From a virus (Duplodnaviria > Caudoviricetes), in the IMG/VR virus record IMGVR_UViG_3300011226_000001, positions 160,001-224,000 of that record: a DNA stretch of 64,000 bases; one strand, given 5' to 3'. The notes beneath the pieces were generated by a model. That model made no database searches. It saw only the letters and a list, made by a program, of their open reading frames with translations, and was not told where the DNA came from. The translations under genes and the position numbers were made by a program. Positions 1-64,000 of the stretch are shown in pieces. Within the stretch, counting starts at the first letter, position 1. Every line of letters starts with the position of its first letter.

Positions 1-637
1 GATCGAGCAGGGTAAAACCACCAGCTTCGTTCGTACCATTCTGAATCGTATGCAGGACGTTATCCCTGTGTCTCAGATGGGTGACGAGTTCCAGGCGCTG
101 TCCAAGAACATGTACATGGACAAGTCAGAGCGCATGTGGGCGATTCGTCGCAGCGAAAGCGGTGAAGACGTGCTGGTGCGCGAAAGCAGCGCGAACGACA
201 ACGTTGAACTGATCGATATGATTCGTTCCGTGTCTGGTGCTTCTGCTGTTTCTCTGTCAACCTCTATGCCTACTCTGGCACAGGCGATTGCGCGTAACGA
301 TCTGATTCTGGCCGGCGCTGTTGGCGGTGACATGGTTAGCTTCGTGTCTAACTCAGGTGCTCTGAAAGTCGGCTTCGTTGCTGCGAACGTAACTGACGAC
401 AACACCTTCCTCGTTGTTGACGAGCAGGGTAATGAAGAACAGATTAGCTCCATGAGCATGGTAGCTGTGCTGTCCGGTAACGAGCTGGACGAGCGCCAGT
501 TCCCTGAGATCGATAGCGTGTCTGCTGCCGCTGGTGTTGACGTACCGAAGCTGCTGGACTACTACGCTAAAGTATTCCGCTACAGCCCGGAATACTACGG
601 TAAGATTGCATCGATCATCAAAGGTCATAGCTTCTAA
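1..637 (+). CDS. Hypothetical protein, 5'-truncated (probable virion/head protein)
   Basis: The frame is open from position 2 (IEQGKTTSFVRTILNRMQD...) to TAA at 637; contains SVSG/SLST/SVSA motifs; followed by a terminator. Confidence 0.7.
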   Translation, partial: IEQGKTTSFVRTILNRMQDVIPVSQMGDEFQALSKNMYMDKSERMWAIRRSESGEDVLVRESSANDNVELIDMIRSVSGASAVSLSTSMPTLAQAIARNDLILAGAVGGDMVSFVSNSGALKVGFVAANVTDDNTFLVVDEQGNEEQISSMSMVAVLSGNELDERQFPEIDSVSAAAGVDVPKLLDYYAKVFRYSPEYYGKIASIIKGHSF

Positions 638-647
638 TCAAACCCTA

Positions 648-674
648 AAGGGAGCCTCGCGGGGTTCCCTTTTT
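648..674 (+). terminator. Rho-independent terminator
   Basis: AAGGGAGCC-TCGCGG-GGTTCCCTTTTT hairpin with T tract immediately after the stop codon. Confidence 0.8.
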
Positions 675-696
675 CATTTCTATCGAGGATTTTCAC

Positions 697-1524
697 ATGG
701 CGGCCATAAGCTTGGATGACATTGGCTCTTTCGCACAATCTGCTGCTAAAAAGAAAAGCAAGGCGAAAGTTAAAGCTAAGACCACCGTCAAGAAAGCTAA
801 GACAGTTAGCAAAGGCGTTAAGGTCAAAAAGAAAAAGAAGTCTGATCCCTCTAATGATATGCTGCCTCAGAACACCGATGCTGGTGACTTCTATGCCGAC
901 ATTGCAGCAACACAAAAGGCAATCAAATCTCTTCCTGCTCCTGACGCTGAACCTGTGAAGAAGCCGAAGAAGAAAAAGAAAGAGAATGCTGTAGACACGA
1001 TCAAAAAGAAAAAGAAGAAAGATAAAAAGAGCCTGAGCAATGATATCGTTGCGCTTGAAGGGCAGTTCATCGAAGCAATGGCTGATGTGCCTGACGTCAT
1101 CAAGCAAGAGAATGAACAGATCGCTGAATACATGACGATGTTCAAACAGTGTCAGGACATGGCTCGTCTGTGTGAGAAGAACTACAAAGAGAAATTGCAG
1201 AGCCGTGATATCTATGCGCTGATGCAACTCTATAACCAGATGCGTGAAATCATTGCAGACCTTCGCGCATTGCGTGACGTTGGCCAGCTCGGTGAGATTC
1301 TCAACGAAGAAGTGCTTGGTCCTTTCGCTGAATCGTCCGGTACTATTCTGGTTAGTGTGTTCCACCAAGTGAACGCATGGAACAAAAAGAACTTGCCTAT
1401 CGAACTCGTTAACGCAGCGCAGAATGCAGTTCAGGCTATTATCAGACGCGCAGCAAAAGACGTAGAACAGTCCTATCAAGCGAGTCTAACAAAGACCGTG
1501 CAGATATTCAGTGCGAGCGCCTAA
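697..1524 (+). CDS. Hypothetical protein with Lys-rich N-terminal half and helical C-terminal domain
   Basis: 275-aa ORF with GAGGA RBS; KKKSKAKVKAK-type tracts. Confidence 0.8.
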   Translation: MAAISLDDIGSFAQSAAKKKSKAKVKAKTTVKKAKTVSKGVKVKKKKKSDPSNDMLPQNTDAGDFYADIAATQKAIKSLPAPDAEPVKKPKKKKKENAVDTIKKKKKKDKKSLSNDIVALEGQFIEAMADVPDVIKQENEQIAEYMTMFKQCQDMARLCEKNYKEKLQSRDIYALMQLYNQMREIIADLRALRDVGQLGEILNEEVLGPFAESSGTILVSVFHQVNAWNKKNLPIELVNAAQNAVQAIIRRAAKDVEQSYQASLTKTVQIFSASA

Positions 1525-1527
1525 AGT

Positions 1528-1536
1528 CTGTAAATA
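1528..1536 (+). promoter_or_regulatory. Candidate phage promoter motif CTGTAAATA
   Basis: Intergenic; the same 9-mer precedes polA, clamp, the 21296 ORF and ligase. Confidence 0.5.
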
Positions 1537-1558
1537 TAACTGTATTTAGGAGAATAAT

Positions 1559-1924
1559 ATGGCATACAGACCTAAGGGTGGTATTGCTGCAAGGCAGATG
1601 GGAGGTCGAGGTCGTAGCATGTCTACTTCTCAACGTCTTGCAGGTGTTACTGGTTTCGAACGTGCTCGCGTAGGCACTCATGTTCGAATGGATCGATCTG
1701 ATTGGACTCGTCTTAAAATGAGTATCATTGACGAGCGCGGTCAGTTCTGTGAACGCTGCGGCACACCTACTGCCCAGCTTATTCTTAACCACAAAGTTGG
1801 ACATGCCAAAGGCGGTTCGAACATGAAGCACAACCTTGAACTGCTGTGCTACAATTGTGACAACAACCAGATAGGTAGTGATAACCGCCGTGGCTCAAGA
1901 CTGCTTCATGGAGGTAGACGGTGA
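1559..1924 (+). CDS. Small HNH-family protein (McrA-like) with atypical residues
   Basis: CERCG...LILNHKVGHAKGGSNMKHNLELLCYNCD; AGGAG RBS. Confidence 0.75.
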   Translation: MAYRPKGGIAARQMGGRGRSMSTSQRLAGVTGFERARVGTHVRMDRSDWTRLKMSIIDERGQFCERCGTPTAQLILNHKVGHAKGGSNMKHNLELLCYNCDNNQIGSDNRRGSRLLHGGRR

Positions 1925-2703
1925 GTCGTTTGAAAAAATATGGCTCAGACGTTGGGCTGGACTTACGCAACTTTCCTGATTGCGTCAGCCCTGAGTATAT
2001 CGAAGCGTGGGGAGCATTCATCTCTACGCAGACTGCGGTTGATCTGTTTCACTCACTGCCGCAACCTCTAGGTATGCAACGCGTAGTAGAGGGCTTCCTG
2101 TCTTCTCTCGCAAAGACCAGCACTCAGTTTCTGCTGCGTCCTGTTCCGCCTATCACGAAGCATTCTATCGAGCAGGCTAAGACCTTGCTACAGCTTCAAC
2201 AGCGTGACCTGAAACAGTGGCTGCAACGTATTGAGTTCAGCAGCAAGTTTCGTCTGGCGGAAGTGTACAGTCGAACTGATAGCGACTACAACCGTGTTGC
2301 TAACTGCATCAACACCACGATCGATATCTATCTGGTGTATGTGCCGCAGACGACTCGTGGTGGCATACCCAAGATTGGTGAGCTACTGCATAAGCAGGTT
2401 CCTTACTGGTTTTCGAACAAAGAACCAAAGGCTTTGTTCAAAACTGATAATTTGACGAAGAAACTGGCAAAGTCTCCTCTGCCTGTTGTGCCGGACACTT
2501 ATCCTTCAATTCAACAAGCAATGCTGTCGCCTCGGTCTTGGCATCCTTGGAGTATTGAACAGGGTGTGGACTGTATGCGTGTTAAGGGCAATGCAATCGC
2601 ACTGCACCTGCAATCACGTAGACTGTGTTGTTTCTTGTCCTCGTACAAACGTCATGCTGTGGAGAAGAAGCTCAACTCTTTGGTCAAGAGCATTTTTATT
2701 TAG
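1921..2703 (+). CDS. Hypothetical protein
   Basis: 260-aa ORF; GTG start overlaps the upstream stop; GGAGG RBS. Confidence 0.75.
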   Translation: MSRLKKYGSDVGLDLRNFPDCVSPEYIEAWGAFISTQTAVDLFHSLPQPLGMQRVVEGFLSSLAKTSTQFLLRPVPPITKHSIEQAKTLLQLQQRDLKQWLQRIEFSSKFRLAEVYSRTDSDYNRVANCINTTIDIYLVYVPQTTRGGIPKIGELLHKQVPYWFSNKEPKALFKTDNLTKKLAKSPLPVVPDTYPSIQQAMLSPRSWHPWSIEQGVDCMRVKGNAIALHLQSRRLCCFLSSYKRHAVEKKLNSLVKSIFI

Positions 2704-2713
2704 GAGAAGAACC

Positions 2714-3208
2714 GTGATTGACGTAAACTCGCGGCTTCATATTCTGCTTTCCGGTATTGCGACAAGCGATAAGCGCTACGCAAATGCGGCTGGTGAGATC
2801 ATGAAGTCTGTCTCTGAGGCGCGAGAGCCTATTCAACTGCCTCAATCAGTTCTCGAACTGTTGGGCCGTTCTAACGTGCCGGATATCACTCCGTTTGATC
2901 AGGCTGATCTGCTCTTGATTATGGATGCGCTTGCGAAAGCATTGCTGTCCATTCAGAGCGTCCCTGATACAACGCCGGTTGATGACGGCAAGTACCGCGC
3001 TTATCTGTCCGAGTATCGCCTGCAATATCAGACAATGACAAACGATCAACTCATGTCTGTGTTTACGCGCGATAAGTTCGAAGGGCTTAACCCTCTTCGA
3101 GCCTATGCTCTGGCAGTAGTGCTGTCTGATCTTGCTGCTGATCGTCGCTTGCCTGTTCCAAGCGTGTGGCAATCAGTAATCGACAACTATACCAAACTGG
3201 GTGAATGA
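2714..3208 (+). CDS. Hypothetical protein
   Basis: GTG at 2714 follows an AGGAGA RBS and is in frame with track ORF 2486..3208. Confidence 0.7.
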   Translation: MIDVNSRLHILLSGIATSDKRYANAAGEIMKSVSEAREPIQLPQSVLELLGRSNVPDITPFDQADLLLIMDALAKALLSIQSVPDTTPVDDGKYRAYLSEYRLQYQTMTNDQLMSVFTRDKFEGLNPLRAYALAVVLSDLAADRRLPVPSVWQSVIDNYTKLGE

Positions 3209-6200
3209 TGAATCAGATGATTAGTGTGTCAGCAACAGCGACTCAGCAAATCGCCGATACGTTTAATCAGGCGCTTGCTATTCGTCCGTTGCCGCCCGAG
3301 TTTGATGCGAAAACATCGAAGATGTACGCTACAGGGAAGTCTCGTCGTAACTACGAAGCCCTCGCAGTGTTTACCGCATCAACCGTGGCACGTATCTATG
3401 CGGCTTTCGACCTGATTAACTACATCGTTGTGAACGGTGCAGAGTTCGAAGACATGCTGGAAGTAGCACCTGAAGATTTCCAGAAGCGTGTTAAGAACAA
3501 CATCGACGCGTCTACGCTGAAAATCAATATGCTGCTCAACGGTGATAAACTGAGCCGTGAGATTAAGACTGCTCTGGCCGAGCACCTGTCTTCTTCCTCT
3601 GGTGCTATCATCGAAAACAGTACGCGCTTCCCTGGCGGTAAAGATATCATCATGTCTGGTACTCCGTGCCCGACTAGCCCGCTGGCCTCGAACGGTAACT
3701 TCAACGTTCTGAACAATCAGGGTAGCGACCGTCCTCGCGTTGATAACGATGCGAACTTCGAAAGCGCTAACCTGCGCACGTACAGCGCTGACATTGCTCA
3801 ACAGGCAATTCGTGTTGCGAAGACTATCTACAAAGATATCTTCGGCGTTGACCGTACTAACGGTAATGCGTTCGACACCAAGATGGTACGCATCCCTCTC
3901 GATAAAGACTGGTCTGTGTATAACGCTGCTCTGCGTTCTATTCACCCTTCAATGCACAACATTGATATCGACCTGTTCCGCAATCTGGAGAAGCCTGTAG
4001 TCGATGGTCTGGGTGACTTCATGACTATCGGTATTCGTTCAATCCCCGGCAAGGCCATGATTGATCGTAAGATTCAGGCGATGAAGATCAGCCCTGACAC
4101 TCCTGTTGATTTTAACGAAGTGGCACTCGCTACCGATGTTCGCGTTGAAGGTGGCCTGATCGTTAACTTCGAGAAAGAGATGGTTGAGTACATCTCTCAG
4201 GGTGCTGACACGCAGACCATGTGTCTGTATCGTTGGTTCCAGGGTTGGGCGAGCTACTACTTCCGTGTTGCTGGTTCTACTCGTACTGGTATCACTCGTG
4301 CTGCACGTATCCCGCGCTATGTAACGTCTGCTACTTCTCTGCCTGAATTGAAGAAGCTGCGTGAAAAGTTCGGTTACGCCGTGAACGATGTGGTCGCAGA
4401 CGAGAATGGTATGACCATCATGCCGAACGGCACCATGGCTGTGCTGCCGCGTCGTGAAGACATTGACCTTGAAATGGTTAAGACCTACGAAACCTCCTTG
4501 AACGGTGTGCTTGAAGATCTGTTCGAGAAAGGCATTCCGCTGTCCACCGAACACGACACGCTGCGTACCAACATGTTCGCTATCCAGAATAAGAATCTGG
4601 ACTTCGACCGTGACATTCAGGCGAAAGCTAAGTCTCTGTCTCGTTTTAGTGACGTGTGTATCGGTATTGACCCTGACTTCTCACTGATTGTAAACACCTC
4701 GAACGGCGGAGGGCTGGCAGTTAACGAAACGCGTACTGTCGGTATGAAAGCACCGAACTCGCTGGACGTTGCTGATGCTTTAGGCTACGACTTCGCAGAG
4801 CCGGGTGAAGCACCAAACTTCCGTTCTGTGTCGAACGTGATTGGTAACATCTATCACAATCAGGCATCTGGCGGTATGGCGCTGTATCGTCCTTCGTATG
4901 ACACGATGATCGAAGCTGCTAAGGTTGAATCAGGAAGTGGTAAGTTGGTTGAGAGTGTGAGTGAATCCACAATCAAGTTCAACTCTCCCGAAGGTTCTAA
5001 TCTGCCTGAGCTGCTGAACATCATTGCGCAGACGTGTCAGACCTACGAGTTCATGCTCAAGAACAAACAAGTTCCTGACCTGAAAACGCTGGTGGAGAAC
5101 GCGCGTAAAGCAATCGGCATGGACGCAGAGAACGCTTCCCTGTCTGAAAGCCCGATGGACAAAGACCTGTACGAGAATCTGATTGCTAACGACTTCTCTG
5201 TACCAGAGTTGGCTAGCGAGCGTCCTGCAATGACCATGCTTCGCATCATGATTCGTGTGCTGAACGATGCTGCCGGTCTGCGTGGTTCTAACCTAATCGC
5301 CACCAGCCTGAGCGAGATGGGAAGCATTCAGGCTGCAACCGAATCTCTGCCGTCGCACACTCACTACTTCGTGATGGGTGAGAAGTCAAAGCTGTCTGAC
5401 ATGGCACGACTCAACAACTACTTCGGTGGTGCGCTGTATCGTGAAATGGCACAGTCTCTGGTACGCGCTGATCGTAAGAAGCTGTTTAGCTCTCTGATCG
5501 AAAGCGAGCAGGCGCCTGGCTCTGGCCGTCTGCAACAAATCATTCTGCCGTTCGCTACGATGTACAGCGACGTGATTCCTAAGTCCCTTGAGATTTTCGA
5601 ATCGGCTGAGACTGAGATCGAACGCCTGAAACCTGATAGCGGTATCACGATTGACGATATCCGTATTCCGGGTCTGAAAGACGGTGCAGCGTTACTGCCG
5701 CATCAGGTCGAAGCGCATAAAACACTGCGTCGTCGTCCGCGCTTTGCGACAATCTTTATCGCGCCTGGTGGTGGTAAGACGATTATCGGTCTGACTGATA
5801 TCGCAGCGACTATCAAGGAGCTTGACGATTTAGGTGAAGAGAACATTCGTCCTCTGATCATCTGTCCGTCTAACCTCGTAGCGAACTGGTGTGATGACCT
5901 CCACAAAATCGTTAACGGTTGGAACGCAGTGCCTATTACTGCTGACACCGTGAACACGTGGGGTGAAGAACGTATGTACGATGTGATCTCTCAGTCGCCT
6001 CGTAACACAATCTTCATCGTCGGCCTGAGCTATCTGCAAACAGGTACGTTCAACGTTGATATCGGCGGTGTGCGTGTTCGTGTGCGTGGTGCTGTAGAGT
6101 TCGTTAACCGCTTCAAGTTCAGCTACGTGCTGCTTGATGAATCACACAAAGTTAAGAACTTCTCTGGTGGTCAATCTGGTTCTCAGGTTCACTTCAACAC

Positions 6201-9057
6201 CAAAGCGGTCTTCACTGCTCCGTCTGTTCGCTATGCACGTATCGCTACCGGTACGCTGGTAACTGACCGTGTGCGTGATATCGTTGGTCAGGCTGCACTG
6301 ATGACGCCTGCGATGTTCGGTGACTCACTGGATGTTGCGTATGACGGCGCGAAAGACGATATCGAAATGATTCGTCGTGCGCACTCACGTATGGCAAACC
6401 ATACAGCGTTCATCTCGTTCAAGCGTAAGCATTGGGCGTTCATGCTGCCGAACCCGATTGATACCTTCATTCAGGTTGAGATCGATGACCCGTCAGTTCC
6501 TAACTCTGCTCTGCACCAAGAAGTGTACAACGCAATGTACGCAGAAGTGTTGGAGAAGTTGGATGAAGCTGCTAAAGCTGCGAAGCGTAAAGCTGGTGGC
6601 AGTAGCGACGACGATGACGACGAAGCTGGTGGCGGTGATGGTGATAGCGCTTCTGATATCGACGAAGACGAGATTGAAGAAGGTGATGACCTGGGCGCAC
6701 TGCTGGCCGGTAACGCTGACCTGAACATGTACTTCCAGCGTATGGAGATGATGCTGACTGACCCAATGGGCGATGACGTTGCGCGTATGACGTTTGAAGC
6801 TGCTGGCGTTACGCACTTCACCTCTGCTAAGGTACTGACCATTATCGACCGTATCAAGAAGCACTTCGAAGTGCAGCCTGAACGTGACCCGATGGTGGGG
6901 GAACAACAAATCTTCGAATGGAAGCCAGGCGTAGAGCCGCGCGAACTGGACATTGCTGTCTATAACGGTCAGAAGTATTTGGCACGTAAGCAGTCCGAAG
7001 AGTTCAAGCGTCAAGTGCTGCCTCCTTCAATGACTCCGCCGCCGGATGATCCAGACTACTGGAAACCGGAAGTGCAGGGCAAACTGATTGTCTTCACACG
7101 TTACGTTCGTGCCGCTAACGCCATCTATAATGCACTGCCAGCTAACTATAAGAAAGTGGCTGTTGTGTATCACGGTGAAGTTGGTAAGCTGGGTCAGAAC
7201 AAAGACGCTAACCTCGACGCATTCAAAACTGACAACAACGTTCAGATTCTGATTGCGAACGAACAGGCAATCTCCGAAGGCCACAACATGCAGATGGGTA
7301 GCCGTATTATCCGCTGCGATACTCCGTGGTCACCAGGTACTTACGATCAGTCTACTGCGCGTATCTTCCGTCCTGACGTTGCTGCTGCGAAGTTGGACGA
7401 GAACGGTAAGCCGGGCGACATGGCTCGTGAAGTTGTGTTCATCGACTGGGTTATGACGAACAAGACCTTAGAAGTTGGTAAGGTTGCTCGTCTGATGTGG
7501 AAGACTCTGGAGAAGACGCGCTTCGACGAGAAAGGCAACCAGCGCTACGAAGCACTCGACCAGTACAAACTGGACCCGATCAAAATGAGCGCGAAGCTGC
7601 TGATCGATAACAACACGATGGATGACTTTGCGCCGTACTTCCTTGCGAAGCGCGACCTGAACGAAATCGAGTCACAAGAGTTCCAAGAGATGCGTAAGAC
7701 AACGATTGCCGCAATGCAAGCGCTACCCGCTACTCCGGCTCTGACTGACTTCCGTGTTATGGAGCAGACGCCTCTAGTTGCCAACCAGAAGATCCCTGAT
7801 CGTAATGGCTGGGGCACTGAGCGTATTCTGGACTGGGCACGTAACCGTAACTTCACCAGCGGCGAAGGGCTGAAAGATTCTCTGAATCGTGCACCTGTCG
7901 TGACTGAGTTCGGTAACGGTGTTGTTGTGTCTGTGACTGTTCGTATGGTTGATGGTAAGCTGCGTGGCGATAGCCCAATCAGCACCGTTCGTGTTCGTCT
8001 GGCTGGCAGTGGTGAGACTGTTGCGATTCCTGCGACGAAAGTTCACATCGCTACTAAGGTAGACAAGAACGACCTGAAACGTTTCTTCGAACAGCGTAAG
8101 CCTTGGGCGAACGAGAAAGATCGCAAACGTGCTAACGCCGAAGCGAACCGTGTTGAAGTTGAAGACACCGTTCTCGACGAAACGCAGACTGCCGACACGA
8201 AAGAGACAGAGAAGAAGGTGGAAGCACAAGCGCGTAAAGCTGCTCGTGTTGCCAAGCGTGTTGCGAACAAGGAAGAAGGTAAGCCAATCAACGAAGGTGT
8301 TGAAGAAGCTGCCAAGAAAGTTCGTCGCCGTAAGCCGTCTGATCTGAAAGTGTTGGACAACACTACTCGTCGTGCTAAGCCAGGAACCATCACTGCGGTA
8401 GACGATATGGGTGGCGCTGATATGGCGCTGGAGCTGACGCCTACAGTGTACAACGGATTCGTTGCTCTGTATGCTGACGCGACTGACCCTGATGCGAAAG
8501 CCCTGAAAAGTTTCGACTTCACTGAGTTCGGTGATTACGTCTACTACGACTGTGCGTACTACGATGACTTCGTTGCAATGCTCGACTTCATCGAAGGGAA
8601 ACGACTGTCATTCGACCGCATGTCCGAGAAGCGTCTGGAGTTCATTCAGGACAGCTTCGACGAGACACACGCTCGCATGGGCTTCAACTACAAACTGGCC
8701 GTTAAGTTGCAGTCGCAGTTGCAGCAGTTCTTCCTCGTGCGTCACAAGTCTGCCACTGACAAGAAACACGTCAAGGCATATCCAATGGTGATGGAAGATC
8801 GTCTGCGTATTATGTTTGACCTGAAAACTAACCCGCAGATGAAACGCTTCGTCGGAACGAAAGTGCCTAACACTCGTAAGTTCGGTACGTTCGACCTGTC
8901 ACCGGGTATGTGGATCGGCTTCGTGAAAAACGCTGCTGGTGCGAAAGCTCGAATCAACAAGATTGTGAAAGCTGGCTACACCATCACGAACATCAAGAAA
9001 GCGATTCAGGGTATCGACAAGTTGAAACTGACCGCGTCGAAAAACAAATCAGTCTAA
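3205..9057 (+). CDS. Giant SNF2-family (SF2) helicase/ATPase, 1950 aa
   Basis: LLPHQ; Walker A APGGGKT; Ia LIICPSNLVANW; Walker B LLDESH; III IATGT; V/VI ISEGHNMQ...DTPWSPGTYDQSTARIFR. Confidence 0.9.
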   Translation: MMNQMISVSATATQQIADTFNQALAIRPLPPEFDAKTSKMYATGKSRRNYEALAVFTASTVARIYAAFDLINYIVVNGAEFEDMLEVAPEDFQKRVKNNIDASTLKINMLLNGDKLSREIKTALAEHLSSSSGAIIENSTRFPGGKDIIMSGTPCPTSPLASNGNFNVLNNQGSDRPRVDNDANFESANLRTYSADIAQQAIRVAKTIYKDIFGVDRTNGNAFDTKMVRIPLDKDWSVYNAALRSIHPSMHNIDIDLFRNLEKPVVDGLGDFMTIGIRSIPGKAMIDRKIQAMKISPDTPVDFNEVALATDVRVEGGLIVNFEKEMVEYISQGADTQTMCLYRWFQGWASYYFRVAGSTRTGITRAARIPRYVTSATSLPELKKLREKFGYAVNDVVADENGMTIMPNGTMAVLPRREDIDLEMVKTYETSLNGVLEDLFEKGIPLSTEHDTLRTNMFAIQNKNLDFDRDIQAKAKSLSRFSDVCIGIDPDFSLIVNTSNGGGLAVNETRTVGMKAPNSLDVADALGYDFAEPGEAPNFRSVSNVIGNIYHNQASGGMALYRPSYDTMIEAAKVESGSGKLVESVSESTIKFNSPEGSNLPELLNIIAQTCQTYEFMLKNKQVPDLKTLVENARKAIGMDAENASLSESPMDKDLYENLIANDFSVPELASERPAMTMLRIMIRVLNDAAGLRGSNLIATSLSEMGSIQAATESLPSHTHYFVMGEKSKLSDMARLNNYFGGALYREMAQSLVRADRKKLFSSLIESEQAPGSGRLQQIILPFATMYSDVIPKSLEIFESAETEIERLKPDSGITIDDIRIPGLKDGAALLPHQVEAHKTLRRRPRFATIFIAPGGGKTIIGLTDIAATIKELDDLGEENIRPLIICPSNLVANWCDDLHKIVNGWNAVPITADTVNTWGEERMYDVISQSPRNTIFIVGLSYLQTGTFNVDIGGVRVRVRGAVEFVNRFKFSYVLLDESHKVKNFSGGQSGSQVHFNTKAVFTAPSVRYARIATGTLVTDRVRDIVGQAALMTPAMFGDSLDVAYDGAKDDIEMIRRAHSRMANHTAFISFKRKHWAFMLPNPIDTFIQVEIDDPSVPNSALHQEVYNAMYAEVLEKLDEAAKAAKRKAGGSSDDDDDEAGGGDGDSASDIDEDEIEEGDDLGALLAGNADLNMYFQRMEMMLTDPMGDDVARMTFEAAGVTHFTSAKVLTIIDRIKKHFEVQPERDPMVGEQQIFEWKPGVEPRELDIAVYNGQKYLARKQSEEFKRQVLPPSMTPPPDDPDYWKPEVQGKLIVFTRYVRAANAIYNALPANYKKVAVVYHGEVGKLGQNKDANLDAFKTDNNVQILIANEQAISEGHNMQMGSRIIRCDTPWSPGTYDQSTARIFRPDVAAAKLDENGKPGDMAREVVFIDWVMTNKTLEVGKVARLMWKTLEKTRFDEKGNQRYEALDQYKLDPIKMSAKLLIDNNTMDDFAPYFLAKRDLNEIESQEFQEMRKTTIAAMQALPATPALTDFRVMEQTPLVANQKIPDRNGWGTERILDWARNRNFTSGEGLKDSLNRAPVVTEFGNGVVVSVTVRMVDGKLRGDSPISTVRVRLAGSGETVAIPATKVHIATKVDKNDLKRFFEQRKPWANEKDRKRANAEANRVEVEDTVLDETQTADTKETEKKVEAQARKAARVAKRVANKEEGKPINEGVEEAAKKVRRRKPSDLKVLDNTTRRAKPGTITAVDDMGGADMALELTPTVYNGFVALYADATDPDAKALKSFDFTEFGDYVYYDCAYYDDFVAMLDFIEGKRLSFDRMSEKRLEFIQDSFDETHARMGFNYKLAVKLQSQLQQFFLVRHKSATDKKHVKAYPMVMEDRLRIMFDLKTNPQMKRFVGTKVPNTRKFGTFDLSPGMWIGFVKNAAGAKARINKIVKAGYTITNIKKAIQGIDKLKLTASKNKSV

Positions 9058-9063
9058 AAGGTA

Positions 9064-9087
9064 AGGGGCTTCGGCCCCTCCTTTGTT
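9064..9087 (+). terminator. Rho-independent terminator
   Basis: AGGGGC-TTCG-GCCCCT hairpin followed by CCTTTGTT. Confidence 0.65.
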
Positions 9088-9099
9088 AGAGGATTCACT

Positions 9100-9657
9100 A
9101 TGCTGAATAAATTCTACCAGAAACTCCAGGTCATCATGACTATGCTCGGTCTGTATGACGGAGCTTGCGATGGCGTCTGGGGCCCTAAGTGTATTGAGGC
9201 GAAACGTAAGTGGGAGATGATGGACGAGTTCGAGCCAGCTACTCCTTCAAACGGTCTGCCGTTCAACGGTCGCGGTAAGCTGCCGAAAGGTATGAACTGG
9301 GGTTATAAGACTCTGGACATTATCTGGGACCAGTGGGATCAAGAGAAAGCTGATGCTATCCTGAAAGAGAAGGGTGCGCTGCTGACTACTGATCTGGTTC
9401 ATGCACACGCTGTGGGCGAAGTGGCAGAAGCGCGTAAGGCTGCCGAAGCCGAGCCTGTTGCTACTGTAAACACAGTGTCACAGGAACCAATTGCTGCGTC
9501 TGTACTCAACACTACTCCAGTTCAGGAAGCACAGCCTGAGCCAGAAGTAGAGGACGTCGAGGAAGAGGAAGAAGACGACGCAGACGCGGACGAAATCACG
9601 GAAGAGAACACTTCACCTACTCCAGTTAAGCAGAACAACTGGACCAAGAAACGATAA
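9100..9657 (+). CDS. Peptidoglycan-binding-like domain protein with acidic tail
   Basis: LQVIMTMLGLYDGACDGVWGPKCIEAKRKWE resembles the PG_binding_1 pattern LQ..L..LG...G..DG.fG..T..A...fQ. Confidence 0.6.
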   Translation: MLNKFYQKLQVIMTMLGLYDGACDGVWGPKCIEAKRKWEMMDEFEPATPSNGLPFNGRGKLPKGMNWGYKTLDIIWDQWDQEKADAILKEKGALLTTDLVHAHAVGEVAEARKAAEAEPVATVNTVSQEPIAASVLNTTPVQEAQPEPEVEDVEEEEEDDADADEITEENTSPTPVKQNNWTKKR

Positions 9658-9666
9658 GGAACTGCA

Positions 9667-10689
9667 ATGCACGAAATCACTCTCCCATCTGGCGCGATAG
9701 TGTCAGTGTCTGCTGCGAATAAAAAGCAGATCGCCAACGCCGAGATTCTCTTCGGTAAGAACGCGAAACTTATCGTTAAGAAGATTGACGAGCTGGTCAA
9801 GATTAAAGAGCTGGACACCGCAAAGCTGTCTGCCGTGCTTGACCTGCTGAACGACGCCGACGCTACTACGGCCTTCGCCAAGAAAGCTGCTGGTAAGTCT
9901 CTGGTCACTGCGATGAAGAACCTGTATAAGGCTAAGACGCTGGTGGCTACTATCAATGGTCTTCGCGCAATCAAGATGAAGCCTGTCGCTATCCAGCAGA
10001 ACGCTCCTGCTAAGACGACTCGCCCTGTTCGCTCAAACACTGTTGATGCTAACGGTAAGATTGAGCGCAACAAGTGGTATGTTGTCGATCACACGCGTCA
10101 CGCGAACGATATCATCATTAAAGGCCCGTTCAAAACCGAAGCGGAAGCCGAGAAGAATGTTGAGACAGGCAAAAATAAGCGCGTCATCATTCAGGAAGCG
10201 ATGACAGGCCAGAACTGTCTGGACGAAGGTCTGACGTGGACGCAGAACCCTGATCAGAAACAGACTGGCGGCACACCTGGAGCTAAGACAGTTGCTCGTA
10301 ATCAGGTCCGCTCTGAGTCCTATGACAATCTCTACAATGCGCTCATGCGTGGTGGCGACGGCGAGAATGTCAAAGCCCTGTTCAAGCTGATGAAGCTCCC
10401 AGCTCCTAATAAGAGTGTGACTGCTTCTGTTGCCAACATGGGTGGCGATGAAGATTGTATCTTCGTCATGAATGGGACTAAGAAGATTGGCATTGTTCTC
10501 GGTCCGTCAGGCGGGATGGTTGGTGAGATTAAGCAAGCTCGTGGACGTGGCGCATTCACTGTTGCGAAATACAATCCAACTGCTGGTGCTCCGAGCGATC
10601 TGCCTAAATCTGCATTCAAACAGCTGGGCAACTTTACTCTCTACAGCGATGCTTATGCAGCGTTCTACGACGCCGTTAAAGCTCTGTAA
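9667..10689 (+). CDS. Hypothetical protein (possible head protein)
   Basis: 340-aa ORF with AAGGA RBS; N-terminal VSVSA motif. Confidence 0.75.
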   Translation: MHEITLPSGAIVSVSAANKKQIANAEILFGKNAKLIVKKIDELVKIKELDTAKLSAVLDLLNDADATTAFAKKAAGKSLVTAMKNLYKAKTLVATINGLRAIKMKPVAIQQNAPAKTTRPVRSNTVDANGKIERNKWYVVDHTRHANDIIIKGPFKTEAEAEKNVETGKNKRVIIQEAMTGQNCLDEGLTWTQNPDQKQTGGTPGAKTVARNQVRSESYDNLYNALMRGGDGENVKALFKLMKLPAPNKSVTASVANMGGDEDCIFVMNGTKKIGIVLGPSGGMVGEIKQARGRGAFTVAKYNPTAGAPSDLPKSAFKQLGNFTLYSDAYAAFYDAVKAL

Positions 10690-10699
10690 ATTTAATCCA

Positions 10700-10723
10700 A
10701 AAGGGTGGCTTCGGCCGCCCTTT
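10700..10723 (+). terminator. Rho-independent terminator
   Basis: AAAGGGTGGC-TTCG-GCCGCCCTTT. Confidence 0.8.
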
Positions 10724-10736
10724 CTCGTTTCTAAAT

Positions 10737-10745
10737 CTGTAAATA
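10737..10745 (+). promoter_or_regulatory. Candidate promoter CTGTAAATA upstream of the DNA polymerase
   Basis: Lies between a terminator and the polA start; recurrent motif. Confidence 0.55.
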
Positions 10746-10784
10746 ACAGCCATCAATTTGTGTTATACACTCTGATAGGACTAG

Positions 10785-12653
10785 ATGGTGAAAATCAAGC
10801 ATATAGATTTTGACTTCGATCCACCTGAACAGTTTGCCGACCAGCAGACATACGACGGTGTTCGAATACTAAAAGGCGTAAGTAAAAGCGCTAAAGGCGG
10901 TAAAGCACTACTCGTCCTCGATCACATGCCAACCGAAGACTTGCGTAACGGCAAGATATTCAGTAGCACAGAAGGTGAGTTGTTCCTGAATCAGATGCAG
11001 TATCTCGAAGATACGTTTCCGACCAAGACGACTCTCGACGACTGGAACTTCCTTGTTGTCTCGTACAACATGTTCAAGACGTATGACAAGGGCGAGCAGT
11101 TCAAAGAAGACGCAGACCAAGCGTTTGCGGATCGTATTCGTGATTTGATTGTTGAGTACAAGCCAGACTACGTTCTAACATTTGGTAAGGCGCCATTCAA
11201 AGCGCTTAACGCCGACAAGATTCAGTTCTCGAAAGATCACTACGAGCACTGGTATGGTGTGGAGATTCCGACGAAGCTCAAGCACGATGGTAAGAAGCAC
11301 AGCTTTATCCATCTGCCGAACGTCAGCTATCACACCGTATTGAACCCGATGCACATCGCTGGTTCATCGTATACTCTCGGTTACATGGCACGTTGGATGT
11401 TGCCGTGGTTGAACAAAGGGATGCGCTATAAGATCGACGAAGTTACGTGTGGTAAGAAGCGTAACTGGGACCTCGTGTATGTAACGAAGGTCAAGCAACT
11501 TGAGAAAATCTTGAAGCGTATGAAGCGCGCGAAGAAGGTTGCAGTCGATACCGAAACCGAGAACCTGAATCGTATTAAGAATAAAATCTTGACGGTGCAG
11601 CTATCGGATGACGGTAAGAAAGCGTATGTCATTCCAATCTATCACCGCGACAGTCCGTTCAGCCCGAAAGAGTTGCGTAAGGTACGCGAGTTGTTCAAAG
11701 ATTATTTCGAGGACAACGAGAACAAGTATCAGATCTACACCAACGCGAAGTTCGACCTGAACGTAATGCGCTCTAACTTCGGCATTCGTAGTTATGCGGC
11801 AAACGTTTGGGATATTCAGGCGGGTGAGTTCGCGTTCGATGAAAACGCCAAGTCGTTGTTGAACGTGACAGGCAGTGGTTATTACAACTTGGCGAACCTG
11901 ACAATGCAGTTCGGCTGTCAGGTGTACCATGAAGTGTCGTTCGGTAAAGAGATGCGAGCAACGATTGCAGACGTTGACCTCGATGAATCAGTGCAGGAGT
12001 ATGCTGGCCTCGACGTTATCGTACCGTTCCGCATTGCAGAGAAGCAGATGCTTCGAGCGAACGATATCAAGTATGGTAAGTATGACTCTATGGTGAGTGA
12101 GCAAATCTCTGACCAGATTCATGCGTTCTCGATTCTTGAGACAACAGGTGCTGGCGCTGATATCGACTACCTGTTTAAGCTCAACCTTCCGAACTCTCCG
12201 ATTAACGAGGAGATTCGAAACGTAGAGCGCGAGTTCATGAACAGCCCAGAAGTTAAGGCTGCGAACAAGGTTATTTGCAAAGACGACAATGTTCCTAAGA
12301 TGGGTCTTATGGGCAAAGTCGAAGTGACCAAGTTCGATATGTCGAAAGCAGAGCATAAACAGATTCTGTTCTTTGACGTGATGAAACTCAAGCCACTGAA
12401 AGAGAGCGAGCAATTACGTGAGAACGGTAAGAAGTCGGGCAAACTCGACAAGGACTTCCAGGAGGCGTATAAGGATGTGCCTCTTGTTGCGTTATATACC
12501 AAACTCGGAAAAGCGTACAAGCTCAAGAACGCCTACGTTAACAGCTTGCTCAAGCTCTGGGGAGAATCAGAAGACTTCAAACACGACCGTTCGATTCGAC
12601 CGACGTATGGCTACCTCGGAGTTGTAACTGGACGTACAAGCGCTAGTGATCCT
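10785..12653 (+). CDS. polA: Family A DNA polymerase, exon 1 (UDG-like domain, 3'-5' exonuclease, start of polymerase domain)
   Basis: ExoI VAVDTETE; ExoII NAKFDL; ExoIII YAGLD; ends GVVTGRTSASDP, the first half of the conserved TGRLSSxxPNLQ motif. Confidence 0.9.
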
Positions 12654-13874
12654 AGATTGGGCTTCATGTAGGAAACTGCATGTCGAAAGCTACCTAAACG
12701 GGGAAGAGCCTTACGCAGCGAATGTGTAAGGAGAACCTACCGTGCTAAATGTCGGAAACGACTAAAAGCCTAACGACTATCCCGCGAGGGAGTAGAGTGA
12801 CAAGCAAATGGTCACGCGAAATGGTAGCGTCCTAAGTTCTCATTTGAGTCTGATATGCAAGCGCGTCAGACGAGAGAATAAGTCTATTCAGAATATTTTC
12901 AGAAATACTTCATTTGGGACTTGTTGACGATAATTAAAATGCGTCACTGACAGCAAGTTCCTTTGAGGCGTATATGAAAAAAGTAAAAACGACCGTGAAG
13001 AAGGGCCGTGCTATTGCACTCGTTGCAGAGCAACATCTTTTGCCTAAATATCTGAAACACTATATTGAGGCTTGGGCGGCGAAATTTCTCCATGATCATC
13101 CAAACGTAAGCACTGCTTATTCGCTAACTGACTTCAAGTGTTGGAAGTCCTATAGAGAAAACATCTTTGTCCATAAGACGGGTGTGTTCTTAATCGTCAA
13201 CGACGAAGGCGAAGTGCGCATGACTGTTGGACGCAAACATCCAAAAGGCTATTTGTCTTTATGGCTGCGTGGTCCTTTGGCGCATAGAGTAGTAGCAACT
13301 GTCTGGAAGAAAAACAAACATCCTGATACAAGACCAATTGTAAACCATCTTGACGGAATCAAGACAAATAACTGTATTGATAACCTTGAGTGGTGCAGCA
13401 ACTCGCGTAACATTCTTCATGCCAGAGAGATGGGTTTAAATGTTTATAACAAACCTACATCTGGTCTAAAGATTGGTGGCCAAAAGAAAGGGACTTCAAA
13501 ATACTTTGGAACCTTTTACGATAAAGCCAAATGTATGTGGGTTGCTCAAGTCAGACACAACAATATTGTGCATGGCCGCCGTCGTTTTCGAAAAGAAGAT
13601 GATGCAGCACTTCACTATAACAATGTGTGTGATATTCTTGGTATAACTGAAAAGCCGCGTAATGACTTTCCGAAGCAGAAGATTCGTCGAGTCAGAATAG
13701 GTAAAGCTGTTATACGAATGATTGGTAAAGATGAACATTTGTTTTTCGTTTCTGAATAGCGGACTTGATATAGTCTCTTCCACATCGGTAAACGGTGTGG
13801 TGGTGTGTAAGACGAGGGATGTTGGTACTCGCATCATCAGAACGTGTGTTGCGAACACGTTTTAAGACCACAAA
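12654..13874 (+). ncRNA. Self-splicing group I intron (subgroup IA2) in the DNA polymerase gene
   Basis: IGS AGATTGGG pairs with exon CCT (U.G) and 3' exon AATCT; P2 CATGTAG/CTGCATG; P3 GCTACC 12689/GGTAGC 12823; P7 GACTA 12775/TAGTC 13771; P7.1 and P7.2 hairpins; P8 GTCC/GGAC; P9 CCACATCG/CGGTGTGG. Removal restores SDP-NLQQVP. Confidence 0.9.
12974..13759 (+). CDS. Intron-encoded HNH homing endonuclease with C-terminal AP2-like DNA-binding domain
   Basis: AHRVVATVW...VNHLDGIKTNNCIDNLEWCSNSRNILH (HNH_3 type); SKYFGTFYDK..CMWVAQV...EDDAALHYN (AP2-like); lies in the P8 loop; more AT-rich than flanks. Confidence 0.85.
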   Translation: MKKVKTTVKKGRAIALVAEQHLLPKYLKHYIEAWAAKFLHDHPNVSTAYSLTDFKCWKSYRENIFVHKTGVFLIVNDEGEVRMTVGRKHPKGYLSLWLRGPLAHRVVATVWKKNKHPDTRPIVNHLDGIKTNNCIDNLEWCSNSRNILHAREMGLNVYNKPTSGLKIGGQKKGTSKYFGTFYDKAKCMWVAQVRHNNIVHGRRRFRKEDDAALHYNNVCDILGITEKPRNDFPKQKIRRVRIGKAVIRMIGKDEHLFFVSE

Positions 13875-15176
13875 AATCTCCAGCAGGTGCCCTCACGTAG
13901 TGAGATGGGTAAACTGATCAAACGTATTCTGATTGCGCGTAAGAATCGCCTGCTTATCAAGGTCGACTACTCAGCGCACGAAGTTCGTGGTTGGTCAATC
14001 ATCTCCGGTGACCAGGGTGTTGCAGACGTATTCGAACAGGGTCGTGCGTTGCGTCATCGCTATCGTACTGTACCAGACCCGTGGATCTGGCATCGCGTCG
14101 AAGCAGAAGGTGACGTTCACAAAATCAACGCCGCATACTTCTTCGGCATTCCAAACGTAATGGATGTAACCAAGTCCGTGCGTAACGCGGTTAAGACAGT
14201 TATCTTCGGTTTGATTTATCAGCAGGGCGATAAAGGTCTTGCGAAGTCTACAGGCCGTGAAGTGTCTGAGATTGCAGAAATCAAAGCCAAGTTCCTTAAA
14301 CGATTCCCTGTTGGCTTAAAATGGTTCGACAAGATTAAGAAGTTTGCACATGAGAACTTCTTTGTTGAATCGCCTGTTGGTCGTCGTCGTCATCTTTGGG
14401 GCTTGATGCTGCCTGAGTCGCACAAAGAAGCGAACATGGTACATGCTGCGTGTGATCGTCGTGCAGTAAACAGTCCAGTACAGGGCTTCGGTTCTGACTT
14501 GATGATGTCCGCGATTCGTATTCTGGATCGCATGAAGTACGATTACTGGAAAGCGAACGGCGAGTACCCTGACTTTGATATGAACGTATCGGTACACGAC
14601 TCCTTAACCGTTGACTGTGATTACAAGTGGATCTTCCTTGCACTTGATATGATCGAACGCGCTATGACAAGCGCTGTGGTTGAGAAAGTACAGAAGCGTC
14701 ATCCGGGGTTTGAGTTCACGTCCGTGCCTGAGATCGACTTTGAAATTGGTGCGTCTGAAAAAGACGTTGGCGGTTGGGACTTCTCTTATGTTGGTCTGCG
14801 TAAACTTATCCAGAAGGGTCTGGAGATTAAACGCGACGAGCTTAACGAACCTGACCTCGACGTTGAGAAGACAACTGACTCCATCATGGAAGATCAGTAT
14901 CACCTCATGTCTGATTGGATGAAGAAACAACTGTGGGCGAATGGCATTAAGATTCGCAGCATGGATAAAGTTAATCCTCTCACCAACAAAGACAAGAAGA
15001 ACGTCGAAGAATGGCTCAAAGAACTTCCGAAGAACGTTAAGAAGTTCGAAGCATACGAAGCAGAGGAAGCGAAGAAGAAAGCCGCTGCCGCTGCTGGTGG
15101 TGCAAAAGGCCAGAAGAAAATCAAAATCAGCAAGTCCATGCTTAAAATGGCACTTAAGGGGATTGCGAAGAAATGA
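13875..15176 (+). CDS. polA: Family A DNA polymerase, exon 2 (spliced product about 1056 aa)
   Basis: Begins NLQQVPSR; motif A KVDYSAHEVR; motif B RNAVKTVIFGLIY; motif C SVHDSL. Confidence 0.9.
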   Translation, partial: NLQQVPSRSEMGKLIKRILIARKNRLLIKVDYSAHEVRGWSIISGDQGVADVFEQGRALRHRYRTVPDPWIWHRVEAEGDVHKINAAYFFGIPNVMDVTKSVRNAVKTVIFGLIYQQGDKGLAKSTGREVSEIAEIKAKFLKRFPVGLKWFDKIKKFAHENFFVESPVGRRRHLWGLMLPESHKEANMVHAACDRRAVNSPVQGFGSDLMMSAIRILDRMKYDYWKANGEYPDFDMNVSVHDSLTVDCDYKWIFLALDMIERAMTSAVVEKVQKRHPGFEFTSVPEIDFEIGASEKDVGGWDFSYVGLRKLIQKGLEIKRDELNEPDLDVEKTTDSIMEDQYHLMSDWMKKQLWANGIKIRSMDKVNPLTNKDKKNVEEWLKELPKNVKKFEAYEAEEAKKKAAAAAGGAKGQKKIKISKSMLKMALKGIAKK

Positions 15177-15466
15177 TGACGGCAGAAGATGTATGTTCGT
15201 TCCTGAACAAGCATCTGGTAGAACGTCCGGCATTCATGGGTGCTGCCTTGCGTACTGCTTGGCAGCTTAACCCAGGCGATGTACCTGATGATATCTACGT
15301 TCACCAGATCGCACCTGACTGTTACAGCGCTGACTTTGTTGGCGTTCTGAATGGCCTGATTGCAGCGTCCGGCAAGCGCCTGAATGCTGTAAATATACAG
15401 GGCACACTACAATTTGTTTTAGAGGATAGAGATGAAGACTTGTCGATTACCGAAGAACCCCGCTAA
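15173..15466 (+). CDS. Hypothetical protein
   Basis: 97-aa ORF coupled to the polA stop (ATGA). Confidence 0.65.
   Translation: MMTAEDVCSFLNKHLVERPAFMGAALRTAWQLNPGDVPDDIYVHQIAPDCYSADFVGVLNGLIAASGKRLNAVNIQGTLQFVLEDRDEDLSITEEPR
15387..15395 (+). promoter_or_regulatory. Candidate promoter CTGTAAATA
   Basis: Ends 36 nt before the clamp-like gene; CTGTA-AATA-TACAG can form a hairpin. Confidence 0.45.
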
Positions 15467-16610
15467 GAAATGCAGCTTAACGCTGAACGGTACCTTCCTG
15501 TCAGATATTCTTAAACGTGTCGATAGCGTGACGCGTTTCTCTGAGTCGGACGACAAGCTGACGCACATTCATCTGCTGGTCACCTATAAGTCTGACGTGT
15601 TCGTTCTCGGTCGTACTCCTGATACGTTCGTTGCCTATCTGGTTCCGGGTGCGACTGCCGACGCCGATACGGTTATGAACATCGACCCTATTCAGTTGAC
15701 CGGCCTGATCAGTAAGCGTAAAGAACTGAACGTTGAGTTCGACGGTAAGACGTTGAACATTAGCGAACAGAAAGGCAAGTACAAAGCAGAAGTGAAACTG
15801 CGTCCAGTATCGGCCGAGCAGATTCCGATGGTTGAGCAGGGTCTGCATCACCACATCGAAGGCGGGCATGAGATGACGCGTGAAGTAATCGACGCGATGA
15901 CTCAGGGCGTTAAGCTGACTCGTCTGAAAGATACTATCACAGGTCAAACAGTGATGTGTCGTGTTATCTGTGACGGTGAAAGCCTGAGCCTCGTTAGCCC
16001 TGGTCACTGGACTTCATCTCGTTATCGTGCTGCACTGAAAAAGAAAGTGAAGCCGTTCCGTTTCAGTATGACAGGCGAGATGTTCGACCTCGTGTATCGC
16101 TTCTGTGGTGAAGAGAAGGTAACGTTCCACGTTGACAGCAGTTCATTCGCCGCCGAAGCTGAATCGTTTGTTCTGACGCTGCCTCCGATTCAGGCAAGCG
16201 ACGAAGACTATCGCTACATGGACAACATGATCGCACAGCTTGGCAAGCCGCTGATTGGTTGTGTGATCAAGGGTGACCTGTCTGCGCCGTTCGCTAACAT
16301 CTCGACATTGATCGAGAAGAAGGGTAACACGAACGCGAAGCTCCTCGTTAAGAAGCAAGAGTTTAAACTCAAGTTCGGTAACGATAGCGGTAGCGTACAG
16401 GACAGCTTGAAGCTGGCGAAGCCTGTTGAGAAAGAGTTTAGTACCTCGCTCGACATGCGTATCATCCGCGAGTTGCTGCGTAACATCGGTCGTGAAGAAC
16501 GTCACAACATGGGCTTCCACGGTAGCAGCATCAATGCCCTGAACGCGTTCAGCCTGAACTATAAGTTCGACACGCACACGCTGTTGTACTTCGGGTATCT
16601 GCCAGCATGA
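15432..16610 (+). CDS. Putative DNA sliding clamp (DnaN/beta-clamp-like)
   Basis: 392 aa (beta-clamp size); alternating helix/strand pattern with DnaN-like N-terminus (L..LKRV.SV...LTHIHL); located next to the polymerase. Confidence 0.55.
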   Translation: MKTCRLPKNPAKKCSLTLNGTFLSDILKRVDSVTRFSESDDKLTHIHLLVTYKSDVFVLGRTPDTFVAYLVPGATADADTVMNIDPIQLTGLISKRKELNVEFDGKTLNISEQKGKYKAEVKLRPVSAEQIPMVEQGLHHHIEGGHEMTREVIDAMTQGVKLTRLKDTITGQTVMCRVICDGESLSLVSPGHWTSSRYRAALKKKVKPFRFSMTGEMFDLVYRFCGEEKVTFHVDSSSFAAEAESFVLTLPPIQASDEDYRYMDNMIAQLGKPLIGCVIKGDLSAPFANISTLIEKKGNTNAKLLVKKQEFKLKFGNDSGSVQDSLKLAKPVEKEFSTSLDMRIIRELLRNIGREERHNMGFHGSSINALNAFSLNYKFDTHTLLYFGYLPA

Positions 16611-17053
16611 CAGTAAGATGGGCTAAAGTAGCCATCAAGAAAAACGTCCTCTCTGGGGACGTTTGTTCACTCATACACGATGTTCTGTATGAAATACCTA
16701 ATGCCCCGCGTGGGCGTCGTCGTTTCTGTCTGATCTATAAAGCTGTGTACGGTGATACGCTGGACATTGATAGCGTTGCGCCTATTGAACATAGCTATCA
16801 CTTCAAGCAATCGTATCTGCGCCTTGCTGATACAGTTGTAGGTTCGTTGCTCGAAGTGTCTGCGAAGTGGTGTACGTTCAACGATGTGACTGTTGGTTAT
16901 ATGCCTCCGCTCGAAAAACTACACAACTTCACCTGCCCTATCGAAGGTCCTTCTGGGGGTCTGCTAATTTATCGGGACGAGCATGGTAGCTTCTTCGCTA
17001 TGCCGAACAAGACTCCTGAGAGTCCGATTCTCGTAACTGACAAAGGTGATTAA
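16607..17053 (+). CDS. Hypothetical protein
   Basis: 148-aa ORF overlapping the upstream stop (ATGA). Confidence 0.7.
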   Translation: MTVRWAKVAIKKNVLSGDVCSLIHDVLYEIPNAPRGRRRFCLIYKAVYGDTLDIDSVAPIEHSYHFKQSYLRLADTVVGSLLEVSAKWCTFNDVTVGYMPPLEKLHNFTCPIEGPSGGLLIYRDEHGSFFAMPNKTPESPILVTDKGD

Positions 17054-17598
17054 TGGACGACCTAAAGCGCATTCGAATAAAGGTCAAGAATGACAAGCGC
17101 TATAAGAAGCTGAGGGATATCTACAAAACGAATGATATCTTTCAGCAACCTCTCGCCGAACTGCAAGACGAAGCGCGTAAACTGTTTAAGATGCGTAAGG
17201 TCAGAACGCTCAACATCTCTGATCCGCAAGCACTGAACAAAGTTGCCGAGTCGATAATTCAAGATCAATCGTACCGAAGCCGTATGACTGAGATCATGAC
17301 GCATATCCACACAGCCTCAAAACTGTTAAATGATATGTTAGAACGATTTCAGGACTATGCTTCGGTCACGTATGCAAAAGATCTGAAAGCCGTCGGCGCT
17401 GCGAAAGAACGTGAGCGTTGTGTCAGAAACATTATGGCCGAATACTACCGATACGCTGATCAGCTTGAACTACTCAAGGAAGAGTTGGACCTGTATATCA
17501 AGGACATTGATAAGTGTGGCTTCGCGTACCGAGCACTTGTCGATACGATGAACATCATCAATCAGCGTGAGTACGGTCTCCCGAACTCAAGGAAATAG
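17053..17598 (+). CDS. Helical/coiled-coil protein (UvsY-like by position only)
   Basis: 181-aa helical ORF directly upstream of the UvsW-like helicase. Confidence 0.6.
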   Translation: MDDLKRIRIKVKNDKRYKKLRDIYKTNDIFQQPLAELQDEARKLFKMRKVRTLNISDPQALNKVAESIIQDQSYRSRMTEIMTHIHTASKLLNDMLERFQDYASVTYAKDLKAVGAAKERERCVRNIMAEYYRYADQLELLKEELDLYIKDIDKCGFAYRALVDTMNIINQREYGLPNSRK

Positions 17599-17600
17599 AT

Positions 17601-19202
17601 GTGACTGCCAAAGTATTGGTCGATAGCCGTCTGCACATTCCAGTTAAAGTTGTGGACGCAGACAACATCATCAAGAAGATGACTCACTACGAGTTCGACA
17701 ACGCCGCTTGTAAGAACTGTGAGTTTCGTTCTATACGACCGTCCGAAGAATGCCGTTCGTGTTCTAAAGGCGGTCTGCTCGATATTACCGTGCTGGCGAA
17801 ATACTCTGAGATTAAGGGTAAGCGTTACGTGTCTATCCCGTATGGTGAGATGCACCGTTTCGAGAGGACAGCAGGGTTGAGCCTGAAAGAAGTGAAGTTC
17901 GTGAATGGAACGAGTCGCGTACCTTACGACTACAAAGTGAAATTCACGGGCAAGCTGCGTGAATATCAGAAAGAACCGTTCGAGAAGATGTTCGGTGAAC
18001 TGTGTGGTGTGTTTAAAGCACCGCCTCGTTCTGGTAAGACGGTTATCGGTACTGCTGGTGCATGTCACTCTGGTTTCCGTACAGTCATTATGGCTGACCA
18101 GAAAGACTTCCTCGATGGTTTCTTAGAGACTATCGAAGCGATGACGAATCTTCCTGAGCTGGAAGAGAAGCACGGCAAGAAGCTGTATGGATTCCCGAAG
18201 ACTCTGGATGACTATAAGAACTTCCAGATTATCCTTGTGACCTATCAGTCTCTGATCTCTGACAGTAAGAACTCGAAGAAGCGACTCAAGTTGCTGAACG
18301 AGAACTACGGAACGCTGTTCGTCGATGAATGTCACGCAGGTAACGCAAGCTGTTATAGCCGCGTACTGGCCAGCCTGAAAATGAAGTATCGCTTCGGTCT
18401 GACTGCGACACCAAAGCGTAAAGATGGACGACATTACCTTATTGAATCTATCTTCGGGCCTGTGATTGCCGAAGCGTTCGTTGAGGAGCTTGTGCCTAAA
18501 GTAACGTTGCATAAGACTTCTAACCGAGTGCAGTCGAAAGCGAACTACAACAACAAAAGTGGTTGGGTGCGATTCTGTAAGTTCCTTGCGAATCATCCAG
18601 ACCGCAACGACAAGATCTTTGAATGGATTATCAAAGACCTTGATGCCGGTCGAAGTATCGCAATCCCAATCATGTTCACTGATCAAGCACGTCGTCTGGT
18701 GCAGCGTATCAATGAGCATTACATGGAAGAAGTTGCTGCTGTGTTCCTTGGTGGTGCGAAAGAAGCGAAGAAGCGTAAGCCGATTATTGATGCAGCGCGT
18801 GAAGGTAAGATACGCTGCGTTGTTGGTATGCGCAAGCTGATGCAGCGCGGTCTGAACGTTCCGAAGTGGGACACGCTGTACTACATCATGCCGATGAATA
18901 ACGAACCGAACTGGAAACAGGAATCGTGTCGTATTCTGACGCCGATGGAAAACAAGCGGACGCCTGTGATTCGTATGTTCATCGATCCAAAGATGGAGCG
19001 TTCGATGCAGTGTGCTCGCTCCGTTCTCAAGATGTGCTGGAAGTTTGGTTACGCGAAAGCGAAGCGTACACCGAAGAAGCTGCGTGATTGGATGGGCGTT
19101 GTGTCGAGAAGTGAAGCGCTTGATAGCGAGTTGCCTGATTACTTCGAACCAGAAGCGCGTGTGAAAGGCCAGCCGTCTAACTTAGGCATGAGGCGATTCT
19201 GA
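17601..19202 (+). CDS. SF2 DNA helicase (UvsW/XPB-like) with N-terminal Cys cluster
   Basis: LREYQ; APPRSGKT; VDECH; GLTATP; RGLNVP; CKNC...CRSC. Confidence 0.88.
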   Translation: MTAKVLVDSRLHIPVKVVDADNIIKKMTHYEFDNAACKNCEFRSIRPSEECRSCSKGGLLDITVLAKYSEIKGKRYVSIPYGEMHRFERTAGLSLKEVKFVNGTSRVPYDYKVKFTGKLREYQKEPFEKMFGELCGVFKAPPRSGKTVIGTAGACHSGFRTVIMADQKDFLDGFLETIEAMTNLPELEEKHGKKLYGFPKTLDDYKNFQIILVTYQSLISDSKNSKKRLKLLNENYGTLFVDECHAGNASCYSRVLASLKMKYRFGLTATPKRKDGRHYLIESIFGPVIAEAFVEELVPKVTLHKTSNRVQSKANYNNKSGWVRFCKFLANHPDRNDKIFEWIIKDLDAGRSIAIPIMFTDQARRLVQRINEHYMEEVAAVFLGGAKEAKKRKPIIDAAREGKIRCVVGMRKLMQRGLNVPKWDTLYYIMPMNNEPNWKQESCRILTPMENKRTPVIRMFIDPKMERSMQCARSVLKMCWKFGYAKAKRTPKKLRDWMGVVSRSEALDSELPDYFEPEARVKGQPSNLGMRRF

Positions 19203-19684
19203 TGAATCTTCATGAAGTAGAACCTAAACCGCAGAGTGGCTTCGAAACTATACTGCGTCGTGCCCTCAAGGAGGAGGGCATTATCCTCGTTAACCAATCT
19301 GCTCTTGGTGCTGCTACAGCAACACTTGACGTGACAGTTAACGTTTCTATCGAGGGTGCAGCCACCAGCCTGATTGATGCTACTTACGAGAAGCTGAAAG
19401 TTGTTGGGCTGAAAGATGTGCTCAAAACTTTTGGTAACTGCTTGATGCTCGTGTCTTGCGATAAAGTTGAAGTTATCGAAGCACCGTTCGGTTGCCCGCC
19501 TTCGTACATATTCAAAGACTGCGTGTTCTGTGTTGGTCAGCGCCCAGAGGCAGACATGCAGACAACCTATCTGGCTATGCAGGGTATCTATTCCGACCTG
19601 CCGCCGTACAGCAAACTCACCTCTGACCAGAAGAAGATGATTAGCAATCACATTGCTATGCTGGCAGACTACCTGAGGAAATAA
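19202..19684 (+). CDS. Hypothetical protein
   Basis: 160-aa ORF, translationally coupled. Confidence 0.7.
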   Translation: MNLHEVEPKPQSGFETILRRALKEEGIILVNQSALGAATATLDVTVNVSIEGAATSLIDATYEKLKVVGLKDVLKTFGNCLMLVSCDKVEVIEAPFGCPPSYIFKDCVFCVGQRPEADMQTTYLAMQGIYSDLPPYSKLTSDQKKMISNHIAMLADYLRK

Positions 19685-19686
19685 TC

Positions 19687-20175
19687 ATGTTTGATCCTGT
19701 TCAGACAGTTGTTGTTAATACTCTCCGTGCTAACGCGAAAATCATCATGGACGGTCAGTATGACGTAAATGGCGGTGAGACCTTCCGTGTTTCGTTCGTT
19801 ATTAAGGCACCAGCTCCAGGCAATCAAGCAGACATTGATCTGTCTGCTGTGTTTGAGTCCTTCCCTGATGGATTTGCTGTTCAGCGTATCGCAGATCTCA
19901 GTCACACTATGGTGCGTCTGCCTGTAAGCATTGGCGGCCACAAAGAAGAATGCCGGGGTACATTCCTGTTGACTGTTACCAAAGCAAACTGGCAGCAAGG
20001 TGATAACGGTGTTAGCGGCAAGGAAGGTCGTTACGTCGAAGACGACAACGTGGTTGAAGATGAAAACGATCTCGGCCTTTCTGATATCATTGACCGCTAC
20101 AACAGGCTGCCTGAACTCAAAAAGAAACAGTTCACGGCTGCTGCGCGTTTGTTGCTTAAGGGTCTCGCTCTGTAA
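19687..20175 (+). CDS. Hypothetical protein
   Basis: 162-aa ORF with GAGGA RBS. Confidence 0.7.
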   Translation: MFDPVQTVVVNTLRANAKIIMDGQYDVNGGETFRVSFVIKAPAPGNQADIDLSAVFESFPDGFAVQRIADLSHTMVRLPVSIGGHKEECRGTFLLTVTKANWQQGDNGVSGKEGRYVEDDNVVEDENDLGLSDIIDRYNRLPELKKKQFTAAARLLLKGLAL

Positions 20176-20214
20176 TTTATAGACTGTCTCTTTGTCAGAC
20201 TATAAGGAGTTTAA

Positions 20215-20538
20215 ATGAAAGAGCGTTTACCGCACACTCTCGACATGGACATGTTGAGAAGTGAAGCATCCCGTCTGTCGATGAACGTTAAGCAATGGCA
20301 CCCAGGCGACGAAGAACCTACGAGTGAGGTACTGACCCTCACTCTGGACTTCTCCAACTTCGTGCATAGTGTGTCTGTCATGTCCAACCTGTTAATGGTG
20401 ATGCGTGATAAACTCGAATGCACGAACGTCTGGCTTGTGTCTCATGCGTGTGTACCGCACCCTGAGCATAAAGACCATACGCGCATTAACGTGACAGTCT
20501 TCCCACGCAACATTAAGGAATCATGCAATGCGTCTTGA
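20215..20538 (+). CDS. Hypothetical protein
   Basis: 107-aa ORF with AAGGAG RBS. Confidence 0.7.
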   Translation: MKERLPHTLDMDMLRSEASRLSMNVKQWHPGDEEPTSEVLTLTLDFSNFVHSVSVMSNLLMVMRDKLECTNVWLVSHACVPHPEHKDHTRINVTVFPRNIKESCNAS

Positions 20539-20899
20539 TCAACTGCAACGCTACATGAAAGAGCACGGCATTCCACATGCTGTTGCTCTGCACATGGGAC
20601 TCAAGCACCTCGACTGGATTTCCAAAGACACCGACATGCAAGCCGAACACTGGCAAAAGCATACGCTGTCGTGGGAAGTTCCTGAAGGTCCGTTTGATCT
20701 CGATAGCTGGGCAATCAGTATTGCTGATGCCCTCAAGCTCGAAGAAGCGTTTACTATCTACGAGCCAACACTGGCACCGGAAGCTAAAGGACTTATCCTG
20801 TTCTACGGCTTCCGTTTCCACGAAGATAAGACTGTGGCATCTGGCTGGCGTATCGTGTTCCAATACACTTACGTCGATCCAGAAATGCCGTTGATGTAA
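20528..20899 (+). CDS. Hypothetical protein
   Basis: 123-aa ORF with AAGGA RBS. Confidence 0.7.
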   Translation: MRLDQLQRYMKEHGIPHAVALHMGLKHLDWISKDTDMQAEHWQKHTLSWEVPEGPFDLDSWAISIADALKLEEAFTIYEPTLAPEAKGLILFYGFRFHEDKTVASGWRIVFQYTYVDPEMPLM

Positions 20900-20915
20900 T
20901 AACAAGGAGAGCACC

Positions 20916-21275
20916 ATGGAATTTAGAACCGAGTATGATCTCACGCTGTCTACGTATGCCGGACAACTGTTGGTGAAAGCGCTTGTTGCTTATCATGAAA
21001 AGATGTGCGAGCCTACTCTTAACCCCAGCAAAATTCCTACTGTGTTTGAAGTTCCTGGTGTTCTTCGTATTGACAATCTGGTTAATATCGAAAGCCATAC
21101 ATACTCGTCTGTGGCTAATCCTGCATATAGCCCTTTCAGTGGTCCTAAACGTGAAGATCATTTCCTGAGTCACGCATTCAGATATGACCCACGTGATCGC
21201 GCTCGTAGCGAAAAGACGTGCCTGAATGTCAAATTCGTCGTGTGGCAACGCGCTCCAGAATCTGTAAATACCTGA
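20916..21275 (+). CDS. Hypothetical protein
   Basis: 119-aa ORF with AAGGAG RBS. Confidence 0.7.
   Translation: MEFRTEYDLTLSTYAGQLLVKALVAYHEKMCEPTLNPSKIPTVFEVPGVLRIDNLVNIESHTYSSVANPAYSPFSGPKREDHFLSHAFRYDPRDRARSEKTCLNVKFVVWQRAPESVNT
21262..21270 (+). promoter_or_regulatory. Candidate promoter CTGTAAATA
   Basis: Ends 25 nt before the 21296 start. Confidence 0.45.
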
Positions 21276-21295
21276 CATGAACAACGGAGGGTATT

Positions 21296-21916
21296 GTGTT
21301 AACATTCGATTTTGAACCTGCTGTGGCAAAGCAAATGCAAACGCTGGGTGTAGACCCCCAGCTTCTGTTTGGCAAGCGCGAGAACTTTGATGTGGTAGAG
21401 GCAGCGCAAGACTACAAACCTCTGTCGCCATACTTCAAGGGTCGTGTTGTATCGAAGACCAAACAGCTTACTCACCTTGCGAAGATGATTCAGAATCCGT
21501 TTGAGTCTGATCCTCGTATCACGGTGATTAGCAGTTTCCCGAATGACTACCGAGCGAAAATGGCAGCGTTGAATATCTTCAATGCCGCAGTAGAAGACAG
21601 CGCAGAAACAGCGCTCAAGCCTCGCTGGGTAACGCTGTATGGTGATCGCTTCGACTATGAACAACTCAAAAGCAAGCGACCGTCATTGTTAGTGTTGACC
21701 AACGTAACTATGGACAGCACAAGCTATAAGATTGAACGACTGCGTGATATCCTTGAGATGTTCCCGAAGATACCTCGCATCGTAGTGACAGGCGGCGGGC
21801 CCGACCCGCTTGAACTTTTTACGAAACGTATTCACCTGCAAGCGCACACCGGTATTTCAATCGGTCCTGCGCATGTAGTTTCCAATGTTCTCGAACTGAT
21901 GACTTCTTCTCTTTAA
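21296..21916 (+). CDS. Hypothetical protein, possibly a degenerate P-loop (DnaC/IstB-like) fold
   Basis: GGAGG RBS; PSLLVLTNV...LRDILE...PRIVVT resembles a Walker B/sensor region, but there is no Walker A. Confidence 0.5.
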   Translation: MLTFDFEPAVAKQMQTLGVDPQLLFGKRENFDVVEAAQDYKPLSPYFKGRVVSKTKQLTHLAKMIQNPFESDPRITVISSFPNDYRAKMAALNIFNAAVEDSAETALKPRWVTLYGDRFDYEQLKSKRPSLLVLTNVTMDSTSYKIERLRDILEMFPKIPRIVVTGGGPDPLELFTKRIHLQAHTGISIGPAHVVSNVLELMTSSL

Positions 21917-21925
21917 GGAAAAATA

Positions 21926-22120
21926 ATGTTACTGAATGAACTGAATGCGCTGCTGGCTAAACACCGTGACGAACTTAAACTGCCTAGCTTCCGCGCTGAG
22001 GTGTCTTCGTCTGGTAATAACCTGCAATGGTTGCACAAGAACTTGAAGCGCAATCCTCAGTGCCCACAGCGCATTGCAGAACTGGTAGCTAAACCAATCT
22101 CGGAGCTGACGCGCCCATGA
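21926..22120 (+). CDS. Small hypothetical protein
   Basis: 64-aa ORF with AAGGA RBS. Confidence 0.65.
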   Translation: MLLNELNALLAKHRDELKLPSFRAEVSSSGNNLQWLHKNLKRNPQCPQRIAELVAKPISELTRP

Positions 22121-22989
22121 CAAATACTCAGTTGATGGTTATCCCTCAACACCCCGCGCTGTTAGGTACTGCTGTTAGTCTCGCCGATGAACTGGAGTTT
22201 CAAACTCTTGAGTCTGAGGGCGGTGAGACACTTGAGGAAATCCTCGAAGAAGTATCAGCCCTCGAACTGCGCTACAGTGCAGACTGCGAACGTGTGACAA
22301 AGATTATTGATAAGCTGAATGCCAAAAACAAACCTCTTATCATGGAAGTCGAGCGTCTTAATGCGGAACTGCAAGCGCTGCTGATTAATATGGCCGAGTC
22401 TGATGACCTCGAAGACCAAGCCAATGCAGAAGACTTGAAAAAGATTCTGGAAGACAACTTCGATCAGGAAGACACTGACCACGAAACGCGTGACAACGAA
22501 TCCGATGCCGATACACAGGCAGAACACGAACGCTGGTCACGTTCGGAACTTATTCGTAAGTGTAAGGCTGTCTACAAAGCAATCGCGCGTATGACGCATC
22601 CAGACCGGTGCCGCCATATGTCGAAACAGGAACAACAGCGCCGTCAAGAATTGTTCCTGAAGGCTAAAGATGCCGTATCTCGTTTGGATTATGAAGGATT
22701 GGATGCAATTCATATTGAACTTGCTTCGAAATCTCATGATCCACTTAATTTAGTGCAACGTCTGTTACGTGCGCGTGAACGTCGTCAGATTCTCTATCAC
22801 AAGATTGAGGCACTCCGACAGTCCGATGAATGGAAGCTGTTTTCTATCGCATTCCATCACGGTGAAGGAGTTGCTGACGCGCAGTATCGCTACAATCTCG
22901 AACAGACACTGGAGGGCCTGCGTCACATGATTGCCCACGCGAAAGGTCAATCAGCGACCGACTCAAATTCTAATAACCACTGGGTTTAG
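22117..22989 (+). CDS. J-domain (DnaJ-like) protein with coiled-coil N-terminus
   Basis: CKAVYKAIARMTHPDRC...RRQELFLKAKDA: helix II-HPD-helix III pattern. Confidence 0.7.
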   Translation: MTNTQLMVIPQHPALLGTAVSLADELEFQTLESEGGETLEEILEEVSALELRYSADCERVTKIIDKLNAKNKPLIMEVERLNAELQALLINMAESDDLEDQANAEDLKKILEDNFDQEDTDHETRDNESDADTQAEHERWSRSELIRKCKAVYKAIARMTHPDRCRHMSKQEQQRRQELFLKAKDAVSRLDYEGLDAIHIELASKSHDPLNLVQRLLRARERRQILYHKIEALRQSDEWKLFSIAFHHGEGVADAQYRYNLEQTLEGLRHMIAHAKGQSATDSNSNNHWV

Positions 22990-22991
22990 TC

Positions 22992-24077
22992 ATGACTACA
23001 CTTGTTGTTTATCATCAAGGATGTGCTGATGGTAGTTTTGCCGCTGCTATTACAGCACTTGCGTATCCCAATGATACGCTCCACTTCTTCCCTGCTGTCT
23101 ACGCACAAGACCAAGGGGATATAGTTACTGCTGACGGAGTTCTCATGGAGGATATTCCTGGACTCGAAGGCGGTAAAGATGCGCTGTATAAACGCGTTAT
23201 TGTAGTTGACTTCTCTTTCACTGAAAAGCAGATGGCTATCTTCACGCATCGCTATGGCGGTAACTTCAAGGTGCTCGACCACCATGATTGCCGCAGCCAC
23301 GAGAAGTATGCCGAAGAGTGCGCGGCCATCGAAGCCTACGACGATAAAGGTGTGCGTAAGCAAGTAAGTCCTTTGCAACTTACTTTCGCTGCTGGTGGCA
23401 GTGGTGCGCTGCTTGCGTACATGGCTCATGTATCTGAGTTCCAACAGCACCAGTACGCTTGCACTGATAACCTCATTCGTTGTGCGCAACTGGTATCAGA
23501 CCGTGACCTGTGGATTCGCACAAACAAACGTGCGTTCGCGTTCTACGAAGGTTATTCGAAAGACGTGTTCTCGGAAGTAGAGAAGTGTGGTCATATCTAC
23601 ACTGAAATGCCGCCGACCGTTCGTAAAGCCTACAAGATTATCCTTGCTGGCAATATCGAACAAATCATCGAACAAGGTTTCAAGAATATCGAAATCCGTG
23701 ACGAAAAGATTCGTCAGATGATTGAGGAGAACAGCTTCTTCTCAGAGCCTAACTCGTTGATTGATGTGAAACACGCTGTGGTGCCTTGTGACAAAGGCAT
23801 CGCATCTGAAACAGGTACCTACGTCTACGAAAACTATGCACACTTCCAGACAGTGCTGCTGGTACGTAAAGGTCATCGTGACCCAGACCGTGTTTACGTT
23901 AGCTGTCGCTCTCAGGGATATCCTGAAGGTCATAAGGGTAGCGCTCGTTATATTGCGCGTACTCGTGGTGGCGATGGCCATGTCAGTGCTGCCGGTTTCA
24001 ATATGCCGCTTACGGAGTTTAATGAACTCTATCCTGGCCTGAAACTCGACTTCGATTCAGTAGGTTGTGATTGTTAA
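22992..24077 (+). CDS. DHH/DHHA1-family phosphoesterase
   Basis: VVYHQGCADG; VVDFS; LDHH; SGALLAY; SDRDLW; GGDGHVSAAGF. Confidence 0.85.
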   Translation: MTTLVVYHQGCADGSFAAAITALAYPNDTLHFFPAVYAQDQGDIVTADGVLMEDIPGLEGGKDALYKRVIVVDFSFTEKQMAIFTHRYGGNFKVLDHHDCRSHEKYAEECAAIEAYDDKGVRKQVSPLQLTFAAGGSGALLAYMAHVSEFQQHQYACTDNLIRCAQLVSDRDLWIRTNKRAFAFYEGYSKDVFSEVEKCGHIYTEMPPTVRKAYKIILAGNIEQIIEQGFKNIEIRDEKIRQMIEENSFFSEPNSLIDVKHAVVPCDKGIASETGTYVYENYAHFQTVLLVRKGHRDPDRVYVSCRSQGYPEGHKGSARYIARTRGGDGHVSAAGFNMPLTEFNELYPGLKLDFDSVGCDC

Positions 24078-24080
24078 AAC

Positions 24081-24107
24081 AAAGGGGTGGCTTCGGCTGC
24101 CCCTTTT
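24081..24107 (+). terminator. Rho-independent terminator
   Basis: AAAGGGGTGGC-TTCG-GCTGCCCCTTTT. Confidence 0.85.
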
Positions 24108-24129
24108 GCATTTCTTGTCGCTTATACGA

Positions 24130-24137
24130 TAATTTCA
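24130..24137 (+). promoter_or_regulatory. Candidate late promoter TAATTTCA
   Basis: Between a terminator and sheath gene 1; the same motif precedes 39340, 48486 and 54039. Confidence 0.5.
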
Positions 24138-24161
24138 GACAGTCATATAAGGAGACAAATC

Positions 24162-25838
24162 ATGCCCGTTAACTCAACGCATTCCTCTGCTGGTGTTTAT
24201 ACTGGTGTACGGGATCTCTCCGTTGGTGCAACGTCTTTATCTACGGCAGTAGTAGGCATTGTTGGTCAGGCTCGTCGCGGTCCTGTAAACCAGCGTGTTG
24301 ATGTGCGTAATAAAGATGATTTGAAAAACATCTTCGGTGCAAAAGATCCTAAGTATGGCCTCGGCCTGTATCTCGCGCTGCCTGTTGCGAAACAGACTAA
24401 CCAGCTCAAGTTCGTCCGTATCACTAAGAACGCAAAATACGCGGTCGGTGTGGTTACTGTTGATGACGCGACTGCTGTTCAGCCTGTAGTGCGTATTACC
24501 CCTTACACTGATGAAGATGGTAACATCGTCGGTGTTGATTCTCCTGATCAGCTGGGATTCCTGCCTACTGATCCGTTGAACGATAACATCATCGGTTACG
24601 TTATTCTGGAAAACCCAGGCGACTGGAACAACCAGATGGCGTTGCAGATTCGTCCGGCCTGTCCTAAGGGTCTTGACCCATTCGACGACCGTAAGTCATA
24701 TAACACGAAACTGTTTTATATCGACGAGTACGAGAACTATCAGAACGGCAGCAGCCCGGTAAACTCTTACCAGTGCAGCCTGTACGATTATGCGGATGAG
24801 TTCGACCGCCAATATCGTATTGACTATGCGATGGAGAACGAAAGCTCAAACTTCCGCTTCATTCGCAACCCGTACTTCACTACCGATATCGACTTCTTCA
24901 CCACTGACTTCATCTTCTTCCAAGGTGGTGCTGATGGTGACACCTGTACTTCTGATGACTTTGCGAAAGCATATCAGGAATACTTCGGTGACCCAGAAGA
25001 AGTTCGCGTGACGCTGCTGATTAGTCCTACTCAGGATTACATCATCCACCGTGGCATGAAAGCCGCTGCTGCTGCGCACGTTAACTGTTTCGTTATCTGT
25101 GGTGTCCCGTCGTCTGAACAGTCTGTGTCTAAAGCGATTCGCTATCGCCGTCAGACGCTGAACGTTAACGACACCAACATGGCTCTGTATACGCCTGATA
25201 TCAAGATCTTCGACGAAGACACTGGCCGCTATCTGTGGACTGCGTGTGTAGGTCAGATCTGTGCTGTGTTCGCGTACACGGATAACAACCGTGGTAGCTG
25301 GTTCGCACCTGCTGGTATCACCGCTTCTGCGCCTCTCGACTTCTTGGAAATTGCTCAGAAGTACGATCAGGACGACCGTGATGCGATGACGCGTGAACAA
25401 GTGAACTACATTCGCAAACTGCCTAGCATCATGGGTGGTGGTTACGCTGTGTGGGAAGCGAGCACCCAGTACAATCAGAACTCTGCTTTCCAGCAGATTC
25501 AGATTCAGCGTATGGTGGGCTACGTGCTTGAAGTCTGTCAGCGCACCTGCCGAGTTGGCCTGTTTGACCCGAACGATAGCATCCTGCGTGGCTATCTGAA
25601 AGGCATCGTCGAGAAGTTCCTCGAAGAAATCAAACTGGCGCGTGGTCTGCGTAGCGGTAGCTCCGGCTCTCAGGGTTATCAGGTTGTTTGTGACGAGAAC
25701 AACAACACCAACCAGACAATCGCTAATGGCGATCTGATTCTGGATATCGTGTTGGACCCGACGCGTACTACGAAGCGTCTGATCTATCGTTTCAACATCA
25801 ACCCGACAGGCAGTACCTCCACAACTCTGAGTCAGTAA
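24162..25838 (+). CDS. Tail sheath protein 1 (558 aa)
   Basis: ATG after AAGGAG; HSSAGVY, GIVGQARRGPVN, WFAPAG, FDPND, VVCDENNN, GDLILDI. Confidence 0.9.
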   Translation: MPVNSTHSSAGVYTGVRDLSVGATSLSTAVVGIVGQARRGPVNQRVDVRNKDDLKNIFGAKDPKYGLGLYLALPVAKQTNQLKFVRITKNAKYAVGVVTVDDATAVQPVVRITPYTDEDGNIVGVDSPDQLGFLPTDPLNDNIIGYVILENPGDWNNQMALQIRPACPKGLDPFDDRKSYNTKLFYIDEYENYQNGSSPVNSYQCSLYDYADEFDRQYRIDYAMENESSNFRFIRNPYFTTDIDFFTTDFIFFQGGADGDTCTSDDFAKAYQEYFGDPEEVRVTLLISPTQDYIIHRGMKAAAAAHVNCFVICGVPSSEQSVSKAIRYRRQTLNVNDTNMALYTPDIKIFDEDTGRYLWTACVGQICAVFAYTDNNRGSWFAPAGITASAPLDFLEIAQKYDQDDRDAMTREQVNYIRKLPSIMGGGYAVWEASTQYNQNSAFQQIQIQRMVGYVLEVCQRTCRVGLFDPNDSILRGYLKGIVEKFLEEIKLARGLRSGSSGSQGYQVVCDENNNTNQTIANGDLILDIVLDPTRTTKRLIYRFNINPTGSTSTTLSQ

Positions 25839-25843
25839 TCAAT

Positions 25844-25870
25844 GGGGAGGGCTTCGGTCCTCCTCTTTTT
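25844..25870 (+). terminator. Rho-independent terminator
   Basis: GGGGAGGGC-TTCG-GTCCTCCTC followed by TTTTT. Confidence 0.75.
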
Positions 25871-25885
25871 GTATTGTGAGGTTCT

Positions 25886-26581
25886 ATGCTTACTTTGACC
25901 ATTCAAGGTAACTTGGAATACTGCTTCTCGCTGCGTAATAAACAACTGCGCTTCTTAGTCGCAATGGACAATCCGCCTCTGCGCGGTACGCTTCAGATTG
26001 AGAATGCAGCGGGTGCGGTGCTCAAGACACTTGATATGCCGACTACTGGTACCAGCGCGTACTTCGACTTCACTCTGCCTTTCGATACAGGCGAGCATGA
26101 CATTGTTGCTAAGGCATATAACGTCAGCACAACGCTTAACGCAACGTCGAACAAGGTACGTGTGTCTGTGCCATTCAGCGGTGAGTACGGTCCTCGTTTC
26201 GGCGTACATGATAAAGTGTTGTCGATTCAAGACTACAACGACACCTTCTTCCGTTCTCTGACTACTGCTCTAGGTGAGTCGAGTCCTCAGCTAATCACTT
26301 GTCCTCCAAACGAATCTACTTCTGACAACAACCGCTTCTTCTACGTAGCGTGGCCTAAGCGTTTGCTCTATGGATATTTCCAAGAGACAGTGCAAGGCTT
26401 CTCCGGTTCGTGGGATGGCGCTATGGAGTTTAACGACTTCAATTTCCAGGGTGCAGCAGAAGTTAGTCTAGGTGGCTTTGATTATGTTGTCTATCGCAAT
26501 GACTTCCCGTTCGATAGTCTCGACTACGTGTTCCGTATTAAATACGGCTCGACCAGTCCTAAGTCAGGCGACCCTGTATAA
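25886..26581 (+). CDS. Virion protein whose C-terminal domain is paralogous to the tip of the Ig-repeat fibre
   Basis: FFYVAWPK...GYF.E.VQGF.GSWDGA.EF.DFNF.G.AEV...YRNDFPFD shared with the C-terminus of 27894..31904. Confidence 0.75.
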   Translation: MLTLTIQGNLEYCFSLRNKQLRFLVAMDNPPLRGTLQIENAAGAVLKTLDMPTTGTSAYFDFTLPFDTGEHDIVAKAYNVSTTLNATSNKVRVSVPFSGEYGPRFGVHDKVLSIQDYNDTFFRSLTTALGESSPQLITCPPNESTSDNNRFFYVAWPKRLLYGYFQETVQGFSGSWDGAMEFNDFNFQGAAEVSLGGFDYVVYRNDFPFDSLDYVFRIKYGSTSPKSGDPV

Positions 26582-26615
26582 TTTTAATCACCGCTTCTGG
26601 TAAACGGAGAACACA

Positions 26616-27254
26616 ATGGAACTGAAACTTGAACAGTTCATCAGTAACGTTGAGTTGCTTACGAATATCCACCAGCAGAACAAAAACCCAATCATGTTCC
26701 GTCTCCCCAAAGATGGTTCGCAGTTAGGTCTGTTGTTCTACTGCTCGTATGCAGTTCCGCGTTTTGTAGTCCTTCCGGTCAATGCGATCTGGATTGACTA
26801 TGACCCTGAGTCGCCTACTTTCCGCACAGCGTTCAAGCGCACGACGAAAGATCAGGCTGACCCGTACAAAGACGTTTGGACTGCGCTGTACTTCTATGAC
26901 GATGCTATGGAAGAACAAGCGTATGACCCGAACGATCTGCAAATCATCAACCGTGCGCTGCCTCCTCTGGCAACTGCAATCACTCGCGGTATAGGTTATC
27001 TGTCTTATCCAGAAGCTGAGTCACGCGCTGTGATGGAAGGCGATGAAACGCTGACGAACAACCGTGATCCAAAAGACCACACTCACGCTGAGAAGCCTGC
27101 TACTATGATCTCTATCAACGGTAGCTTCGGTGAAGAACATGTGCCTATCAAAGACCAGCTGGTTCCTGCTGTGAATCAGGTAATGGTGCTTGAAGATAAT
27201 ACGCTTCAATGGCGTAAGGTGCGTGAATCTGAACTCGGCCAACCTGCTGATTAA
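26616..27254 (+). CDS. Fibre-associated virion protein (paralog family with 27265 and the N-terminus of 27894)
   Basis: VVLPVNAIWID, ATAITRGI, RDPKDHTH. Confidence 0.7.
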   Translation: MELKLEQFISNVELLTNIHQQNKNPIMFRLPKDGSQLGLLFYCSYAVPRFVVLPVNAIWIDYDPESPTFRTAFKRTTKDQADPYKDVWTALYFYDDAMEEQAYDPNDLQIINRALPPLATAITRGIGYLSYPEAESRAVMEGDETLTNNRDPKDHTHAEKPATMISINGSFGEEHVPIKDQLVPAVNQVMVLEDNTLQWRKVRESELGQPAD

Positions 27255-27264
27255 CGGAGCGGTT

Positions 27265-27897
27265 ATGACTACACTGAATGAAATCGCTGCTGCTCTGTTG
27301 GCTGTTACGGGATTCATGGACGACACGTCGAAAGACCAAATCGTTCGTCAGATTAACCCGACACTCAACATCAGTTGTACGTTCATCACTGCATCAGCAG
27401 AACCTGTTGGTGTTGTATTACCGATGAACGTCGTGTGGCTTTGCATGGAAGTGAACAGCGTGTTCTATCGCAAGTTCCTTGCACGTAAGTCTAAAACTCC
27501 TGCTGGTGGTTATCAGAATACGTGGGAAGAAGTGAAGAACTTCAACTCGCTCTGGGCGCCTCAGTATTACGATCCGTCTGATATCAGTGGTGGTGACGAT
27601 ATTCCTAACGCGTCTGTTGACACGTATGGTATCGCGCGCCTGACTACTGAGCCTGCTACTGTCGGTCGTCCTACGTTCGTGTCTGTATCTGACCCACGTA
27701 ACACTGACAAGCGTACACCGCTGCCTCACGATGAAATGCACGCCGAGAAGCCTTTGGTCGAAGTGAAGACTGTGCAGGACAAAGTGAATATGGACGCAGA
27801 CGTAGGCGACAATGGTTCTACCTTCATTGCCGACACGTCAGTGAAAGCGTCTTACGGCCATCTGATTGCGACCGACATTCTGGAGAATAATGAATGA
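27265..27897 (+). CDS. Fibre-associated virion protein (paralog)
   Basis: ATG after GGAG; VVLPMNVVWL, ASVDTYGIARL, DKRTPLPH. Confidence 0.7.
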   Translation: MTTLNEIAAALLAVTGFMDDTSKDQIVRQINPTLNISCTFITASAEPVGVVLPMNVVWLCMEVNSVFYRKFLARKSKTPAGGYQNTWEEVKNFNSLWAPQYYDPSDISGGDDIPNASVDTYGIARLTTEPATVGRPTFVSVSDPRNTDKRTPLPHDEMHAEKPLVEVKTVQDKVNMDADVGDNGSTFIADTSVKASYGHLIATDILENNE

Positions 27898-30800
27898 GCG
27901 TAACCACGATCGACGGCTTTGCTAAACAGTATATCGCTCTGGCTCGTACTCGCGGTCTGACGCCACGTAACCCAATCACTTTCTTGTTCCGCCCTAATGC
28001 GAACGATCAGACGGAAGTGCATCAGGTTGTTGTGTCTCTGACTGAGCCATCGTTTTCTGAAAAGCCGTACAACCTGATTTGGATTGACGCAAACACTGGT
28101 AGCCCTCAGTATCAGTATGTGCTGCGTCGTACCTCTGCTGTATCTGACGGCAACCACCGTGGTTCATGGGTAACCGTGAATGACTACGCGCAGTTGTTTG
28201 CACAGAAGCAGTTCTTCCGTCGCGTTGTAGAAAACGCATCTGATCTGGGTATCGAAGTAGGTGATCTGGAAATCGCACACGCGACCACCAGCCGTCTGGG
28301 TAGCATCGTTACTAAGACCGAACCTACTGACCCTACGATGCCAATCGCAGTGTCAAGCTCTGACCCACGCATGAGCGATGCGCGTTATCCGACTAATCAC
28401 GATCACCCTGATTATGCGCGTACCATGATTCGCCTGAACTCCACGGCATTCGTTGAAGTCGCAAGCTCTAACGAACCGCAGCCTGGGTATGTTCTGGCGA
28501 TTGTCGATCAAGACCCTGTTAACCCGAACAAGTATATTGGCAAGTGGGTGAAAGCTACTGCTGATAACGTCGAGTGGGAATCTCCTCACTTGCTTAACTT
28601 GCGTATCAGCCTGCCGGGCAATGCAAGCTACATGTCGGACAACAGTAGCGTCAAGCTGAACATCGACGCTGAATGGTCTAACAGCATTGAGCACAACCCT
28701 ACTGGCATTGAGTGGTCCATCGAAGAGAACGTTATCGGTGTGACTATCGCGCAAGACGGTACTGTGACTGCGCCTGACCTAGCTGCTGACGTTGTGCTAA
28801 AAGTCACTGCACGTAAGCGCGACCCTGTTTATGGCAACTGGGTGTCTGCTACCTACGACCTGCTGATTAAGAACGCATTCATCCCTGACGACGAGCTGGT
28901 GTCTATCTCTATCGTTGGTGCTGACTCGCTGTTCTATAAGCAGAAAGAGACCTACACCGTGACTGCTCGCTACAAGTCTGGTGCTGTTGCAACTGTCATG
29001 CCGTCGAACTTCACGGTAGATAAGACGGAAGCTATGTCTCTTGTTGGTCTGCAAGGCACTGCGAAGAAAGTCTCTACAGATACAGTGGCCAAACTGACTG
29101 CGACCTATCAGTACAACGGCCTGACCTTTAGCGCGACGAAGAACGTCACTGTTAAGGCTCAGATGATCACGCTGCTCGAAGTGATGGGTTCTGCTACCAT
29201 CGCATCTCAGGCAAGTGCTGCCTACACGTTTAAAATCACGTGGTCTAACGGCGACACTGAAATGATTACGCCGAACTCTTTCACTGCTGCACCTACTACG
29301 TACACCACTATCAGTGGCAACGTGGTGACTGCGAAGAAAGAGACAACTCAGGACCGCACTGTTGTCCTGACTGCGACGTACATCACTGCTGATCAGACAG
29401 TCTCTGGCAACAAGACCGTTACTATCCTGAAAGAAGACGTTGCGATAACGCTGACCTCTCTTGCTATTCAGGGTGCTAACACAATCCGCAGTGAAGAAAG
29501 CGCGAACTATACGTTCCTTGCTACGTACTCTGACGATCACACCAAACTGGTAGACCCGACTACGTTCACCGCAGACCGTCTCGATATCGTTACTATCGTG
29601 AACAAGACTGTCAACGCAGGTAAAGTGTCTTCTGACATTCCTGTGAAACTGTCTGCCTCGTACACGGAGGACGGCATCACGAAGACTGCAACTCTTGATA
29701 TTCTTATCATGAATGTTGTGCCTGTAGTTGACCTGTCGAGCATCAAGATCGTCGGTCCGTCGTCTGTTCAAGAGAAGACCACTACGCCTTATACCGTACT
29801 GGCCACTTACTCTGACGGACACACTGCAACGATTAGTCCGAACGAGTTCCGTTTGCAGGCTACTTCGCAGTACGCTACGTTCAGCAACTCTGAGTTGGTT
29901 GTTGGCGCTGTACCTATCGCTAACACCAGCGTAACGCTGTACGCGTCGTACACTGAAAACGGTATCACGAAGACTGCAACTCTGCCTGTGTCTATTGTTG
30001 GCAACCCACCTACTGTGACCTCTCTGGAGATTCGTGGTCAAGACTCGATGAACGAGAACACCACTACGACGTTCACTGCGTGGGAAATTCTCTCTGACGG
30101 TACTGATCGTCAGGTAGCTTCACCGACGTGGTCTGTGATTCAGGGTAGCGCTGTTGCAAGCATCGCGCAAACTGGTGTGCTGTCTGCTGGTGAAGTAACT
30201 CAGGACACGACTGTTCTGATTCGTGCGACTTACGATGGGCGTAACGCTCAGAAGTCTGTACTGGTCAAGAACATCATCGTTATCACTCTGCTGTCCGTTC
30301 AGCCGCTGGCCCCATCGCCTGTGTTTGACTTCGGTACTGCTGTTGGTGTGACGCGTGACCTGCACAGCACCCTGACGTTCTCTGACTCTACTACTCGTGA
30401 GGGTACTAGCGGTGAACTGTCCTACACGCTGTCAACTGCTGCTCAAGAATACTTTGAGATTGTTGCTGGAGGCACGACCGGCTGGCGCATTCGCACCAAG
30501 AAAGCACTCAGCGGTTTCTTCGGCACTCTGACGTTCCAACTCAACGTAGTTGCAACTGTCGGTACTGTATCGAAGACAGGCAACGTCCAGTTCACTGTTG
30601 TCGGTCCTACTGACGATGTGAGCACCGTTGAAATCATCGGTCCAGACTCTATCACTGAGGGTACTGTATCTGGTGATTACCTCGTTCGTGTTACTCGCCT
30701 GTCTGGCGCAACGAATGAGTATGCTTCTCTGCCAACGTGGTCACTACCTCAAGGCGCTGCGTATGCAACTATGTCTGTCGGTTCTACTTCAACTCGCGTG

Positions 30801-31904
30801 AAGCTGACCGTACCTGCTAACTCGATTAGCCAGAACCAGACTGCTACGCTTCGTGCCGCTAACGTGACTGTTGACGGTAAGACGTATGCACCTGAGAAAG
30901 TGATTCAGCTTATCAATCAGGCAGCAACGATCACTAAGCGCGAGCTGATTGGTCCTACTGCTGTGAACAAAGGTGAGACTGGTACGTACATTCTTCGCCT
31001 GACGTTCTCTGATAACACGACTGTCGATCTGACGCCTGTTATTACGCGTAGCTCTGGTTCTACTACAGGCTTCACGTTCCCGGGCAACAACACGATTGTC
31101 GGTAACACGGTAAGCACGACGCAGACAGCAATCATCACTGGTACTGCATCGTATAACAGTCAATCGCAGACTGCGAACCTGACTGTGACGAACACGCCAG
31201 CCCCACCGACGCCTGACTCTGTGACTATCACTGGTCCTGCTTCAATCATCGGCGGTGTGACTACTGCGTACACTGCGACTGCTACGCTGTCTGACGGCAC
31301 TACGCCTGATGTGACTGCTGATAGCGGTACAACGTGGTCGGTAGCTGTGAAGTCCGGCACTGCAACAGGCCTGAGCGTTGCTGGTGGCTCGTTGAAGTCT
31401 AACGCTGTTACTGCTGACGCTGTAGTGACCATCACCGTTAGTTACGTTAAGAACGGTAAGACGGTTACTGCGACGAAAGACGTTACGCTCAAGCCGCAAC
31501 AGTCCTCTGACTTGGGTGCTCGCTTCGGCTATCACTCTAAGATCAAGTCCACCAGCGGTTATGATGCGCAGTTCGTACAGGGTCTGCAAACCGCTCTGAC
31601 TACGACTGGTCAGCAACTCCTGAACTGTCCGGGAAATACCAGTACAAGTTCGAACAACGTGTTCTTCTACGTTGCGTGGCCGAAGTCTCTGGGCTATGGT
31701 TACTTCGTCGAATCTGTGCAGGGCTTTGCTGGTTCATGGGATGGTGCGTTGGAGTTCGATGACTTCAACTTTGCTGGTCCTGCCGAAGTAACTATCAACG
31801 GTGTTGATTACGTTATCTATCGTAACGACTTCCCGTTTGATGGTCTGGCGTATACGTTCAAACTGACCTACGGTTCATCTAATCCAGGTTCAGGTATCGC
31901 GTAA
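27894..31904 (+). CDS. Long Ig-like (Big_2-type) repeat fibre/adhesin, 1336 aa
   Basis: About ten ~90-aa Thr-rich repeats of the type L.SI.I.GP.S..E...Y...ATYSDG...TA.L.V. Confidence 0.8.
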   Translation: MSVTTIDGFAKQYIALARTRGLTPRNPITFLFRPNANDQTEVHQVVVSLTEPSFSEKPYNLIWIDANTGSPQYQYVLRRTSAVSDGNHRGSWVTVNDYAQLFAQKQFFRRVVENASDLGIEVGDLEIAHATTSRLGSIVTKTEPTDPTMPIAVSSSDPRMSDARYPTNHDHPDYARTMIRLNSTAFVEVASSNEPQPGYVLAIVDQDPVNPNKYIGKWVKATADNVEWESPHLLNLRISLPGNASYMSDNSSVKLNIDAEWSNSIEHNPTGIEWSIEENVIGVTIAQDGTVTAPDLAADVVLKVTARKRDPVYGNWVSATYDLLIKNAFIPDDELVSISIVGADSLFYKQKETYTVTARYKSGAVATVMPSNFTVDKTEAMSLVGLQGTAKKVSTDTVAKLTATYQYNGLTFSATKNVTVKAQMITLLEVMGSATIASQASAAYTFKITWSNGDTEMITPNSFTAAPTTYTTISGNVVTAKKETTQDRTVVLTATYITADQTVSGNKTVTILKEDVAITLTSLAIQGANTIRSEESANYTFLATYSDDHTKLVDPTTFTADRLDIVTIVNKTVNAGKVSSDIPVKLSASYTEDGITKTATLDILIMNVVPVVDLSSIKIVGPSSVQEKTTTPYTVLATYSDGHTATISPNEFRLQATSQYATFSNSELVVGAVPIANTSVTLYASYTENGITKTATLPVSIVGNPPTVTSLEIRGQDSMNENTTTTFTAWEILSDGTDRQVASPTWSVIQGSAVASIAQTGVLSAGEVTQDTTVLIRATYDGRNAQKSVLVKNIIVITLLSVQPLAPSPVFDFGTAVGVTRDLHSTLTFSDSTTREGTSGELSYTLSTAAQEYFEIVAGGTTGWRIRTKKALSGFFGTLTFQLNVVATVGTVSKTGNVQFTVVGPTDDVSTVEIIGPDSITEGTVSGDYLVRVTRLSGATNEYASLPTWSLPQGAAYATMSVGSTSTRVKLTVPANSISQNQTATLRAANVTVDGKTYAPEKVIQLINQAATITKRELIGPTAVNKGETGTYILRLTFSDNTTVDLTPVITRSSGSTTGFTFPGNNTIVGNTVSTTQTAIITGTASYNSQSQTANLTVTNTPAPPTPDSVTITGPASIIGGVTTAYTATATLSDGTTPDVTADSGTTWSVAVKSGTATGLSVAGGSLKSNAVTADAVVTITVSYVKNGKTVTATKDVTLKPQQSSDLGARFGYHSKIKSTSGYDAQFVQGLQTALTTTGQQLLNCPGNTSTSSNNVFFYVAWPKSLGYGYFVESVQGFAGSWDGALEFDDFNFAGPAEVTINGVDYVIYRNDFPFDGLAYTFKLTYGSSNPGSGIA

Positions 31905-31914
31905 GGAGAATAAG

Positions 31915-32700
31915 ATGCCGGTTAACATGACTTCGTTCCTGTTGCCAGCATCCGCAGCACTCCCATACCTCCTTGAAGACAAATATCTTCGAGGGGGTAT
32001 GCGCTGTCTGCCTACGCTCAATGATCGTGATACAATGTCTGTCGGTAATAAAAAGCCGGGGATGTTGTGTTACGTCACTGAGACCAAGAAGATGTATCAG
32101 CTTGGTGCAGACAACGTGACGTGGGAAGAAGCGAAGTTCGGTGGTTCGAACTATAAGTTTGAGTCACCGTTCGTTACTGCTGTGGATGAAACAGGTCTAA
32201 CGGTTGTTGGACTCGACCCAAGTAAGCAAGTGCCAGAACCTGAGTATGCGGGTATGACCCTCATGTCTGGTGCGAATGGCACAATGTTTTGGGCCGATAT
32301 GAGTGGTAATGAACAGGCAGGTGTGCGTAAGACTGTAGAGTACGAAGCCGCTGACTACATTACGCCCGGCCAACAGCTTGATTTCGATCTGGCGATGAAC
32401 AAAACGGTTATGCTGCTTTCTGTTAAACTGAACGCCTTTGACGTGGAATTGACTGCATATCAAAGTACACTTCGTGATGACAGAAACCCGTATATATTCC
32501 GTTCCACTGCTAATTTTCTCGAAGATGATGGTGTGTTTACTGACGTGGATGAAGACAATAATCCTATCGTTCGTAAGCTGCGTCGATATTCCTTCTTGTC
32601 TAACAAAGACAATACGCCTACAATCTCATGGCGTATGAAGAATATCGGTACATCACCATCGAAACCGAAACTCACTGTAACCTATCTGGTAATGGAGTGA
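31915..32700 (+). CDS. Virion/fibre-associated protein
   Basis: 261 aa; AAGGAG RBS; LRGG...DRD...PGMLCYV...YQL motif seen in phage fibre-type proteins. Confidence 0.65.
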   Translation: MPVNMTSFLLPASAALPYLLEDKYLRGGMRCLPTLNDRDTMSVGNKKPGMLCYVTETKKMYQLGADNVTWEEAKFGGSNYKFESPFVTAVDETGLTVVGLDPSKQVPEPEYAGMTLMSGANGTMFWADMSGNEQAGVRKTVEYEAADYITPGQQLDFDLAMNKTVMLLSVKLNAFDVELTAYQSTLRDDRNPYIFRSTANFLEDDGVFTDVDEDNNPIVRKLRRYSFLSNKDNTPTISWRMKNIGTSPSKPKLTVTYLVME

Positions 32701-32707
32701 TAACCAT

Positions 32708-33694
32708 ATGGCTATTCAACGTGTAAATGCTACTAAGCTCGTAGGTCTGGAAAACCTGACCCGCGATCTCGTTGGCAAAATGATTACGGCTGGCTTCTCG
32801 CTTGTAGCTGTTGACGGCAAGACAGGAACCACCGTAACACCTACTGCTAAGACTTTCTATCTGCTTGCTTCTGATGCTGTCGATCCTCTGTATCAGAATC
32901 AGAAGTGGGGCATCATCCTGTCTGCAAGTGACGCGGACAAAACTCTGGCTGTAAACGTCCTGCCGGATAATCAGGTAAACAGCACTGACTACCGCGCAGC
33001 AAAACGCTCTGACACCGTTGAAATTGGCCGTATGTCTAAGTCTGGTCTGATGACTAACTTCTTCATCGATCTGACCAACGACTGGAAGATGGACCCAACT
33101 GCTGATACGTCTGCATACCCTCTGACGTATGACTTCATCACTACCGACCACGGCATCGCTCTGCACATCAACGCAGAAGGTTTCGATAACACCGGTACTG
33201 CATTTAGTTGGTTCGTTGTTCAGCGCGGCGTTCAGTCTACTGATACCAAACCTGGCGATCATAGTCCTCTGTTTGCAATCTTCTCCTGCGGAGGTGGTCT
33301 GGCAGGCGATCCGGACACATTCAAGCCAGACGCTATTCAGCGCTACACTGTAATCGAAGGGGGTATCTACTCTGCTACGGTTCCACTGTCTGCTGTGCAG
33401 CCGACGCCTGACTCTGCTCCTATCATCAACCCGCTCCAGCAGGTTATGATTGCAGAAGGTAACCGTGCTATCGTTCTGTTCCCGCAGATGATCAACACTC
33501 AGCGCTATGTGTACTTCGCTACACTAGATATGCTGGGTTATACGTCTGCTGACGTTCTCTCTGCTGGCTCCGAAGTTCAGTTGAACCCGCTGAAAGCAAC
33601 GAACAAAACCAAATACCTGGGCATGAACGCTAACGGTAAAGACAACCGTGGTATGCGTCTGATGCTTCCTATTGGCACTGGCGACGCTGCTTAA
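32708..33694 (+). CDS. Virion structural protein (paralog A)
   Basis: Shares TDHG.ALHI, W.VVQR, PLF..FS, INP.Q, NTQRY.Y, GY.SADV.S, GMR with the next gene. Confidence 0.75.
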   Translation: MAIQRVNATKLVGLENLTRDLVGKMITAGFSLVAVDGKTGTTVTPTAKTFYLLASDAVDPLYQNQKWGIILSASDADKTLAVNVLPDNQVNSTDYRAAKRSDTVEIGRMSKSGLMTNFFIDLTNDWKMDPTADTSAYPLTYDFITTDHGIALHINAEGFDNTGTAFSWFVVQRGVQSTDTKPGDHSPLFAIFSCGGGLAGDPDTFKPDAIQRYTVIEGGIYSATVPLSAVQPTPDSAPIINPLQQVMIAEGNRAIVLFPQMINTQRYVYFATLDMLGYTSADVLSAGSEVQLNPLKATNKTKYLGMNANGKDNRGMRLMLPIGTGDAA

Positions 33695-33713
33695 TTAAAG
33701 GGGACAACAACTC

Positions 33714-34895
33714 ATGAACAAACTGATTGTTAAATCTGGTTTCACCAGCAACTTGAAGATGTGGCGCTCAATCCTTGAGGATATGATTGCTAACGGATTC
33801 AAGCTGGTGAGCTACAACGGAACTATCGCGTCCTCTCTGCCGACAACCGACCTTGCGTCTTTCGTTCTCGAAGCGACAGACACTATCGACCCTCTGGCGG
33901 GTACTGGTACAGGTAAACAACGCTGGCGTATCGCCATGAAGGGCACAGAGAAGCGCACTCAATTGTACTGTGCTGCGCCTGAGCAGATTTCTGATACTGG
34001 TACTATTGCCAAGACCGGTACGGCTGCCACCAGCGCTGCCGGTGTACCTGAATATGCTGGTCAGATTGGTGCCCGCTACACTGGCATTACTGGCGGTACT
34101 ACTGGTGATAACGATGTGTGCTTCTATCATCGTGGTATCGCAGGACCAAGTAACTCCGTTTATTACGGTGGTACTATGTCTTACCCGACGAACGCCACCA
34201 ATGCCACTGCTGGTCAGCAGAACACTGACAGCCTGATTTGGGCAGACCCGGAAGCGACTCCGTTCACGTATCATCTGTCCTTCACTGATCACGGCTTCGC
34301 GCTGCATATCGGTGTTGAGGGTCGTGACTCTGATGGCTGCCGTGCTTCCTGGCTCGTTGTTCAACGTGCTATCAACTCTGATGGTACTGTTGTGGTTGAC
34401 GGCAAAGCTCCGTTGTTCTGTATGTTCAGCGTGAACGGTGGCGGCTCAATCAACAACGATATCGAAGTGCGTCCGGTATCGTACAGCCCAGGTTCATTCC
34501 AGATCATGCGCTACACCGTGCGTGAGTCAGACGTGAACGCACCGACTGTACCCGCACCAGCACACGTACACAGCGCTGATAGCTCTGCTGTTATCAACCC
34601 GTATCAGATGGTTCCGTTCTCCGAAGATAACCACTTCGATTTCCGTCTGCCTGCGGGCTTCAATACCCAGCGCTACAGCTACCCGTACGAAATGGATATC
34701 ATTGGTTATGCGTCTGCTGACGTTATCTCTAACGGTACTGAGATCGACGTGCAGGTGTACAACGAAATGGAAGACGACGGTAGCACACCGAAGAAGCGTA
34801 CCTACAAAGCTCTGACTGCTAACAGTCCGAACAACACCGGTATGCGTATCTTCTTCCTCAAAGGCTATAAAGCCAAAGAAGGCTCCGGAGCCTAA
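33714..34895 (+). CDS. Virion structural protein (paralog B)
   Basis: Colinear motifs with 32708..33694. Confidence 0.75.
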   Translation: MNKLIVKSGFTSNLKMWRSILEDMIANGFKLVSYNGTIASSLPTTDLASFVLEATDTIDPLAGTGTGKQRWRIAMKGTEKRTQLYCAAPEQISDTGTIAKTGTAATSAAGVPEYAGQIGARYTGITGGTTGDNDVCFYHRGIAGPSNSVYYGGTMSYPTNATNATAGQQNTDSLIWADPEATPFTYHLSFTDHGFALHIGVEGRDSDGCRASWLVVQRAINSDGTVVVDGKAPLFCMFSVNGGGSINNDIEVRPVSYSPGSFQIMRYTVRESDVNAPTVPAPAHVHSADSSAVINPYQMVPFSEDNHFDFRLPAGFNTQRYSYPYEMDIIGYASADVISNGTEIDVQVYNEMEDDGSTPKKRTYKALTANSPNNTGMRIFFLKGYKAKEGSGA

Positions 34896-34902
34896 TCCTC
34901 AC

Positions 34903-34926
34903 AGGGTGCCTTCGGGCACCCTTTTT
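34903..34926 (+). terminator. Rho-independent terminator
   Basis: AGGGTGCC-TTCG-GGCACCCTTTTT. Confidence 0.9.
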
Positions 34927-34950
34927 AGTTTCCGCATCGTGAGGTGAACA

Positions 34951-37900
34951 ATGGCTGAAATGATTCCTGTAGTATCAGCTACTGGTGCGCAGTCGTGGTC
35001 TGGTAACGTAACTATCCAGAGCCATACTGACGCTCTGACGTTCCGTGTTGTTGGCGGTACGTTTGATGATGCTACCACAGAAAAGGATATCGCACCGAGT
35101 TCAGGTTCAGTATATCCGATTAGTCTTCTGGCTAACGTGACAGTTGCTGCCTCTGCTACGCAACCTGTGCTGCTCTATTACAAAGACGGTGACTTGTGGG
35201 TGCTTGTGCATTCTATGTCTCGCATCTTTGTCCGGCCGCAAACGAAAGAGCTGGATTATCGTCTGGTTACTCGTGGTATGGATGCAATGCCATTGGGCGC
35301 TGCAATCAATCCTACGTATGGCGGTCTTGTGCTTGGTGGTGGCGTTCGTATTCCCACTGTTCAAGACATGCAGCAAGGTAGTGTTGCAAAGTTCTCGGAC
35401 TTCGAATCTACCTTCTTCGACCTGACTAAACCCGTATCAATCGTCCATGACCGTGCAGCCCGTACGCTGTATTACATTCACACTGATGGTGATGTGTCGA
35501 ATACAAAAGTGTTCGGCGGTATGTATGACGTTGATATCGCAGGCTATAAAGTCAGTTACGACTCAACAGGCAAACGCAGTGCTGTAGTGTTCCACAAGTC
35601 AGGGCAAGTAGATGTTCTTGACGAAGCTATGACGCAGTTCGGTGAACCAAAGCAACTCGGATATCAGGTCAACCGTGTTGTGTGTCGTCGTGCTGGCGTT
35701 GGTGCTAACACTGTAGATAGCTACGTTGCGTTTGATGTAGATGGACGTGCGCATTACCTGAATGCCTCGTTCGTTGAAACGTCTGTTAAGTCAGACCAGT
35801 TCTATGTTAACGGCTCTGACAGTTATGATGTGCTGTCAACGCTTGATGGTAAGCTGGTGGGTGGTAATACGGCTGCTGCGCCTGCGTCCGTGTTCTGGTA
35901 TCAGTTCGTACCGAGTTCGTTACTCGTCTTCGGTCATGATGGTACTAACGTCTATCAGTTCAACATTCGTGATAACGTCCAGAACGTTGCTGCTCGTCCT
36001 CTTGTTGCTAACGACCTCGTTGTGTTCAACACGACTGCTGCTTGGACTGCTGCTGGCGGTAAGTTAGTTTCAGGTATGGACACGAACGGTAGCAATGCGC
36101 TGTTTGACTTTGCCTCTGCTGACAGTCCTACGCAGACACGCTCTGGTTGGCCTTACGTTGAACTCCTGACGCCGCCATATACGCAGGAAGATACGTATGA
36201 CCGTTTGTTCTATTACGCAGCGCGTCCTACCACAGGGTTGAAACACTTAGCTATCCGTGACTACACCGTGAACATGCCTGACCTGAGCAACATCAACTTA
36301 GGTCCGTCTGTGACGTTCAAGGTGACTGTCGATGCAGGTGACCCTGATATCGCTCTGCCTATTACCGCACCAGCAGGTGTGGCTGTTGCTGCTACGGTTG
36401 ACGTTACCACAACTGACATTGTTGACGGCAAAGAAGTCACGACAACCACGACCGTACCTGTAACGAAAGTGTACGACGGTCAGGAAGTCACTATCACGCT
36501 GAGTCATGCGTTTATCACAAGCACGTCGTTCCCTGTTTCTATCGGGCGTTCTGTTTATCAGTTCGAGATGAAAGCTGACGACACGCCTAACGCTTTCGCG
36601 TGGCAGAACATTCTGGGTGTTGACAACGACACTTGGAATCGTACCGAAGACGTTACGATCAGTGGCATTAACGTTGCTGCGCCCGTCAGTGTGCTGATTG
36701 ATGGTCAGGAAGACTACGACCGCGTTAAGATCTTTGTGGATGGTGTAGAGACAGCAATGCCTGTGCTCATTCGCAATAATCAAAAGCTCGGCTTCGAGAT
36801 TCTGCATGAGAATAACACGTCACGCATTGACGTTGATGTTGGACAAGGTACTTCACACTTCGGTATCTATACGATTGTCGAAGCGCAGATTGACGTAGGC
36901 CGTCACTGGGCGTACATGCCTATCGGTAAAGAAGTCAAATCTGATGTGTTCAAGAACACAGGTACTATTCCTCTCACGCTGACTATCGACTCTCCCGAAG
37001 GTGCTGTGTTTGCCGGCGGTAGTACGACGGTCACCGTGCCTGTGAATGGAACGACCAGCATTAAGTTCACGCCTACCGAAAACAAGCAGTACACGATCAA
37101 GTTCCACTCTGATCAGTTCAGCTATGAATGGTATGTGTGGGCAGATGCAGAATGGTTAGGAACACCAGCTCCGACTAAACGCGCAGAGCGTTATGTTATG
37201 GGCGATAGCGGTACGTTGTTCATCGACAACATTCCAGACAACTTCTGGACGTACTTCACTGTTCCTGCCGGTATGCTGCTTGACGTTGATGGTGTGCGTG
37301 TTGTTGTAGACCTAGACTCTCGTGGTGTGTACAAAGAGCAAGGCCTTGTTATGGGTCCGTTCGAGTGCGCAGACACGATGCTCAAAATCTACGGTCTGCC
37401 CTCGCACGATCAACCACACACGTTGATGTTTGGCAATGCACCGTTCGGTTGGTTGTATGATATGACGGTAGACCCGTCGTATAGCGCATACGCTACCGAC
37501 TCTGTGCAGATCTTCGACGTGACACCTCAAGACGCTGTTAATGAAGCTGTTGCTATCGTTGATAAGACGTTCGTAGGTACAGGTACGCACAGCGTTAACC
37601 TTGAGCCTGTGTATGACCCAGAGCTTGACGTGCAGCTCCAGTGGAATGACTTCGAACAAGGTCAGACCCATGCGAGTGAGCCTGTATCTCGTGTGGTGGA
37701 TTCTGGTGTGGCCACGAACGAACAGATCATAGCGGGTCATCAGTTTGTTCAAGGCAATGTCGAGAACCCTCAAGTTGTAGCTGGTCCTCAGTTCGATATG
37801 GGTCAGAAGGACTTCGTGGATAACTTCCGCATGTTCGATCTGATTGCGCGTTCTGATATTGTCATCGACAAGTTCGACCTGTTCGAACTCACACAGGGTC

Positions 37901-39276
37901 AGAAGGACGTCATCACGACAATGCCTCTGCCCTCGTTTGTCGATAACACCGACAGCGTTACGTCAGACACGTTCCCTCTGTTCGAGCTTACTGTTGGGCA
38001 GGAAGATACTGCCACGGACTTCCCGTTATTTGAAGCTACCGTAGGACAGGAAGATACTGTTACGGATTTCCCTCTGTTCGAAGCCACAGTAGGACAGGAA
38101 GATACTGTTACGGATTTCCCTCTGTTCGAAGCCACAGTAGGTGATGATGCTGTATCTGACTCGTTCAGTGCTGCGTTCGTCGAAGGTCCAGGTGTTGTTG
38201 TAGATACCTTCCTGCCTGACTTCACCGAAGAGCTGTATGCTGTTAGTGATACGTTCATCAACAACTTTGTTGAGAACATTGACTTAGCGCCGCAGTATTT
38301 CGATCTGCGTAGCCCGGAGCACCGCACTTTAACCAAGGCTAAGTCTGATCAGATTCTGCCGAAGTTTGCGAATGACAAAGCCCTCTATCCTGTCGATGCT
38401 CTTGAGGCCAGCAAGGTCGACAATCTCGGACTGTACGATGGCGGCTCCACTTCGCCTCGTCAAGCGTCTGCTAGTGGCTTGTACCAACAGGAAGTAACAG
38501 AAGCGCAGTACGTTCCGCCAAGTGCTGTGTACCAAATCGGTTGGGCTAGACCTCAATGGGTTCCCGTAACTATGACGTATCAAGTAGATGCGCATGTTGC
38601 GAAATACGTTGATCCTCTCTATCACCCTGCTGTTCTGTTCATGCCTGAAATTCCGTTTGTGCGTCGTATGGACGCTCCTGTGTACTATCACTGCGCACCA
38701 CTGGAACCTCAATGGGCGAAAGAACCTGTTCAGTACCCGGTATCACCGGCACCGAGCGACTTCTATCATCTGAAAGCAGTTGCAGGTCAGCACGAGTCAT
38801 TTGACCCTCACACTGTCGATACTCCTACAGTGTACACTCACTTGATTGAAGGTAAGTTCATTCAGTCGAGTCAGAGCGGTAAGACTGAGGAGTTAGGTAC
38901 ACGTCAGGTTAACACGGCGAAAGTCATCCCTGTTGCACGTAAAGCAGGTAATCCTGTCACTCCTAAACCGATTAGTGTAGAGATTCATAAGACACGTAGA
39001 TCCACCAGCAAGCCTTACGCTGTTCTTGCACCTGTTGTCGAAGCATGGACGGTTGAGCCTAACCACGGTTCGATTGACAAGCCTCTTGAAGAGGGCTATT
39101 TTGCTACGGAACTTGACGCGTTGCAGAACGCTACTCAAGTCTGGGGCTTCGATCCTTCTGTGGTGTATGCTATCCAGCAGCCTAACGGTTACTGGACTTG
39201 GGCTCAGGTTACTGTGTGTGAAGAATCTTGTGGTTCTATGTCCTGTGCCGCGAGAGGATATTTGAGCGGGGGCTAA
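34951..39276 (+). CDS. Large beta-rich virion protein (1441 aa) with internal tandem repeats
   Basis: GAGGTG RBS; beta-strand-rich; DDTPNAFAW...TISGIN motif; 16-aa repeats; Cys-rich C-terminus. Confidence 0.75.
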   Translation: MAEMIPVVSATGAQSWSGNVTIQSHTDALTFRVVGGTFDDATTEKDIAPSSGSVYPISLLANVTVAASATQPVLLYYKDGDLWVLVHSMSRIFVRPQTKELDYRLVTRGMDAMPLGAAINPTYGGLVLGGGVRIPTVQDMQQGSVAKFSDFESTFFDLTKPVSIVHDRAARTLYYIHTDGDVSNTKVFGGMYDVDIAGYKVSYDSTGKRSAVVFHKSGQVDVLDEAMTQFGEPKQLGYQVNRVVCRRAGVGANTVDSYVAFDVDGRAHYLNASFVETSVKSDQFYVNGSDSYDVLSTLDGKLVGGNTAAAPASVFWYQFVPSSLLVFGHDGTNVYQFNIRDNVQNVAARPLVANDLVVFNTTAAWTAAGGKLVSGMDTNGSNALFDFASADSPTQTRSGWPYVELLTPPYTQEDTYDRLFYYAARPTTGLKHLAIRDYTVNMPDLSNINLGPSVTFKVTVDAGDPDIALPITAPAGVAVAATVDVTTTDIVDGKEVTTTTTVPVTKVYDGQEVTITLSHAFITSTSFPVSIGRSVYQFEMKADDTPNAFAWQNILGVDNDTWNRTEDVTISGINVAAPVSVLIDGQEDYDRVKIFVDGVETAMPVLIRNNQKLGFEILHENNTSRIDVDVGQGTSHFGIYTIVEAQIDVGRHWAYMPIGKEVKSDVFKNTGTIPLTLTIDSPEGAVFAGGSTTVTVPVNGTTSIKFTPTENKQYTIKFHSDQFSYEWYVWADAEWLGTPAPTKRAERYVMGDSGTLFIDNIPDNFWTYFTVPAGMLLDVDGVRVVVDLDSRGVYKEQGLVMGPFECADTMLKIYGLPSHDQPHTLMFGNAPFGWLYDMTVDPSYSAYATDSVQIFDVTPQDAVNEAVAIVDKTFVGTGTHSVNLEPVYDPELDVQLQWNDFEQGQTHASEPVSRVVDSGVATNEQIIAGHQFVQGNVENPQVVAGPQFDMGQKDFVDNFRMFDLIARSDIVIDKFDLFELTQGQKDVITTMPLPSFVDNTDSVTSDTFPLFELTVGQEDTATDFPLFEATVGQEDTVTDFPLFEATVGQEDTVTDFPLFEATVGDDAVSDSFSAAFVEGPGVVVDTFLPDFTEELYAVSDTFINNFVENIDLAPQYFDLRSPEHRTLTKAKSDQILPKFANDKALYPVDALEASKVDNLGLYDGGSTSPRQASASGLYQQEVTEAQYVPPSAVYQIGWARPQWVPVTMTYQVDAHVAKYVDPLYHPAVLFMPEIPFVRRMDAPVYYHCAPLEPQWAKEPVQYPVSPAPSDFYHLKAVAGQHESFDPHTVDTPTVYTHLIEGKFIQSSQSGKTEELGTRQVNTAKVIPVARKAGNPVTPKPISVEIHKTRRSTSKPYAVLAPVVEAWTVEPNHGSIDKPLEEGYFATELDALQNATQVWGFDPSVVYAIQQPNGYWTWAQVTVCEESCGSMSCAARGYLSGG
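37972..38142 (+). repeat. 48-bp in-frame tandem repeat, about 3.5 copies (FPLFEATVGQEDTVTD)
   Basis: Units start at 37972, 38020, 38068 and 38116. Confidence 0.9.
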
Positions 39277-39287
39277 TCCCCCGCTTT
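39265..39287 (+). terminator. Rho-independent terminator overlapping the stop codon
   Basis: AGCGGGGG-CTAAT-CCCCCGCT followed by TT. Confidence 0.7.
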
Positions 39288-39300
39288 ACCTCGCGTAAGC

Positions 39301-39308
39301 TAATTTCA
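39301..39308 (+). promoter_or_regulatory. Candidate late promoter TAATTTCA
   Basis: Directly after a terminator and before the 39340 start. Confidence 0.5.
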
Positions 39309-39339
39309 ACGAGTGTTTGTACAACATAGAGACAATAAC

Positions 39340-41166
39340 ATGGTACTTTCCGTATCTGCATCATATCAAGATGCCGTATCGAAGTACGCGTGGATGAAGT
39401 ATACAGGTTCACGCGGAAAAGAAGTATCCCAACGAACTCATAAGCGCATGATTCGTGAAGGCGATATCTTCGGTATTCTCCCGCTGCGTAATGGCGGACG
39501 CTACACTCTCATTTTCCCTGATATGCCGCATGTTGACTTTCCACTCGACAAAGCTGCTGGCCTGTTCCTGATGGAACGCGCATCGAAGCTGCGCAAGGTA
39601 CCTGACGTTGTTAATCGTGAGAGTACTGGGCGTACTAAGACTGCCGGTGCTAAGACGATGGAGCGTCAACTCAATCGCAGTCAGTTCGATGCTGCTCGCT
39701 TCTCACCGCGTCGTGTCCCATCTGAATCGGTGTATGGCGTTAACTTCGACAACTATCAGTGGCGCATGGTTGCAAGCCCTGAATACCCTGTGAAAACTTC
39801 TAAGGGTATGACCAAGCTGTACAAGAACGACATGATTGGTGTGCGCTTCCTAAGACAGGGCAAAGGCGGTATCGTCATTAACTCTGAGGGCATGTTCCTT
39901 AAAGTTGATGATGCGCAGTATGACCTGATCGTGCATGACACCAACATCCTGCCGTTCAATGATTGGCCTAAAGGTGTTCTCACAGCAGAAGACGTTAAAG
40001 CCTATCGTCGTGTAGTTCGCCGAGCGCGTCGTCGTTCTGCACAGGAAGAGGAAGAAGCACAACGCCTTGCTAACAACGCTAAGATTCTGGAGCAGAAGCA
40101 ACAACGCAAAGAGCTACAGAAAGAAGCGAGCAAGAAAAAGCGCGAGCGTGAAGCTGAACTCAGCAGCTTACGTAAGAAAGTTCGTTCTGGTGAAGTTGAA
40201 GTTCCTAAACCAGAAGTGCGTACTGTCTACGAAGATGATGTTGATAGGCGAGGTAAGCGTGTGCGTGTAATCGAGGAAGAAATCTTGGATGATGAAATCG
40301 AAGAAATCGAAATCGACGCGGACCTCGACGAGCAGAAGCTCGAAGATATCCTGTCACGCAGTCCGTTCGCTGGCGATGCGTTCAATATCGAAGACTCTGT
40401 AGGCTCTTTGTTTGGTGGCGATGATTCACAAGACCACGAAGACCCTGAACTGGATCTGTCAGACATTGACGAACCAGAAGATGACGAAGAAGACGTACCG
40501 CCTAAGAAAGTCCGCACTAAAGCAGGTAAGAAAGCACAGCCTGCCGAAGAAGAGGAAAACCCTGATGCAGAAGAAGACGTTGACGATAGCGATCCAGATG
40601 CTGATGATGCAGATGATGGGGACGCCGATTCAGATACCGACGACGAATCTGTGGATGATGACTCCGCTGACGACGAAGGAACTGACGGAGAAGGTGAAGA
40701 TGGAGAAGACGAGGAAGAAGAGGAGGATGAATCCTCTGACACCTCTGACGCTGTAGACGAAACCGACGCAGACGAAGACCAAGACTCCGACGTTGCAGCC
40801 GCAGAGCAGGAAGCGAAAGAGACTGCCAAGAAGATTGCAGCCGCTAACAAATCTACTCCTCAACATCGCGCTGAGGAAGCAGAAGAGGGTGATGTGCTCA
40901 GGTTCAAGGCAGATGCGAAGCTCAATCGTGATTGGGTTATCGTGCGCGTCAGTACGCATTCTACCTCTGATAACATCGTCATCTATACGCTCTACGATAT
41001 CACCAATAGCCCAGACGAAGTACGTCAGGTGCGTGTGAACCGTGCGCGTAAACAGAACCTCTTTGACTATGCCGAACATGTGAAAGATATGGCGCCTAAG
41101 CTGTTCAATCGTGTGCTCGACATGACCGAAGATTTCCCTGTCAACAAAGACCCTATCGCCTCTTAA
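39340..41166 (+). CDS. Putative internal head protein with duplicated N-terminal domain, basic coiled coil and acidic tract
   Basis: Starts MVLSVSAS; two copies of a domain shared with 47280 and 56300; long D/E tract. Confidence 0.7.
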   Translation: MVLSVSASYQDAVSKYAWMKYTGSRGKEVSQRTHKRMIREGDIFGILPLRNGGRYTLIFPDMPHVDFPLDKAAGLFLMERASKLRKVPDVVNRESTGRTKTAGAKTMERQLNRSQFDAARFSPRRVPSESVYGVNFDNYQWRMVASPEYPVKTSKGMTKLYKNDMIGVRFLRQGKGGIVINSEGMFLKVDDAQYDLIVHDTNILPFNDWPKGVLTAEDVKAYRRVVRRARRRSAQEEEEAQRLANNAKILEQKQQRKELQKEASKKKREREAELSSLRKKVRSGEVEVPKPEVRTVYEDDVDRRGKRVRVIEEEILDDEIEEIEIDADLDEQKLEDILSRSPFAGDAFNIEDSVGSLFGGDDSQDHEDPELDLSDIDEPEDDEEDVPPKKVRTKAGKKAQPAEEEENPDAEEDVDDSDPDADDADDGDADSDTDDESVDDDSADDEGTDGEGEDGEDEEEEEDESSDTSDAVDETDADEDQDSDVAAAEQEAKETAKKIAAANKSTPQHRAEEAEEGDVLRFKADAKLNRDWVIVRVSTHSTSDNIVIYTLYDITNSPDEVRQVRVNRARKQNLFDYAEHVKDMAPKLFNRVLDMTEDFPVNKDPIAS

Positions 41167-41187
41167 CACTGTAAATACCAGTGTTAA
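41163..41187 (+). promoter_or_regulatory. CTGTAAATA motif embedded in a perfect 9-bp inverted repeat
   Basis: TTAACACTG-TAAATAC-CAGTGTTAA upstream of the ligase gene. Confidence 0.55.
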
Positions 41188-41205
41188 TGACGATTGGAGA
41201 AAATC

Positions 41206-43152
41206 ATGCAAATCTCTTTGAAGCGGCTCGAAAAGAATCCTGATAAGATTCTGGACACGCTCAATCTAACTCAAGCGACGAAGCTGGTGGCGCATCTCGA
41301 CGATGCGTTTCACACTGACTCTGAGGGTTTGATATCCGACGCCGTGTACGATCACATTCGCAACTACATCGACAAGCGCTGGCCTAAGTCTAAGCTGGCG
41401 CGTAAAGTCGGTGCGCGTGATGATTCTGATGTTAAGCTGCCTGTACCAATGGCAAGTCTTGACCAGTTCGTTCTCGGTGGTAAGCAGTTGACGAAAGCTC
41501 TGGCAGAAGACGTTGACTGGATTCTTACTGACAAGCTCGACGGCCTGAGCATTGAGATCGTTTACGAGAAAGGCGTACCTGTTCGTGCGCTTACTCGTGG
41601 CGATGCAACTCACGGTAAAGACGTGTCACAGCATTTACCTGCTATGCGTATACCTCAGAAAATCTCTGAGAAAGGTCAAGTCGTGTTGCGTTGTGAAGCG
41701 CTAATCCCGTACAAAACCTTTATGGCGAAGCTGCATGAATCTGCTGGTGGCCGCTTCAAAGCTGCACGTAACGCTGCATCTGGTCTGGTACGTAACTTCG
41801 AAACAGCGAAAGAGTTCAAGTACGTCCACATGGTGTGCTTCGGTATCATCGGTGGTAAGGGCGCTACACTCAAACAGTCTTCGCAGTTCAAGCTGTTAGA
41901 GAAATGGGGATTTGAGGTGGTTCGCCACTTCGGTCCTCTGCGCTTCGAGTCAGAAGAAGAACTCATTCCGTGGTTGGACAAACGCATTTCTAAGGCGAAG
42001 TATGAACTTGATGGGATTGTAATGACCCGTGATATTCCTACGCCTAAAGCAACTGCGAGCAATCCTAAACACGCTTTCAAGTTCAAGATGAACGTTGAGT
42101 CAGACACGGTTATTGTGACTGTCAAAGACGTAATCTATCAAGAGTCTAAGTACGGTGTACTCGCACCTGTCGCGCTGTTCCCACCTACTGTTATGCCTGG
42201 TGGTGTCACAGTCGAACGTGCTTCTGCGCACAACGGCTTCTACGTTGAGCACGGCTATCTCAAGCCGAAGAAGAAAGGTGCTGTCATGGGACCTAAGCGT
42301 CCTCTTGGCCCAGGCGCTAAGGTTAAGTTGATTCGAAGCGGCAAGGTTATTCCATACATCATGGAAATCCTCAAGCCTGCTAAGAAGCCTAAGCTGCCTG
42401 ACGTACAGTACAAGATCAATGGCGTTGAGTTCGTCGCTAAGACGAAGACCAGTGCTGCTGACTCTCGTATGCTCGGCTCGTTCTTGAAAGGGCTTGACGT
42501 TGCGAACACAGGACCGAGTACGTGTAAGCTGCTCGTTGCTTCTGGTATCAAAACTCCTCAGCAATTGTTCGATGCGTCTATGGCTGCGTTGCGTGAGATC
42601 GTTGGTGATTCACGCGGTCGTCAGTTAGCGAAAGACCTGAAAGCGTTGAAAGCTGGTGTACCGATGAATACGTGGCTGAAAGCTACAGCTTCATTCTTTA
42701 TGCGCGGTGCTAACACAACGTTTGATAAGGTTGTCGATGCCATTCCTAACCTTGAGTATTATCTCAAGCGCGGGTACACTGCTGATCTGACTCTCAAGGT
42801 CAACAGTATGCACGGTGTCGATAAGCTGGCTCCTCAGATTGCTGATGCTGCTATCAAGTCGTACATGATGGCCTCAGAGATGGGCGTGACTCTCGTTGCA
42901 CCGAAGAAAGTGAAAGTGGTTAGCACTAAGCTCAAAGGCGTTAACGTAGCATTCACTGGTGTGCGTGATCGTGACCTGATGAAACGCATTGTCGAACTTG
43001 GTGGCGTTGCGTCTGACGGCATGAAAGCTGACACGTCGATTCTGATTGCTAAAGACCCTGGCTCTGGTTCCGCGAAGCTACAGAAAGCGATTGACAAGGG
43101 CATTCCTGTTATGAGCATTGCGGAGTTCAAGAGCAAATACAAACTGGAGTGA
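41206..43152 (+). CDS. ligA: NAD+-dependent DNA ligase
   Basis: ISDAVYD (Ia); MASL; TDKLDG; ALTRGD; RNAASG; LDGIV; AFKF; OB-fold RASAHN; C-terminal BRCT VAFTG...KLQKA...GIPV. Confidence 0.92.
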   Translation: MQISLKRLEKNPDKILDTLNLTQATKLVAHLDDAFHTDSEGLISDAVYDHIRNYIDKRWPKSKLARKVGARDDSDVKLPVPMASLDQFVLGGKQLTKALAEDVDWILTDKLDGLSIEIVYEKGVPVRALTRGDATHGKDVSQHLPAMRIPQKISEKGQVVLRCEALIPYKTFMAKLHESAGGRFKAARNAASGLVRNFETAKEFKYVHMVCFGIIGGKGATLKQSSQFKLLEKWGFEVVRHFGPLRFESEEELIPWLDKRISKAKYELDGIVMTRDIPTPKATASNPKHAFKFKMNVESDTVIVTVKDVIYQESKYGVLAPVALFPPTVMPGGVTVERASAHNGFYVEHGYLKPKKKGAVMGPKRPLGPGAKVKLIRSGKVIPYIMEILKPAKKPKLPDVQYKINGVEFVAKTKTSAADSRMLGSFLKGLDVANTGPSTCKLLVASGIKTPQQLFDASMAALREIVGDSRGRQLAKDLKALKAGVPMNTWLKATASFFMRGANTTFDKVVDAIPNLEYYLKRGYTADLTLKVNSMHGVDKLAPQIADAAIKSYMMASEMGVTLVAPKKVKVVSTKLKGVNVAFTGVRDRDLMKRIVELGGVASDGMKADTSILIAKDPGSGSAKLQKAIDKGIPVMSIAEFKSKYKLE

Positions 43153-43154
43153 TT

Positions 43155-44072
43155 ATGCTCTCTTTGCCTTGTACGTTCGACTACTGGCGTAACTATAAAC
43201 CGCTGGCTCCGAACCTGACTGTGCGAGTGCGTAACTCAGGTGAAACTGAGATAACGCTCGAAAAGATCTTACAAGGCGCTCGTGATGAAGTGACGTTGCA
43301 TAGCCCTACTGAGGGTGTGCTTGATAAAGTGCCAGCTCAAAGGGGTTGGCGCCTTTCTGCTATCAAGGTTAATGACCCGATGGTCGGCACAGTGCGATTG
43401 AACAACTTCAACGATGCGTTCATCTACAGTCCACGAAGCGGTTACGTTGGCGCTGACTGTTTCGCTTACATCCTGACTAACGGTACGCAGCAATCAGACT
43501 CAGGTACGATTACCCTTGATGTTTATCAGTGGTACACGTATCAGATGCTGGTGTACAGACTGAACACGCAGAAGACATATCATCGTTTCACTGCGAAGCC
43601 GTTCATGAAGTACGCTTCCGGTCAGGCATCATTGAAGCCTGTCAAGTTCGCGCAGATTAGCTGGTACTACAACCAGTATCGTGCAGAGACAGACGCTCAG
43701 GGTGTGAAGCGAATTTTCAAGCGTCGTACTATCATGCAATCAACTGTTGCTGATTATACCTCTTACTACAACCATCGAGTGTATGCGCCTACCGTGATCG
43801 ACAGCGCGGAAGAAATTCGTGCATACACTTATTTCGATGACTCTCTCGGTACGGGCTTTGATGGTAACTATTCCCACCCATTCGTACCGAAGAACTCACA
43901 GGGCGACATTGAACTTGAGATACGGCTCTACACTGAGGAAAGAACGGTGTGGAATCCGTACACGCAGCAATATATGCTGCAAGTCGATCTCGACCAACCT
44001 ATCATCCTTGACTATCGCCTGTCTGATATCTATGGCAAGCAGTGGTGGGATAGTGGTAACATTTTAGTATAA
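43155..44072 (+). CDS. Virion protein with Ig/cadherin-like (Big_9-type) domain
   Basis: GTVRLN..DAFIYSPRSGYVGADCFAYILTNG..SDSGTITLDV. Confidence 0.65.
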   Translation: MLSLPCTFDYWRNYKPLAPNLTVRVRNSGETEITLEKILQGARDEVTLHSPTEGVLDKVPAQRGWRLSAIKVNDPMVGTVRLNNFNDAFIYSPRSGYVGADCFAYILTNGTQQSDSGTITLDVYQWYTYQMLVYRLNTQKTYHRFTAKPFMKYASGQASLKPVKFAQISWYYNQYRAETDAQGVKRIFKRRTIMQSTVADYTSYYNHRVYAPTVIDSAEEIRAYTYFDDSLGTGFDGNYSHPFVPKNSQGDIELEIRLYTEERTVWNPYTQQYMLQVDLDQPIILDYRLSDIYGKQWWDSGNILV

Positions 44073-44088
44073 CCCAAATGAGGCAAAC

Positions 44089-45336
44089 ATGAGAATCTGC
44101 GTAGCGGCTATCTGCCGTAATGAAGAAAAGAATATCGGTGAGTGGTTGAAGCACGTTGCTAAGGCTGATGCGATTAGTATCGTTGACACAGGCAGCGAAG
44201 ACCAGACTACTAACATCATCTCGGCGTTCACGCACCCGAACCTGTATCATATGTTCGACGTATCAGAAGAACGTAATCTAGGCGCGAGTCGTGAACTGGC
44301 CGCTACGCCGTTCTCCGAAGATGACCTCGTTGTGTGGCTAGACATTGACGAACGTTTCGATGATCCTGATTGGGTTGAAACGTTACGCAATACGAAACAC
44401 ATCAAACACGCAGAAGCTGTTTGGATTCTGATGCGCAACGGTGACAGTCACTACCAGCAAATGAAAGCGTATCGTCGTCGCTCTTACTTCTGGAAGTATC
44501 GTGCGCATGAAGTCCTGTCTTCCCGTAAGCCTGGACAGAACTTGCGTTGGGTGGAAGCAACGTTTGCAACAGACCATTACCCTGATCAGACAAAGCCTCG
44601 CAACTATTTGCTTGAGCTGGGTAAAGACGTTGGTGATTACCCGCATGATGATCGTTGCAGTTTCTACTATGCGCGTGAGCTGTGCTACGCAGTAAGCTAC
44701 AACGAACGCCCTGATTTGCTGGATGATGCGCGTCGTGAAGTAGACCGCCTTGCTGGTATTGCTAAGTGGGCAGACTACGTATCAATCGCTAACCTTGAAC
44801 TGGCAAAAGCAACGTTCAAACAGGGCTTCACTCAGGAAGCGATTGCTGCTTGTTATCGGGCAATAGCGTACCGTCCTGACCGCATTGAATGCTACGGTAT
44901 GATTGCTGATATCTTCTATCGTCACAACGATATGATGAACGCTGTGGGTATGGCCATTCAAGGCATTGATGCCTATAAGCAGAATCCAAAAAGTTTCTTG
45001 TTTGACCAGACCTCTATTAATTTAGATCTATGTTACGAAACAGCTTATTGGGGCTGTCGTAATCTCGGTATGGTTGAACCTGCTCTCAACTACCTCGCTC
45101 AACTCACCATGCTACGTGGTGAAGATCTGAATGAGGCAATTCAGAACTCTGGGCTGCTCTCATACATGCAGCCCGCTACTCAGGAAGAATCAAATGACAG
45201 TACAGCGAATGAAGTCAACGTCGGGGGTGCAGAGACTCAAGACGGCTCCAGCTCCGAACATAGTGAGCAGCTCCGAGCAGATGACTATCAAGTTAGGGGA
45301 GTCTCTGACGCCAGCGAACAAAGCAAGCCTGATTAA
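44089..45336 (+). CDS. Family 2 glycosyltransferase with TPR-like C-terminal region
   Basis: ICVAAICRNEEKNI, IVDTGSEDQT, DxD motif WLDIDE, RAHE; helical repeats FYYARE...AIAYRPDRIECY. Confidence 0.85.
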   Translation: MRICVAAICRNEEKNIGEWLKHVAKADAISIVDTGSEDQTTNIISAFTHPNLYHMFDVSEERNLGASRELAATPFSEDDLVVWLDIDERFDDPDWVETLRNTKHIKHAEAVWILMRNGDSHYQQMKAYRRRSYFWKYRAHEVLSSRKPGQNLRWVEATFATDHYPDQTKPRNYLLELGKDVGDYPHDDRCSFYYARELCYAVSYNERPDLLDDARREVDRLAGIAKWADYVSIANLELAKATFKQGFTQEAIAACYRAIAYRPDRIECYGMIADIFYRHNDMMNAVGMAIQGIDAYKQNPKSFLFDQTSINLDLCYETAYWGCRNLGMVEPALNYLAQLTMLRGEDLNEAIQNSGLLSYMQPATQEESNDSTANEVNVGGAETQDGSSSEHSEQLRADDYQVRGVSDASEQSKPD

Positions 45337-46072
45337 CGCCTTTGAACTGGCTGCGCGTAAGAAGCTCGGTCAGTCAATTACACCAGAAGATATTCTGAGT
45401 GTGGCAAAGCGTACTGTCGTTCCTGCTATCGCTGCGCGTATCTACACTGAGATTGCGAACTCGACCGAGAAGCAAACGTTCATGACTATGGCGCGTCTTG
45501 CTATCGGTCTGTCTGAAATCTATTGCAAGAAAGCTGGCCTGACGGCTGGCTCTCAGGGAACGCAGATGCCTGTTGTTATCGGCGGTTATTTCATTAACCG
45601 TGTGCTTAACGATAGCTCCAGCACCATCGCACAAATCAACGCGATCAATCTGCCTATCGAGCAGAAGTTTGCTGCGCTGTTTGAATCGTTCTGGTCGTCG
45701 TTGGATATCGAAGCGCTGAAAGAGAAGATGGTTCCACGCTCTGAGTCTGCTTCTCGCGTAACGTTCAAGACCATCAAGTCGCCTGATATCTACAAAGGCA
45801 CTGAGCAGATTAGTTATGCTGTCAATGCTGGTGGACGTGTATGCGGTAAGATTTCGTGGGATAAAGCGTGTGGTGAATGCTCTGAGAAATCTACCGGCTG
45901 GGTAGTAACCCTGTTCGATGGTTTCAACGAGGCTGCGTATCGCTCTGGGCGTAGTGCGAACGCGCATGAACCATTCACTGCTGTCCATAAAGGTGAAGTC
46001 AAGTTGCACAACCCTGCACGTATGACTTTGGCTCTCGCTAAGTCTTGGGCGCGTGGTGCATTGCGAGGTTAA
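45194..46072 (+). CDS. Hypothetical protein (possible head protein)
   Basis: ATG after AGGAAG; overlaps the GT gene end; KSTSG and RSESA motifs; exact start uncertain. Confidence 0.65.
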   Translation: MTVQRMKSTSGVQRLKTAPAPNIVSSSEQMTIKLGESLTPANKASLINAFELAARKKLGQSITPEDILSVAKRTVVPAIAARIYTEIANSTEKQTFMTMARLAIGLSEIYCKKAGLTAGSQGTQMPVVIGGYFINRVLNDSSSTIAQINAINLPIEQKFAALFESFWSSLDIEALKEKMVPRSESASRVTFKTIKSPDIYKGTEQISYAVNAGGRVCGKISWDKACGECSEKSTGWVVTLFDGFNEAAYRSGRSANAHEPFTAVHKGEVKLHNPARMTLALAKSWARGALRG

Positions 46073-46073
46073 C

Positions 46074-46490
46074 ATGCCGCAATTCTCTTTTGACTATAAC
46101 ATTGGTGACATTGTTTCGTTTGAAGTTCCCTCGAAGCATTGCTCACCGTGTATTCTGCGTGGCACTATCAATTCGATTCTGATCAATAAAGATGAAGCTA
46201 TCTATATGATTGGAAGTCGCTACGCACAGCACCCGGTTCCGGAGAAGGATATCGTCAAGCCTATATTCAGTACGAAATCCTTCGACGTGTTTTATCCTGG
46301 CGTTGAGGTTATTGCGACACTGAAAGATTCAGGCCGAGAAGTTCTTGCGTATGTTGAAAACGCAGTAATTTCAGATGGACGGCTACGCTACTGGTTAAGC
46401 ACTATGGACGGACTCAATGCTTTTCAAGTTGAAGAGGGGTGTGTCCGCTTAGCCAACGCAAGCGCTGATAACATCAACAATTTCCAATAG
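46074..46490 (+). CDS. Hypothetical protein with possible tandem small beta-barrels
   Basis: GAGG RBS; YNIGDIVSF and FYPGVEVIA segments. Confidence 0.65.
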   Translation: MPQFSFDYNIGDIVSFEVPSKHCSPCILRGTINSILINKDEAIYMIGSRYAQHPVPEKDIVKPIFSTKSFDVFYPGVEVIATLKDSGREVLAYVENAVISDGRLRYWLSTMDGLNAFQVEEGCVRLANASADNINNFQ

Positions 46491-46500
46491 GGAGAACACG

Positions 46501-47280
46501 ATGACCCAGACAGTAAAGTCTGAATCGTTTGATACGTCAGACATGGGCCTCGTCGGATTGAACGCGATTGACATGCACAAAGAAGATGTTAGCCGTACAG
46601 CTAAATCTATTCGTGTGGATGCTTCTCGCTTCGGTATTCAGACAGGTTCCTTTAACCTTGACGTGAACGTGTGGTTGCCTAAAGCAGCCGAGCAATACAA
46701 CACGTCACGCGATATCCGCGACTATATCATCGTTCCTGTTCCGGTAAACATCACTGAACTGCCGAACACTAACGGTGATGCGTTTAGTCTGCAAGAGTGG
46801 TTGACGTTCAACCCAGACCAAGGCCGTCTTGCTTATCAGACGTTCATTGGTAAGCCGACGTTTATCGAGCACAACAACAAAGACTACCGCCAAGCCATGG
46901 GCATGATCTTTGACTCTAACCTGTCTAAGCTCAAAAACTTCCGTGGCGATCACGCACGTCTGACTCTGCTGCTGGCGTTTGACCGTACGCGTTGTAAAGA
47001 GCGCTGCGACCGAATCCTGAGCGGTGAACTGAACACGTACTCAAAAGGCACAACGTATCGTGCGTATAAATGCAGCATCTGTGGTCAGTTGGTAACGCCT
47101 AAGATGCGTAACTTCTGTTCGCATACAGCGTTTAACAAACCGACCTATCTCGATGCTCGTACAGGTCGTCTGGTCTATCGTGACTGTAAGATGCTTACCG
47201 GCTTCGAATGCAGTAGCGTAGATGACCCAGCATTCGCCTGTGCTGCAACGTACAAAGAACATCTGTTAAGGATGGCGTGA
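46501..47280 (+). CDS. Prohead (maturation) protease with Zn-finger insertion
   Basis: PNTNGDAF, FIGKPTFIEH, ILSGELNTYSKG, CSICG...CSH, FECSSVDDPAF (HK97/assemblin-clan pattern); upstream of scaffold and capsid. Confidence 0.75.
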   Translation: MTQTVKSESFDTSDMGLVGLNAIDMHKEDVSRTAKSIRVDASRFGIQTGSFNLDVNVWLPKAAEQYNTSRDIRDYIIVPVPVNITELPNTNGDAFSLQEWLTFNPDQGRLAYQTFIGKPTFIEHNNKDYRQAMGMIFDSNLSKLKNFRGDHARLTLLLAFDRTRCKERCDRILSGELNTYSKGTTYRAYKCSICGQLVTPKMRNFCSHTAFNKPTYLDARTGRLVYRDCKMLTGFECSSVDDPAFACAATYKEHLLRMA

Positions 47281-48407
47281 TGCCAGAAGGTCTAGCAATC
47301 GCAGACTATTCGTACTATCGCTATCTTGGGCAGGCAGCAATGATCTCAAACGGCGTCCATATGGAACCGCGAGAGGTCATTGGCCTTCTCAAAGTAAACA
47401 GCGACCTGTACTACATAGCCCACCCTAAATACGATCAGGCATATGCAATCAGTGGAGAAGACGGTGACAAGCTCGTTCAGAATAGTCGCCCATTCACTGC
47501 TAAACCTGACGCTCTCTTTAAGCCTGGCTTCGACTTCACTCCTTACGAGGAGAAGCAGAAGAAACCCGAGCCACCAGCACCAGAACCCAAAGCCAAGCCT
47601 GTTAAACTCAGCAAAGAACCAGAGCCGGAACCAACACCTGACGTAGCTCCTGAACAGAGCGAAGAAGATACGCCTGATTCAATGAAAGCAGCGCAACGTC
47701 GTGTGGCTGATATGCCTGATTTTGGTAATTTCAAACCACTGAAATATGCCTCGGCAATCTATCCGGGTGGTACGCCTAATAACTACGCAACCAAGCCTGT
47801 CAAGAAGTGCGGACGTGTGCATCTTGAAATACTGGGTATGGATGACTTGCGTGTGCCGGGCGTTACGCTTGAGAAAAACGGCATTAGCCCTCCTGACTAT
47901 GTTCTGAAAGACATTCAGGAAAACGTTATGCCTGGCGTTGGCCTGAACCTTGAACTGCCATTTAAACGTCTGTATGTTGGCTTGTTAAAAGCTAACTCGG
48001 ATAGTGGTGGTAGTCACATCGCAACGTATCGCGTACATGGCTTCCTGTATGGTGCAATATCAATCCATCCAGCGCAGCTAGTACAGCTACTAGGTGGTTA
48101 TAATAGCCTGTCTATGGCACACGTTATTACGCATGAATTAGCCCACTTTGTGGACCATACAATGCTGCGTAACGTAGACCGTATGAAGTTCGAACAGGCC
48201 ATTCGCGGCAAGAAAATCCACCCGGATTCTATGAACGCGTTAACCATTAAATCAGTACCTGCGGAGCACTTTGCAACGCTTGCTGAACTGATGGTTTGGG
48301 GATATAGCCTGCGTAACGTTTATACGTTAAATGGCGTCGAAGTAGTGTCGAAATACTTCGAAAACAGATATATTCCACAAACTGACATTGATAGCAGAAA
48401 AATTTAA
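47280..48407 (+). CDS. Zn metallopeptidase-domain protein (HExxH) with shared N-terminal head-protein domain
   Basis: VITHELAHFVD and downstream PAEHFA; Pro/Glu-rich linker. Confidence 0.7.
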   Translation: MPEGLAIADYSYYRYLGQAAMISNGVHMEPREVIGLLKVNSDLYYIAHPKYDQAYAISGEDGDKLVQNSRPFTAKPDALFKPGFDFTPYEEKQKKPEPPAPEPKAKPVKLSKEPEPEPTPDVAPEQSEEDTPDSMKAAQRRVADMPDFGNFKPLKYASAIYPGGTPNNYATKPVKKCGRVHLEILGMDDLRVPGVTLEKNGISPPDYVLKDIQENVMPGVGLNLELPFKRLYVGLLKANSDSGGSHIATYRVHGFLYGAISIHPAQLVQLLGGYNSLSMAHVITHELAHFVDHTMLRNVDRMKFEQAIRGKKIHPDSMNALTIKSVPAEHFATLAELMVWGYSLRNVYTLNGVEVVSKYFENRYIPQTDIDSRKI

Positions 48408-48434
48408 AAATACTTGAATTTTTTCTGCAATCGT

Positions 48435-48442
48435 TAATTTCA
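48435..48442 (+). promoter_or_regulatory. Candidate late promoter TAATTTCA
   Basis: In the AT-rich intergenic region before the scaffold-capsid operon. Confidence 0.5.
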
Positions 48443-48485
48443 ACCTGTCGATTCAACGACTATAAATTTAATGAGGGTTTTAACC

Positions 48486-50504
48486 ATGCCAAAGATTACC
48501 CAACTCGCGGGTATCCTGTGTGTCGGTCAAAACCATAATCAGGCAGTAGAGAACTTTCGCCGTACTGCAACCGGTCAGAACCTGATGATTTTCGGGTCCT
48601 CTGATGGTGTAGGCTTTGCTTCGCAGAGTGGCGCTGATCTCTACAATCCGAACGGCGGTGAAGAACTGCTGGTGGAGCATCCTGATTTGGTTGAGAAAGC
48701 CGAAGTCCAGTCGCAGTCCTCTGCTGGTGATGTGAAAGCTCATTACACCATCTGTCTTGATGGTTGTGGTAGCCACGTTATCTCTGACTCTGCTGCTCTG
48801 GTTCAGGGCTGCTGCCCGTCGTGCTCTGCTGACCTGTCAGAAATCACTGACGAGCGTGTTACTCAGTTCCTGGCCGAATCCGCTTCTGCTGACGAACAGA
48901 TTGAACACACTGGTCTGGTTGCTACAGGCAAGACTGCCGAAGCTGCACAACGTAACTTCGCGCTGGCACTGAGCAACGCACACGCGTTCACCGCGCTGTC
49001 TGGTACTGGTAGCTTCAATGCTGCTACTGCCGTAAACTTCGACCCGTACACCGGCCAGTCCGTTGAGAAATGCGAACCGCAGGAAGCTCCAGAAGCTCTC
49101 GCTGCGCTGTCCTCTGCTGACGGTGAAGTCGAAGCGCACATGTATAGCTGCTCCGCTAAATGCGAACAGCCGTTCACTGTAAGCTCTGATGAAGAGCCTG
49201 TGTTCTGTGCGCACTGTTCTGCCGCTCTGGTCGACGAGCCGATTGAATCTCAGTCTGGCGACGACGATAGCGACATTGATATCATTGAAGAAGACGACCT
49301 CGACGACGAAGAATCTGGCGACGAGGATGACGACTTCGATTCTGAATCATCTAACGATGACGAAGACGATGATATCGACGACGAGGATGACCTCGACGAA
49401 GACGATCTGGACGAAGACGATCTGGACGACGAAGACATGGAAGATCTGGAAGATGATGAAGAAGACGACTTCGATTCTGAATCCAGTTCCGATGACGACG
49501 AAGACCTCGACGACGAAGATGATCTCGAACTCGACGACGAAGACCTGGAAGAAGATGATATCGACTCTGAATCCGGCTCTGACGACGACGAAGATCTCGA
49601 CGACGAAGACCTGGAAGAAGACGATCTCGACCTCGATGACGAAGACGATATCGACTCTGAAAGCGGCACTGTCTCTCGTACCTTCGATAGTCTGTCCACT
49701 GCACAAGCGCAACACGGTACGCTGGACCCTGCTCTGGTAAGCCTTAGCCGCGCTACTGGCACCCTGAACACTGTACACATGTACTACGATGGTCAGCCGA
49801 TTGCTCGCGCTACTCTCGCTTCTGTGTCCGGTGCTGTAGGCGAAGAAAATGCGGTGAAATCTTTCGCATCTGATAATTTCATTCGTGCAGTATCACACTC
49901 TCTGAATCAGGCGGGTGTTACTGGTACCTGTGAAGCGTTCGGCTTTATGCCGTATCAGATTGAAATGCCTGTCGAAAAACTTCTGGCTGCGCAGTCTGAC
50001 GCACGTATTAGCGAAGCTACTACGAACGTTACCGGCACTATCGAAGAAGCAAACGCAGCGTATGCTGACCGCTTCGTCGCTGCCCTGTCTGCATCCCAGC
50101 TGGGTGTTACCAAAAACTTCTGGGGTGATGTGCGCAACCCAATCGTTGATAGCCTGGTTAGCTCTCTGTCTGCTGCCGGTATCAAAGAGCCTCGCGCTCT
50201 GATTGAACGTGCGTTTATCGCTCATGGCAAAGACTTCCTGACTACTTCGCTGTCAAAAGCGATGGACCTCATGAGCAAGTCCGAAGTCGCCCAGAACGAA
50301 ATCTCTGAGTCTATCGACGCTGCTGCTGGCACTGTAAGTGCTGAACGCGCATCGGTTGTTCAACAGCAGGTTGTAACCGCTCAGCCTAAAGCTCCGGCGA
50401 CCGCTGCTGAATTGCTTGCTCAGGGTAACGACACCGTTGAATCCCAGAGTTCAGCTTCCACTGGCTCATTCGAAGATAAGCTGTCCCGTCTGCGCCTCGG
50501 TTAA
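48486..50504 (+). CDS. Putative prohead core/scaffold protein with Zn ribbons and acidic tract
   Basis: ATG after GAGG; CLDGC/CPSC and CSAKC/CAHC pairs; long D/E tract; lies between protease and capsid genes. Confidence 0.65.
   Translation: MPKITQLAGILCVGQNHNQAVENFRRTATGQNLMIFGSSDGVGFASQSGADLYNPNGGEELLVEHPDLVEKAEVQSQSSAGDVKAHYTICLDGCGSHVISDSAALVQGCCPSCSADLSEITDERVTQFLAESASADEQIEHTGLVATGKTAEAAQRNFALALSNAHAFTALSGTGSFNAATAVNFDPYTGQSVEKCEPQEAPEALAALSSADGEVEAHMYSCSAKCEQPFTVSSDEEPVFCAHCSAALVDEPIESQSGDDDSDIDIIEEDDLDDEESGDEDDDFDSESSNDDEDDDIDDEDDLDEDDLDEDDLDDEDMEDLEDDEEDDFDSESSSDDDEDLDDEDDLELDDEDLEEDDIDSESGSDDDEDLDDEDLEEDDLDLDDEDDIDSESGTVSRTFDSLSTAQAQHGTLDPALVSLSRATGTLNTVHMYYDGQPIARATLASVSGAVGEENAVKSFASDNFIRAVSHSLNQAGVTGTCEAFGFMPYQIEMPVEKLLAAQSDARISEATTNVTGTIEEANAAYADRFVAALSASQLGVTKNFWGDVRNPIVDSLVSSLSAAGIKEPRALIERAFIAHGKDFLTTSLSKAMDLMSKSEVAQNEISESIDAAAGTVSAERASVVQQQVVTAQPKAPATAAELLAQGNDTVESQSSASTGSFEDKLSRLRLG
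49258..49665 (+). repeat. Acidic low-complexity repeat punctuated by [F/I]DSES[S/G]
   Basis: FDSESS, FDSESS, IDSESG, IDSESG separated by DEDDL units. Confidence 0.85.
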
Positions 50505-50556
50505 CTGAGGCCTACCCTGACAGTTACTTTCTAATCTCTCTTATTGGAGAAACATC

Positions 50557-51264
50557 ATGCTGTTTCAAAATGCTACCGATATCGTACAGACCCAGGAAGC
50601 TGACCTGCTGCCGGGCGAAGTAATTCACGAAGAAGGCGTTGCGCTGGTTTGGGCCCGTGAAGGCGGCCACTCTTTCCTGCGTCTGTCTACTGGTGCTGCT
50701 AACGAAGTATTCGCCGGTTTTGCTCTGGCTCGCTCTATGCCGCCTGCGCACATGAACCGTGTTGAAGAGTTCGTTATCGACGCTACCAAAAAGTTCACTG
50801 CATCACGCGTACCGAACGCTGGCGCACTGCTGGTTAAAATCGACGGCGTTAAAGCTGATCAGGAAGCGAACGCTGCTCCTTCCGAAGCTGGCGCTGTTGG
50901 TGTTCAGGGTGCTGACCTGTACTTCCACGCTGACGACCAGGGTAAGAAAGTTCGCATCCAGTATGCTTACGAACTGACCGTGACCGAAGCGCGTTCTTAC
51001 ACTGCTGATGCACCTATCGGTGGTCTGCCGTCTAACGTTGAAGGCCGCGTCGGCTACATCAAACTGGGTAACATCGCTACCTCTATGTTTGACCCGACTG
51101 CTGACTGGTCTGCTGACAACGTTATTCACCCAACTCTCGGCCCGAACGGTCTGCTGACCATCGGCGGTCAGGGTACTGTGCTGAAAGGCTGCATCATCAA
51201 ACAGGCACCGACCACTGATCGCGGTTACCTGATCGTTGAAATGTCTTCCTCTTACGGCGCCTAA
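50557..51264 (+). CDS. Putative capsid decoration/cement protein
   Basis: 235 aa; directly upstream of the major capsid gene; strongly biased codon usage. Confidence 0.55.
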   Translation: MLFQNATDIVQTQEADLLPGEVIHEEGVALVWAREGGHSFLRLSTGAANEVFAGFALARSMPPAHMNRVEEFVIDATKKFTASRVPNAGALLVKIDGVKADQEANAAPSEAGAVGVQGADLYFHADDQGKKVRIQYAYELTVTEARSYTADAPIGGLPSNVEGRVGYIKLGNIATSMFDPTADWSADNVIHPTLGPNGLLTIGGQGTVLKGCIIKQAPTTDRGYLIVEMSSSYGA

Positions 51265-51323
51265 TCGTCGCGCACCGTAACTGTTTGAACTGAAACTTAC
51301 GAGATTATTCTCAGGAGCAACTA

Positions 51324-52424
51324 ATGAACAATTCCTTAATGCGCGGCGCAAAAGTAACCCTGCGTAACGGTGCCCCAATTGAAGACCTGCGCTACGGCGG
51401 TAAGGGCGACCTGGCTCTGAGTGAGAGCACCGGCGAAATCAACGCCTACTCTAACAAAGACCTTCTGCGTAACATCAGCCGTCTGATGGAAGAAGCTGCC
51501 AACGGTAACATCGTTCACTCTCACTCCGGCGCTCAGAACGGTCTGACCGACGCTGAGAAAGTTGAGCTGTTCCAAGAAGCTGTTGCTGATAGCAGCGGCG
51601 AGAAGTGGGCTTCTCTGGGTGCATCTATCGTTGCATCTATCGAAGACCGTGCGGAACGTGCTGGCCTGCTGCGCAAAGTGTGTAAAGGCGCTACCGTTCG
51701 TCAGGGCGATATCGCTCGTATCGAACTGAAAATCCACCAGGCGGAAGCGATCATTGCAACTGGTCCTACCGACTACGGTTACCGTCAGTTCCGCGGCCGT
51801 GTTTACACGCCTGCTGAGTTTGAACTGAAATCCAACATCCGCGTTAGCAAAATGGATCTGGACCAGATCAACGGCGACCTGCTGGATCGCGCTCAACAAG
51901 ACGGCCTGTCTTCTATCATGGTTGCAGAAGACCGTCTGTGGAAACGCGCTTGTGACCAGGCTGTTGGCATCGCTAACCCTATCACCTGGGTTCACGGTGA
52001 CCTGACTCCGCGTCTGCTGTCTACTCTGAAAAATTCTGTGTCTTCATGGCCGCTGCCTGTTAGCACCGCTGTGATGGCGCAGGACTACTGGAACGATATC
52101 GTTGGTAACGATCAGTTCTCCTCTGCTCTTGACCCGGTAAGCAAATACGACCTGATCACCACTGGTCGTCTGGGTACTCTGCTGGGTATGGAACTGGTAA
52201 CTGACGGCTTCCGCGCTCCAGAGCACCGCGTTCTGAACGACGGCGAACTGTACGTTCTGGCTGACCAGGACTACCACGCAGTGTACACTACTCGCGGCGG
52301 CACCCAGTCTACCCCGACTTCTGGCGCTAACCAGGGTAACACCGACCGCGGCTGGCTGCTGTCCAGCACCTTCTCCTTCACTCTGGCGAACGTGCGTTCA
52401 GTAGCGAAAGCTGTCCGCGGCTGA
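51324..52424 (+). CDS. Major capsid protein
   Basis: 366 aa; AGGAG RBS; strongly biased codons; HK97-like features (IMVAEDRLW helix, G.LGTLLGMELVTD); head-operon position. Confidence 0.75.
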   Translation: MNNSLMRGAKVTLRNGAPIEDLRYGGKGDLALSESTGEINAYSNKDLLRNISRLMEEAANGNIVHSHSGAQNGLTDAEKVELFQEAVADSSGEKWASLGASIVASIEDRAERAGLLRKVCKGATVRQGDIARIELKIHQAEAIIATGPTDYGYRQFRGRVYTPAEFELKSNIRVSKMDLDQINGDLLDRAQQDGLSSIMVAEDRLWKRACDQAVGIANPITWVHGDLTPRLLSTLKNSVSSWPLPVSTAVMAQDYWNDIVGNDQFSSALDPVSKYDLITTGRLGTLLGMELVTDGFRAPEHRVLNDGELYVLADQDYHAVYTTRGGTQSTPTSGANQGNTDRGWLLSSTFSFTLANVRSVAKAVRG

Positions 52425-52438
52425 CGGTAAGTGCAATC

Positions 52439-52463
52439 AGAGGGCGGCATAACGCTGCCCTCT
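52439..52463 (+). terminator. Stem-loop after the capsid gene (terminator or stabiliser)
   Basis: AGAGGGCGGC-ATAAC-GCTGCCCTCT; weak T tract. Confidence 0.55.
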
Positions 52464-52479
52464 TAACTGAGGACCAAGC

Positions 52480-52887
52480 ATGAAGACTTTATCTGGTTCC
52501 TTAGCTGCACTGGCAATCGTCGCAGCGCGTGACGGACAGTGGACTGATGCTGCTCGCTTGCTTGCGCAAGCTGCTGTTGCGCCAGACACTGAGGACTTTC
52601 TCGAATGCGAACTCGCTGATAACTTCCAGGCTTCTTGCTTGGTAAACTCTGTGAGTAGCGCATCCGGTATGAGCGAATCCGTTGCTGCGTTGTCTGCTGC
52701 TTTAGAGCTTAATGCCGAGGAAGAACAGTCGTTGTATGACGACGAAGTTATTAGTCTCAACTCCGACGAAGATGTTGAAGACGAATTGGAAGACGAGCTT
52801 AATGATGAAGAAGAGGATGATGCAGACGATGCAATCGAATCCGATTCATCTGCCCCTTCCCAGTTGATTCGTCTGCGACTTGATTAA
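52480..52887 (+). CDS. Small acidic protein (possible head core component)
   Basis: 135 aa; GAGGA RBS; SVSS/SESV/SDSS motifs. Confidence 0.7.
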   Translation: MKTLSGSLAALAIVAARDGQWTDAARLLAQAAVAPDTEDFLECELADNFQASCLVNSVSSASGMSESVAALSAALELNAEEEQSLYDDEVISLNSDEDVEDELEDELNDEEEDDADDAIESDSSAPSQLIRLRLD

Positions 52888-52906
52888 CACCCGATTACGG
52901 GTAACC

Positions 52907-52935
52907 AAAAGGGTGGCCAATAGGCTGCCCTTTTT
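52907..52935 (+). terminator. Rho-independent terminator
   Basis: AAAAGGGTGGCC-AATA-GGCTGCCCTTTTT. Confidence 0.8.
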
Positions 52936-52954
52936 CGTATCTGGAGCACCGCAA

Positions 52955-53638
52955 ATGAGTGCAAACATTGCAGGTATGCTCAAAGGCAGTACATCGCTAC
53001 GAGCAACCATCTTTGGCTTTCAGCGTCAATTCAGACAGGGCTTCGGGTTAAAGCGTTTTGTTTGGTCTGTGCATAACAACCCTAAGCAGGGTATTCGTGC
53101 AACGAACAATCAAAGCACTGACTATCCATACGGTTGGTTCAAACTACCGAACATCGCATTCAACCGTGAAGAGTCCGTGAACATTAAGAACATCGCACGT
53201 CATGGCAGTGGCTGGGCGTTAGGCAAAGACGATACGAACGCAATCGTCGTCACTAACTACTACTTCCCTATTACGCTTACCGGTTCATTGTTCGTTAAGT
53301 TTATGAACATCGACCAAGCGCTGTTGTTCGTGCAGCAAGCGATGATAGCTGGCCTGACAGATCTCATGAGTTTCTCTATTGAGATGCCTACTGCTAAGTG
53401 GACTGCGCGTGTCAAGCTGGATGACTCTCTGCCTATGCCTAACATTGATGACCTCGATGAAGGTAGTACGCCGGGTAGTTTCGAGCTGGAGATTCCAATC
53501 ACGATTCACTCGAAGATTGGCTTCAACATGGAGCAGGCTAAGATAAACAACTACGGTGAGATCACTGAGAACACCGAGATTGATATCGACTTCGGTCCGC
53601 GAGCTACTGCTGAACAAGACGAGGAGGAAGTAGACTAA
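52955..53638 (+). CDS. Virion protein, possibly tail completion/terminator
   Basis: ATG after GGAG; located between head and sheath genes. Confidence 0.55.
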   Translation: MSANIAGMLKGSTSLRATIFGFQRQFRQGFGLKRFVWSVHNNPKQGIRATNNQSTDYPYGWFKLPNIAFNREESVNIKNIARHGSGWALGKDDTNAIVVTNYYFPITLTGSLFVKFMNIDQALLFVQQAMIAGLTDLMSFSIEMPTAKWTARVKLDDSLPMPNIDDLDEGSTPGSFELEIPITIHSKIGFNMEQAKINNYGEITENTEIDIDFGPRATAEQDEEEVD

Positions 53639-53982
53639 TGTACACACGCGAGAAGTACCGTAAGCTCGACCGTACTCTGGTTATTGATAGTCGTGTGCGC
53701 TCTGTTACTTCTAACCAGAACGCTATTCTCAAACGACAGTCACACGCTGTAGGGATTCCCCTTGACGGTGACTTCCAAATGCAGAGTGTTATCGTCGGAC
53801 CTAAAGGCTATCAGTTGCCTGAGATTAAAGGTCTGCTGTACATTGATACCGCAGAGCCAATCATCCTCCAGTTCGCTGGTGGCCGGATGATTATCGAAGG
53901 GCAGTTCACGCTTACAGGAAAGATGGCACAATCCGTTCTGGTAAGTGACGTGGATCAGCGAGTTAATGTGGTTTGCTATTGA
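53638..53982 (+). CDS. Hypothetical protein
   Basis: 114-aa ORF with GGAGG RBS, coupled to the upstream gene. Confidence 0.7.
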   Translation: MYTREKYRKLDRTLVIDSRVRSVTSNQNAILKRQSHAVGIPLDGDFQMQSVIVGPKGYQLPEIKGLLYIDTAEPIILQFAGGRMIIEGQFTLTGKMAQSVLVSDVDQRVNVVCY

Positions 53983-53990
53983 GTTCTCGC

Positions 53991-53998
53991 TAATTTCA
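53991..53998 (+). promoter_or_regulatory. Candidate late promoter TAATTTCA
   Basis: Intergenic before sheath 2; TAATTTCATACAGTC here versus TAATTTCAGACAGTC before sheath 1. Confidence 0.55.
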
Positions 53999-54038
53999 TA
54001 CAGTCGTTACACGATGCCCATTCTTATGGAGATTCACG

Positions 54039-55724
54039 ATGTTACAACCTAATCACCCCTCTCCGGGGGTCTATTCGCAGGAGAATGACCGCAGCAACCA
54101 AGCGTCACTTGTGCAGTATGGCATGTGTACTCTGGTGCTGCCGTTCCCTCGCGGACCTGTGGGTGTTAACACAACTGTTACCTCTAAGGATGAGATTGAC
54201 GCAATTTTTGGTCCAGCAACGGGGCAGTACGCTAACAACGTCCAGAACGCAAAACTTCTGATGACGAAAGCAACCAAGCTGAACATTACGCGTGTCGCTC
54301 TCTCTGTGAAATACGCAGGTGTGTACCTCACAACTTATAATAACTTTGCCACCTGCCGCCCTCTCGGTGACGCTGGACTTGTTGACCCTGAGCAGATTGC
54401 TTTCTCTGATCGCGATATCTGCCTGATTTACGCAATGTCTCAGTATGCAGCGGCGAACAACCTGTACATCACGTTCGAGCCTGACGTAACAGATCCTCTG
54501 GGCTATAAGTCCCTGATCAAAGTGTATCAAGTCGGTTATCTCACGCCGCTGGAAACGCACACTGTTACAACGCGCTACTGGAAAGACGAAGCTGGTAATC
54601 AGTTCTTCATTGAAGACGTTATCAACGTTAACTCCAAGTACATCCGCGTTAAGCTGAACGAAAATCACTACAAGCTGCTGGAAGACCCGAACTATGTGGT
54701 CATCAACTCCATCGGCGGTGGCCCTGCTGACCCAACGAACCCGACTGCTCCTAACGGTCAGTTCACTGGTGGTAGTGACGGTTCTGTTATTGACGTAGAC
54801 CATTCTGACGCGACTATTGCTAATCAGAGTCTGTCTGCTGTTCTTAGCGCGTGGGATAACTACCGTGACTGGGAAGATGTTCAGGCTGGCATTCTGTGCT
54901 CTGGTGGTCTTGAGCATCCTGTGATTGCGAACAAGATCGATGAATTGGCTGAGAGCCGCATGGACTGTATCGCCACTCACGGTGTTCCTGTTCCGTTGCA
55001 GGCGCGTGACAACGCTGTTGCGTATCGTCGCGGTAACAAGCCTTATCAGCAAGCAGAGTTCTCTATCATCGGTTCTTGGTCGGCTATCTCGAACGCTGAC
55101 GTTAAAACCCGTGACAATGACAACGCGCGTGACTACTACGTGCCTGCGTCTGTGTGTATGGCGTACTGCATGTTGACTGCTGACCAAGTAGCATCGTGGT
55201 TAGCACCTGGCGGTCTGAATCGTGGTAAGCTGGACTTCGCTACTGACGTGCGCTATCGCTTTAAACAAGGCGACCGTGACGTTCTGGTAGACAACCAGAT
55301 TAACCCGATTGCTGTATTCGAAGGTGAAGGTATCTTCATGTGGGGTGCTGATACAACGTATACCACTAAGAGCCCGCTGCAGGATATCGGCATTCGTCGT
55401 CTGCTGGCAATGCTTCATGCTTCTGCTCGCGCTAACAACCTGAGTGCTGTCTTCGAACCGAACGACGACATTCTGAAACAGCGCCAGAAGTCTGCGATGG
55501 AAGCAATCCTCGAACCGATTAAGACCGGTCGTGGTTTGCGTTGGTATGCAGTCCAGTGTGACTACAAGAACAACACCGCAGAAGACGAAGCGCGTGGCGA
55601 CCTGATCATCGACGTGTTCCTTGATCCTACTCGCTATACCAAACGCATTCACGTAACTGCTATCGTGCCACCTGTAGGCGATATTCAGTACGCGCTGCAA
55701 CTGATTAACTCTGGTGCACTCTAA
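54039..55724 (+). CDS. Tail sheath protein 2
   Basis: HPSPGVYSQE, RGPV, WLAPGGLNRG, NQINPI, IRRLL, VFEPND, GDLIIDV. Confidence 0.92.
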   Translation: MLQPNHPSPGVYSQENDRSNQASLVQYGMCTLVLPFPRGPVGVNTTVTSKDEIDAIFGPATGQYANNVQNAKLLMTKATKLNITRVALSVKYAGVYLTTYNNFATCRPLGDAGLVDPEQIAFSDRDICLIYAMSQYAAANNLYITFEPDVTDPLGYKSLIKVYQVGYLTPLETHTVTTRYWKDEAGNQFFIEDVINVNSKYIRVKLNENHYKLLEDPNYVVINSIGGGPADPTNPTAPNGQFTGGSDGSVIDVDHSDATIANQSLSAVLSAWDNYRDWEDVQAGILCSGGLEHPVIANKIDELAESRMDCIATHGVPVPLQARDNAVAYRRGNKPYQQAEFSIIGSWSAISNADVKTRDNDNARDYYVPASVCMAYCMLTADQVASWLAPGGLNRGKLDFATDVRYRFKQGDRDVLVDNQINPIAVFEGEGIFMWGADTTYTTKSPLQDIGIRRLLAMLHASARANNLSAVFEPNDDILKQRQKSAMEAILEPIKTGRGLRWYAVQCDYKNNTAEDEARGDLIIDVFLDPTRYTKRIHVTAIVPPVGDIQYALQLINSGAL

Positions 55725-55735
55725 GGAGCTTTTAG

Positions 55736-56248
55736 ATGCCAAAGGTAACTCTTGACGAATTTGCGTCTACTAAAGATCCGTTACTCGATGACAACTTCGA
55801 GTTCCTGATCCCTAACCCGCCTGTTGGCGGTACAGACTATGCGCGTACTCTGCGCCTGTTCTGTAAGACTGGCGTTAAGCCAGGTTCTACTCTGGAAGAA
55901 GTGCTGAAAGAAGCGTTCGGCCACCAGCTCAACTACGCTGGTCGTAAGATCTTCTCTCACGCGCTGTCCACTGAGTACAACGAAAACTCCGAAATGGCAG
56001 TGTACAAACAACTGGAAGAATGGCATGAGTTCGTTCGTGCTACTCAAACCCAGCTGGGCGCACGTAAAGCTGACTACGCGACCAAAGCAATCTTCCGTAT
56101 CTTCGATATGGACGGCTCTGTAGTTGCTGAGTACAACATCTACGGTGTGTGGCCGAAACAGGTTCCTGACTTGCAGTTCTCTGGTGCTGCACAGGCTGTT
56201 CCGGTATCAATCGAATGGTCCTTCGACTACGCCGAACTCGCATCGTAA
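55736..56248 (+). CDS. Tail tube protein (T4 gp19-like)
   Basis: Follows the sheath; YAGR, EEWH, YNIYGVWPKQV...WSFDY. Confidence 0.8.
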   Translation: MPKVTLDEFASTKDPLLDDNFEFLIPNPPVGGTDYARTLRLFCKTGVKPGSTLEEVLKEAFGHQLNYAGRKIFSHALSTEYNENSEMAVYKQLEEWHEFVRATQTQLGARKADYATKAIFRIFDMDGSVVAEYNIYGVWPKQVPDLQFSGAAQAVPVSIEWSFDYAELAS

Positions 56249-56255
56249 GAAACAC

Positions 56256-56284
56256 AAGGGCCAAGATTCGTTCTGGCCCTTTTT
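56256..56284 (+). terminator. Rho-independent terminator
   Basis: AAGGGCCA...TGGCCCTTTTT. Confidence 0.75.
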
Positions 56285-56299
56285 CGTTTTGGAGAGACT

Positions 56300-56974
56300 A
56301 TGCTTATTCTACTGAGCGAGAGCGCACGTAAACTGCCGGACGTGTCTATTCAAGATTGCGACTGGTATCGCTTCGAAGGTAAGCGCAAGGTAAGCATTGA
56401 GAACAAGGAGCATGAAGCTGATATCGAGGAGAAAGATGTTTTCGGTATCAAGGCTGCAAAGCGCAACAAGTTCTATGTGCTGCATAAGGATGATCCGTCA
56501 GTAGTGTTTGAAGTCGATGCTGCTACAGCACGTTCGTTGCTTGGCCGCAGTCGTCCGTTCACTGGTACTGTGTCCGGCATTCGCGTTAAGAAAGCGACTG
56601 ATAAAAATACCTCTGCGCGTGAGAAACTCCCTGCTGCGCCTAAAGAACCACAACCGAAGAAACCGTTCAAGGCTGTTCCCGGCTCTAAAGCAGAGAACAC
56701 TAAGCTGACTCAAGAACTGCGTAAGACCAAGTTTAAGAACGCTGGTCGTATTGAGTTCCTTGCTCGAATCCCAATGCCAACAGGCGGCACGTATAACTAC
56801 TACGATGCGTCTGAAACGTTTGACGGCTACAAGGCCAATCAGCGTGAGAAGTGGGAAACGGATTACGAGAAAGCTGTAGTCAAGCAAATTGAAAACGGTG
56901 GCTATCTGGTTGGCGCTACGTTCCTCAAGTTCGACGATGCTGTTAGACCTGTGCTTGTTATTGTAGAGGACTGA
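56300..56974 (+). CDS. Putative head protein with shared N-terminal domain
   Basis: Starts MLILLSESA; domain shared with 39340 and 47280. Confidence 0.7.
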   Translation: MLILLSESARKLPDVSIQDCDWYRFEGKRKVSIENKEHEADIEEKDVFGIKAAKRNKFYVLHKDDPSVVFEVDAATARSLLGRSRPFTGTVSGIRVKKATDKNTSAREKLPAAPKEPQPKKPFKAVPGSKAENTKLTQELRKTKFKNAGRIEFLARIPMPTGGTYNYYDASETFDGYKANQREKWETDYEKAVVKQIENGGYLVGATFLKFDDAVRPVLVIVED

Positions 56975-56976
56975 TC

Positions 56977-57489
56977 ATGCCGTTGCCAACGCTTGATGAC
57001 CTGAATGATTCTTCTGCTCCTGGCCTTGACGATCCATTCATGCAAGACAAGTGGCGTGTGCGAGAATTTCCTGTAATTGGTAATGTATCGTTAAGCCCGT
57101 TCGCGTGTGAAGAAGTTGACCTGCCATTCTCCGTCTATCAATCGAAATCAAAAGAAGTGGCTACGGTTACTATCAACTGGCCACATGGTTCGAGCGTTGA
57201 CGGATTCAGTCTGCTGTTTGGCCTTGACCAGAAGCTCGCAGTGATGAAGTATTTCACTGCATGGCAGAACTTGATTCAGAACCCGTACACTGGTGGTTTT
57301 AGATTGCCGTCCGTGTATAAGAAAAACCTTATCATTGAGCTATACGACAACCAAGGGCAAATGGTTGGCGAACAACAGCTACGCAACTGCTGGCCTATCG
57401 GTGGTCAAAGCATTACGCTTAACGGAACCGGTGGCCGTGCGATGTGGTCTGTTCAGATGGCTCTTGATGTTTCCCGTCCAATGATGTGA
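56977..57489 (+). CDS. Second tube-like protein (tube initiator, gp19/gp54 fold)
   Basis: DDPF...YFTAWQNLI...YKKNLIIELYD...LRNCWP, colinear with the tube gene. Confidence 0.65.
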   Translation: MPLPTLDDLNDSSAPGLDDPFMQDKWRVREFPVIGNVSLSPFACEEVDLPFSVYQSKSKEVATVTINWPHGSSVDGFSLLFGLDQKLAVMKYFTAWQNLIQNPYTGGFRLPSVYKKNLIIELYDNQGQMVGEQQLRNCWPIGGQSITLNGTGGRAMWSVQMALDVSRPMM

Positions 57490-57499
57490 GATAAGAACT

Positions 57500-58183
57500 A
57501 TGGAAATTCAAACAGCGAGTTTACCGTCGCGCGGTTATAAAGCGCAACTGCCTGACGTTTTTGAGATGCGTCGTTTTGCTGGTAAAGAGAACCGCGCTAT
57601 CGCTAAAGCCATTGACGCTAAGGATATGAAGTACATCCTGCTCGATGCTCTCGCTCCTTGCCTGAACATCCCGCTTGATGAACTGACTGTACCAGATGCG
57701 TTTGCACTCGTCTTTCAACAGCGTATGTGGATGAACACGGTACTGCCGCTGCGCACGTACTGGCGTTGCAATAAACCGCTGTTTGAATATTCCGATGGTA
57801 TCGTGAACGAACTGCGGCCTGACGGTGGCGTTATCAATACGTTCCCGTGTGCTGCAAACAACATTGGCGTGATTGATGAAACGTCCATGTCTATCGCAGT
57901 GCTTAACGCAGAGCATGAGCGTTTCGATCTGCCTCGTATGCGTCACTACGAACGTGCATCGGAAGATATGTTTAGCTGGCACGTAGCGCACATGGGAAGT
58001 GACTTCGACGGTAACGTTGCGCTGCTTGAAGAACAATCTGATCTGACACTCTGGCTTGAATTGTCCGAGTGGGTACGCGCTTCTCGCCACGGTCTGCTGA
58101 CCGATATCGAACTCCTGTGTCCTCATTGCCAGCGTCGTAGCACACGCGCATGGGATCTCAACCCATCGGTCTTTGTTAACTGA
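57500..58183 (+). CDS. Baseplate hub assembly protein (T4 gp26-like)
   Basis: N-terminal LPSRG, LTVPD and C-terminal CPHC. Confidence 0.55.
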   Translation: MEIQTASLPSRGYKAQLPDVFEMRRFAGKENRAIAKAIDAKDMKYILLDALAPCLNIPLDELTVPDAFALVFQQRMWMNTVLPLRTYWRCNKPLFEYSDGIVNELRPDGGVINTFPCAANNIGVIDETSMSIAVLNAEHERFDLPRMRHYERASEDMFSWHVAHMGSDFDGNVALLEEQSDLTLWLELSEWVRASRHGLLTDIELLCPHCQRRSTRAWDLNPSVFVN

Positions 58184-59025
58184 TGTTAGAGATATATCTC
58201 CCCTCAGGCAGGTCAGACGTTCGCATCATGCAGGTAACTGCCGATGCAATGTCGAGTCTGTTTAACGCACAGAAACACAAACTGCCTGAACTCTTTGTTG
58301 ATACGTTGCAGCGATTCACCAACGTTCGTATTCGTGATATGTACCTCGAAGACTTCCGTTACATGCTGGCAATGATCGACAGAAATAGTTGGCCGCAGTC
58401 GCATCGTCTTTACGAGTGGCGTTGCACACAAACGTTCTTTGTTGATATGCGCGGAGAACGTTACTACGACAGGCCAAGAGGACGTAAGTTCGTCGAAGTA
58501 GAATGCAACCTGCTTAACACCGAAGAGGTTATGCGTCAGAAGATAGTGACGCACAAGTGGCGCGACCTTCCACAAGGCTTGCGCCATCCTACCGTTCAGC
58601 GTTGGATTGATGCTGAGTTGCTTGCAGAGACAGAAGACCGTACTCAGGTAATGAATGCGATGTATATCGACAGCGATATCCCTCTCGCGCAAACTCTTGA
58701 ATACGCTTCTCCTGTTGAGTTGCTTAACGCCAGCAATTACGTGTTCGTTAGCTGCGAACTGGAAACCACCCACAAGTGCAACCGTTGCTTCCGCACGTAC
58801 ACGTACAAAAGTCCAATTGATATTCTCGGTTACTTCCGCGTGTTCTCCGATACGTCTATGATGAACATGACGCTCGACCTTGCGTCGGCTAAGAACATCT
58901 ATGTGCCGGACGATATAACGATCAACAAACTGCTTTACTGGCATAGTGCTTACGTTCACGATAAGAACAAAGCCGAAGAGCAGCGAGCGCTTGCGAAAGC
59001 AGCGCAGAAAGGTCGAAGAGGTTAA
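58183..59025 (+). CDS. Baseplate hub assembly paralog
   Basis: LPSG N-terminus, MYLED and CNRC; same layout as the upstream gene. Confidence 0.5.
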   Translation: MLEIYLPSGRSDVRIMQVTADAMSSLFNAQKHKLPELFVDTLQRFTNVRIRDMYLEDFRYMLAMIDRNSWPQSHRLYEWRCTQTFFVDMRGERYYDRPRGRKFVEVECNLLNTEEVMRQKIVTHKWRDLPQGLRHPTVQRWIDAELLAETEDRTQVMNAMYIDSDIPLAQTLEYASPVELLNASNYVFVSCELETTHKCNRCFRTYTYKSPIDILGYFRVFSDTSMMNMTLDLASAKNIYVPDDITINKLLYWHSAYVHDKNKAEEQRALAKAAQKGRRG

Positions 59026-59027
59026 TA

Positions 59028-61724
59028 ATGGCTAAGCCACAAGAGAAAGAGTTGTCCGCACTCGAACTAATGATCGAACATGCAGACAGCATTAGTCCTT
59101 CTGTTGCCGGTATGCCTAAAGCGCGACGCAAACGTAAAGCCGCTAACGATTCACCTGCGGTAGATTACGAACGCGATTACGACCCAGAACTGTACGATGA
59201 TGAAGTTGTATTTGTCGGACCTGGGTCACGCGCTAAGAACCGTGCAGCAAAAGCGTTGCGCGAGAAGATGGCCAATCAGCGTGTGCGTTATGTCAGTGAT
59301 AACGATGCACCAACTTCTCCTCGTGCTGTATCGCAGCAACCAAACCCACGTGAAGTTGAATCAGCACTTGAAGACCTGTTCATCGCAGGTGAGAAGTCTG
59401 GTGATGATATCGTTAAAGCAATCAAAGAGGGTAATGCAGTCTCAACGAAGACGCAGAAAGCCCTCGAAGATTGGCTTGAGTGGGAAAAGCGCGAAGCATT
59501 CAAAGAGAAGAACCGCGCCAAGTCAGACCCCCATGGTAATCAGCCAGGTGCCGGTGGCCCCGGAACCGGTGGTGCAAAAGATGATGGAGGACCTGATGAA
59601 GATGATAACGGCGGTCCTGATTTCGGTGATAATGGCAACAATAATCGCCGTCGTCGTACCGGTGGTCGTAATCGCCGTGGCAGACGCTACGGACGCAGTT
59701 CAGGATCACGCAGAGGTCCGGGGCGCAACCTTCCTCGACGCAGATTCCCACGATTAAGAGGCAAGGCTGGTGCGCTGTTAACTCTCGGTACTCTCGCTGC
59801 TGCTACTGCTGGTGGTTTGTGGTTGAAGAACGAATCGCAAGAGAAGTTCGAGCAAGATAATGCTGGGAACGGCGGTGCGGGTATGCCTGACAATCAGGCC
59901 GTTCCTGCTGAGGCCCCTGCTCCAGTTGCTCAACAACCCGAGATTCAACGCGCAGAAGAAGCTGCTAAGGGTGATGCACCCAAGCCTCCGTCAGAAGCAC
60001 AAGACGCTGCTGTTGCTGGTGCTTCCTTGTTGCTTGCTGGTGCTGCGAAGAAGATTCCTGTTGTAGGTCCTGCTCTTGGTAACGGTTTGTCGCTTGCGAA
60101 CGATATGCAGCACATCGACGCAGACGAAACGATGACCGACCAAGAGAAAGCGCACGAGAAGAAAAAAGCAACTGGTGGTGCTATCGGAGGAACTGCTGGT
60201 GGCACTACAGGTGCTGTTGCTGGCGCGTGGATTGGCGGTACGTTAGGTTCAGTCGTTCCTGTTGTTGGCACTGCTGCTGGTGCTGCTCTTGGTGGCTTGC
60301 TGGGTGGCATTCTGGGTGATTACTTCGGTAACTCTATCGGTGAGTATGTTGCCGATAAGATAACTGATGAAACAGACACGATGCTCGCTGACGGTGAGAA
60401 AGACCGCAAAGAGAAGATGGACGAGTACAACGACACTACCGCAGAGAACGAGAACAAAGCGAAGTTCCCTGCACCATCTGTTTCACCTTTCAGCTTCATG
60501 GGTCTGATGGGTATGGGGGGCTCTGGTGGTGGCACGTATCAAGGTCCGATGCGAGCACAACCGTCTAAGCGTTATGACAGCAAGCAAGTAACCGATATCG
60601 CTAACAAAGCAATTGCTGAGGGTGGTCTTGGTTCTGTTAGTGAGCAGTTCGAATCAGGTGGCCGTGGTGTAGGCACTGTGTCTACTGGTCGTGGTGATTA
60701 TGGTGGTGTGTCTTACGGCAAACACCAGCTTGCTACGAACAACGGCAGCATGATGAACTTCTTGAACAGCCCTGAAGGTAAACCGTTCTTGCAACGCTTT
60801 GGTGGTCTTGCTCCGGGGACCGCTCAGTTCAACTCTGTCTACAAAGACGTTGCGAGTTCTCAAGGTGCAGAGTTCGATAAAGCGCAGTCTGACTATATCA
60901 CGCGTACTCACTATGCACCTCTTGCTGCGAAGATGCAGAACGAAGTGGGTGTTGATTTGACGAAGCGTGGTGCTGGTGTCAAGGAGCTGATGTATAGTAC
61001 CGCTGTGCAGTACGGTGCAGGTACAAGCGTCATCTCTAATGCACTGCAGGGTAAAGACGTTAACTCAATGTCCGACGAAGAATTGATTAAGACAATTCAG
61101 GACTACAAGGCAGCGACCACCGACAGATACTTCAAGTCATCTGATGCTCAGACGCGACAGTCCGTTGCGATGCGAGCGCAGAACGAGAAGGATGTGTTGC
61201 TCAAAGTTGCAGAAGCAGACAGGAAGAAGAAAGCTGTAAATAACCCAGATGCGGAGCTTGACGCCAAGATCGCTAAACGTTTCCCGGACTTACCTAAGGG
61301 TAGCGGTAGCGATTACAGCAATACTCAAGTTGACGCAAACAAAGAATCATTGCCTGACTTAACAGGTCGTGGTCCGGTTACGCCTAAGTCTACTCCTGAA
61401 GAGCATGAGCGTCGTTTGAACGAACTCGTTGCTGCTGCGGCTCCTGATGTGAAACGCATTGAGCCTGTAGTGCAGCCAGAAGCTCCTGTTGAGCGTGTGC
61501 CTCTCGTAACACCTGGAGACATTGCTCGTACAGAAGTACCTGAACCTGCTGTTGCAGCACCCCCACCAACTCAAACAGCCAATCAGCCTAAAGGCGGTGC
61601 AGTATCTCGCCCAAGCTCGAAAGGTTCAAGTGGCTCTAGCCCTAGTAACTCACACTCACTCGATTCAATTCCAATCTTCATGGATGACCCGATGCTGAAT
61701 ATGATTACTATGGGTTACATGTGA
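59028..61724 (+). CDS. Tail-associated protein (tape-measure-like) with glycine zipper and peptidoglycan hydrolase domain
   Basis: GGAIGG...GAWIGG.LGS.VP.VGT glycine zipper; LGSVSEQFESGG...D.GGVSYGKHQL...STAVQYG resembles the VgrG3 C-terminal muramidase-type domain. Confidence 0.7.
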   Translation: MAKPQEKELSALELMIEHADSISPSVAGMPKARRKRKAANDSPAVDYERDYDPELYDDEVVFVGPGSRAKNRAAKALREKMANQRVRYVSDNDAPTSPRAVSQQPNPREVESALEDLFIAGEKSGDDIVKAIKEGNAVSTKTQKALEDWLEWEKREAFKEKNRAKSDPHGNQPGAGGPGTGGAKDDGGPDEDDNGGPDFGDNGNNNRRRRTGGRNRRGRRYGRSSGSRRGPGRNLPRRRFPRLRGKAGALLTLGTLAAATAGGLWLKNESQEKFEQDNAGNGGAGMPDNQAVPAEAPAPVAQQPEIQRAEEAAKGDAPKPPSEAQDAAVAGASLLLAGAAKKIPVVGPALGNGLSLANDMQHIDADETMTDQEKAHEKKKATGGAIGGTAGGTTGAVAGAWIGGTLGSVVPVVGTAAGAALGGLLGGILGDYFGNSIGEYVADKITDETDTMLADGEKDRKEKMDEYNDTTAENENKAKFPAPSVSPFSFMGLMGMGGSGGGTYQGPMRAQPSKRYDSKQVTDIANKAIAEGGLGSVSEQFESGGRGVGTVSTGRGDYGGVSYGKHQLATNNGSMMNFLNSPEGKPFLQRFGGLAPGTAQFNSVYKDVASSQGAEFDKAQSDYITRTHYAPLAAKMQNEVGVDLTKRGAGVKELMYSTAVQYGAGTSVISNALQGKDVNSMSDEELIKTIQDYKAATTDRYFKSSDAQTRQSVAMRAQNEKDVLLKVAEADRKKKAVNNPDAELDAKIAKRFPDLPKGSGSDYSNTQVDANKESLPDLTGRGPVTPKSTPEEHERRLNELVAAAAPDVKRIEPVVQPEAPVERVPLVTPGDIARTEVPEPAVAAPPPTQTANQPKGGAVSRPSSKGSSGSSPSNSHSLDSIPIFMDDPMLNMITMGYM

Positions 61725-61736
61725 TAAGGAGTTTGT

Positions 61737-62564
61737 GTGGCTAACTATCTGATGCCCGCCGATGGTGGGCAAGCCACTGCTGTTGGTGCAACACGATCCC
61801 GCGACGATGTTATCTCTGTAGACAACATGTATCGCGTCAAGATCTACAACAAAAGTGGCACAATCAAGTTCACTGGATTCATTCCACCTGACTTCTCATT
61901 TAGCCTGTCTTCTCAATGGGATGCACCGTTCGCTAACACGACACTTGCTGACCTTGCAGAGAAAGGCGGTAACGCTCTTGGCGGTATGGGCGGTAGTCCT
62001 GTGCGTGATGCTATCGGTGCTGCTGGTCGTTTCGTAGGAAACAACGCAGGTGCTGCTGATAAAGCTCTGCGCTTCGCTGGTGCAAGCTCAATGCACAAGC
62101 TGGCAAGTGCTCGCGTGTGGGGAGGACCGAGTTATCTCTCAATCGATCTGCCTATCTTCGTTGATGCTTATTCCGATACGAAGACCGAAGTTGTTGATAC
62201 GACTATCAACCTGCTGTCGCTATGTGCACCGTCAGAAAAAGGCGGTCTGCTGTTACCTCCGGGTCCTAGTCCATTGAAGTCTGTGAGCATGGAAACGCTC
62301 ACTATGGCTGCTAGTGGTCAAGGTGCTGATGCTGCTAACGCTGCAATCGGTAACATCCTGGAGGACAGTGAGGCGTTCTTCGTTGATATTGGTAATTTCT
62401 TCTCAATGAGTCCCTGCGTCATTGATAGCGTCAATGCTAACTTCGATAACGTGTGGGAAGATGGGACGGGTAACCCTATCAGCGTTGACTTCATCCTGCA
62501 GGTCAGTAGCTACTTCGCAGTAACGCGAGAGGACTTGAGAAAATGGCTGAAACAATCGCAGTGA
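61737..62564 (+). CDS. Baseplate/tail tube-associated protein
   Basis: GTG after AAGGAG; L.LCAP and IGNFF...CVIDSVNANFD...GNPIS pattern (gp48-like). Confidence 0.55.
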   Translation: MANYLMPADGGQATAVGATRSRDDVISVDNMYRVKIYNKSGTIKFTGFIPPDFSFSLSSQWDAPFANTTLADLAEKGGNALGGMGGSPVRDAIGAAGRFVGNNAGAADKALRFAGASSMHKLASARVWGGPSYLSIDLPIFVDAYSDTKTEVVDTTINLLSLCAPSEKGGLLLPPGPSPLKSVSMETLTMAASGQGADAANAAIGNILEDSEAFFVDIGNFFSMSPCVIDSVNANFDNVWEDGTGNPISVDFILQVSSYFAVTREDLRKWLKQSQ

Positions 62565-62836
62565 TTGACAAGTGGGGGATAGACCCTCTGACCATGAAAG
62601 TGTTCGACGATGTGGATAGCGCTGTCTACAGCAATCCGATTCGTATCGACGCCTCTATGGAGGGTAACCCTCAACTCTTGTCGCACAACACATACGGTAC
62701 GAACGCTAACTGGGCGTTGTTGCTTATTGCTAACGCGCTGCTGCATCCATCTGAGATGACTGCCGGTATGCTTATGGCAATCCCCATGAAGCGCCCTAGT
62801 GCCGCAATAAAACAAGTTAAGAGGACGCAAATATAA
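62543..62836 (+). CDS. Small baseplate wedge protein (LysM/gp53-like)
   Basis: LLSHNTYG...WALLLIANALLHP.EMTAGMLMAIP. Confidence 0.6.
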   Translation: MAETIAVIDKWGIDPLTMKVFDDVDSAVYSNPIRIDASMEGNPQLLSHNTYGTNANWALLLIANALLHPSEMTAGMLMAIPMKRPSAAIKQVKRTQI

Positions 62837-63255
62837 TGGCAATGGTTAACGGCAAAATCGTTGGTGCGAAAGCGAAGAAGATCAAGGACAGTTTGAAGAA
62901 GTCTAAGAAGTCCGAGAAGCTGTCTGAGAAAGACGCAGAACTCAAGCGTCCGAAAGAGAAGAAGGCCAAGAAGGAAGAGAAGCCTGTTAAGGCAAAGAAG
63001 AAGACTCGCGTAGAGACTTCTGAGCCTGAGCTGTTTCGCATTCAGATTGGACCTCATGGCTTCTTGTCTGTAGACCTCGCTGACGACGATGCCGGTAACC
63101 GTGTCGTTGAAGTGCGTAAGTGGTACAACACCAAAAACGATTCTGAAATCAAGCCCGGTCGTGGTGGATTCAACATGCAAGCGAAGTCTGCTGATCTCAA
63201 GCTGCTCGCTGCGCGTCTGAAAGCCATTGCGATTGAGCTTGACGCTGAGGGCTAA
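62836..63255 (+). CDS. PC4/p15-like ssDNA-binding protein with Lys-rich N-terminus
   Basis: VEVRKWYNTKNDSEIKPGRGGFNM resembles the PC4 signature VDIRe.Y....e.KPgkKGIsL. Confidence 0.65.
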   Translation: MAMVNGKIVGAKAKKIKDSLKKSKKSEKLSEKDAELKRPKEKKAKKEEKPVKAKKKTRVETSEPELFRIQIGPHGFLSVDLADDDAGNRVVEVRKWYNTKNDSEIKPGRGGFNMQAKSADLKLLAARLKAIAIELDAEG

Positions 63256-63257
63256 TC

Positions 63258-64000
63258 ATGTCTGACCACGCAACTTCTGGTGGCGTGAAGGATCAAGGTT
63301 ATTTTGGGCTACTGTTAGACGGCAAAGCACCGCCGTCTATGCCTAACTTGATTCGTTCTGTACACGTCTACGAAAACACCTTTGCTTTACCCTGCGCTCT
63401 GATCATATTCTCTGACCAGACGAACGTATTACGATCCACTCACGCGATTGTGGACGGCACTAAGATAACGATGGTGATGGGCCCTGATCAGGAATCAGCG
63501 TCAACGCTTACGTTCTCTGTATTCGCAGTCAGGGAGTACGGTGAAGGTGGCACACCGATGCTTAATGTGCTGTGTATTCTCGACGCACCTACCTTCATCT
63601 TCGATACCCGCAGCTTTAGCATACGCGGTACTTCTATCGACGCTCTCAAACAAGTTGCATCGTTCGGCGGACTAACGCCTGACTTCGGTGACGTGCAGAC
63701 CTCTGATATCATGAACTGGGTATCTGCTGCATCAAGCCCTAAGAAGTTCTGTCACGAAATCGAACAGCACATGTGGATATCGGAAGAAGCGCTGCCGAAG
63801 ATGTTCATCACTGCTGACAAGCGCATGGTCGTTCGTGATATAAACAAGCTATTCGAAGACGACCCGAAAGCGTATTGGCTATTCAACCACAAACCGACTG
63901 GCGATACTCCACTGTATAACTTGCATGAGTTTCGTCCCAAGTCCATGAGTGGTGTGTTCAACGGTATGTCTAACTACGGCGAGAAGCTGTTATGGACAGA
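63258..64000 (+). CDS. Probable baseplate hub protein, 3'-truncated
   Basis: Frame open from ATG 63258 (MSDHATSGG...VHVYENTFALP...) to the window end; baseplate context. Confidence 0.55.
   Translation, partial: MSDHATSGGVKDQGYFGLLLDGKAPPSMPNLIRSVHVYENTFALPCALIIFSDQTNVLRSTHAIVDGTKITMVMGPDQESASTLTFSVFAVREYGEGGTPMLNVLCILDAPTFIFDTRSFSIRGTSIDALKQVASFGGLTPDFGDVQTSDIMNWVSAASSPKKFCHEIEQHMWISEEALPKMFITADKRMVVRDINKLFEDDPKAYWLFNHKPTGDTPLYNLHEFRPKSMSGVFNGMSNYGEKLLWT

Follow-up and report, generated by a model that had tools for sequence, protein, structure and literature searches.

Group I introns of subgroup IA2 that carry HNH endonuclease genes are known from the family A polymerase genes of phages SPO1 (I-HmuI), SP82, Bastille, Pf-WMP3 (I-PfoP3I), phiL7 and W31; at least three PolA insertion sites have been described in this literature (PMC3428280). 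Introns without the terminal guanosine (omega-G) have been described outside phages. The hexacoral ND5-717 intron, which lacks it, shows perfect exon ligation in vivo, with >70% of precursors left unspliced (PMC6545197), and a Coxiella 23S intron "lacks the canonical omegaG" according to a title cited in PMC11270868.

We analyzed a window of 64,000 nucleotides from the 268-kb genome of a jumbo phage of the Erwinia/Dickeya type, in which the PolA gene is split. We consider it likely that a mobile IA intron with an HNH gene interrupts the only polymerase gene detected and that the exons would be joined after A13874, restoring the full-length polymerase. The main features of the locus are the following:

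10785..12653, + strand, PolA exon 1, with the 3'-5' exonuclease domain and the beginning of the polymerase domain, up to ...TGRTSASDP
12654..13874, + strand, group I intron of 1221 nt, phage td-like IA type with P7.1/P7.2, corresponding to the extra DNA relative to intronless genes
12974..13759, + strand, HNH homing-endonuclease gene (261 aa) in the P8 loop, with GAGG 5 nt 5' of the ATG
13875..15176, + strand, PolA exon 2, beginning NLQQVPSRSEMGK..., matching Pfam DNA_pol_A from position 127 and PHROG 17 from 981

The split polymerase gene and its ribozyme

Exon 1 matches Pfam DNA_pol_A_exo1 and then DNA_pol_A up to profile position 126, covers PHROG 17 profile positions 470-980, and is colinear with the uninterrupted coding sequence of pEa_SNUABM_30 and Dickeya phage AD1. 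Across the exons, the Pfam PF00476 match breaks at 126 and resumes at 127, and the PHROG 17 match does likewise at 980|981. In the intronless relatives, the gene is one unbroken coding sequence of 3171 nt reading ...TSASDPNLQQVPSR... / TSASDPNLQQVPSRSE. The insertion splits the conserved motif ...SDP|NLQQVP after its Pro codon and before its Asn codon, the last codons of exon 1 (...GAT CCT) ending at 12653 and exon 2 opening with AAT CTC CAG at 13875. A preliminary description of this DNA had proposed that joining CCT(12653) to AAT(13875) restores the PolA motif, in agreement with both the intronless relatives and the profile continuity.

No second family A polymerase, family B polymerase or Pol III alpha was detected in the 268-kb genome. 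The reading frame of exon 1 hits a stop codon 16 nt into the intron, and the exon 2 half has no start codon with a Shine-Dalgarno sequence before GUG 13887. This GUG, the first start codon 3' of an in-frame UAA (13863-65), itself lacks a Shine-Dalgarno sequence, and initiation there loses NLQQ. Because the gene encodes the sole detected polymerase and its downstream half lacks a separate translation start, splicing would be needed, as had been argued from the first inspection.

Five further introns, in L008, L015, CRC2, L009 and L012, occupy the identical site in PolA (profile 126|127), and all of them end in G. The closest are those of two uncultured jumbo phages, L008 (IMGVR_UViG_3300024308_000188; 323 nt, no ORF) and L015 (IMGVR_UViG_3300033997_000243; 857 nt, ORF in P6), and the window intron is homologous to the ORF-less intron of L008. 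The elements of the ribozyme, and the exon bases that pair with it, are predicted as follows:

12651..12661, + strand, P1 and internal guide; CCU 12651-53 pairs with GGG 12659-61, with U12653.G12659 at the 5' splice site
12665..12682, + strand, P2 hairpin CAUGUAG-GAAA-CUGCAUG, in the minimum free energy (MFE) fold, with fully compensatory versions in CRC2, L009 and L012
12689..12828, + strand, P3 (GCUACC 12689-94 / GGUAGC 12823-28), enclosing P4 through P7.2
12698-701 / 12740-43, + strand, P4, within P3, MFE fold
12709-14 / 12726-31, + strand, P5a, within P3, MFE fold
12744-46 / 12767-69 and 12751-54 / 12759-62, + strand, P6 and P6a, within P3, MFE fold
12775-79, + strand, P7 5' strand GACUA, within P3
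12780-91, + strand, P7.1 (UCCC-GCGA-GGGA), MFE fold, covarying in L008
12797-12815, + strand, P7.2 (GUGAC...GUCAC), MFE fold, covarying in L008
12829..13764, + strand, P8 (GUCC 12829-32 / GGAC 13761-64), with a 0.9-kb insertion holding a hairpin (12837-12878) and the endonuclease gene
12884-91 / 13752-59, + strand, inner helix in the P8 insertion (CUAUUCAG / CUGAAUAG)
13771..13775, + strand, P7 3' strand UAGUC, preceded by J8/7 GAUA, forming the G-binding helix with 12775-79
From 13776, + strand, J7/9 UCUU, of which UU 13778-79 is the P9.0 partner
13780-13800, + strand, P9, from complementarity and covariation with L008, CRC2, L009 and L012
13801-05 / 13835-39 and 13813-16 / 13828-31, + strand, P9.1 and P9.1a, from complementarity and covariation with relatives
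13840-47 / 13855-62, + strand, P9.2 with loop GUUGCGA, from complementarity and covariation with relatives
13863..13874, + strand, 3' tail UAAGACCACAAA, in which AA 13872-73 can form P9.0 and A13874 is the last intron base (omega-A)
13875..13879, + strand, P10 partner AAUCU, 5 bp with AGAUU 12654-58, contiguous with P1, likewise in L008 and L015

The MFE fold of 12648-12832 recovers P2, P3, P4, P5a, P6, P6a, P7.1 and P7.2 (z = -3.4). Comparison of the window with L008, CRC2, L009 and L012 revealed compensatory changes in P2, P3, P5a, P6a, P7.1, P7.2, P8, P9, P9.1 and P9.2; P3 changes from GC to AU in N4-like relatives, P6a covaries in L008 together with P7.1 and P7.2, and the P8 counterpart of L008 is GGCC/GGCC closing a 22-nt loop. 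The U.G wobble is present in P1, as in the five homologues, whose junctions were fixed independently, and the CCU/GGG layout before a conserved GGGCUUC recurs in all of them. The P7 3' strand and J8/7 are identical in all relatives and are aligned to the RF00028 consensus GAUAUAGUC in L006, L005, L009 and L010; the canonical P7 pair noted earlier (GACTA 12775/TAGTC 13771) is complementary and the same as in the G-ending relatives. This comparison confirms 12654-13874 as a genuine group I intron, with predicted core helices that covary with those of its relatives.

A match to group I models, put forward as a check in the preliminary description, was not obtained on the window itself, where Rfam RF00028 gave none even at E <= 10. 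Relatives sharing the same P7-P7.1-P7.2 block (GAUAUAGUC), namely L006, L009 and L010, do match it (E = 1e-6 to 5e-6), at 36-39 bits, below the cut-off of 50. As the ORF-less intron of L008 is also missed, RF00028 detects this subgroup poorly, and the P8 insert of 0.9 kb makes detection harder still.

Splice sites and the last intron base

The intron reads AGATTGGG from 12654 and ends ...GACCACAAA at 13874. Bases 12654-61 can all pair with the ligated CCU|AAUCU, one of the pairs being a U.G, and the retention of this arrangement in L008 and L015 argues that the pairing is not due to chance. The first reading had fixed both splice sites by this pairing (P1 U.G plus a 5-bp P10). When all in-frame junctions were enumerated, SDPNLQQVP arose only from 12652/13873, 12653/13874 and 12654/13875, the last intron base being A in each. 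The placement of both splice sites is supported by P1/P10, by the intronless relatives and by profile continuity. A candidate P9.0 (UU 13778-79 / AA 13872-73) precedes the 3' site, and this pairing covaries between L009 (UU/AA) and L012 (UC/GA).

The same 3' end, ...GACCACAAA|AAUCUCC, is shared by three independent assemblies, those of the window, MZ443780 (L001) and IMG/VR UViG_3300031370 (L007). One of these genomes is that of the plaque-isolated, cultured phage pEa_SNUABM_40. A is found at base 13874 also in the related phages, where it had been suggested to look for it. The 3' tail is invariant in the three genomes and aligns with ...AAUAAAG of L008 and L015 and with the tails, likewise ending in G, of CRC2, L009 and L012; an A in three genomes thus stands against a G in five homologues. 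Because these same-site introns end in G and two of them share the guide, P10 and P7, 13874 is the counterpart of the usual omega-G. That the intron, as judged from its sequence, ends in A where its closest same-site relatives and nearly all such introns have G is confirmed, as had been claimed. As in Coxiella L1917 and hexacoral ND5-717, the last intron base, here set by exon homology, is not G.

The introns of L008 and L015 share with that of the window the guide AGAUUGGG, an identical first 55 nt, the P10 sequence (AAUCU), the exon start AAUCUCC, P7 and its flanks, P9.1a and the P9.2 loop, with ~80% identity over the 5' ribozyme. They differ in ending ...AAUAAAG, whereas the window type ends ...ACCACAAA, and in the endonuclease gene, which lies in P8 in the window type, is replaced by an ORF in P6 in L015 and is missing from L008. 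No compensating change was seen around P7 relative to the G-ending relatives.

The nearest upstream G is G13866, as stated in the preliminary description, and the segments proposed to close a domain around it (TGGT 13801/ACCA 13867) are indeed complementary and paired in the MFE fold. However, this closure is not conserved: it is missing from the G-ending sister introns and competes with P9.1 (UGGUG 13801-05 / CAUCA 13835-39), which covaries with L008 (CGAUG/CAUCG).

We propose that GTP would dock in the unchanged P7 pocket and attack after U12653, which forms the wobble with G12659 in P1. The 3' exon would be held by the 5-bp P10 (AGAUU/AAUCU), stacked on P1, and by P9.0, and joining after A13874 would give CCU|AAU and a polymerase of about 120 kDa with the junction peptide ...SASDPNLQQVPSR. 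The A most likely goes back to the replacement of G by A in an ancestral intron similar to its G-ending sisters. It may be tolerated because P10 and P9.0 already set the site, probably with slower or less efficient exon ligation, and the P7 pocket should still prefer G, since neither the P7 helix nor the bases flanking it differ from those of G-ending relatives. In Tetrahymena terminal-G mutants, an A at this position reportedly impairs the second step severely. G13866, which also has AA before it, could pair in P9.0 and be used as a competing cryptic 3' site. The flanking exon bases behind P1 and P10 are inherited with the intron and are no proof of function in its present A-ending state.

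Mobility and spread of the A-ending allele

The endonuclease matches the HNH endonuclease profiles PHROG 59 (E = 1e-23) and PHROG 99 (E = 5e-17) and, weakly, Pfam HNH_3. Its 261 codons are intact in 3/3 genomes and under purifying selection (dS 1.07, dN/dS 0.10 between the window and pEa_SNUABM_40), and the 411 nt of ribozyme show no more than 5 differences between the same two genomes, each of them in a loop or a change from A-U to G.U. At P9.2 positions 13841-42, A-U has become G.U in both pEa_SNUABM_40 and UViG_3300031370; these two phages carry an almost identical intron (ORF dS 0.10) within more diverged exons (~85% identity on average). The exon flanks of intron-bearing alleles are identical over ~20 nt upstream and ~14 nt downstream, with synonymous differences from the intronless alleles. 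The intron is present in 1/49 related phage records, and this patchy presence and the short co-converted flanks are those of a mobile intron.

The A-ending allele is found on two endonuclease haplotypes and within three diverged sets of exons, the ribozyme hardly varying among them, from which we infer a viable allele that has spread. That the ribozyme is nearly identical among haplotypes could instead come from recent recombination and not from long-term selection.

Alternative readings and relation to known introns

The terminal A might be maintained and not just tolerated, with slow, limiting ligation that throttles or times production of the sole polymerase or ties it to a factor of the phage or the host. 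A lineage-specific helix (GUGGU 13800-04 / ACCAC 13867-71) would then be the alternative conformer presenting A13874 to the active site. We regard this as rather unlikely, and a regulatory role for the terminal A, whether through slow ligation or helper dependence, is speculation. If true, ribozymes of this td-like family may skip second-step guanosine recognition when P10 and P9.0 are strong.

Model introns mutated at the terminal G switch to nearby Gs, and the phage might live with an altered polymerase spliced at a cryptic G instead of A13874. Near the P1-set 5' site, only three in-frame options have a preceding U and a terminal intron G: U12657 to A13867, the intron ending in G13866 (inserting RYHK in the motif), U12653 to C13884, the intron ending in G13883 (deleting NLQ), and U12653 to G13887, the intron ending in G13886 (deleting NLQQ). 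Other U/G in-frame options, starting farther from the exon-intron boundary, remove or add far more of the motif. For G13866, the preceding AA could form P9.0 with UU 13778-79. However, no relative, intron-bearing or intronless, has an insertion or deletion in SDPNLQQVP, and P10, which has 5 bp at 13875, is impossible at 13867, 13884 and 13887. A 5' site at 12657 would lack the U.G pair, place a G-G mismatch in P1 and destroy the covarying P2. The exon 2 Gln codon, CAG, is a synonymous CAA in L007 and looks translated. Use of a cryptic G is thus unlikely.

That the intron no longer splices productively, the polymerase being made as two translated fragments or the A being a transient G-to-A defect, is decidedly unlikely. 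Loss of the terminal G is held to disable a group I intron, and genes in pieces have been described for some T4-like phages. In line with this, pEa_SNUABM_40 is annotated in GenBank with three separate hypothetical proteins, and the exon 1 frame is closed soon after entering the intron. A gene in pieces was rejected for lack of a Shine-Dalgarno sequence and start before GUG 13887 and for the position of the split inside the invariant SDPNLQ: GUG 13887 and AUG 13905 have no Shine-Dalgarno sequence, would drop NLQQ(VPSRSE) of the motif and lie in sequence that is the same in intronless relatives. The ribozyme, moreover, is almost invariant although the embedded ORF has a dS of ~1, its few changes being in loops or G.U-compatible, and the allele is carried by three phages that have diverged, including a cultured one, with no second polymerase to compensate.

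Splicing of U12653 to the base after G13866, with the frameshift mended by -1 ribosomal slippage on the A-run (ACA AAA AUC) and TTK added, is very improbable. G13866 and the AA before it could pass for a regular 3' end and a five-A run follows, but there is neither a tandem slippery heptamer nor a stimulatory structure, L008 and L015 have their G inside the equivalent run and need no slippage, P10 is impossible at 13867, and the added residues would enter the invariant motif (SDPTTKNLQ vs SDPNLQ). A sequencing or assembly error is next to negligible, for although A13874 lies within a run of five A, three assemblies, independent and from different samples, agree on the base, and a G there would simply read AAGAA, an inserted G shifting the frame only if placed in the exon.

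With exon joining after A13874 as the preferred reading, the window intron would belong to a rare known class, natural introns without a terminal G, with few published precedents, and we know of no published phage intron that lacks it. The Coxiella burnetii intron Cbu.L1917 is said to end in A and still to self-splice; unlike the window intron, it is a bacterial rRNA intron of a different subgroup and does not lie in a protein-coding phage gene. The preliminary description was right to name this precedent, but its list was incomplete, as hexacoral ND5-717, too, undergoes splicing in vivo with no terminal G. ND5-717 resembles the window intron in this lack and in its huge P8 insertion but is mitochondrial, vertically inherited and non-mobile, and is back-spliced in some species (PMC6545197). 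With the published phage IA2 PolA introns, the window intron shares an HNH homing endonuclease, insertion in a highly conserved polymerase motif and a patchy distribution among related phages, and with these and the T4 td intron, the P7.1/P7.2 subgroup architecture.

The interrupted polymerase gene and its group I intron

The source phage is an Alexandravirus-like jumbo phage of 268 kb, with relatives on Erwinia amylovora and Dickeya hosts. An insert of 1221 nt, absent from 48 of the 49 related phage records, splits its family A DNA polymerase (PolA) gene into 10785-12653 and 13875-15176. In the intronless relatives pEa_SNUABM_30 and Dickeya phage AD1, the gene is a single uninterrupted 3171-nt CDS reading TSASDPNLQQVPSRSE over the insertion site, and in the window exon 1 ends in ...TSASDP and exon 2 starts with NLQQVPSRSE. 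The Pfam DNA_pol_A profile is covered by exon 1 up to position 126 and by exon 2 from position 127, and the PHROG 17 profile is also continuous over the exons (980/981). When all in-frame junctions were enumerated, only 12652/13873, 12653/13874 and 12654/13875 regained the sequence of the intronless relatives; because 13872-13876 reads AAAAA, the last intron base is A for all three.

The insert is a group I intron of subgroup IA, with an unambiguous anatomy despite the silence of Rfam.

Helices of the window intron
P1: CCU 12651-53 with GGG 12659-61, U.G at the splice site
P2: 12665-82, GAAA loop
P3: 12689-94 with 12823-28
P7: GACUA 12775-79 with UAGUC 13771-75, GAUA in front
P8: 12829-32 with 13761-64

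P2 and P3 are followed by P4, P5a, P6 and P6a; both P7.1 and P7.2, the hallmark of subgroup IA, were found, with P9, P9.1 and P9.2 rounding off the 3' domain. The MFE fold of the 5' half reproduces exactly the listed helices (z = -3.4). Each helix is complementary in every sequence compared, with compensatory differences in P2, P3, P5a, P6a, P7.1, P7.2, P8, P9, P9.0, P9.1 and P9.2. A 5' splice site at U12657 was rejected, as it would disrupt the covarying P2 and offers no U.G pair. Rfam returned no group I match for the whole window (gathering threshold), for 12500-14000 (E <= 10) or for the whole genome, which we ascribe to an insensitive model, since L008, the ORF-less sister intron, was missed as well; L006, L009 and L010, introns with the same core block, match RF00028 with E about 1e-6, under the gathering score.

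The terminal base and the G-ending homologues

Homologous introns, retrieved with a pattern built on the conserved 5' block, occupy the same insertion position in the polymerase (126/127 of the profile for CRC2 and L008).

Homologous introns at the polymerase site
L008 (IMGVR_UViG_3300024308_000188): 323-nt intron, ORF-less, in a 214-kb phage
L015 (IMGVR_UViG_3300033997_000243): 857-nt intron with its ORF in P6, from a 319-kb phage
CRC2: intron of Pseudomonas phage CRC2
L009 and L012: in two N4-like viral contigs

In the ribozyme-core alignment, the position just ahead of the 3' splice site holds A in the window and G in L008, L015, CRC2, L009 and L012. The first 55 nt, guide AGAUUGGG included, and the exon-2 start AAUCUCC are common to L008, L015 and the window, which therefore have the same 5-bp P10 stacked on P1; the P7 strands and their flanks are also common to the three. 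The intron ends in ...UUAAGAAAGAAUAAAG in L008 and L015 versus ...UUAAGACCACAAA in the window, and since guide, P10 and P7 match, A13874 stands at the position of the usual terminal G. No change around the P7 helix would accommodate an A, and the GACUA/UAGUC pair is canonical, as the preliminary description had it. A tail identical to the window's, with A at base 13874, was found in the cultured phage pEa_SNUABM_40 (MZ443780; SNU40) and in an independent metagenomic genome (IMG/VR UViG_3300031370; UViG). Judged from these sequences, the terminal A is no artefact, and the claim of an intron ending in A is confirmed by both the junction enumeration and the identical tails. No copies of the window-type 3' domain beyond two contigs already known were found in IMG/VR and the JGI metagenomes.

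Related td-like introns occur in non-polymerase genes of N4-like phages (L005 2495-3365, in Escherichia phage U1G; L006, at about 595-1470 and about 1900-2650; L010, L018 and L019). Their GGGCUUC-P2-GUCGAAA block is the same as in the polymerase introns, some also share the GUUGCGA P9.2 loop, and all appear to end in G, so far as junctions could be placed.

The 3' domain had also been described as closed by a TGGT/ACCA helix. GUGGU 13800-04 and ACCAC 13867-71 are indeed complementary and pair in the MFE fold of this domain, with the 3' splice site just three nucleotides (AAA) farther on, but we rejected the helix as a conserved element: L008 and L015 have no equivalent, making it specific to the A-ending lineage, and it competes with and excludes P9.1, whose strands UGGUG/CAUCA covary with CGAUG/CAUCG of L008. 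The GUGGU/ACCAC pairing may represent an alternative conformer peculiar to this lineage. The tail CCACA repeats the P9 5' strand (13780-84), so alternative pairings are possible.

Proposed splicing and the need for it

We propose that the first step would be ordinary, with GTP in the unchanged pocket attacking after U12653, and that the second-step site would be set by P10 and P9.0 (UU 13778-79 / AA 13872-73), with A13874 replacing G. P9.0 covaries between L009 and L012. From work on the Tetrahymena and td introns, an A in a G-specific pocket makes ligation much slower, and diversion to nearby Gs is possible. G13866, which also has AA in front, would be the obvious competing 3' site, and its use would frameshift the polymerase as first claimed, when joined from U12653. 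Given the poor second step expected at A and the frameshift from G13866, the window intron is expected to splice productively but inefficiently. That it splices at A13874 in vivo we consider probable; the predicted product would join CCU to AAU, with junction peptide SASDPNLQQVPSR, in a polymerase of about 120 kDa.

The alternative, a polymerase working as unspliced split halves, would need a usable start in the downstream half. The exon 1 frame meets UAG 16 nt into the intron, and the first start codon past the in-frame UAA 13863-65 is GUG 13887, which has no Shine-Dalgarno sequence; initiation there would lose NLQQ from the invariant motif, and the sequence around it is unchanged in the intronless relatives. 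No second family A polymerase was detectable in the genome, nor any family B polymerase or Pol III alpha. With neither a usable downstream start nor a second polymerase, the split, unspliced form is unlikely. The UAG (12669-12671) falls within the P2 5' strand, and unspliced RNA would yield an exonuclease-only fragment ending in SDPRLGFM. In the GenBank record of pEa_SNUABM_40, the polymerase halves and the endonuclease are three unrelated hypothetical proteins (471-2360, 2662-3447 and 3593-4864 of our locus L001), the intron is unannotated and the second polymerase half begins at an internal ATG. In practice, annotations of these phages now break the polymerase into unrelated "hypothetical proteins".

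Spread of the A-ending allele and its endonuclease

The ribozyme arms (12654-12941 and 13752-13874; 411 nt) show only five differences between the window and SNU40, and a sixth, at 13819, is peculiar to UViG; all six are at loop positions or change A-U to G.U in P9.2. The introns of SNU40 and UViG are nearly identical (ORF dS 0.10), with more diverged exons (about 85% identity on average). Among the three intron-bearing alleles, the exon flanks are identical over a short tract only (about 20 nt before the intron and 14 nt after it) and diverge farther out, and the junction carries synonymous differences (CCG AAC UUG in intronless alleles versus CCU AAU CUC). At the sequence level, short identical flanks in diverged exons are what homing with short co-conversion tracts leaves behind. 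The A-ending allele has thus either moved into or been retained in several diverged polymerase genes, including that of a plaque-forming phage. Selection alone or recent recombination may lie behind the ribozyme conservation; in either case the allele is no dead end. A search of IMG/VR with the joined junction sequence found no intronless allele with intron-type exon flanks.

All three genomes keep an intact HNH gene within the intron (PHROG 59, E = 1e-23), with dS 1.07 and dN/dS 0.10 between the window and SNU40; a PDB sequence search with the endonuclease gave no match. Identity to the other two copies shifts abruptly, from about 99% in the ribozyme arms to 62-90% in the cassette 12942-13751 (dS about 1), which takes in 32 nt upstream of the ATG. 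These sharp boundaries, at about 12941 and 13752, suggest separate histories for endonuclease gene and ribozyme, perhaps through cassette exchange or recombination. Within this one ribozyme family and polymerase site, the HNH gene lies in P8 (window type), in P6 (L015, CRC2, L009 and L012) or is missing (L008); the loci compared were window 12974-13759, L015 about 780-1280, L004 about 2614-3160 and L008 12490-12812 (minus strand). The three arrangements show independent endonuclease invasions or losses. About 100 nt of the P8 insert upstream of the gene (12837-12940) match the ribozyme core in conservation, with one change at 12842 and one at 12909. This stretch, which contains a hairpin (12837-12878) and, in an AT-rich part, TTGACG and GATAAT-like hexamers, could be an endonuclease expression signal or a structural extension.

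Comparison with other introns lacking a terminal G

The second step of group I splicing is regarded as needing a terminal G almost universally, and the window intron, genuinely a mobile group I intron of type IA, has A as its final base. Its G-ending sisters, with the same guide, P10, P7 with flanks and insertion site, offer a near-controlled natural comparison, and the A-ending form interrupts the sole polymerase gene of a laboratory-growable phage, pEa_SNUABM_40 on Erwinia amylovora. The contribution of the terminal G where P10 and P9.0 are strong should therefore be simple to measure.

The Coxiella 23S intron, a published case going by a title cited in PMC11270868, is not the lone precedent that it had been taken for: the hexacoral ND5-717 intron also lacks the terminal G, yet joins its exons perfectly in vivo while leaving >70% of precursors unspliced (PMC6545197), the same productive but inefficient splicing as expected for the window intron. 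The A-ending PolA intron is one more example of a rare but known type, and adds to the published cases in indicating that such introns are not as rare as textbooks have it; its special features are a close G-ending sister, the signs that it has spread, and a phage that can be cultured for the deciding experiment.
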